Positions 1 to 64,000 of a DNA stretch of 64,000 bases are shown piece by piece. The stretch covers positions 12,896,001 to 12,960,000 of the forward strand of contig OZ024765.1 of assembly GCA_964016885.1 (NCBI GenBank), read 5' to 3'. The DNA comes from Eledone cirrhosa. Its lineage: Eukaryota. The notes under the pieces were generated by a model, which was not told where the DNA came from, ran no database searches, and saw only the letters and a list, made by a program, of their open reading frames with translations. A program made the position numbers and the translations under genes. Each line of letters opens with the position of its first letter. Within the stretch, counting starts at the first letter, position 1.

Positions 1-1002
<1,002 letters not shown>

Positions 1003-2449
1003 GGGGTCGTCAAGTATGATATTTGTAGAAAACAAACGAATTTCTTCAAATTTCATACTTGACGATCCAATATATATATATACATATTTATATGTATATG
1101 TGTGTTTCTTTAGTTGAATGTGTATGTGTGTGAGTTAGCTTGTATATGTATGTTTATGTATATGTTTGGTTATTTTGCCAAAGGCTTGAGTATGTGTATG
1201 TGTGTGTTAACATGTATATGTATGTTTGTGTATACATTCTGCCACCGAAGGCTTCAGTAACTATATGTGTGTGTGTGTACATGTATTTGAATATGAACAT
1301 GAGTGTATGTGTGCCTGTGTTTGTAGTTGAATGCAAATGTGTGTATGCATATGTATTTGTGTGTATATGTATATGTATATTTGTATAGACTTTTGGTTGT
1401 GCCACCGAAGGCTTGAGTAAGTATGTGTGTCTGTGTGTGTATATGTGGTATGTATGTATCTTTGAATGTTAATATGCACTTATATATGCGTGTAGGTGTA
1501 TTTGAATGTGTATATGTGCAAGTATATGTGTGTATTTGAATATGTGTGTACGTGTATGTTTAGGTATGTGTGAGTCTGCATTTATGTAACTCAATTCAAG
1601 TAAGTTAATTGGGTAAAAACCTGAGATGTCTTTGTGTGTACATATAAATATGTATTTATATGTTTATATATATGTATATATATATGTATATATATATATA
1701 TATGTCTATATATATATGATATGTATATGTATGTGTATGTATGTATGTAATGTATGTGTGTGTGTATATATATATCTATATAAATATATCTATATATCTA
1801 TATATATAGTGTAGGTATCATGACAAAAAGCACCCAGTACTCACTGTAAATGAGGTTGGTGCTAGGAAGGGCATCCAGCTGTAGAAACTAAGCCAAAAAT
1901 CAGTTCTGTATGAGCAAGACATGGTCACCTGACTTAGCATTGCCACAACAGGCCAACTCGTCTAACCCATGCTAGCTTGGACATAAAACAGTGATGATAT
2001 ATACACACACATATATATATATATATATAGATAGGTAAATATACACGGGTGTGTATGATTGTGTATAGAAGATTATATTAATAAGAGGAATTCCAACTTT
2101 GTCTGATTTACTCGTTTTATTTACAATCCTTTAAATATATATATATACACATGTACAGGGTTGATGAAATATAGTACCAGTAATACACTGGGATAATTGC
2201 TGGCCTTGTGCCAAAAGTAGAAACAATTATTCATATCCTTCTATGACTTTCTCTCCCTCTCTTTTCTCTTTTTACCTACAGTCTAATCTGGCATTGGTAG
2301 ACTGTCCCTTCACATCTGTTATAGCTGCCCCTACTATTTTCTCTTCCTGTTATTTTCCCTTCACCTGTGATCACAGAAGCTGGCATGACATGCTCTCTCA
2401 CCTATCAAGCATTAGTCTAATTTCCTTACAACATTATCTTAGAGACTCC

Positions 2450-2682
2450 TTACGGGGTCGATAAAATAAAGTACCAGTAATGAACTGGGTAATTGCTGGC
2501 CTTGTGCCTAAAGTAGAAACAATTATCTTAGAGGCTCTTGGGTGGATAGAGGCAGTGGATTGACAGTACCCGTAGAGGGTCGGACGCCATGCTTTGATGC
2601 ATAGAGTTACGGCCCTTGCCATTCTGAGTTCAAATCCCGCCGAGGTTAACTTTGCCTTTCATCCTAACGTAGAAACAATTAT
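2450..2682 (+). mobile_element. Meta-domain-like tRNA SINE (family M): a 3' fragment followed by an internally deleted copy
   Basis: Head GTGGATTGaCAGTA..GTAGAGGGTCGGACGCCATGC, B box GAGTTCAAATC, GCCTTTCATCCT, tail GTAGAAACAATTA. Matches the full copies at 44845 and 63216. Confidence 0.8.
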
Positions 2683-3474
2683 CATAGAGACTCTTATCAT
2701 TTCTGTCTTCAGTTGAAAGACATTTAAATGTAATAAATTCTCAGTTGTGAAAATCTGCTGTCCCCTCTTCGCCACCCCACTCCCAGAATTCGTTTTCGCA
2801 GGGGTGGGGGTGGGGGGTGGATTGTGAACATGTCAGAGGTCAAATTAGTTGAAAAAAACACACACTAAAAAAAATATTTCTTAGCGATCCCCAGTGGACA
2901 CTTTTCTATAAATTTAATTGATTGAGAGGTGCTTATCTGTAACTCCAAGGGTCCCCTCTGGTCCCATGTCCATTTCAAGGGAAAATGGAGTCATTTGTGA
3001 GTGAGTTGGATGTCAGATCAGTTGAAAACAAACCTAAAACCTAGAAAAAAAAAAGAAAATCCCATCAAAGAAAATTCATTACTCCAAAGACCCTTTGGAG
3101 AACCCCCATTTCGGCCGCTTGTATTTGTGATCCTATTCTTTCAGTCATTACCCAAGATTAATGACCATAGTTAAGGGTTGGCACGAAAACTGAATTGAAG
3201 ACAATGTGGGAGTTTGTCAATTCAGATAAAATAAAAAAATGTTCATCTTACTCTTTTACATGCCATGTTGTCATACTTCTCCCCTCCCTTCCATGGAGGT
3301 AGTTCATAGCTATGCCAACCACTCCTCTCCATATGGCTGGCAGTTCTATTTTTAAAGAGCAGAAACTCTATCCAAGCCTTGTATAACAGCTGATGACAGT
3401 GATCTACTGTGTCTGATGTCTTTCTTTACATTGTCTGGGGGTGCATTTCTTGCATGTTTGTGTGTGTGTGTATA

Positions 3475-3812
3475 TCATCATCATCATCATCATCATCATA
3501 CGTCCACTTTTCCCTGCTTGCAAGGGTGGGACGGGAACTGATTCTGGCTTGATTTCTACAGCTGGATGCCCTTCCTAACACCAACCTCATTTACAGTGAG
3601 TGCTGGGTGCTTTTTTCCTGTGGCACCTCCACGACCACTTTACAGTGGAATGATAGGGACCCCAGTCCTATCATCTCATTTCTACAGCTGAGTAAACTAG
3701 AGCAATGTGAAATAAAGTGTCTTGCTCAAGGAAACAACACATCACCCGGTCTGAAAATTGAACTCACAACCTTTCGATTGCAAGGCCAATGCTCTAACCA
3801 CTAACCCATGTG
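3475..3812 (-). mobile_element. tRNA-derived SINE family A (V/CORE-like middle, RTE-derived 3' part)
   Basis: Reverse complement of the 16741 and 20093 copies, with A and B boxes and a (GAT)n tail. Confidence 0.9.
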
Positions 3813-3908
3813 ATATATATATATATATATATATGACTATCCAAGGAAAACTTGAACCGTTAAGGTAGATTCTCCTTGGTTATGTCAAAATTTATAAAAC
3901 ACACTTCG

Positions 3909-3970
3909 TATTTTATCTGATGAAAGCGTACAAAAATCTTTGGTACCCTTGAAATATATATAATAGAATG
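3909..3970 (+). ncRNA. Minimal type I hammerhead ribozyme
   Basis: Stem I TATTTTAT/ATAGAATG; CTGATGA; stem II AAGcGTAC/GTACcCTT; GAAA; palindromic stem III TATATA followed by TA. Confidence 0.75.
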
Positions 3971-4014
3971 AATATGGTTTTATAAATATAGTTTCCATTT
4001 ATTTAATATCATTG

Positions 4015-4047
<33 letters not shown>

Positions 4048-4049
<2 letters not shown>

Positions 4050-4240
4050 GAAAAAGTATGACCCCGACGGCAGAGCTCAAGCCGTTTCGACGGCTATTTC
4101 AGTCCAGAAATAGCCGTCGAAACGGCTTGAGCTCTGCTGTCGGGGTCATACTTTTTCCTATTTCCTACTCTACTACCCTAAGTATTGAGTACTCTGGTGC
4201 GTTATGGTCCATCTGGTTTCTTACAACAATTCCTTTGTTA
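4048..4240 (+). mobile_element. Fold-back element (53-bp arms, 4048-4159) plus conserved tail; Penelope-like terminal repeat family P1
   Basis: Inverted repeat around the loop AGTCCA, containing AGCCGTC-GAAAC. Tail TATTGAGTACTCTGGTGCG..TTGTTA then (TA)n. Other copies at 14120, 21134 and 57421. Confidence 0.6.
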
Positions 4241-4368
4241 TATATATATATATAATGCCATATGCAAACATACACTTGGTTATCACCTCTGAAACAGGTT
4301 TTGTTCGATAAAAATTCATTCCACACTTCATTGAGTGAGTAATGTGTGCAAGCGAGATGATACCCCCC

Positions 4369-4494
<126 letters not shown>

Positions 4495-4608
4495 GAAACA
4501 CATATGTATTTATGTACATATATATTTATATGTGTGTAATTATGTATATATATATATAAATGTATTTATTTATGCATCTGTTAGGCCTATCACTTCACAG
4601 CACTACTA

Positions 4609-4850
4609 TCAGCTGTACATCTGCCAGGCCTGTCACCAGTTGTGTTGTGACTTCAAGACCACATGATATTACCAGCAGCTATACATCTATCAGACCTGTC
4701 ACCAGATGTGTTGTGACTTCAAGACCACATGATATTACCAGTAGCTATACATCTATCAGACCTGTCACCAGATATGTTGTGACTTCAAGACCACATGTTA
4801 TTACCAGCAGCTATACATCTATCAGACCTGACACAAGATGCAGTATGACT
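4609..4850. repeat. 69-bp minisatellite, about 3.5 copies
   Basis: Repeated CAGCTATACATCTATCAGACCTGTCACCAGATGTGTTGTGACTTCAAGACCACATGATATTACCAG. Confidence 0.9.
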
Positions 4851-5222
4851 CATTCATAATACCATCAGCCTTACATTAATTAAGTCCATCATCATCATCA
4901 TCACCGTTTAATGTCCAATATTCCCTGCTAGCATAGTTTAAACGAGTTGTCCTGTTGTGAAACTTGTCAGATCAGGTAGCCATGTCTTGTTCTTACAGAA
5001 CTTATTTGGGCTTGGTTTCTACACCTGGATACTCTTCCTAACACCAACAACATTTACAGTGTGGACTAGGTGTTTTTATCATGTCACCAGCACAACTAAC
5101 TGACAGGGTGGACTGGGCTCTTTTTGTCATGTCACCAACATGACCACTGAACTGGGTGCTTTTTGTTGTGTTATTAACACAACCATTTTACAGGGTAGAA
5201 TGGGTGATTTTTTTTTTTTTAT

Positions 5223-6519
5223 CACGCGACTAACCCAGGTTCTGCTGCATGTCGGGCTGAGGAGGCCAAACTCTCCAAGTACCGGTTGCTCTCCGACAGG
5301 TTTGCGGTCCTACCCTTGGCAGTGGAGACTTCTGGTGTCCTTGGCCCTAGGGCTACCTCCCTACTCACCACCATAGGTGCTGAACTGGCTAGCCATAGCA
5401 GTGGAGACTTCTGGTGTCCTTGGCCCTAGGGCTACCTCCTTACTCACCACCATAGGTGCTGAGATGGCTAGCCATAGCAGTGGAGACTTCTGGTGTCCTT
5501 GGCCCTAGGGCTACCTCCCTATTCACCACCATAGATTCTGAGATGGCTAGCCATAGCAGTAGAGACTTCTGGTGTCCTTGGCCCTAGGGCTACCTCCCTA
5601 TTCACCACCATAGGTGCTGAACTGGCTAGCCATAGCAGTAGAGACTTCTGGTGTCCTTGGCCCTAGGGCTACCTCCCTATTCACCACCATAGGTGCTGAA
5701 CTGGCTAGCCATAGCAGTAGAGACTTCTGGTGTCCTTGGCCCTAGGGCTACCTCCCTACTCACCACCATAGGTGCTGAGATGGCTAGCCATAGCAGTAGA
5801 GACTTCTGGTGTCCTTGGCCCTAGGGCTACCTCCCTACTCACCACCATAGGTGCTGAGATGGCTAGCCATAGCAGTAGAGACTTCTGGTGTCCTTGGCCC
5901 TAGGGCTACCTCCCTACTCACCACCATAGGTGCTGAGATAGCTAGCCATAGCAGTAGAGACTTCTGGTGTCCTTGGTCCTAGGGCTACCTCCCTACTCAC
6001 CACCATAGGTGCTGAGATGGCTAGCCATAGCAGTGGAGACTTCTGGTGTCCTTGGCCCTAGGGCTACCTCCCTACTCACCACCATAGGTGCTGAGATGGC
6101 TAGCCATAGCAGTGGAGACTTCTGGTGTCCTTGGCCCTAGGGAACCTCCTTACTCACCACCATAGGTGCTGAGATGGCTAGCCATAGCAGTGGAGACTTC
6201 TGGTGTCCTTGGCCCTAGGGCTACCTCCTTACTCACCACCATAGGCGCTGAGCTGACCAGCCGCAAGTGTGAGCCTGGCGAGATGGAATGGCTCTTCCAG
6301 CGCATCTCCCTTCCCATCCTCCAGGGAAATGCCTTCTCCATTCTGTCCACCGGGGCCGTGGGGCGGCCAACACATGGGACTATACCTAACCCTTGTTCAC
6401 TATACAGAGAGACGGAGAAGGCGAGAGAGATGTGGGTGAGTTCGGCTTGTCCGTGTTCGGACACATTGCACCCGTCAAGAGTGTATTTTCATACTTGTGA
6501 CCACGGACATTGTATGTAA
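5223..6519 (+). mobile_element. 3' fragment of a CRE-clade non-LTR retrotransposon (restriction-like endonuclease region) with an internal tandem expansion
   Basis: Collapsing the array gives PGSAACRAEEAKLSKYRLLSDRFAVLPLAVETSGVLGPRATSLLTTIGAELTSRKCEPGEMEWLFQRISLPILQGNAFSIL. This matches the CRE C-terminal pattern AA..AE..K..KY...P.A.ET.G...FQR.S.....GNA. Confidence 0.8.
5319..6252. repeat. 79-bp minisatellite, about 12 copies, derived from CRE coding sequence
   Basis: The GTGGAGACTT/GTAGAGACTT motif recurs at 5322, 5401, 5480, 5559 and onward. Confidence 0.95.
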
Positions 6520-7135
6520 AGCATTGGTGTTTGTTTTTCGCCTCTCCTATTACTTTGAGAGATGGGGAGGGCCAGAAAGATGGAGGCAATGACAGTGGGA
6601 GTTTGGCTGTTCTTTCATGTTTGCTTAGGTTACAATTACATTGTGATAGAAGCTGTGATAACCACTTCATTCATACATACATACATAAATATGGTTCCAT
6701 TTTAAGCCTGGTGGAGCCCACACTACTACTAGCTGTACATCTGTCAGGTTTACCACCAGATGTAATGTTAACTGCCAACTGTACACCAATCAGGCTTACC
6801 ACCACACAACATTACCATCAACTGTACAACAGTATCTGTCGGGCAGTATCTCTGATACAGATGTTGACAATGATCACTGTATGGTATTGATCACCAATCA
6901 AGTCGAAGGTGATAAAGATCGATAATCAAATACCATCAGGTATAAAATTCAATGTGGATGAATTGAAAGATCTAGAAATATATAGCAGTATTTGAGGGAG
7001 ATTTGGCTGCTATTTCTAACAGGTCATTACTGGAACGTCTCAAAAGTCTTGTGGAAGACATGACCCTTAAGAATAAAGTTGGTTGGTAAGAGAGAATTTC
7101 CTGTGCTGTGTGATTTCCTTAAACCCCACCTTGTC

Positions 7136-7144
7136 AAGAGAGAG

Positions 7145-7181
<37 letters not shown>

Positions 7182-7600
7182 GAGAGAGAGAGTGTGTGTG
7201 TGAAAGAGAGAGAGTGTATGAGTGAGAGAGAGATAGTGTGTGTGTGTGAAAGAGAGAGAGAGAGTGTGTGTGTGTTTGTGAAAGAGAGAGAGTGTATGAG
7301 TGAGAGAGAGAGAGTGTGTGTGTGTGTGTGAGAGAGAGAGAGTGAAACAGAGAAGTAGGGAAGAAAAAGTGAGACACAGAAAGGTAAGGAAGAGAGAGAG
7401 AGAGAGGGACTGAGAGGAAAAGAGAGAGTGTGTGAGAGAAAGAAAGAGAGAGAGAGAAAGAGTGTGATAGAGGAAGAAAGAGAGAGAGATTGACAGACAG
7501 TGAGAAAGTGAGAGAGAGAGAGAGGGATAGAGGAAGAGAAAAAAAGAGTGAGAGATAGTGACAGAGGAAGAGAGAGAGAGGAAGATAGAGAGAGGGATAC
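7136..7600. repeat. (GA)/(GT)-rich low-complexity tract
   Basis: Direct inspection. Confidence 0.9.
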
Positions 7601-7771
7601 AAGGAAAGTGGGTGAGATGTTACATAGTTTAAGAGTAAAACTTTGAAAGATATTTCAAATATTTCACTCCTCTGTTGTCCAGGATAAGGACAAAGTCACA
7701 TGTCAGTCATGGAGAGAAATAGAGGGAGGGGGGGGGGGTGAAGTTTTCAGGATAAAAATGTACTATGTATC

Positions 7772-7818
<47 letters not shown>

Positions 7819-7991
7819 AATAAATACAATATCGGAGAAAGCTTTTTAGCGATACTCCGGCCAAATTCCAACTCACTCAACAAACATTAGGAAATAAGTG
7901 ATTATATTCCCAATTATGTGTTCGGGGTGTTAACTAAAAGTATTGTGTGGAAAATTGGCTGTATTATTTCAAATGAGACATATCTAATATA

Positions 7992-8036
<45 letters not shown>

Positions 8037-8160
8037 TAGAAGTTGTATTTAATTTGTTGGAAGTCCGACAATCATAAATGTTTATAACTGATTTAGAGCA
8101 TTCAACAAGTTACTGGAGAAAATAATCAATGATATTAAATGAATGGAAACTATACACACA

Positions 8161-8216
<56 letters not shown>

Positions 8217-8235
8217 TATATACGCATATATATTC

Positions 8236-8268
<33 letters not shown>

Positions 8269-8321
8269 TATTCATATATATATATATGTATGTATATATA
8301 TATATATATATGTATGTTTAT

Positions 8322-9054
8322 GTCAGGTCACCAGTTGGTGCTACTGGTAACATGTATCCCAGTACAACCTGTCCCATGGTCGGGTCGTTGGCGACTAAAC
8401 TGGCAACCCCACCAAGGTTTCTTGGTGAGGAGGGTGACTTTGGACATCCTGCAGGACTAAAAACAAAACCTGTCAAAGGAGCTCTTAAGAGCCAATGGCC
8501 ATCCAAAATCACCGGGAGAGATGACCCCTTAGCCTTTGTCAGGGCAGAATTCTAGGAGAAGGAAAACTCTGATATAACACCTGCAACCCTGATGGTATCC
8601 AATGATAAAGGAGCTCTTAAGAGTCAATGGCCATCCAAAATCACCGGGAGAGATGACCCCTTAGCCTTTGTCAAGGCAGAATTCTAGGAGAAGGAAAACT
8701 CTGATATAACACCTGCAACCCTGATGGTATCCAATGATGTTGACTTGTTCTTCTTTTTGGTAAATATCATCTTGGTTAAGAGAGTGGGACTGGCTCTGTG
8801 CAGTGCCTTTGCTCACTATAAAAGCTTCACGGCACAGGCATTGCTTTATATCTGGAGATCTCTCTGCACTTGTCGTCACATGGTACCATGGGCCCAGAAC
8901 TATGTGTTAATAATTGTCACAAGTGTAGTGTTTGTACCAGAGTTTTCAAGTCGCTGGCTGGACTAAAAAGTCACACTCGTTCAGCGCATCGGTAGGGGTT
9001 CTCCTACATGGTTATAAAGTAGTGGCCGTACTCGAAAACGAGTTGGCAGCCACC

Positions 9055-9055
<1 letters not shown>
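8322..9055 (+). mobile_element. Bipartite RTE (BovB-like) remnant: 5'UTR-like part plus C-terminal C2H2 finger and 3' end
   Basis: CTAGGAGAAGGAAAACTCTGA motif typical of RTE 5'UTRs, present twice. 8912-8995 encodes [28 protein letters not shown] 3' hairpin CTCG-AAAA-CGAG precedes (TA)n. Confidence 0.65.
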
Positions 9056-10164
<1,109 letters not shown>

Positions 10165-10529
10165 TCTTATTTGTTGTGCTCATAATTTTGGCATTTATTA
10201 TACTGGTTGGATGCCCTTCCTAACACCAGCACCACTTTACAGCATGGACTGGGTGCTTTTGTTTGTGCCACCAGCACTAGAGAGGTCATCTTACTGGACT
10301 CAGGAGACCTAACCACCCCTCCATTTTTACAGCATGGACTGGGTGCTTTTATTGGTGCCACCAGCACTAGGGAAGTTGTCTTACTGGACTTAGGGGACTT
10401 CTCTACACCGCACCAATATATTTGGAGTGGTAGCTCTCCTAGACGGGTTGCCTATATTACGGCTTACGGAGCCTTCATCTGCCCCTTGTCTGTTCTATGA
10501 TATATTCACAAGGGAGTGGTTATCATACG

Positions 10530-10638
10530 GCATCAAGCTCATGGTGGAGATGACAAAGGACCGTGACAAGTGGAGAGATGCTGTGTTGAATAGGACCCAC
10601 CCCACCCTTGCAAGCAGGGAAAAGCGGACGTAAAATGA
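10530..10638 (+). mobile_element. 3' end of a second RTE lineage (RTE-B)
   Basis: Encodes KLMVEMTKDRDKWRDAVLNRTHPTLASREKRT*, matching 60059-60160 on the minus strand. Confidence 0.75.
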
Positions 10639-10772
10639 ATTTTCCTTAGAACCTAACTAATAATTGTTTGTGGAAACCACTGCATATTCACAGAATCCTA
10701 CATCACTTCCGCGAATTTTTAAATGGCTTTTTTCGTACTATATATTTTTAATACAAAATTATTAATAACAAT

Positions 10773-11107
10773 ATGGCTTAGTGGTTAGAGCATTGGCCTT
10801 GCAATCGAAAGGTTGTGAGTTCAATTCTCAGACCGGGTGATGTGTTGTTTCCTTGAGCAAGACACTTTATTTCACATTGCTCCAGTTTACTCAGCTGTAG
10901 AAATGAGATGATAGGGACTGGGGGTCCCTATCATTCCACTGCAAAGTGGTCATGGAGGTGCCACGGCAAAAAAGCACCCAGCACTCACTGTAAATGAGGT
11001 TGGTGTTAGGAAAGGCATCCAGCTGTAGAAATCAAGCCAGAATCAGTTCCCGTCCCACCCTTGCAAGCAGGGAAAAAGCGGACGTAAAATGAAACGAAAT
11101 GAAACGA
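10773..11107 (+). mobile_element. SINE family A
   Basis: A box TGGCTTAGTGG, B box GAGTTCAATTC, CCTTGAGCAAGACACTTTATTTCAC, RTE-type tail. Confidence 0.9.
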
Positions 11108-11244
11108 TACCGTATTTGCCAGCCTATTGGACGACCCTTCACATAAGATGCTCCCTCTTTTATTTGTATATGTTATATACATGTATATACATGTATATAA
11201 TCTATTTATTCTTTATTGTTAACACAACCCCTCACTACCCCTAC

Positions 11245-11572
11245 TTCACCCCCACTCCCACCAACACCACCCTTTCTCTGTAAAGTTATGTTGGTACTAC
11301 ATCCAGTCCAAAATAAATGAGGTCTCTAGGTGTCACAACAAAAAACACACAGTCCACGCTGTAATGTGGCCGTGTAGGTAACACGGTAAAAAGCTCTCAG
11401 TCTACACTGTAAATGTGGTTGGTGTTAGGAAGGGCTTCCAGCCGTAGCAAACCTGCCAGACAGTGCTATACGAGCGAGACATGGTCACCCGACCAATCTT
11501 GTCTAAAGTGGGACAATTCCCGTCTAAACCTATGCTAGCGTGGAAGATAGACGTTAAACGATGATGATGATA
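11245..11572 (+). mobile_element. 5'-truncated 3'UTR copy of the RTE-A LINE lineage
   Basis: Aligns by eye with 56810-57140 and ends GACGTTAAACGATGATG. Confidence 0.8.
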
Positions 11573-11983
11573 ATAAATATAAAAAATAATTATTATATTT
11601 TTAAACAAGGGCATCAAATTCCATATAGCTTCAACTCTCAACAAATGAAAGTCCAAAGCTTGGTAAACACCCCATCTGGCCCTTCGTTGCCTTTAACAGG
11701 GCCCACATTGTTTAAGGTATTTGAACCAGGTTTCATGTTAGAGGTCACCTCACTATCATTATACCCTGCTACTATTGCAGTGGCATATAAGCTGTGGTTT
11801 CTTCTTTCTCCTATTTCAGCCATTAATTTCAGGGGCTCTTGAGAAAAAGTTCAAGGGTCATTGGTACTGCCCTTCCCAGCCTGACTAAGCTATAGGAAAA
11901 GGTCCTTTACTTATTTGGTTAATTGTTGATACCATTCCTTAATGTGTTGCATGTATACATATACACACACACATATGAATATA

Positions 11984-12027
<44 letters not shown>

Positions 12028-12035
12028 ACATAGGC

Positions 12036-12387
12036 ATCATCATCATCATTTCATCATCATTTCATTTTACGTCCGCTTTTCCCTGCTTGCAAGGGTGGGA
12101 CGGGAACTGATTCTGGCTTGATTTCTACAGCTGGATGCCCTTCCTAACACCAACCTCATTTACAGTGAGTGCTGGGAGCTTTTTTGCCGTGGCACCTCCA
12201 CGACCACTTTGCAGTGGAATGATATGGACCCCAGTCCCTATCATCTCATTTCTACAGCTGAGTAAACTGGAGCAATGTGAAATAAAGTGTCTTGCTCAAG
12301 GACACAACACATCACACGGTCTGAGAATTGAACTCACAACCTTTCGATTGCAAGGCCAATGCTCTAACCACTAAGCCATGTGCCTCC
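12036..12387 (-). mobile_element. SINE family A
   Basis: Full-length reverse-complement copy. Confidence 0.9.
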
Positions 12388-12813
12388 ATATATATATATA
12401 TATATATATATTTTAAAAAAAGAAAAAGAATGTCTTCACTTGTAATTATAAACAATTTGATTTAATATAAAATTAAATTAAATTATTCAGAACTACAAGT
12501 GAAGTCATTCTTTTCCTTTTTTTAAATATATCTAACTGTACCAAGGATTTCACACATTTTCCAATATATATATATATCATCATCATCATAGTTTAACGTC
12601 CATCTTCCACGCTAGCATAGGGTTAGACGGAAGTTGTGCCACTTGAGGCAAGGTTGGTCGGGTGACCGTGTCTCGCTTGTATAGGGCTGTCTGGCAGGTT
12701 TTCTACGGCTGGATGCCCTTCCTAACACCAACCACATTTACAGTGTGGACTGGGAACTTTTTACTGTGTTACCTACACGGCCACATTACAGCGTGGATAT
12801 ATATATAAATATA

Positions 12814-13164
12814 TCATCATCATCATTTCATTTTACGTCTGCTTTTCCCTGCTTGCAAGGGTGGGACGGGAACTGATTCTGGCTTGATTTCTACAGCTGG
12901 ATGCCCTTCCTAACACCAACCTCATTTACAGTGAGTGCTGGGTGCTTTTTTTGCCATGGCACCTACACGACCCTACACGACCATTTTGCAGTGGAATGAT
13001 AGGGACCCCAGTCCCTATCATCTCATTTCTACAGCTGAGTAAACTGGAGCAATGTGAAATAAAGTGTCTTGCTCAAGGAAACAACACATCACCCGGTCTG
13101 AGAATTGAACTCACAACCTTTCGATTGCAAGGCCAATGCTCTAACCACTAAGCCATGTGCCTCC
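12814..13164 (-). mobile_element. SINE family A
   Basis: Full-length reverse-complement copy, preceded by an RTE-A 3'UTR fragment at about 12578-12798 (minus). Confidence 0.9.
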
Positions 13165-13357
13165 ATTATATATATATTTATATATCCATATGTTCATTCT
13201 GTCATTATAACAGTAGAGGTCTGACAAGCTTTTGATTCCAGAGTTGGACCAGATCGATACAGATCAAACCTTGAGCTGCTCCGTAGCGAAATGTGTGTCA
13301 CCAATCAATAAATATAAAGAAGGCTTAACAAATCGTCCTTGTATTATTATATATAAG

Positions 13358-13718
13358 GGTGGTGGATTGGCAGAATCAGTAGAGCGTTGGACACCATGCT
13401 TCACTGCATAGGCTTATGTCCCCTTACGTTCTGAGTTCAAATCCTGCCAAGGTTAACTTTGCCTTTCATCCTTACAGGGTCAATCAAATAAAGTATGGCC
13501 TTGTGCCTAAATCAGAACCCATTATTATATATATATATAAGGGGCGGTGGATTGGCAGTATCGGTAGAGGGTCGGACGCCATGCTTTCCAGCATAGTTAC
13601 GTCCCTTTACAATCTGAGTTCAAATCCCGCCTTTCATCCTTACGGGGTCGATAAAATAAAGTACCAGTAATACACTGGGTAATTACTGGCCTTGTGCCTA
13701 TATAAGAAACCATTATTA
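13358..13718 (+). mobile_element. Two adjacent family M SINEs
   Basis: Two heads (13358 and 13541), each with GAGTTCAAATCC, GCCTTTCATCCTTAC and a GGCCTTGTGCC tail. Confidence 0.85.
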
Positions 13719-14119
13719 TATATATATATATATATATATGCAGGAGAGGAGGTTGCGTTGGTATGGACATGTGATGTGTTTGAAGGATGACAGCTGCATA
13801 AAAAGGTGCAGAGCACTAAAAGTTGATGGAAACCTTTTCGCTTCTGTGTCTTTTATATCGGTAATCTAATTTATTCAGTCCTCAATGTTGCCATTGACTG
13901 ACCAACTGTCAAAAATACAGATACAATATAGACACAAACACATATATATAGTCTATCAAAGTTCTTTCGTTGCACATCTGCAACATCGTCAGTGGTGCTA
14001 TTGTTTCCTCCCGCTGCATTGTATTTTCTACGCCATCTTTATTTAGTCTGTTTATATATTTATTTATTTGTTTATTTTATTTTATTTTATTTTATTTTAT
14101 TTTGACACACGATTTCATA

Positions 14120-14256
14120 TTTAGGGTAGTAGAGTGGGAAATAGGAAAAAGTATGACCCCGACTGCAGAGCTCAAGCCGTTTCGACGGCTATTTCTGGAC
14201 TGAAATAGCCGTCGAAACGGCTTGAGCTCTGCCGTCGGGGTCATACTTTTTCCTAT
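14120..14256 (-). mobile_element. Fold-back element family P1
   Basis: 58-bp arms at 14141-14256 around TGGACT, the reverse complement of the loop at 4101-4106. Confidence 0.65.
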
Positions 14257-14397
14257 ATATATATACATATATATATGGGTCTGAGTACATATATATTTAG
14301 ATTTATAAGTGGTCAATTAACTTTCAGGTCAAGATCTTTTTGTAATTGTTGTTACCATCCTTCTAGAAATGTGACCCTGTATGCTTGTATGCATGAG

Positions 14398-14515
14398 TAT
14401 ATATATATATATACACCCATATACATATATGTATGTATATATATATATATGTGTGTGTATGTATATATATATATATGTGTGTGTATGTATATATATATAT
14501 GTGTGTGTGTTTATA

Positions 14516-14594
<79 letters not shown>

Positions 14595-14631
14595 ATACAT
14601 AAATATATATATATATATACATATATATATG

Positions 14632-14721
<90 letters not shown>

Positions 14722-14786
14722 AATATATATATATATATACATATATAATACATATATTATATACATATATATAAATATATATATAA

Positions 14787-14845
<59 letters not shown>

Positions 14846-15047
14846 AATATATATATAAATATATATATATATATACATATATATATGTTAATATATATAT
14901 ATACATATATATAAATATATATATAAATATATATATATATACATATATATATGTTAATATATATATGTATATATATTTACATATATATATATACATATAC
15001 ATACATATATATATATACATACATACATACATCTATACATATTTATC

Positions 15048-15078
<31 letters not shown>

Positions 15079-15080
15079 GT
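14398..15080. repeat. (TA)n microsatellite
   Basis: Direct inspection. Confidence 0.97.
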
Positions 15081-15254
15081 CTATGTGTGGCGGCTGTGTG
15101 TTATTGTTGTCTCGTTCTAAGTAGGTTTTTGAGTGAGAAAATTTACAAGATTGTTTATAGTGAATTAGTAATTGTCAGGTTAGACTGTTAGTCAACACTA
15201 ACTTCCAGAAAGACATTTGTCACACTCTCATTATACCCTTGTGCACACACTTAC

Positions 15255-16134
15255 AGACACACCCTCACATACACACCCTCACACATGCACATATACACAC
15301 CCTCACACATGCATATACACACCCTCACACATGCATATACACACCCGCACACATGCATATACACACCTTCACATACACACCCTCACACATGCACATATAC
15401 ACACCCTCACATACACACCCTCACACATGCACATATACACACCCTCACATACACACCCTCACACATGCACATATACACACCCTCACATACACACCCTCAC
15501 ACATGCACATATACACACCCTCACATACACACCCTCACACATGCACATATACACACCCTCACATACACACCCTCACACATGCACATATACACACCCTCAC
15601 ATACACACCCTCACATACACACCCTCACACATGCATATCACACCCTCACACATGCACATACACACCCTCACACATGCATATACACACCTTCACATACACA
15701 CCCTCACACATGCACATATACACACCCTCACATACACACCCTCACACATGCACATATACACACCCTCACATACACACCCTCACACATGCACATATACACA
15801 CCCTCACATACACACCCTCACACATGCACATATACACACCCTCACATACACACCCTCACACATGCATATCACACCCTCACACATGCATATCACACCCTCA
15901 CATACACACCCTCACACATGCATATACACACCCTCACATACACACCCTCACACATGCACATATACACACCCTCACATACACACCCTCACACATGCATATC
16001 ACACCCTCACACATGCGTATACACATCTTCACATACACACCCTCACACATGCACATATACACACCCTCACATACACACCCTCACACATGCATATCACACC
16101 CTCACACATGCATATACACACCTTCACATACACA
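15255..16134. repeat. CA-rich compound minisatellite built from CACACCCTCACATA and CACATGCACATATA modules
   Basis: Direct inspection. The His/Thr ORFs are artefacts. Confidence 0.93.
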
Positions 16135-16174
16135 AATTGTTTAAACACTTTCATATTATATTTTATTGTGTCAG

Positions 16175-16325
16175 TTGTGTGGTTTAGACGTTTGCTTCTA
16201 AAGCTTGTAGTTCTAGATTCTGTTTTGCTGTGTGGCACCTTGTACAAGTGTCTTCTACTATAGCCTTGGACTGACCAATGTCATGTCAGAGAATTTAGTA
16301 GATGGGAACTGTGAAAACCTGCCAT
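16175..16325 (+). mobile_element. Degenerate CORE-like tRNA SINE (family C)
   Basis: GTGTGGTTTAGA..GTGGCACCTTGtaCAAGTGTCTTCTACTATAGCC..GTAGATGGgAACTG. Homologous to 47250-47410 (minus). Confidence 0.7.
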
Positions 16326-16527
16326 TTGTATGAAATAAAGCAAAGCAGCATCTTAGACTTGAAGAATTTGAACTTCCCCGAAGAGTATGGCGGATTCTTG
16401 AATTATTGGTAGTTCCAAAAATAATTCCTCCCCATATGAAACCATAGTAAGGAGATCTACATATAAGCAAAGTTAGATAGAGAAATGTTTTTGTCTATCT
16501 TGTTTATATTCCCAGAATATATATATA

Positions 16528-16700
16528 TTTTCCAATTCCAACCCGCACGTCCCCTCAATCTACCTTATTTCTCATTCTTTCTTCTGATGAAGGACTAGCA
16601 TCCAAAACGTTAAGACCCTCTTCCTGCTATTTCAAGTGTTAACCTAATATATCCCTTCCATATACTGTACCGATTGTGTTGTTATTTCTGTTTACCTTTT
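16528..16700 (+). mobile_element. Hammerhead-bearing short element (family P2); core at 16580-16615 mutated (GAAA to AAAA)
   Basis: TCTT-CTGATGA-AGGACTAGCATCC-AAAA-CGTT-AAGA. The homologous copy at 39551-39726 (minus) has an intact core. Confidence 0.65.
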
Positions 16701-16702
16701 AC

Positions 16703-16740
<38 letters not shown>

Positions 16741-17082
16741 GAAGGCACATGGCTTGTTAGAGCATTGGGCTTGCAATCGAAAGGTTGTGAGTTCAATTCT
16801 CAGATCGGGTGATGTGTTGTTTCCTTGAGCAAGACACTTTATTTCACATTGCTCCAGTTTACTCAGCTGTAGAAATGAGATGATAGGGACTGGGGTCCCT
16901 ATCATTCCACTGCAAAGTGGATGTGTAGGTGCCACGGCAAAAAAGCACCCAGCCCACACTGTAAATGGGGTTAGTGTTAGGAAGGGCATCCAGCTGTAGA
17001 AATCAAGCCAGAATCAGTTCCCGTCACACCCTTGCAAGCAGGGAAAAAGCGGACGTAAAATGATGATGATGATGATGATGAT
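16741..17082 (+). mobile_element. SINE family A
   Basis: Near full-length with a (GAT)n tail. Confidence 0.9.
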
Positions 17083-17262
17083 ATATATAGGATAAGAAAA
17101 TGCGAAGTAGTTTCAGATGTTAAAGTCCTTTATTGATAATGCTGTGGTACATATTTCAATGACGACAGGGAATGTGTGAAGGTTTCAAGAACATCATCTT
17201 TGTCCGTTCCCTTGTTGTTTTAATTTGGATTGCTTCGAGAACGTAACCTTACTATGTAAGAA

Positions 17263-17337
17263 GCTGTCTGATGAGATCATGGCACTGGTCAGGCTAAATC
17301 GTGTAGCCACTGTCACCATTGAAATATGTATCACAGC
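17263..17337 (+). ncRNA. Type I hammerhead ribozyme with a long stem II
   Basis: GCTGT-CTGATGA-..-GAAA-TATGTA-TC-ACAGC followed by AATAAA. Its 3' part is mirrored as an inverted repeat at 17101-17168. Confidence 0.7.
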
Positions 17338-17377
17338 CTTATCAATAAAGGACTTTAACATCTGAAACTACTTCGCA

Positions 17378-17652
17378 TGGTGGATTGGCAGTATCGGTAG
17401 AGGGTCAGACGCCATGCTAGGGCGGTGGATTGGCAGTATCGGTAGAGGGTCAGACGCCATGCTAGGGCGGTGGATTGGCAGTATCGGTAGAGGGTCAGAC
17501 GCCATGCTAGGGCGGTAGATTGGCAGTATCGGTAGAGGGTCAGACGCCATGCTTTGCAGCACAGTTACGTCCCTTTATGAACTGAGTTCAAATCCCGCCG
17601 AGGTTAACTTTGCCTTTCATCCTTACAGGGTCAATAAAATAAAAAAACCAGT
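17378..17652 (+). mobile_element. Family M SINE with its 45-bp head repeated four times
   Basis: GGCGGTGGATTGGCAGTATCGGTAGAGGGTCAGACGCCATGCTAG repeats, then the normal SINE body. Confidence 0.88.
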
Positions 17653-17753
17653 CACTGAGGAGGTCATAGAATGTGTGACAAAAGAGCTTTGACAATATAT
17701 TAAAAAAAAACATCCGGTTATCGAAAAGAGTTCCAAGTTAAAAGAGTTCCAAG

Positions 17754-17824
17754 TATTTTATTATGCACATTTCAAAAACAAATATCATCATGCGATAACA
17801 TTTGCGTTTTCGTCAGATAAAATA
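17754..17824 (-). ncRNA. Type I hammerhead ribozyme (inverted duplicate of 20885-20955)
   Basis: Reverse complement reads TATTTTAT-CTGACGA-stem II-GAAA-TGTGCA-TA-ATAAAATA. Confidence 0.75.
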
Positions 17825-17966
17825 GGGAGACATGATATGAAGGTTAAAACACACTTGTGAATAGTGCAGTTTTAAATCAACATATATGTTGATTTAAAAC
17901 TGCACTATTCACAAGTGTGTTTTAACCTTCATATCATGTATCCCTATTTTATCTGATGAAAACGCA
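17803..17966. repeat. Near-perfect palindrome with 82-bp arms
   Basis: Centre CATATATG at 17881-17888. Confidence 0.95.
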
Positions 17967-18998
17967 GATATCTTTTAACCATCTTTTGATCTTATATATT
18001 ATATATATATACTACCAAAATTAAATTAAAGATGCCAACGTCTGAGAAGATCAGAATCATGCACCATACCACCTGTAGAATAGGCTCATATAGGACTGTT
18101 TCTGGCTAGATATCTACAGCTGGATACCCTTCCTAATGCCAACCACATTTACAGTGTGTGCTGGATCTTTATATATATATATACACACACACACATATAT
18201 ATACATATTTATACACACACACATATATATATATATACGTATACGTGTATATATATATCTATAGCCAGAAACAGTCCTATACGAGCAAGACATGGTCACC
18301 CGACCAAACTTGCCTCAAATGGCACAAACCCATCTAACCCATGCTAGCGTGGAAGATAGACGTTAAATGATGATGATGATATATATATATGTATATATGT
18401 ATGTATATATGTATATATGTATATATATATGTATATATGTGTGTATATATCTATATATATCTATATACACACACACATACATAATTTACATTATATTATA
18501 GTGTCAAGAGTTTTCATAGAATAGAACAAAAGAGCATTCTATGTTAAGTGCATAACTAAAATATATTTTAAATAAATTCTCAGCATAGTTGCTTAATAGC
18601 CAAGGATTCAAAGCCTACTCTCTCATAGGCCCTATATATATATATATATATATAGATATATATATATATCTATATATATATATCTCTATATATATATATA
18701 TATCGTTTCTGAATTTGTTTAGCAAGATTCTTTATCTGAAATCGTGTGTTGAAACTGATATTGTTAACAAAGGAGAGGCACAGAAACAAAGAAAGGAATC
18801 CCCAGTCACTGAAGAGGTCACAGAGTGTGTGACGAAAGAACTATGACTATATATAAACAACTATCTGGTTGTGGAACCAACCAACCAACCAGAAATTTAT
18901 AAATTTGTAAATTTATAAATTTATAAATATATAATAAATTGAAGTGAAAGCAACTGGTGCGTGTGTTTCTTATTGGCAACATGACCCTCCCAAAGTAT

Positions 18999-19048
<50 letters not shown>

Positions 19049-19147
19049 TAAAATAACAGATTAATTGCTCTACGGTTCTTATATATTTGATATATATTTA
19101 TCCTTATCGAGCCCTCTTTGGATTTTAGTCTTCAAATTTATTATTAT

Positions 19148-19192
<45 letters not shown>

Positions 19193-19240
19193 TATAGATA
19201 GGTAAATATACACGGGTGTGTATGATTGTGTATAGAAGAT

Positions 19241-19635
19241 TATATTAATAAGAGGAATTCCAACTTTGTCTGATTTACTCGTTTTATTTACAATCCTTTA
19301 AAATATATATAATGGTATTATAATGAAAAAGTATGATAGAATATTAAATTCTAAGTGTTAATTGAACAAGTACTTTCATGCTTTCGCAATCTTCAGGTTC
19401 ATGATATGTGGTGACAGTCGAGTTTGCAATTTTCAACTGTTGAAAATTGCAAACTCGACTGTCACCACATATCATGAACCTGAAGATTGCGAAAGCATGA
19501 AAGTACTTGTTCAATTAACACTTAGAATTTAATATTCTATCATACTTTTTCATTATAATACCATTATATATATTTTAAAGGATTGTAAATAAAACGAGTA
19601 AATCAGACAAAGTTGGAATTCCTCTTATTAATATA
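19241..19635. repeat. Perfect palindrome with 197-bp arms and a 1-nt spacer
   Basis: Centre TTCAAC-T-GTTGAA at 19438, flanked by (TA)n. Confidence 0.96.
19475..19513 (+). ncRNA. Minimal hammerhead ribozyme (mirror copy on the minus strand at 19363-19401)
   Basis: TGAAC-CTGAAGA-tTGC-GAAA-GCAt-GAAA-GTAC-TT-GTTCA: 5-bp stem I, GNRA-capped stem II, palindromic stem III AAGTACTT. Confidence 0.75.
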
Positions 19636-19683
19636 TATATATATATATGTATATATATTATATATATATATTATATATATATG

Positions 19684-19742
<59 letters not shown>

Positions 19743-19875
19743 ATCTTGACTCTGTATACCGTTTATCTTTCACCGAAAGTCGTTTTTCATTGCATCTCTT
19801 CTTTCCATGATATCCGGAATACATTGAGTTCTTCATACGGATTGGACACTACCGTAAACTCTTGGTAGATTTATC

Positions 19876-19975
<100 letters not shown>

Positions 19976-19994
19976 TATATATATATATATATAT

Positions 19995-20035
<41 letters not shown>

Positions 20036-20056
20036 TATATATATATATATATATAT

Positions 20057-20092
<36 letters not shown>

Positions 20093-20094
<2 letters not shown>

Positions 20095-20417
20095 AGGCAC
20101 ATGGCTTAGTGGTTAGAGCATTTGGCTTGCAATCGAAAGGTTGTGAGTTCAATTCTTAGACCGGGTGATGTGTTGTTTCCTTGAGCAAGACACTTTATTT
20201 GACATTGATCCACTTTACTCAGCTGCAGAAATGAGATGATAGGGACTGCAAAGTGGTCGTGGAGGTGTCACGGCAAAAAGAAAAGCACCCAGCACTCACT
20301 GTAAATGAGGTTGGTGTTAGGAAGGGCATCCAGCTGTAGAAATCAAGCCAGAATCAGTTCCCGTCCCACCCTTGCAAGCAGGGAAAAGCGGACGTAAAAC
20401 GAAATGAAAAAATGATG
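20093..20417 (+). mobile_element. SINE family A
   Basis: Full head GGAGGCACATGGCTTAGTGG with a small internal deletion. Confidence 0.9.
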
Positions 20418-20683
20418 ATATATATGTGTGTGTGTGTGTATAAATATGTATATATGTGTGTATATATATATATATATGTGTGTGTGTATAAATATGTATA
20501 TATATGTGTGTGTATATATATATATAAAGATCCAGCACACACTGTAAATGTGGTTGGCATTAGGAAGGGTATCCAGCTGTAGATATCTAGCCAGAAACAG
20601 TCCTATATGAGCCTATTCTACAGGTGATATGGTGCATGATTCTGATCTTCTCAGACATGGCATCTTTAATTTAATTTTGGTAG

Positions 20684-20716
<33 letters not shown>

Positions 20717-20884
20717 AGATCAAAAGATGGTTAAAAGATATCTGCGTTTTCATCAGATAAAATAGGGATACATGATATGAAAGTTAAAACACACTTGTGA
20801 ATAGTGCAGTTTTAAATCAACATATATGTTGATTTAAAACTGCACTATTCACAAGTGTGTTTTAACCTTCATATCATGTCTCCC

Positions 20885-20955
20885 TATTTTATCTGACGAA
20901 AACGCAAATGTTATCGCATGATGATATTTGTTTTTGAAATGTGCATAATAAAATA
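20885..20955 (+). ncRNA. Type I hammerhead ribozyme overlapping the palindrome at 20743-20906
   Basis: Perfect 8-bp stem I TATTTTAT/ATAAAATA; CTGACGA; long stem II GCAAATGTTATC/GATGATATTTGT; GAAA; TGTGCA-TA. Confidence 0.8.
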
Positions 20956-21079
20956 CTTGGAACTCTTTTAACCATCTTTTGATCTTATATTATTTATACT
21001 CCAGTCCTACAAACTGTAGAGTGCTTCTTATCCGATATCTGCATTGCTTTATTGTACTACAATAAAACTCACCTCCTAC

Positions 21080-21117
<38 letters not shown>

Positions 21118-21133
21118 CATATATATATATATT

Positions 21134-21336
21134 GGAAAATAGTCAAGACCCCGACGGCTGAGCTCCGGCTGTTTCGACAGCTAGATCTGAATAGTTTGGA
21201 TCTAGCTCTGTCAAAACAGCCGGAGCTCAGTTGTCGGGGTCCTGACTTTTTTCCTATTACCCACTCTACTACCCTAAGTATTGAGTACTCTGGTGCGTTA
21301 TGGTCCACCTGGTTTCTTACCACACTTTCCTTGTTA
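21134..21336 (+). mobile_element. Fold-back element family P1 (diverged subfamily)
   Basis: Imperfect inverted repeat at 21141-21248, plus the same TATTGAGTACTCTGGTGCG tail. Confidence 0.6.
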
Positions 21337-21528
21337 CATATATATATATATATATATACATATATACACACATATATATATATATATACATATATACACA
21401 CATATATATATATATACACACATATATACATATATACATAATTCAACAATGCTTCAAGCAAACTACAAAACTGTTATATATATATATATATAACAGTTAC
21501 AGATTAACAAGCATTTGTATTAAATCAT

Positions 21529-21760
21529 TTAACCCTTTCGTAACCGTATTTATAATGAAATATACTTTTGTTTCAATTAATTATTGCAGAATTTTGAAGG
21601 ATTTACTCAAATGATTGACTATTTTGTTCCTAATATAATAACTTAACATATATTTCTTATATAATATCATGTTGAAATATATAAATTTATATAGGAATTG
21701 TTTGTAATGGGTGGTTTTCTTTCATAGAAGCATGGCTGGTTTTGGTATCAAATGGGTTAA
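21529..21760. mobile_element. TTAA-flanked MITE (piggyBac-like, family T2)
   Basis: TTAA-CCCTTTCGTAACC ... GGTATCAAATGGG-TTAA. A second copy lies at 57894-58358. Confidence 0.7.
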
Positions 21761-22936
21761 TTGATTTACAACCGGTTCGTTAGAATAACTGGTATATTAT
21801 GTTATAGCTTAATTGCTATAAATTATTGTTTTGTCTTGTCCCTTACTCCATGGACAGTTTTTTTGGTTTATGTCAGACACTATTCAAAAAGGATTTGAAC
21901 TCAGAATATAAAGAGAGAGGGGAAGAGCAAAGTTAATTAATTCAACGTCCATAAGGATGAAAGGCAAAGTTGACCTCAGCAGGATTTGACCTCAGAGTAT
22001 AAAGAGCCAGAAATACTGGATTTTAATATTTCTTTGTTGGGGAAGAACAAAGTTAATTAATTCAATTAAAAAGGATTTAAATTTAAAATCAACTCAAAAA
22101 GTTTTTGAATTTAAAATCAATTAGAAAAAGGATTTGAATTTAAAATCAATTAAAATAGGATTTAAATTAAAATCAATAAAAAAAAGATTTGAATTAAAAT
22201 CAATTAAAAAAAGGATTTGAATTTAAAATAATAAAGAAAAGGGATATGAACTCAGAATGTAAAGAACCAGAAATACTAGGTTTTAATATCTTTTGTGGGG
22301 GAGTGGGGAAGTCTAAGTTAATGAAATCTCCGGAAATGATGAAAGGCAAAGTTGACCTCAGCAGGATTTGAACTCAGAACAAATACCACAATGGTATTTT
22401 ATCTGACATTCTGCCAATCCAACACGCTTCATCATTCCAAAATATTGAGTACAGTATATGAGAAAAGGGAAGAAGGGTGGGGTTAAAATAAGGAAATATG
22501 TATAAAATACCTGAATAAGAAATTCCATATAAATTGAAGTGGGGGAAACCTTTAGGATCAGGAAGGAAATATATGAAGAAAATATGTTACAAAAAAGACA
22601 TTTTGTTTAAATATAGATTTATTTGAACAGTGTGTTATTACTTTCATTCTTCCTGTTAGTAATTTTAGTAATTTTAATTTAGTTTATCTCCTTTGTAGGC
22701 AGTGTCCGGTCAACTGATTCTGGCTGATTTCTACAGCTGGATGCGCTTCCTAACACCAACCTCATTTACAGTGAGTGGTGGGCGCTTTTTTACCGTGGCA
22801 CCTACATGTCCACTTTACAGTGTGGGCTGGGTGCTTTTTTGCCGTGGCACCTCCACGACCACTTTGCAGTGGAAGGGGGTGGAGGCATATTGTCTAAACG
22901 CTTCAGCTTCGGCTTGTACCCATGGGAAGTCGGGTA

Positions 22937-22975
<39 letters not shown>

Positions 22976-23059
22976 AAAGTTATATTTAAATTGTTGGGTT
23001 ACAACTAGTAAATATTTATAACTGATATAAAAGCACTCGACAAGTATTTGGAGTATATT

Positions 23060-23428
23060 TACAATATTAAATAAATGGAAACTATATTTATAAAACCATA
23101 TTTATTTCATTATATATATTTCAGGGATATCATATTAACAATATGCTATGCCTTCCTCAGACAAAATACAATATAAACAGTTTTATAGATAAATAGATTT
23201 GACATACCGTAACAACATCGACTTGTATTTGAAAAGTTGAATTGACTGCCAATTCAACTTTTCAAATACAAGTCGATGTTGTTACGGTATGTCAAATCTA
23301 TTTATCTATAAAACTGTTTATATTGTATTTTGTCTGAGGAAGGCATAGCATATTGTTAATATGATATCCCTGAAATATATATAATGAAATAAATATGGTT
23401 TTATAAATATAGTTTCCATTTATTTAAT

Positions 23429-23434
<6 letters not shown>
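23060..23434. repeat. Perfect palindrome with 185-bp arms and a 5-nt loop
   Basis: Centre AATTG-ACTGC-CAATT at 23247. Confidence 0.96.
23326..23391 (+). ncRNA. Type I hammerhead ribozyme (mirror copy on the minus strand at 23103-23168)
   Basis: TATTTTGT-CTGAGGA-AGGcATAgCATATT..AATATGaTATcCCT-GAAA-TATATA-TA-ATGAAATA. Same family as 3909 and 39214. Confidence 0.75.
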
Positions 23435-23463
<29 letters not shown>

Positions 23464-23747
23464 AAATATGTGATTATAGTGTAGTATTTCACTATTATCT
23501 TTGGTAAGTTGATATAAGCTCTATGCACGTTACTATCCTTGGTTCAACAGGAATTTAAAACGGAAGATTAAGTTATCGACAGTTAAATATCTTGTTGTTA
23601 AGGATGGTTCAGGTAGCAGAGCATTAGAATTCAATATTAGAAAAAAATCAAGATTATATATATATATATATGTAATCTTGATATGTCCCAAGGCTCTGAT
23701 ACCATCAACACTATAAACACAGAGCTGGCATATCTAAGAACTGACTA

Positions 23748-23803
23748 ACTGCCTGATGAGGTCATAGCCATTCAATGGCTATCATCGAAATATATATAGC
23801 AGT
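23748..23803 (+). ncRNA. Type I hammerhead ribozyme
   Basis: ACTGC-CTGATGA-GGTcATAGCCAT-tca-ATGGCTATcATC-GAAA-TATATA-TA-GCAGT followed by AATAAA. All three stems pair. Confidence 0.85.
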
Positions 23804-23844
23804 AAATAAAGGATTATGAGTTCATGCAATTAACTTATGTTTCG

Positions 23845-23891
<47 letters not shown>

Positions 23892-24465
23892 TACACATTA
23901 CTCTATATATATTATTATATTTTCACGGTAAATGCTTTACCTCACATAATTATCTCACATAATATCGACGGCCCTTTATGGTCTGAGTTCAAATCCCGCC
24001 GAGGTTAACTTTGCCTTTCATCCTTACGGGGTCGATGAAATAAAGTACCAGTAATGCACTGGGATAATTGCTGGCCTTGTGCCAAAAGTAGAAATAATAA
24101 TATCGAATCTATGAGATTTTTGATATTATTTTAAGAACAATACCTTAACATCATTATGAGTGGCTAGTTACAGCCGGTTTGAACAGAAAGAGTTGAGAGA
24201 ATCCTGGCTGGGTACCACTGGTTTAAATGCTAAAAAGTTAAACTCTACTTTGTTATTGGGCACTCTTTCCTCTCAGCTGTCAACCACAAACGGATGTATG
24301 TATATATATGATCCTGCTTTTGGGTGAAAGTAGAACTTGTTTGTTTAAGCTTTTAGTCTGTGCTAATAATAAATAAATATATATATATGCATTCATATAT
24401 ATATATATATATAATATAATATAATATAATATATATATATGTAATATATATATATATATTATATA

Positions 24466-24496
<31 letters not shown>

Positions 24497-24519
24497 GATA
24501 GATATATATATATATATAT

Positions 24520-24862
24520 GGAAGCACATGGCTTAGTGGTTAGAGCATTGGCCTTGCAATCGAAAGGTTGTGAGTTCACTTTTCAGACCGGGTGATGTGT
24601 TGTTTCCTTGAGCAAGACACTTTATTTCACATTGCTCCAGTTTACTCAGCTGTAGAAATGAGATGATAGGGAGTGGGGTCCCTATCATTCCACTGCAAAG
24701 TGGATGTGTAGGCGCCACAGAAAAAAGCACCCAGCACTCACTGTAAATGAGGTTGGTGTTAGGAAGAGCATCCAGCTGTAGAAATCAAGCCAGAATCAGT
24801 TCTCGTCCCACCCTTGCAAGCAGGGAAAAGCGGACGTAAAATGATGATGATGATGATGATGA
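24520..24862 (+). mobile_element. SINE family A
   Basis: Full-length copy. Confidence 0.9.
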
Positions 24863-25194
24863 TAATATATATATATGTAATATATGTATATACATATATA
24901 TTATATATGTAATATATATATATATAGTAATAATTGTAAATGCGAAGACTAAAATCCGAAGAGGGCTCGATAAGGATAATATGTATATAAAAATATATAA
25001 AAACCATAGAGCAAATATTTATTAAAATAACAGATTAAAGTTTAAGCAAAGAATATATATATAAATAAATAAACATGAACACACAAGTTCACCTCCTGAA
25101 AAAACATTTTTTTCTTGTTTTTCCTCAAATACTGGAAGACATCTTGTCTGATGCTCTCACAATCTTGCCAATCCTACACCATGAATTAATACTT

Positions 25195-25600
25195 TATTTC
25201 ATCATAAGGCATCTACCATACTCTGAACGCTGGGCATGGATACATTGAAGCTCCAACGTCTGGCAACTGACTTTGTAAACACCCACAAAATTATGAACCA
25301 TCTTGCCAGCAACCCTGAGCACATTTTTGAATTCTATGTGTCTAACACACGTGGGCATGCCTACAAAATCGGAAAACAGCACAACTCCCATGACTTTTGG
25401 AAACATCTTTTCACGCTCAGAGTTGCTGAAGCATGGAACAAACTACCTGCAGCATCAGTTGTTAGCTGCCTTTAAAACCTCCATGCTTCCCAAGATTTGC
25501 CAACATTACACCTGATATTCCACCTCCATACACATGCATGCATATGTGTGTATCTGTGTATATCATGACTCATACACTGTTCACTTTCCTGACATTTGCA
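25195..25600 (+). mobile_element. CR1-clade LINE 3' fragment
   Basis: Encodes NTRGHAYKIGKQ..FTLRVAEAWNKLP, the CR1 C-terminal TRGH...RV...WN.LP motif. Its 3'UTR is shared with 26445, 27735 and 44733. Confidence 0.85.
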
Positions 25601-25629
25601 CAGAGCAATCAAAATTGATGGAAGCTACA

Positions 25630-26332
25630 GAATGGGTAGACCAAAAAAAAAAACCTGGGACAAGGTGATAGAAACTGACCTTGCTCACCTGCACCTCTCT
25701 AAGACAATGTCACTGGATTGAGATCTTTGGCGCTATGCAGTTATACAGAAGACCCGCCTTCCCTTACATACAAACTTAAACCTACAGTCAGTGGGCACCT
25801 CTTAACCCAATATACATCACTCCACACCCCTACTCCATCCTCCCACCTCCGTCCACTCTAAAGTGGTCATGTAGATGACACGACAAAAAGCACCCAGTCC
25901 ACACTGTGAAGTGGTTGTGTAGGAGACACGGTAAAAAGGCTCCCAGTCCACACTGTAAGGTGGTCATGTAGGAGACACGGTAAAAAGGTTCCCAGTCCAC
26001 ACTGTAAAGTGGTTGTGTAGGAGACATGGTAAAAAGGCTCCCAGTCCTCACTGTAAAGTGGTTGTGTAGGAGACATGGTAAAAAGGCTCCCAGTCCACAC
26101 TGTAAAGTGGTTGTGTAGGAGAAACGGTAAAAAGGCTCCCAGTCCTCACTGTAAATGTGGTTGGTGTTACAAAGGGCATCCAGCTGTAGAAAACCTGCCA
26201 GAAACAGTTCTGTATGCGCGAGACACGGTCAACCGACTAATCTTGCCTCAATTGGGACAATTCCCATCTAACCCATGCTAGCGTGGAAGATGGACGTTAA
26301 ACGATGATGGTGATGATGATGATGATGATGAT
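25630..26332 (+). mobile_element. 5'-truncated RTE-A copy with a 49-bp tandem expansion (about 5.5 copies) in the 3'UTR
   Basis: KTWDKVIETDLAHLHLSKTMSLD matches the C-terminus of the intact ORF. Ends in a (GAT)n tail. Confidence 0.85.
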
Positions 26333-27186
26333 AAATATATATCACAGAAAAAAAGAGAATCAGTGTTGCAACGAATGGAATTTATTGGACATATTACAAT
26401 TGTTAATGGAATTTATTGGACATTTTACACTATATATATATATTGTGTGTGTATCTGTGTATATCATGACTCATAGACTGTTCACATTCCTAACATTTGT
26501 ACATTTTTCTATGTACTACACATGCACTTTTGACGAGTTGTAGTGCACCTGAGCACTGTACAAAATAATTTTCATTCATCATCATCATCATCATCACCAC
26601 CGTTTTACGTCCGTTCTTCCACGCTACCATGGGTTAGACGGGTTGTCCTGTTGTGAGCAGTGTCTGGTCGGCTGACCATGCCTTGCTCATACGGGAACTG
26701 ATTTGGCTTGATTTCTACAGCTGGATGCCCTTCCTAACACCAACCTCATTTACAGTGAGTGCTGGGTGCTTTTTCGTGGCGCCTACACGTCCACTTTACA
26801 GTGTGGGCTGGGTGCTTTTTTGCCGTGGCAACTCCACGACCACCTTGCGGTGGGGGGTGTGGGGGCATATTGTCTATATGCTTCGGCTTGGACCCATGGG
26901 AGGTCGGGTACTCTGTATTACTGCGTGATGCCAGAGGTCACGGTCGTGTGTCATTGCTTTTGAGAGGTGTAATTGGGTAAGGTCATTACATATATATATA
27001 TAATAATAATAAAATAATAACAATTATTATATAAAATAATAACAATAAAATAACAATAAAAATAATAACAATAAAAATAATAACAATAAAATAATAACAA
27101 TAAAATAATAACAATTATTATATAAAAACTGAACTGGAAAACTCAACAGTTGACATGATTTTGATTTTGTATCAGTTCTGACGGTA

Positions 27187-27217
<31 letters not shown>

Positions 27218-27779
27218 AGTGTGTCGTGTGTGTTTGTATGCATGAGCGTTGGTGTGTGAGTGGCGTGTGTGTTTGTATGCATGAGTGTTGGTGTGTGAGT
27301 GAGTGTGTGTGTGTGCCGTGAGTGTCAATAAGTGGGTTTTTTTAATTTTTTTTTTATGACCATGCTGTAAAATGGAGGGGTAGAGAGGGCCCATGGGTCC
27401 AGTAAGACATCCTCTCTAGTGCTGGTGGCACAAATAAAAGCACCCAGTCCATGCTGTAAAGTGGCGCTGGTGTTAGGAAGGGCATCCAACCAGTGTATCA
27501 ATGCCAAAACAATTATAAGCACAGCAACAAGTATGATGATGATATATCACAGAAAAAAGAGAATCAGTGTTGCAACGAAAGGAATTTATTGGACATATTA
27601 CAATTGTTTCTCGGGTGACCAGCTCGAGGCACGATCGATGTGGTGATCAAACCTGACTCTGAAATCGCGCAGTCCTCGAATACGTCTCGAGTCTATGAAG
27701 CAGATTTTCCTATTCAATTATATATGTATATATAGTGTGTGTATCTGTATCATATTCCTGACATTTGTACATTATTTTA

Positions 27780-53371: not shown

Positions 53372-56300
53372 AAATCATAAGCCAGAGCCCCCCCCCCGCA
53401 TCACCACCATTATTATAAGCCAGAGCCCCCCCCCACCCCCACGCATCACCATTATTATTATTACGCGGACCAAATCATAAGCCAGAGGCCTATACTATCG
53501 CTTGCCCGGTTGCCTTCGATATATGATGGATGGATGGATGGACGGACGGACTGCGGAATCCTGGAGAGTGGAAGGGAGAGAAAAATCTGGACGCCCAGAG
53601 CGAAAATGCCAAAGTTAAAGTCAAATTCACCTCGTGGACGAGAATGCGAGCACTCCTCTTTGTTTCGTCCGCGGATGGCTAACATAACCCTATCTCCTCC
53701 CGCCCCCCACCACCCCCACCCTCCAAACGCAACCCAAAACTTCAGAGTTGGTACCATAAATGTAGGCACCCTAAAGGGTCGCGCTAACGAGGTTGTAGAA
53801 ATGCTTGAACGTAAGGAGGTCGATGTTTGTTGTATTCAAGAGACCAGGTGGAGGGGTGGGTCTGCTAAATTCATTGAGGGTAAAAAACGATGTTATAAGC
53901 TTTTCTGGGTGGGAAACGACGATGGGCTGGGTGGAGTAGGAATCATGGTAGCAGAAAAGTGGGCAGATAAGATAATAGACGTAAATAGAGTGAACGACAG
54001 AATAATTAAAATAAGACTTGTCCTCAATAGAACTACGGTGACAGTAATATCTGCGTACGCACCCCAATCCGGACTGCCCGGCACTATAAAAGACAGATTC
54101 TATGAGACACTGTTGCTAACTACCTCCCAAATATCTGACAGTGACTATATAATTATTGCAGGCGACCTAAATGGTCACGTTGGACAACATTGTGACGGCT
54201 ATGACGAAATCCATGGAGGCTATGGGTTTGGTACTAGAAATGAGGAAGGCTCCAGAATTCTGGAATACTGTGATGCAAATAACCTAACTATCTGTAACAC
54301 TAACTTCAAAAAACGTGACAATCACCTGATTACCTATAGATCCGGGGAACACACAAGCCAGGTAGATTATATCCTTACCAGAAGACGTGACAGAGTGTCT
54401 GTTGTAAACACTAAATCCCTCCCCCATGAAGAATGCACCTCCCAACATAGACTGATAATTAGCGACCTCATAGTCAGGACGAGACGCACCCGACAGCAGA
54501 AGAGGACTATCCTCAGGAGGAAAATATGGAAACTAAAGGACCCCACAGCCAGAAATAAATTTCAAAGCATATTACTTGATGCTTTCGACAGTAAGGAAGA
54601 GCATCTAGAATCGGACAATATAGAGGGACAGTGGAAATTTCTGAAAGCAAACCTGCTGTTGGCGACAGACGAAGTCTGTGGCTGGAGCAGGCCTGTAGGC
54701 AGGAGGAGAGTAACATGGTGGTGGAACAATAGGGTGGAGGGGTCAATTAAGGCCAAAAAGCAGGCTTGGAAAGTATGGCGGGATGGGGGAAGTAGAGTAG
54801 ACTATCAAGTGGCCAGGAGGGAAGCTAGGAGAGAAGTGTACTTAGCAAGAAGGGAAGCTGAGGAAAGAAAGTTCAAGCATGTTCTACAACGCGATGACCA
54901 AAAACGTGAGGTGTTCAGGATTGCCAGGCAATGCGTCAAGGAAAACCGTGATATTGTCGGGGAGAAGTGTGTACTTAACGATGATGGCATACTTGCCATC
55001 ACCGACACTGATAAGAAGGTAGCTTGGAAGTGTCACTATGAAAGGCTACTAAATGAGGAGAATAAATGGGAGAAAGACAGTCTCCCCCTTATCGACCCGA
55101 TAGAGGGACCAGCAGTGTTAGTCGAGGGGAGTATAATAAGTAAGGCAATCAAGGATATGAAGACTGGTAAGGCGGCTGGGCCTTCGGAAATAGTTGCTGA
55201 GATGCTGAAGGCATCTGGCACGGTGGGACACACCATGGTCACCCGCATAGTTAACCAAGTCGTACAGAATGGGGTTGTTCCGAAGGACTGGCATAGCAGC
55301 ATCATCGTTAACTGTTATAAGGGTAAAGGAGACGCCCTAGATAGGAGTAACTATAGAGGCATTAAATTAATCGACCAGGTCATGAAGGTCACGGAAAAAG
55401 TAATAGCGCAACTAATCAGAGAGAGAATTGATCTAGATGAAATGCAGTTCGGGTTTGTGTCAGGCAAAAGCACCACAGACGCTCTTTTCATAGTACGACA
55501 ACTACAGGAGAAGTACCTAGCTAAAGGTAAACCCCTCTACTTAGCTTTTGTCGACCTGGAGAAAGCCTTCGACAGAGTCCCCCGCTCCATTATCTGGTGG
55601 GCTCTTAGAAAACTAGGCGTTGACGAATGGCTTGTGAGGGCTATACAAGCCATGTATAAAGAAACAGTCAGCAAGGTTAGAATTAACAACGAATATAGTG
55701 AAGAGTTTAGCGTAAAAGTTGGCGTCCATCAGGGCTCTGTTCTCAGCCCCCTACTATTTATTATTGCCCTTCAGGCTATAACAGAGGAGTTCAAGACAGG
55801 CTGCCCATGGGAACTCCTATACGCAGACGACCTGACACTCATAGCGGAATCAATGGCCGAGCTAGAGAAGAAATTCCAAACATGGAAGCACGGCCTAGAG
55901 TCAAAAGGACTTAAAATTAACCTGGCTAAGACCAAAGTTCTAGTTTGTAGGAAAGAAAACAAGGCGGCGGTCCCTTCTGGGAAATGGTCGTGCTCGGTAT
56001 GTAGGAAAGGCGTAGGTAGAAACTCCATCTTATGTCCTAAATGCAAAGTATGGGTGCATAAAAGATGTAGTGGGATCACAGGTAAGCTAACTAAGAACAT
56101 AGACTTTACATGTGGCCGGTGTTCTGGTGCAATAAGTAGCAGCAAGTGCCCACAAAATACTAGCTCTTTCAATTGCGCAGAGGGTTCTATAGAAATAGTG
56201 GACAGCTTCCGTTACCTGGGCGATAAAATCAGCAGTGGGGGAGGGTGCTCTGAAAGTACTGTAGCTAGAGTCAGAACTGGTTGGAAAAAGTTCAGAGAGC

Positions 56301-57141
56301 TTATACCACTATTAGCTGCTAAAGGGTTCTCCCTAAAAATGAAAGGCAGGTTGTACGATGCCTGCATACGAACAGCAATGTTGCATGGTAGTGAGACCTG
56401 GGCATTGTGTGCAGAGGATATACGCAGACTAGAGAGGAACGAAGCTTGCATGCTCCGCTGGATGTGTAACAGTAATATACGTGAACGGCAAAGCATAAAC
56501 GAACTAAGGAAAAAATTAGAGATAAGAGGGATCAGATGTTGTTTACTCGAGAGAAGGCTGCGTTGGTATGGACACGTGATGCGCATGAAAGTCGATAGCT
56601 GTATTACAAAGTGCAGGGCAATAAAGATAGACGGTAGCCACGGAATAGGCAGACCTAGAAAAACATGGGATGAGCTGATAAACTCCGACCTCACACACTT
56701 ACACCTTTCCAAGACAATGTCACTGGACCGTGACCTTTGGCGGTACTCAGTAACAGAGAAGACCCGCCTTGCCAGTAGGCATCTCTAACAAAATACACCC
56801 CTCCCGCCGCCACCCCCACCCCATCCACACCACCCCGTTCTATGTAAAGTTATGTTGGTGCCGCGCCATCCAGGCCGAAACAAATGAGATCGTGTAGGTG
56901 TCACGACAAAAAAACACACAGTCCACGCTGTAATGTGGCCGTGTAGGCAACACGGTAAAAACCTCCCAGACCCACACTGTAAATGTGGTTGGTGTTAGGA
57001 AGGGCATCCAACTGTAGAAAACCTGCCAGACAGTCCTATGCGAGCAAGACAATCACTCTTGCCTCAAGTGGGACTACCCCCGTCCAAACCCATGCAAGCG
57101 TGGAACACGGACGTTAAACGTTGATGATGATGATGATGATG
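53372..57141 (+). mobile_element. Apparently intact RTE-clade LINE (RTE-A) inserted in (TA)n
   Basis: Single long ORF, about 350-bp 3'UTR, (GAT)n tail, TA tracts on both sides. Confidence 0.93.
53510..56788 (+). CDS. RTE retrotransposon protein: APE endonuclease, reverse transcriptase and PHD-type finger (first in-frame ATG at 53534)
   Basis: Endonuclease motifs GTINVGTL, IQETRW, SAYAPQ, AGDLNGH, QVDYIL, SQHRL. RT motifs YRGIKL, QFGF, FVDLEKAFD, GVHQGSVLSP, YADD (55820-55831), FRYLG. C-terminal RLRWYGHV and GRPRKTW. No stop codons. Confidence 0.96.
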   Translation: MPSIYDGWMDGRTDCGILESGRERKIWTPRAKMPKLKSNSPRGRECEHSSLFRPRMANITLSPPAPHHPHPPNATQNFRVGTINVGTLKGRANEVVEMLERKEVDVCCIQETRWRGGSAKFIEGKKRCYKLFWVGNDDGLGGVGIMVAEKWADKIIDVNRVNDRIIKIRLVLNRTTVTVISAYAPQSGLPGTIKDRFYETLLLTTSQISDSDYIIIAGDLNGHVGQHCDGYDEIHGGYGFGTRNEEGSRILEYCDANNLTICNTNFKKRDNHLITYRSGEHTSQVDYILTRRRDRVSVVNTKSLPHEECTSQHRLIISDLIVRTRRTRQQKRTILRRKIWKLKDPTARNKFQSILLDAFDSKEEHLESDNIEGQWKFLKANLLLATDEVCGWSRPVGRRRVTWWWNNRVEGSIKAKKQAWKVWRDGGSRVDYQVARREARREVYLARREAEERKFKHVLQRDDQKREVFRIARQCVKENRDIVGEKCVLNDDGILAITDTDKKVAWKCHYERLLNEENKWEKDSLPLIDPIEGPAVLVEGSIISKAIKDMKTGKAAGPSEIVAEMLKASGTVGHTMVTRIVNQVVQNGVVPKDWHSSIIVNCYKGKGDALDRSNYRGIKLIDQVMKVTEKVIAQLIRERIDLDEMQFGFVSGKSTTDALFIVRQLQEKYLAKGKPLYLAFVDLEKAFDRVPRSIIWWALRKLGVDEWLVRAIQAMYKETVSKVRINNEYSEEFSVKVGVHQGSVLSPLLFIIALQAITEEFKTGCPWELLYADDLTLIAESMAELEKKFQTWKHGLESKGLKINLAKTKVLVCRKENKAAVPSGKWSCSVCRKGVGRNSILCPKCKVWVHKRCSGITGKLTKNIDFTCGRCSGAISSSKCPQNTSSFNCAEGSIEIVDSFRYLGDKISSGGGCSESTVARVRTGWKKFRELIPLLAAKGFSLKMKGRLYDACIRTAMLHGSETWALCAEDIRRLERNEACMLRWMCNSNIRERQSINELRKKLEIRGIRCCLLERRLRWYGHVMRMKVDSCITKCRAIKIDGSHGIGRPRKTWDELINSDLTHLHLSKTMSLDRDLWRYSVTEKTRLASRHL

Positions 57142-57168
57142 ATATATACATATATATATATATACACA

Positions 57169-57330
<162 letters not shown>

Positions 57331-57420
57331 CACACACACACATATATATATATATATACATACACACACAGACATATATATACATACATACATACACACA
57401 TATATATATATATATATATA

Positions 57421-57621
57421 TAACGAAGGAAATGTGGTAAGGAACCAGGTGGACCATAACGCACCAGAGTACTCAATACTTAGGGCAGAAATAGCCATCG
57501 AAACGGCTTGAGCTCTGCCGTCGGGGTCATACTTTTTCCTATTACCCACTCTACTACCCTAAGTATTGAGTACTCTGGTGCATTATGGTCCACTTGGTAT
57601 CTTACCACACTCTTTTTGTTA
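57421..57621 (+). mobile_element. Family P1 element with an inverted copy of its tail (57421-57485 vs 57557-57621)
   Basis: TAACGAAGG..ACTCAATACTTAGGG is the imperfect reverse complement of CCCTAAGTATTGAGT..TTGTTA. Confidence 0.7.
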
Positions 57622-57724
57622 TATATATATATATATATATATATACATACACACATATATATATATATACATATATACACACATATATATATATACACAC
57701 ACATATATATATATATACATATAT

Positions 57725-57767
<43 letters not shown>

Positions 57768-57814
57768 TACATATATACATAATTCAACAATGCTTCAAGC
57801 AAACTACAAAACTG

Positions 57815-57858
<44 letters not shown>

Positions 57859-58064
57859 CAGTTACAGATTAACAAGGATTTGTATTAAATCATTTAACCC
57901 TTTCGTAACCGTATTTATAATGAAATATACTCTTGTTTCAATTAATTATTGCAGAATTTTGAAGGATTTACTCAAATGATTGACTATTTTGTTCCTAATA
58001 TAATAACTTAACATATATTTCTTATATAATATCATGTTGAAATATATAAATTTATATAGGAATT

Positions 58065-58283
58065 AAATATAATGTATTTTGCAATACACTTTATGCTTAA
58101 TTAAAAGCATTTTGAAGACCGTAACCTATTGTTTTAAAGTAGTGACAAACTCACTCACTTCGATCTCAGCAAACAATAGCTTACGGTCTTCAAAATGCTT
58201 TTAATTAAGCATAAAGTGTATTGCAAAATACATTATATTTACATCCATATATATATTGCTATTTCAGAGCTACAATTCTAATT
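58065..58283. mobile_element. 219-bp insertion with 70-bp inverted repeats and a 14-bp TSD
   Basis: TSD TTTATATAGGAATT at 58051-58064 and 58284-58297. The paralogous site at about 21687-21700 is empty. Confidence 0.85.
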
Positions 58284-58565
58284 TTTATATAGGAATTGTT
58301 TGAAATGGGTGGTTTTCTTTCATAGAAGGATGGCTGGTTTTGGTATCAAAAGGGTTAATTGATTTACAACCGGTTCGTTAGAATAACTGGTATATTACAT
58401 TCCTGTTATAACAAGCTCTTCAGAATTGATTAAAACTCCTATATTTATGTATATGCAAGTAGGGAAAAGTAGACATAAAATGATGATGATGATATATATA
58501 TATATATATATATTAGTAAATGAGTGAAGAATAACACACACACGCACACACACGCACACACACGC

Positions 58566-58599
<34 letters not shown>

Positions 58600-58602
<3 letters not shown>

Positions 58603-59974
58603 AGACCCGACTGGCTTTGTATACAAACCTACAATCAGTAGGCACCTCTTAACCCAATGTACACACCCTACCCCGTCTCCCTTTTCCGTTCCGTCCACTG
58701 TGTTGATGACACAACAGTCCATACTGTAAAGTGGTTGTGTAGGAGACACAGTAAAAAGGCTCCCAGTCCATACTGTAAAGTGGTCGTGTAGGAGATACAG
58801 TAAAAAGGCTCCCAGTCCACACTGTAAGGTGGTCGTGTAGGAGACATGGTAAAAAGGCTCCCAGTCCACACTGTAAGGTGGTTGTGTAGGAGACACAGTA
58901 AAAAGGCTCCCAGTCCACACTGTAAGGTGGTCGTGTAGGAGACACAGTAAAAAGGCTCCCAGTCCACACTGTAAAGTGGTTGTGTAGGAGACACAGTAAA
59001 AAGGCTCCCAGTCCACACTGTAAGGTGGTCGTGTAGGAGACACGGTAAAAAGGCTCCCAGTCCACACTGTAAGGTGGTCGTGTAGGAGACACAGTAAAAA
59101 GGCTCCCAGTCCACACTGTAAGGTGGTCGTGTAGGAGACACAGTAAAAAGGCTCCCAGTCCACACTGTAAGGTGGTCGTGTAGGAGACACAGTAAAAAGG
59201 CTCCCAGTCCACACTGTACGGTGGTCGTGTAGGAGACACAGTAAAAAGGCTCCCAGTCCACACTGTAAGGTGGTCGTGTAGGAGACACAGTAAAAAGGCT
59301 CCCAGTCCACACTGTAAGGTGGTCGTGTAGGAGACACAGTAAAAAGGCTCCCAGTCCACACTGTAAAGTGGTCATGTAGGAGACACAGTAAAAAGGCTCC
59401 CAGTCCACACTGTAAAGTGGTCGTGTAGGAGACACAGTAAAAAGGCTCCCAGTCCACACTGTAAGGTGGTCGTGTAGGAGACACAGTAAAAAGGCTCCCA
59501 GTCCACACTGTAAAGTGGTCGTGTAGGAGACACAGTAAAAAGGCTCCCAGTCCACACTGTAAGGTGGTCGTGTAGGAGACACAGTAAAAAGGCTCCCAGT
59601 CCACACTGTAAAGTGGTTGTGTAGGAGACACAGTAAAAAGGCTCCCAGTCCACACTGTAAAGTGGTCATGTAGGAGACACAGTAAAAAGGCTCCCAGTCC
59701 ACACTGTAAAGTGGTCGTGTAGGAGACACAGTAAAAAGGCTCCCAGTTCACACTGTAAGGTGGTCGTGTAGGAGACACAGTAAAAAGGCTCCCAGTCCGC
59801 ACTGTAAAGTGGTTGGTGTTAGGAAGGGCATCCAACTGTAAAACAACCTGCCAGAGACACTTCTGTACGAGCGAAATTTGGTCTCCCAACCTTTCCTGCA
59901 TCAAATGGAACAAAACCGTCTAACCCATGTTAGCGTGGAAGATGGACATTAAACGACGATGATGATGATGATGA
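58600..59974 (+). mobile_element. RTE-A-lineage 3' end with a 49-bp unit expanded to about 22 copies
   Basis: Unit CAGTCCACACTGTAAGGTGGTCGTGTAGGAGACACAGTAAAAAGGCTCC over 58715-59812. Ends in a (GAT)n tail. Confidence 0.9.
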
Positions 59975-60044
59975 TATATATATATATATCACACGCACAC
60001 ACATATATATACATACATTCATAGATATATATATATATAATATC

Positions 60045-60920
60045 ATCATGATCATTATACGTCCGCTTTTCCCTGCTTGCAAGGGTGGGATGGGTCTTAT
60101 TCAGCACAGCATCTCTCCACTTGTCACGGTCCTTCGTCATCCCCACCGTGAGCTTCAGCGATCTGAGGTCTGTTCTCACCACCTCCGCCCATGCTTTTCA
60201 TGGTCTACCTTTACCACGTCTTCCTTCAACTGGCATTTCCTGGCACTTCTTCACCCATCGGTCAACCTCCATACACATCACATGTCCATACCACCTCAGT
60301 CTCCTCTCCCGTACACTACATCCTATCCCTCTCAGACACAGTTTCTCTCTCAACACATCACATGTCCATACCACCTCAGTCGCCTCTCCCGTACACTACA
60401 TTCTATCCCTCTCAGACACAGTTTCTCTCTCAACACATCACATGTCCATACCACCTCAGTCGCCTCTCCCGTACACTACATTCTATCCCTCTCAGACACA
60501 GTTTCTCTCTCAACACATCACATGTCCATACCACCTCAGTCTCCTCTCCCGTACACTACATTCTATCCCTCTCAGACACAGTTTCTCTCTCAACACATCA
60601 CATGTCCATACCACCTCAGTCGCCTCTCCCGTACACTACATTCTATCCCTCTCAGACACAGTTTCTCTCTCAACACATCACATGTCCATACCACGTCAGT
60701 CGCCTCTCCCGTACACTACATTCTATCCCTCTCAGACACAGTTTCTCTCTCAACACATCACATGTCCATACCACCTCAGTCTCCTCTCCCGTACACTACA
60801 TTCTATCCCTCTCAGACACAGTTTCTCTCTCAACACATCACATGTCCATACCACCTCAGTCTCCTCTCCCGTACACTACATTCTATCCCTCTCAGACACA
60901 GTTTCTCTCTCAACACATCC
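60045..60920 (-). mobile_element. RTE-B 3' fragment with an 80-bp unit expanded about eight times
   Basis: Reverse complement encodes LREKLCLRGIGCSVRERRLRWYGHVM..GKGRP*KAW..THPTLASREKRT. The array spans 60274-60919. Confidence 0.88.
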
Positions 60921-60935
60921 ACATATATATACATA

Positions 60936-61601
60936 CAGTGTACCCCATGCATTCGCGGCTCTGGTTATTCATGGAATTTTCATTAGAACCTAATAATTGT
61001 TCCTGGAAACCAATGGATATTCTCAGAATTGTAACTATCTTCCACAAATTTTTTAATTGCTTTTTTCGTGGCAATCATCATCATCATCATCATCATTTCA
61101 TTTTACATCCACTTTTCCCTGCTTGCAAGGGTGGGACGGGAACTGATTCTGGCTTGATTTCTACAGCTGGATGCCCTTCCTAACACCAACCTCATTTACA
61201 GTGAGTGCTGGGTGCTTTTTTGCCGTGGCACCTGCATGACCACTTTGCAGTGGAATGATATGGACCCCCAGTCCCTATCATCTCATTTCTTCAGCTGAGT
61301 AAACTGGAGCAATGTGAAATAAAGTGTCTTGCTCAAGGAAACAACACATCACCCGGTCTGAGAATTGAACTCACAACCTTTTGATTGCAAGGCCAATGCT
61401 CTAACCACTAAGCCAAGTGCTTCCATATATATATATTTTCACACTAAATTATTAATAACAATATACCATATTTGGTGGCCCATATTTTACGTTAGGTTTT
61501 GACATTTATAGGCATTTTAAAATATTATCCAGTATTTGCAGTTTTTCACTCTTTGCGGGTGCTCTAGGAATATAACCCCTGCAAATGCCAGGGGACAACT
61601 G
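60936..61601. mobile_element. Tigger/pogo-like MITE with TA TSD and a nested family A SINE (61075-61424, minus)
   Basis: TA-CAGTGTACCCCATGCATTCGCGG ... CTGCAAATGCCAGGGGACAACTG-TA. The internal part is also seen at 10638-10775. Confidence 0.7.
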
Positions 61602-61621
61602 TATACACATATATATATTTT

Positions 61622-61808
61622 ATAATTGTTTCTACTTTTGGCACAAGGCCAGCAATTACCCAATGCATTACTGGTACTTTATTCTATCGACCCCGTAAGG
61701 ATGAAAGGCAAAGTCAACCTCGGTGGGATTTGAACTCAGATTGTAAAGGGACGTAACTATGCTGGAAAGCATGGCGTCCGACCCTCTACTGATACTGCCA
61801 ATCCACTA
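61622..61808 (-). mobile_element. Family M SINE
   Basis: Full-length reverse-complement copy. Confidence 0.9.
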
Positions 61809-62077
61809 TTATAATTAGTTTCTATCTGACTTCAAGAGCTCAGCTGTAGGGCAGGATCTTATTACAATACCAACACTTGACTTACTTATTGAATACTTGA
61901 CTGAAAAATAGTCTTACTAGTCTAATCTGGTAATTCCCTGTCTCTCTATATATCATCAGGAAGCCCTAATGATTTCCTCCAAATGAAACAGTTCTAGTCC
62001 TGTAGAAGCTATTTCTATATTAAATATTTATTCTCTGCTATGTACTGTGGTTACCCTCGATTGTACCCAGGATAAAC

Positions 62078-62140
<63 letters not shown>

Positions 62141-62428
62141 GGAGTTTCTGGCCAACTGCAAGAGCTCAGCCGTAGCGCAGTAACTTATTACAAAACCAAC
62201 TTACTTATTGAGTACTTAGCTGAACAATGGTCTTACTTGTCTAAACTGGTAATTCCTCATCTATATATTTATCTGGCTGAATGTGTGTGTGTGTGTGTGA
62301 GTGTGTATGTGTGTGTGTGAGTGTGTGTGAGTATGTATGTGTATAAAAAATCTCTGATGATACACATGTGATGTGAAATGAAGTGTTAGGGTAAATTAAT
62401 TGATTTAATGCTCAGAGTATATATAGTA

Positions 62429-62645
62429 CGAGGGTTTACTGAAAAATTCTGGACTTGATCTCTACTACAAGGGCCTGGTTGGAGGCCCAACCTTCCGAGT
62501 TCTTTTTACAGGGCTTAGAAAAACTTAAGGACCCCTGCAATAAATGTGTGAATCTGAGAGGGGAATATGTTGAATAAAATCATAATTAATTGATCCTCCT
62601 GTATTTTCTTTTACCTGAAGCTAAAAACTTTTCAGCACCCCCTCC
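62429..62645 (+). mobile_element. Internally deleted mariner element
   Basis: TA-CGAGGGTTTACTGAAAAATT / AACTTTTCAGCACCCCCTCC-TA. Encodes QGLEKLKDPCNKCVNLRGEYVE*, a mariner transposase C-terminus. Confidence 0.8.
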
Positions 62646-62694
62646 TATATATTTCAATTAGAAATGCAGCTTCAGCAAAATTCTTGCCATTTCC

Positions 62695-63454
62695 TTGACC
62701 CTTTAGTTACCAATCTGGCCCAAACCAGCTCTGGTTCTATGAAATAAAACAATTTAAATAAAAAATCATAATTTTATATAAGAACCTGACATTAAGTTAC
62801 TATCTGAGCAGTGCTGGATTTACTATTGTGCTTAAGCACAGAGCCCTATTTGCCAGGGAAGGGAGGGAGAGGGGCATCTTCCTGCCAAAAATTTTTTTTC
62901 ACTTCCTTCAGGGCCCAAGTAAGGGGCCTCCTAACTTACCTATCACAGGGCCTCATTTGTCCTGAATCCAGCATTGTATTTTACTAATGAAATACCATAT
63001 TTCCCGGTGCTGAATTCGCTTTGTCTTCAAGGACTCATCTTAATTTTGACAACCAGAAATTTGAAAAAAATAATAAACTACCTTCAGTCTCCAAGACCCA
63101 TGGTAGATTTTTGAGATTTATTTTAGGAAAAAAGTAGCATCTTCGATGCCGGGAAATACGGTGGTTGATAATTTTAGTAAATCCCTCAAAATTCTTCATT
63201 AATTAATTGAGTGTAATGGCCAGTGGATTGGCAGTATCGGTAGAGGGTCGGACGCCATGCTTTGACGCATAGAGTTACGGCCCTTGCCATTCTGAGTTCA
63301 AATCCCGCCGAGGTTAACTTTGCCTTTCATCCTTATGGGGTCGATAAAATAAAGTACCAGTAATACACTGGGTAATTGCTGGCCTTGTGCCAAAAGTAGA
63401 AACAATTAATTAATTGAGTGTATTTCATTAGAAATGTGGCCATGAAAGGGTTAA
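62695..63454. mobile_element. TTAA MITE (T2-related) hosting an hAT-like MITE (62809-62976), a Tc2-like MITE (62995-63161) and a family M SINE (63216-63404)
   Basis: Outer ends TTgA-CCCTTTAGTTACC / GGCCATGAAAGGG-TTAA. Inner TIRs CAGTGCTGGATT/AATCCAGCATTG and CCATATTTCCCGG/CCGGGAAATACGG. SINE TSD ATTAATTAATTGAGTGTA. Confidence 0.7.
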
Positions 63455-63687
63455 TCCCCATTGAAAGATATGTAAGGCTAATAAAGCGTCTTTAATATAT
63501 TCATCATTCTCGTATATTGAAAGGGTTTGTGTCCTTACATTTTTATAACCACTCTCGATTGTTTTACTCCTTATTCTATATGAATTACACCTTGGGTCAA
63601 TTGATTCATTCTCTTTACTGATTGTTGAACCAAGTTGAGCTTGGAAATTGCTGGCATAACTTTACTCATTTAATCTTTCAATAATTT

Positions 63688-63726
<39 letters not shown>

Positions 63727-63764
63727 TTGCGAGGTTTTTTATATGAAATCGTGTGTCGAAACAA

Positions 63765-63918
63765 ATATTGTTATACTTGGGGAGGGTCATATTTGTGTAA
63801 TATTGCCAGAATTAATAACAGAACACACTCACTGTTTGGTTGGTTTTCGCTTCTCGCTTCTGTTTCTGTTATTAATTCTGGCAATATTACACAAATATGA
63901 CCTTCCCCAAGTATAACA

Positions 63919-63922
<4 letters not shown>
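63765..63922. repeat. Inverted repeat with 59-bp arms and a 40-bp spacer, within (TA)n
   Basis: ATATTGTTATACTTGGGG.. / ..CCCCAAGTATAACAATAT. Related sequence at about 18735-18770 and 18960-19005. Confidence 0.85.
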
Positions 63923-63952
<30 letters not shown>

Positions 63953-64000
63953 CATCATCATCATCATCATTTTACGTCCGCTTTTCCCTGCTTGCAAGGG

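What the first reader, a model, noticed from the sequence alone, without database searches (positions are those of the whole stretch)
19241..19635. 395-bp perfect palindrome that places a hammerhead on each strand
Seen: 197-bp arms with a 1-nt spacer, and a hammerhead at 19475-19513 (+) mirrored at 19363-19401 (-). A transcript from either direction carries the same ribozyme in its 3' arm plus its own antisense in the 5' arm. Inference: the RNA can either self-cleave or fold into about 200 bp of dsRNA, a potential ADAR or Dicer substrate in a lineage known for heavy A-to-I editing. Spacerless palindromes this long are normally unstable, so this one is probably young.
Basis: partly seen in the sequence, partly recalled or inferred. 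Interest (0 to 1): 0.75.

Follow-up and report, generated by a model that had tools for sequence, protein, structure and literature searches.

The report
Two-ended Penelope retrotransposon insertion palindrome
This perfect palindrome is one of at least 582 with the same centre in this animal genome, each made of two head-to-head pieces of a Penelope-like jumping gene; the centre likely marks the element's transcription start, which suggests the RNA was copied onto both ends of one DNA cut, while the ribozyme it carries is predicted to be unable to fold inside the hairpin.

Summary
The palindrome is real (197+1+197 nt, no mismatch) and both hammerhead motifs are present, but it is not a one-off switch. 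The arm is the pseudo-LTR of a Neptune-type Penelope-like element: copies run into an RT + GIY-YIG ORF, the hammerhead core occurs 6,005 times and this exact apex at 582 loci. It sits in (TA)n with a tail on one arm only, the published PLE inverted-insertion layout. Further signs: 36 of 37 classifiable pairs join a tailed to an untailed arm; the apex lies 31 nt below a TATA box (18 of 20 longer arms); 20 of 20 one-base spacers are G:C, as a copied cap would give; a minority of 5' ends cluster at the hammerhead cut. Best reading: two cDNAs of a capped sense RNA, primed at both sides of one cut and joined at ACAGT. In the palindrome the hammerhead stems have P~1e-48 and stem III needs a dimer, so 'cleave or dsRNA' fails; read-through would give only a hairpin. 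The copy lacks the upstream promoter. The scan proposed two-ended priming before, on retrozyme arrays elsewhere in this genome. No RNA was tested.

The parts
19180..19240 (-). PLE 'tail', present on one arm only; its last ~10 nt are the element's own TA run and cannot be told from the target (TA)n
   Evidence: 37-nt tail recurs in 55 of 128 arms with the same 3' BLAST end; it matches the source element through 19180
19241..19437 (-). Tail-bearing arm: pLTR from the likely transcription start to the tail
   Evidence: the same sequence is continuous with an RT+GIY-YIG ORF in L031-L034, L122, L123
19436..19440 (.). Apex ACWGT: self-complementary first 5 nt of the likely capped RNA, shared by both arms
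   Evidence: 582 loci; 53 of 128 arms start here; TATA 31 nt upstream in 18 of 20 longer arms; 20 of 20 one-base spacers G:C
19439..19635 (+). Untailed arm, ending at TAATATA next to (TA)n
   Evidence: 45 of 128 arms end at this point; 34 of these 45 are followed by TATATATA
19475..19513 (+). Minimal type-I hammerhead, dimer type (stem III AAGUACUU self-complementary); predicted cut 19508|19509
   Evidence: 6,005 exact 27-nt cores in the genome
19363..19401 (-). Mirror copy of the hammerhead; predicted cut 19368|19367
19151..19190 (.). Left (TA)n target microsatellite
19631..19739 (.). Right (TA)n target microsatellite

Best explanation
The palindrome is a young, promoter-less insertion of two head-to-head pseudo-LTR pieces of a Neptune-type Penelope-like retrotransposon in a (TA)n repeat, likely made when both ends of one cut primed reverse transcription of the element's sense RNA. 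Shown: family identity, copy numbers, two fixed 3' ends (with and without tail), a fixed 5' end at the apex, TATA spacing, junction bases. Inferred: the GIY-YIG cuts both strands of (TA)n; each 3' end anneals to one of two TA-rich stretches of the RNA (about +200 and +250); RT runs to the capped 5' end; the two cDNA ends (ACTGT) anneal with one T.T mismatch and are repaired. The hammerhead serves the parent RNA (likely cut as a dimer; some copies begin at the cut) and is a passenger here. If the locus is read through, the RNA is predicted to be a simple hairpin open to ADAR or Dicer, not a ribozyme switch.
For: PLE identity: RVT_1 and GIY-YIG Pfam hits directly upstream of the arm; CX4CxxC linker and CCHH-type motif read from the translations, as described for Neptune in PMC8557442 (passages). 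Layout equals the published inverted 5'-truncated copy with a one-sided tail (PMC8557442, PMC3846280 passages). 36 of 37 classifiable pairs are tail + no-tail (P 3e-10 at 50%); the one exception is the inner end of a giant palindrome whose outer ends also follow the rule. In 6 of the 36 the untailed arm reaches further 5', which a single fold-back cannot give. Centre base is A in 6 and T in 6 relative to the tail. A purified PLE protein nicks and extends both strands from two RT start sites that bound the tail (PMC11167929, parts 1-2 of 4 read). TATA at -31 in 18 of 20; one-base spacers G:C in 20 of 20 although the parent has T there; next base beside (TA)n C 12, T 0 of 67 listed loci (hand tally). 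5' ends at arm 70-72: 14 of 30 listed loci against about 0.9 per nt downstream (hand tallies). Hammerhead stems P~1e-48 in the palindrome; rare changes equal inside and outside the hammerhead (12.3 vs 12.5 per 1000, 67 arms).
Against: No RNA data: start site, cap and cleavage are inferred from DNA ends. The extra C could be templated from an internal ACTGTCAC (arm 20-27); many junctions show templated inserts. Asymmetric arms and the 6:6 centre could also come from later central deletions or spacer flipping. Paired arms are closer than unpaired ones (2.3% vs 5.7%; 13 rare alleles on both arms), as a fold-back or gene conversion also predicts; only about 3 of 28 pairs look like two templates. 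Microhomology peaks of 5-6 loci occur at other positions, so the cut-site excess is about twofold over those. G is the commonest non-A next base beside (TA)n (19 of 67); I ascribe it to TG-containing flanks without a test. The hammerhead lacks the G10.1-C11.1 pair. This locus itself was not bridged by any listed contig.
Confidence: 0.72

Rival explanations
1. Same PLE insertion, but made by self-priming or fold-back of one nucleic acid (the antisense-template model of Arkhipova et al. 2013) and later reshaped by deletions and conversion.
For: Proposed in PMC3846280 (passages). Arms of a locus are usually nearest relatives. Many apexes are perfect palindromes.
Against: Does not explain two fixed 3' ends paired as tail + no-tail in 36 of 37 pairs, untailed arms longer in 6, mixed subfamily alleles in L012, L058 and L025, or an apex at TATA+31 with a G:C spacer.
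Confidence: 0.17
2. A non-autonomous palindromic element (MITE-like or retrozyme-like) that spreads as a whole unit from one or a few masters.
For: 582 loci share the exact apex.
Against: The centre base is split 6:6 relative to the tail; the apex is shared across subfamilies whose arms track the autonomous element; junctions vary continuously among the 50 listed of 973 loci; solo arms start at the same base.
Confidence: 0.05
3. One reading: a functional RNA that switches between self-cleavage and dsRNA and feeds ADAR or Dicer.
For: The hairpin is certain if transcribed. Penelope copies in lizard and palindromic repeats in frog are hyper-edited, and octopus has unusually many near-perfect dsRNA loci (PMC5625713 passages).
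Against: The hammerhead cannot compete (68 kcal/mol penalty); the copy has no upstream promoter; no host exon was recognised nearby in a crude frame scan; inserted hammerheads decay at the background rate; there is no A>G excess on the sense strand (14 A>G vs 19 T>C, P 0.16).
Confidence: 0.03
4. Fold-back sequencing or assembly artefact at this locus.
For: No listed contig spans the whole stretch; raw long reads were not available.
Against: The flanks differ; the inversion ends exactly at the family's fixed 3' end; the tail is on one side only; hundreds of loci share the apex and many have diverged arms.
Confidence: 0.03

Closest known systems
Inverted pLTR insertions of EN+ Penelope-like elements, Neptune type (Craig et al. 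2021, PMC8557442; Arkhipova et al. 2013, PMC3846280; passages read)
   Same: RT + C-terminal GIY-YIG with CX2-5CxxC linker, hammerhead in the pLTR, inverted 5'-truncated copy head to head, tail at one end only, (TA)n target.
   Different: Here both copies are cut down to the pLTR, so the whole insertion is a palindrome; the apex is fixed and recurs at 582 loci; the tail is about 60 nt when its simple-repeat end is counted; the parent has an extra upstream ORF overlapping the RT frame.
Minimal hammerheads of metazoan PLEs (Cervera and de la Pena 2014, PMC4209133; parts 1-2 of 4 read)
   Same: Type I, short helix I, palindromic helix III that needs a dimer; the paper already reports pairs 100-700 bp apart on opposite strands in Schistosoma and no monomer cleavage.
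   Different: Helix II is short (3 bp) and lacks G10.1-C11.1.
Anolis Poseidon PAc in vitro (Frangieh et al. 2024, PMC11167929; parts 1-2 of 4 read)
   Same: Both strands cut and extended; two internal RT start sites that bound the tail; AT-rich target.
   Different: PAc starts at a site not homologous to the target and showed no RNA ends at the hammerhead cut; here both starts are TA-rich like the target and some genomic 5' ends fall at the cut.
Animal non-LTR retrozymes (bioRxiv 10.64898/2026.07.22.740005; part 1 of 5 read)
   Same: pLTR-related, hammerhead-bearing, non-coding.
   Different: Retrozymes are head-to-tail tandems with two or more sense hammerheads; this locus has one per strand and a near-identical autonomous parent.

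Membership tests
EN+ Penelope-like element | RT with C-terminal GIY-YIG in one frame, linked to this repeat | tested here: met
   775-codon frame with RVT_1 (E 2.9e-6, 27.6 bits, just under the 29.6 cut-off) and GIY-YIG (E 3.3e-6, above cut-off), ending ~340 nt before a pLTR 99.5% identical to the arm; RVT_1 above cut-off in L034
EN+ Penelope-like element | pLTR at both ends of a full-length copy | tested here: met
   L122/L123: partial 5' pLTR with tail, ORFs, 3' pLTR
EN+ Penelope-like element | Inverted 5'-truncated copy and one-sided tail | tested here: met
   36 of 37 classifiable pairs
EN+ Penelope-like element | Single ORF | tested here: inconclusive
   RT and EN share one frame, but a 449-codon ORF overlaps it upstream in another frame in both halves of one locus; L034 reads through that point in the RT frame
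Neptune clade | CX2-5CxxC linker plus CCHH motif | tested here: met
   CNDNRCGTC linker, CPNC and two later His in the EN translation
Neptune clade | Placement in an RT tree with reference PLEs | not tested
   No named reference set was fetched; Nematis is not excluded
Minimal type-I hammerhead | Core CUGANGA, GAAA, UH with stems I and II | tested here: met
   core columns 94-98 of 98 arms (31 of these arms came from loci picked by the core pattern)
Minimal type-I hammerhead | Palindromic helix III allowing a dimer | tested here: met
   AAGUACUU self-duplex -6.6 kcal/mol
Minimal type-I hammerhead | G10.1-C11.1 pair | tested here: not met
   U.U at this place; no Rfam match
Minimal type-I hammerhead | Self-cleavage | not testable with these tools
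   Only indirect: genomic 5' ends at the predicted cut
Non-LTR retrozyme | Head-to-tail tandem with at least two sense hammerheads | tested here: not met
   One hammerhead per strand, head to head

The most novel reading that the evidence does not exclude
Penelope-type inverted repeats are made by double-ended target-primed reverse transcription of capped sense RNA. The hundreds of identical palindrome apexes are fossil transcription starts with a copied cap base, the hammerhead cut is a second, in vivo 5' end, and this recently active family mass-produces ready-made dsRNA hairpins that may feed hyper-editing. This would replace the antisense self-priming model.
Probability: 0.5. Interest if true: 0.7.

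Novelty: new member of a known kind. Interest (0 to 1): 0.48.

Why it matters
The locus itself is ordinary for this genome. The family matters because how PLEs form their inverted repeats, and whether their minimal hammerheads cut in vivo, are stated as open in the papers read (PMC8557442, PMC11167929, PMC4209133). This family offers thousands of dated insertions with sharp end signatures and near-identical full-length copies with uninterrupted frames, so both questions become testable by CAGE and an in vitro or cell assay. It also gives a concrete source for abundant near-perfect dsRNA in such genomes.

Tried and rejected
Rfam gave no hammerhead hit; only low-scoring miRNA-hairpin matches lie over the apex. 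Run search: no RNA holder listed, which is no evidence either way. Logan contigs of three runs show the family in many variants, but no listed piece spans the stretch, and the Hi-C raw reads of another organism gave 0, so locus-level confirmation stays open. No Atlas result was obtained for the RT. Editing footprint in template RNA: no A>G excess. Hammerhead cut as the cause of this apex: rejected, the apex is 70 nt upstream of the cut, and only 10 loci have both arms starting near the cut. Covariation test not run: the family is too uniform. Paper searches found no account of two-ended priming or cap signatures for PLEs, none on hammerhead PLEs in octopus beyond a mention, and none on frameshifting in Neptune. 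The library lacks most subscription papers, and no supplements were read; the family lists of PMC8557442 may already name this element.

Full report
Observation. The palindrome is as described: 197-nt arms, 100% complementary, one central base. A descriptor scan finds the hammerhead-like motif on both strands, among 13 hits in the window. Rfam does not recognise it (none in the 150 of 286 rows shown). Stem I has 5 bp, stem II 3 bp with U.U in place of G10.1-C11.1, and stem III only 2 bp with a 2-nt loop; its AAGUACUU self-pairs at -6.6 kcal/mol. This is the dimer-type minimal hammerhead described for metazoan Penelope-like elements (PLEs) in PMC4209133, which also reports opposite-strand pairs and no monomer cleavage.

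What it is. The arm is a dispersed repeat in the 3.0-Gb own genome: 58 matches from 40 scored candidates, 6,005 exact 27-nt hammerhead cores and 7,091 exact matches of a downstream 29-mer. The exact 25-nt apex occurs at 582 loci, and 973 loci have head-to-head cores 70-100 nt apart. Four loci, extended, run upstream into broken RT and GIY-YIG frames. Another locus, about 8.6 kb, is a palindrome of two full-length copies 99.9% identical to each other; each has an uninterrupted 775-codon RT-EN frame and a 3' pLTR 99.2-99.5% identical to the window arm. The EN has the CX4CxxC linker and CCHH-type residues, which fits Neptune (PMC8557442 passages); no tree was made. Named RT relatives are from bivalves; my impression that the host is an octopod is recalled, not tested. 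An inverted truncated copy, a tail at one end and a (TA)n target are the published PLE layout.

Ends. In 128 distinct arms from 105 fetched loci, 3' ends fall at arm position 234 (55) or 197 (45), and 53 5' ends fall at -2, the apex. Many of these loci were picked by similarity or by the apex. In the 30 arms picked by a downstream pattern, 12 start at -4 to +5, 9 further upstream, and 9 between 28 and 114. Of 49 listed head-to-head pairs (one locus twice), 12 had an arm broken before its 3' end and were set aside; 36 of the other 37 join a tailed to an untailed arm. The exception is the inner end of the giant palindrome, whose outer ends again are tailed and untailed. The untailed arm reaches further 5' in 6 pairs, the tailed arm in 8, and 22 are level. 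The tail in the window matches the source through 19180, ending in the element's own TA run; the untailed end is TAATATA. Both could pair with a cut (TA)n (inference). A purified PLE protein cuts and extends both strands from two internal start sites that bound the tail (PMC11167929).

The apex. A TATAWA box lies 31 nt above the apex in 18 of 20 longer arms, with 2-3 CCAAT words within 200 nt. Where both arms are complete and 0-3 bases lie between them (27 loci), 20 have one base and all 20 are G:C, while the parent has T there. Beside (TA)n the next base is A 36, G 19, C 12, T 0 in the 67 loci I could count from the first 100 of 434 rows (hand tally). A copied cap explains the C; templating from an internal ACTGTCAC is an alternative. 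The first five bases, ACAGT, are self-complementary around one mismatch, and the centre base is A in 6 and T in 6 of 12 loci relative to the tail. I infer that the apex is the transcription start and that two cDNA ends annealed there. The window copy therefore lacks the upstream promoter.

Template. In 28 pairs, arms differ by 2.3% on average against 5.7% between loci; 13 rare alleles lie on both arms and 64 on one; about three loci carry mixed subfamily alleles. So arms mostly come from the same or a closely related RNA. A fold-back or later conversion predicts this too, and it is the main reason the mechanism is not rated higher.

The hammerhead. Alone or in one arm, stems I+II have P 0.46 and 0.16; in the palindrome 8e-49, and 3e-48 when the RNA ends just after the motif. 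Rare changes are as frequent inside it as outside (12.3 vs 12.5 per 1000 in 67 arms not picked by the core), while subfamily-level changes avoid it (1 of 18 such columns, P 0.045). That pattern means selection in the master lineage and none after insertion. Among arms whose 5' end abuts (TA)n, 14 of 30 listed loci start at 70-72, the predicted cut being before 71, and 8 start upstream. The background downstream is 27 loci over 29 nt, with microhomology peaks of 5-6 (hand tallies of partial listings with different anchors; two of the 14 look like local duplicates). One arm of the giant palindrome also starts at 70-71. This suggests that some parent RNAs are cut in vivo; it is not proof.

The dsRNA is certain if the locus is read through, and editing of such repeats has precedent (PMC5625713 passages). 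A switch is not supported. No A>G excess is seen in the arms. Youth is supported by identity, not by instability, since arms diverged by up to 7% persist. An artefact is unlikely but not excluded for this locus.

Verdict. A new member of a known kind. What remains of value is the family's end signatures, which bear on an open step in PLE transposition. Earlier notes of this scan proposed two-ended priming for retrozyme arrays in this genome; I saw them after reaching the PLE reading and the two-ends pattern. The start-site and cap evidence was not found in earlier notes or in the papers searched.

Noticed in passing
window 23060-23434 (tail to about 22975): Second hammerhead palindrome (185-nt arms, 5-nt spacer) of another family, with at least 42 identical arms elsewhere, a longer tail on one side only, and PLE-like RT thumb and EN frames in L110 (no Pfam hit for the EN piece). 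Same tail/no-tail pattern.
   Followed up: partly
L122/L123 = G000:C1:21872017-21880699: About 8.6-kb palindrome of two full-length copies (99.9% identical) with uninterrupted frames, joined at or near the hammerhead cut; a candidate source subfamily of the window copy.
   Followed up: partly
L123:500-1927 and 1837-4161: The parent has a 449-codon upstream ORF (no Pfam hit) overlapping the RT-EN frame in the -1 frame, with U UUU UUA in the right register in 3 of 4 long copies (two are halves of one locus). The downstream structure is weak (-5.8 kcal/mol), and an in-frame TGA just upstream is TTA in L034. Possible programmed frameshift in an EN+ PLE; untested.
   Followed up: partly
window 17737-18257 and 20439-20972: Inverted pair flanking the whole neighbourhood (275 nt at 100%, 218 nt at 91%), each side holding an 85-nt-arm palindrome.
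   Followed up: no
window 3917, 18809, 23753, 38797(-), 39083, 39223, 39669(-): Further hammerhead-like motifs of other families, several with TATATA stem III; small palindromes at 4070-4137, 14165-14232, 39033-39136.
   Followed up: no
window 53381-56785 (+): 1,135-codon open frame with AP endonuclease, RT and PHD finger: a non-LTR retrotransposon with an apparently intact frame.
   Followed up: partly
L015, L017, L022, L026: Four loci share a second junction in which one arm starts at position 109, at a TTTTCA/TGAAAA microhomology with the other arm's 5' end. The A/T variant at 109 is also the commonest difference between paired arms (7 of 28).
   Followed up: no
G000:C21:2464915 onward: Tandem array of an about 52-nt piece of this pLTR joined to TA repeats.
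   Followed up: no

What the first reader, a model, noticed from the sequence alone, without database searches (positions are those of the whole stretch)
23060..23434. Second ambisense hammerhead palindrome, with covarying family members at 3909 and 39214
Seen: 185-bp perfect arms. The ribozyme and its downstream tail (ATATGGTTTTATAAATATAGTTTCCATTT) are shared with non-palindromic copies at 3909 and 39214. Stem II sequences differ but still pair (GTAC/GTAC, GCACCA/TGGTGT, CATATT/AATATG). Inference: RNA structure is under selection, and palindromes form at individual insertions, as with the inverted terminal-repeat fragments known from PLE integration.
Basis: partly seen in the sequence, partly recalled or inferred. 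Interest (0 to 1): 0.7.

Follow-up and report, generated by a model that had tools for sequence, protein, structure and literature searches.

The report
Back-to-back stub of Penelope retrotransposon
This mirror-image ribozyme pair is a short back-to-back remnant of a young, abundant Penelope-like jumping gene, likely made when both ends of one DNA cut copied the same RNA from two fixed start points to what is probably the RNA's capped first base, so the mirror is likely a by-product rather than a working two-way ribozyme.

Summary
The palindrome is real (185-bp perfect arms, hammerhead on both strands), but the insertion is larger and lopsided: 22973-23434, between two (TA)n runs, with an 87-nt tail on the left arm only. 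Both arms are letter-for-letter pieces of the terminal repeat of a 3.8-kb Hydra-clade Penelope-like element with an intact 737-aa ORF elsewhere in the genome (3,193 exact ribozyme hits). In 44 of 44 classifiable two-armed insertions, one arm ends at the short site and one at the long site; either may reach further, so both copy RNA. 108 of 395 arms start at one base, an initiator-like A (window 23245), sometimes behind a foreign G, which points to run-off at a capped RNA end. Identical junctions occur in both polarities, so palindromes form anew each time. Stem II covaries across subfamilies, though one cited pairing is out of register. Inverted copies, one-sided tails and two-strand hammerheads are published for this clade. 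The scan already noted the short/long pairing and twin hairpins elsewhere in this genome. My searches did not find the start-site wall reported. No RNA data.

The parts
22941..22972 (.). Left (TA)n target flank
   Evidence: sequence
22973..23244 (-). Long (L) arm: element positions 3535-3806, ending at the long site TTTCCA|TATA
   Evidence: 272 of 272 identical to the 3' terminal repeat of the full-length copy L033
22973..23059 (-). 87-nt tail, present on this arm only
23035..23054 (-). Hairpin 1 (ACTC-loop-GAGT) just downstream of the short end; a second copy (GCTC-loop-GAGC) follows the long end in full-length elements and is not in this insertion
   Evidence: predicted fold only
23103..23168 (-). 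Type I hammerhead motif, mirror copy
23245..23249 (+). Turn point; A23245 is the element base at which 108 of 395 arms start (native context TTCACT, inferred transcription start)
23245..23434 (+). Short (S) arm: element positions 3530-3719, ending at the short site ATTGTA|TATA
   Evidence: 190 of 190 identical to L033
23326..23391 (+). Type I hammerhead motif: core CTGAGGA 23334-23340, stem II 23341-23371, GAA, self-complementary stem III 23375-23382, predicted cut after A23383
23435..23460 (.). Right (TA)n target flank
3836..4014 (+). One-armed short-end copy of an older subfamily; begins at ACTATCC directly after (TA)n and a G
   Evidence: another copy of a similar subfamily (L258) also begins at ACTATCC
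39160..39320 (+). One-armed short-end copy of another older subfamily (approximate 5' limit)

Best explanation
The palindrome is a 5'-truncated head-to-head insertion of a young Hydra-clade Penelope-like retrotransposon in a (TA)n run, likely made by double priming: both ends of one cut would prime reverse transcription on element RNA, one at the short site and one 87 nt further 3'. Shown: the element's identity, the target, the two fixed ends, their strict pairing and the common 5' boundary at A23245. Inferred: both cDNAs run to the 5' end of a capped, uncut transcript started in the terminal repeat, and their ends are joined with a few bases of microhomology or templated fill; this yields the mirror. 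Inferred, weaker: one RNA serves both reactions, the trailing enzyme displacing or stalling at the leading one. The antisense ribozyme needs no function of its own; the conserved structure reflects selection on source elements.
For: Intact ORF with Hydra motifs between terminal repeats in L033; top fold match telomerase RT, E 5.5e-10. Of 60 insertions taken in order along contig C1, 44 are short+long, 0 short+short or long+long, 3 unclassifiable, 13 show no strand switch. Also short+long: 14 of 14 measurable pairs of other subfamilies from 17 fetched, 20 of 20 chosen palindromes, 13 of 13 distinct loci of an unrelated family among 30. The short arm reaches further 5' in 21, the long arm in 9, 14 tie, so neither arm is a copy of the other. 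395 arms include A3530, 287 the base before, 251 five bases further. A G precedes that A at 11 of 63 places joined directly to (TA)n (by eye); an extra G marks capped L1 ends (PMC11702581, passage). 6 of 44 long arms stop at 3702-3744, beside the short site. The two arms differ by 0-3 bases in 35 of 46 pairs, against medians of 6 or more between insertions. A PLE protein cuts and extends both strands from two start sites in vitro (PMC11167929).
Against: The transcription start and cap are inferred from DNA only. The flanking microsatellites often contain G, so the G count has an unmeasured background, and 2 of the 11 places are local duplicates. One RNA versus two from one locus cannot be told apart; L256 has arms with stem II of two subfamilies. 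L099 has two long ends facing outward 4.7 kb apart with no element sequence between; I treated them as separate insertions. In PMC11167929 the start sites did not differ between strands and pairing was not examined. About 10 of 50 listed palindromes could end at the ribozyme cut, so cut RNA may sometimes be the template. 0 of 7 partial tandems end at the inferred start, which a capped linear template alone does not explain.
Confidence: 0.8

Rival explanations
1. Fold-back or self-priming: one cDNA or an antisense RNA folds back at the junction and the second arm is copied from the first (the self-priming model of PMC3846280).
For: 14 of 44 pairs turn at nearly the same position in both arms; arms share private variants (L273, L276, L283, L284); short templated inserts at junctions.
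Against: A copied arm cannot reach further than its template. The short arm reaches further in 21 pairs and the long arm in 9, and only the long arm has the tail. One-armed copies share the same 5' boundary.
Confidence: 0.07
2. The palindrome is a self-propagating unit (MITE-like or ambisense-ribozyme element) copied as a whole and kept for two-way ribozyme function.
For: Some junctions recur: the window's junction at 5 of 50 listed loci, another at 13 loci fetched. Four loci share one junction.
Against: Recurrent junctions come in both polarities: 3 versus 3 for the window's type and 6 versus 7 for the other. The four shared-junction loci also share flanks, so they are segmental copies. Turn points range over the whole element.
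Confidence: 0.04
3. The 5' boundary at A23245 is a reverse-transcription stall or microhomology hot spot in front of the pyrimidine tract, not a transcription start; double priming otherwise holds.
For: A long T/C-rich tract lies just upstream, and a second, loose cluster of ends falls inside it at 3411-3496. 251 arms read through the site.
Against: The boundary is one base wide (108 versus 36 over the next five), sits at a CA in an initiator-like context, recurs at a CA in the unrelated family at 19241, and is sometimes preceded by a foreign G.
Confidence: 0.2
4. Assembly or library fold-back artefact.
For: Perfect palindromes in AT-rich repeats are a typical artefact (own knowledge).
Against: Fixed unequal ends, (TA)n on both sides, varied junctions, older subfamilies with diverged arms.
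Confidence: 0.01

Closest known systems
Hydra clade of C-terminal endonuclease-positive PLEs, e.g. Hydra-1_Obim and Penelope-13_HM (Craig et al. 2021, PMC8557442; section 11, passages and supplement part 2 read)
   Same: RW(R/K), DKT, CxCx5C, CxxC and CxH motifs; (TA)n target; canonical hammerhead. Penelope-13_HM is listed with a 5'-truncated inverted copy and a hammerhead on both strands.
   Different: Unit 3.8 kb (theirs generally under 3 kb); tail 87 nt (30-40 described for PLEs); a different hammerhead sequence from Hydra-1_Obim; thousands of near-identical copies. No direct protein comparison with the published families was made.
Inverted pLTR with optional tail and junction palindromes in Adineta vaga Penelope elements (Arkhipova et al. 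2013, PMC3846280; passages read)
   Same: Head-to-head arrangement, tail at one end, Inr-like TCACT noted in the pLTR.
   Different: They propose self-priming on an antisense template; arm lengths here argue for two primings on sense RNA.
Poseidon_Ac in vitro mechanism (Frangieh et al. 2024, PMC11167929; parts 1-2 of 4 read)
   Same: Two internal start sites that define the tail; both strands cut and extended; uncut RNA used.
   Different: Other clade; start sites inside the ORF; pairing of the two sites in one insertion and the inverted product not addressed in what I read.
LINE-1 twin priming and extra 5' G (PMC11702581; passages read)
   Same: Both ends of the break prime; cDNA ends are joined; extra G at capped ends.
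   Different: L1 segments barely overlap and the second site varies; here both sites are fixed and the arms overlap by up to kilobases.
Metazoan PLE hammerheads with palindromic helix III (Cervera and de la Pena 2014, PMC4209133; passages read)
   Same: Type I motif in the terminal repeat with a small self-complementary helix III, thought to act as a dimer.
   Different: Longer stem II with a C-C mismatch after three pairs; activity not tested here.

Membership tests
Penelope-like element (EN+) | Single ORF with telomerase-like RT | tested here: met
   737-aa ORF with YRDD in L033; model pLDDT 90, top PDB match TERT. Pfam on the ORF alone found nothing relevant.
Penelope-like element (EN+) | C-terminal GIY-YIG endonuclease | tested here: inconclusive
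   Invariant Y617, Y630, G632, R641 in 70 relatives; GIY-YIG hit in only 4 of 70 members, best E 0.0011, none for this ORF.
Penelope-like element (EN+) | pLTRs, partial tandems, inverted 5'-truncated copy, tail at one end | tested here: met
Hydra clade | RWK-type and DKT motifs | tested here: met
   RWR here, RWK or RWR in relatives; DKT
Hydra clade | CxCx5C linker; CxxC and CxH around conserved E and N | tested here: met
   CNCRDRSKC; CDLC, EE, N, CRH
Hydra clade | (TA)n insertion and canonical hammerhead | tested here: met
   outer ends
Hydra clade | Phylogenetic placement with named Hydra families | not tested
Type I hammerhead ribozyme | CUGANGA and GAAA core, UH site, three stems | tested here: met
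   with the core left free, 8 of 100 listed hits have a core change while N7 takes all four bases (by eye)
Type I hammerhead ribozyme | Self-cleavage | not testable with these tools
   The monomer does not fold into the motif as its lowest-energy structure (z 0.28); dimer activity needs an assay.
Non-LTR retrozyme | Non-coding tandem monomers each with a hammerhead | tested here: not met
   The arms are pieces of a coding element, not a tandem array.

The most novel reading that the evidence does not exclude
Hydra PLEs use two templates and one rule. Each cut is always primed once at each of two hairpin-marked sites. Capped linear transcripts give short palindromes that map the promoter to the base. 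Ribozyme-cut, circularised unit-length RNA gives the long copies and partial tandems: 0 of 7 end at the start site, and the second hairpin exists only where the repeat runs on into the ORF. This would explain the head-to-head shape, the one-sided tail and the purpose of the hammerhead together.
Probability: 0.3. Interest if true: 0.72.

Novelty: new member of a known kind. Interest (0 to 1): 0.42.

Why it matters
How Penelope-like elements, the closest retroelement relatives of telomerase, make head-to-head copies with a tail on one side is still open (PMC8557442, PMC11167929). This family offers thousands of young insertions, an intact ORF and base-exact predictions for both priming sites and the RNA start, so double priming can be tested directly. 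The palindrome itself is an ordinary product of that process.

Tried and rejected
Rfam scan: the 150 listed of 286 matches were microRNA families below their gathering scores, no hammerhead among them. Pfam and PDB sequence searches with the ORF: nothing relevant. RNA runs: no RNA holder listed; this says nothing on expression. Contigs of four coded runs on L033:3290-3900 show TA loose ends at the short site and a depth drop after the long site, but no joint at the turn point; they may be the assembly's own sample, so I do not count them as independent. Run-off at the ribozyme cut: 112 palindromes turn near it among about 37,000 motif hits, without a sharp boundary. Cofolding two ribozyme copies gave intermolecular stem II pairing, not the dimeric hammerhead; uninformative. 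One search scored three loci as short+short; one search showed these were anchor mismatches and all are short+long; the variant columns were out of register and were not used. Paper searches without useful hits: 0 papers; only PMC3846280. The preprint 10.64898/2026.07.22.740005 was read in part 1 of 5 only; its supplements are closed. Earlier-finding searches by words and by sequence returned nothing.

Full report
Observation. The arms 23060-23244 and 23250-23434 are perfectly complementary over 185 bp around ACTGC. Each carries a type I hammerhead layout: stem I of 8 pairs, CTGAGGA, stem II, GAA, a self-complementary stem III, and A at the cut site. The copies at 3917 and 39223 have the same layout and downstream motif. 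The insertion is larger than reported: the left arm continues 87 nt to 22973, and both ends meet (TA)n.

Identity. The right arm has 1,168 candidates in the 3.0-Gb genome; of 40 scored, giving 53 matches, 43 matches are 100% over the full length. A 24-mer of the ribozyme occurs 3,193 times. One locus, L033, holds a 3,808-nt unit with a 737-aa ORF between terminal repeats plus an inverted fragment. Both window arms match its 3' repeat without a mismatch. The ORF has RWR, DKT, YRDD, CxCx5C, CxxC and CxH, the marks given for the Hydra clade (PMC8557442). Its model best matches telomerase RT; the endonuclease assignment rests on conserved residues and weak hits in 4 of 70 relatives. The best named relative is from Argonauta (38%), so the host is probably a cephalopod (inference). 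The Hydra supplement lists an octopus family, and a family with an inverted copy and a hammerhead on both strands: two-strand hammerheads are already on record.

Covariation. In 30 stem II variants, pairs 19-47 (AU 13, GC 13, GU 4), 22-44 and 23-43 change on both sides; 39 cells against 14 in shuffles, 0 of 500. The rows are related, so this reflects a few events and is no significance test. With the core left free, 37,209 hits are found; 8 of the 100 listed have a core change (7 different changes), while N7 takes all four bases (counted by eye). Selection thus acted on source elements.

Fixed, paired ends. I fetched 60 insertions in order along contig C1 from the first 100 hits, leaving out the last hit. 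44 have two outward-facing arms, always one ending at the short site (3719) and one at the long site (3806); 3 have an unclassifiable end; 13 show no strand switch. One of the 44 is an older pair lying beside the targeted hit. L099 has two long ends 4.7 kb apart without element sequence between, counted as separate. The rule holds for 14 of 14 measurable pairs of other subfamilies among 17 fetched, 20 of 20 chosen palindromes, and 13 of 13 distinct loci of the unrelated family at 19241. The short arm reaches further 5' in 21 pairs, the long arm in 9, and 14 tie. Neither arm can then be a fold-back copy of the other, which argues against the self-priming model (PMC3846280) and fits a protein that cuts and extends both strands from two start sites (PMC11167929). 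Six long arms stop at 3702-3744, next to the short site, as if meeting the other reaction on one RNA. Arms differ by 0-3 bases in 35 of 46 pairs; most of the other 11 have an arm cut short inside the compared stretch, but L256 carries two subfamily variants. One RNA or two from one locus remains open.

Turn point. 82 palindromes of this variant turn within about 15 nt of the window's junction. Counts of nested patterns give 395 arms from A3530, 287 from C3529 and 251 from T3524: 108 arms begin at that A, against 36 lost over the next five bases. The native context is TTCACT, the initiator-like word also noted in PMC3846280. Where that A is joined straight to (TA)n, a G precedes it at 11 of 63 places (9 after merging local duplicates) and the native C at 7 (by eye); the copy at 3836 shows the same G. 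An extra G marks capped L1 5' ends, but G also interrupts these microsatellites, so this is suggestive only. The family at 19241 has a similar boundary at a CA. I infer run-off at a capped 5' end. The window's own junction recurs in both polarities (3 and 3), as does a commoner one (6 and 7), so recurrence comes from the mechanism and not from copying a palindromic unit.

Ribozyme role. Arms run through the cut site intact. 112 palindromes of all subfamilies turn near it; about 10 of 50 listed could end at the cut and most run further upstream (by eye). Uncut RNA is therefore the usual template for short copies. Earlier notes of this scan pointed me to a second hairpin; I had seen the first in the tail and confirmed the second just past the long end, with ACTC/GAGT changed to GCTC/GAGC. 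It exists only where the repeat runs into the ORF. All 7 partial tandems examined extend 240-790 nt upstream of the inferred start. Long copies thus need a read-through or circular template, and the ribozyme may make the latter (inference, untested).

Novelty. Clade, inverted structure, one-sided tail and two start sites are published. Double priming with paired ends and twin hairpins was noted repeatedly by this scan on other DNA of this genome; those notes are not independent evidence. I found the single-base 5' boundary with a possible cap G neither in paper searches nor in the summaries of earlier findings shown; most subscription papers are not searched. Verdict: new member of a known kind, with useful mechanistic evidence; interest 0.42.

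Noticed in passing
window 19190-19635: Palindrome of an unrelated hammerhead family with the same design: tail of about 45 nt on one arm, 13 of 13 two-armed loci short+long, 5' boundary at CAGTTG.
   Followed up: yes
window 4048-4240, 14085-14256, 21138-21330: A third family of short palindromes with a one-sided tail and no hammerhead core seen in the arms; two copies share the loop AGTCCA, the third has diverged arms.
   Followed up: partly
window 38960-39136: A fourth lopsided palindrome (48-bp arms, tail of about 75 nt); its tail and that of the third family carry the same TACTC-loop-GAGT motif as the main family.
   Followed up: partly
window 17737-18281 and 20421-20972: Inverted duplicate pair (93%), each holding an 82-bp palindrome with a related hammerhead, on either side of the 19241 palindrome.
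   Followed up: no
window 17268, 23753 (+), 38797 (-): Further hammerhead motifs with self-complementary stem III from other families; two weaker hits at 30732 and 39669 may be chance.
   Followed up: no
L256 (G000:C1:17020900-17022600): Palindrome whose two arms carry stem II of two different subfamilies yet share a rare downstream variant: two RNAs, template switch or later conversion.
   Followed up: partly
L032 2769-7024; L031 2916-6243: Kilobase-long overlapping inverted arms that include ORF sequence; such copies could give double-stranded RNA (inference).
   Followed up: no
window 55244-57036: Matches LINE-like RT fragments flanking L033 at 76-93%; probably another retroelement.
   Followed up: no
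window 5236-6242, 40307-41501, 58709-59989: Tandem arrays with units of about 79, 112 and 49 bases.
   Followed up: no
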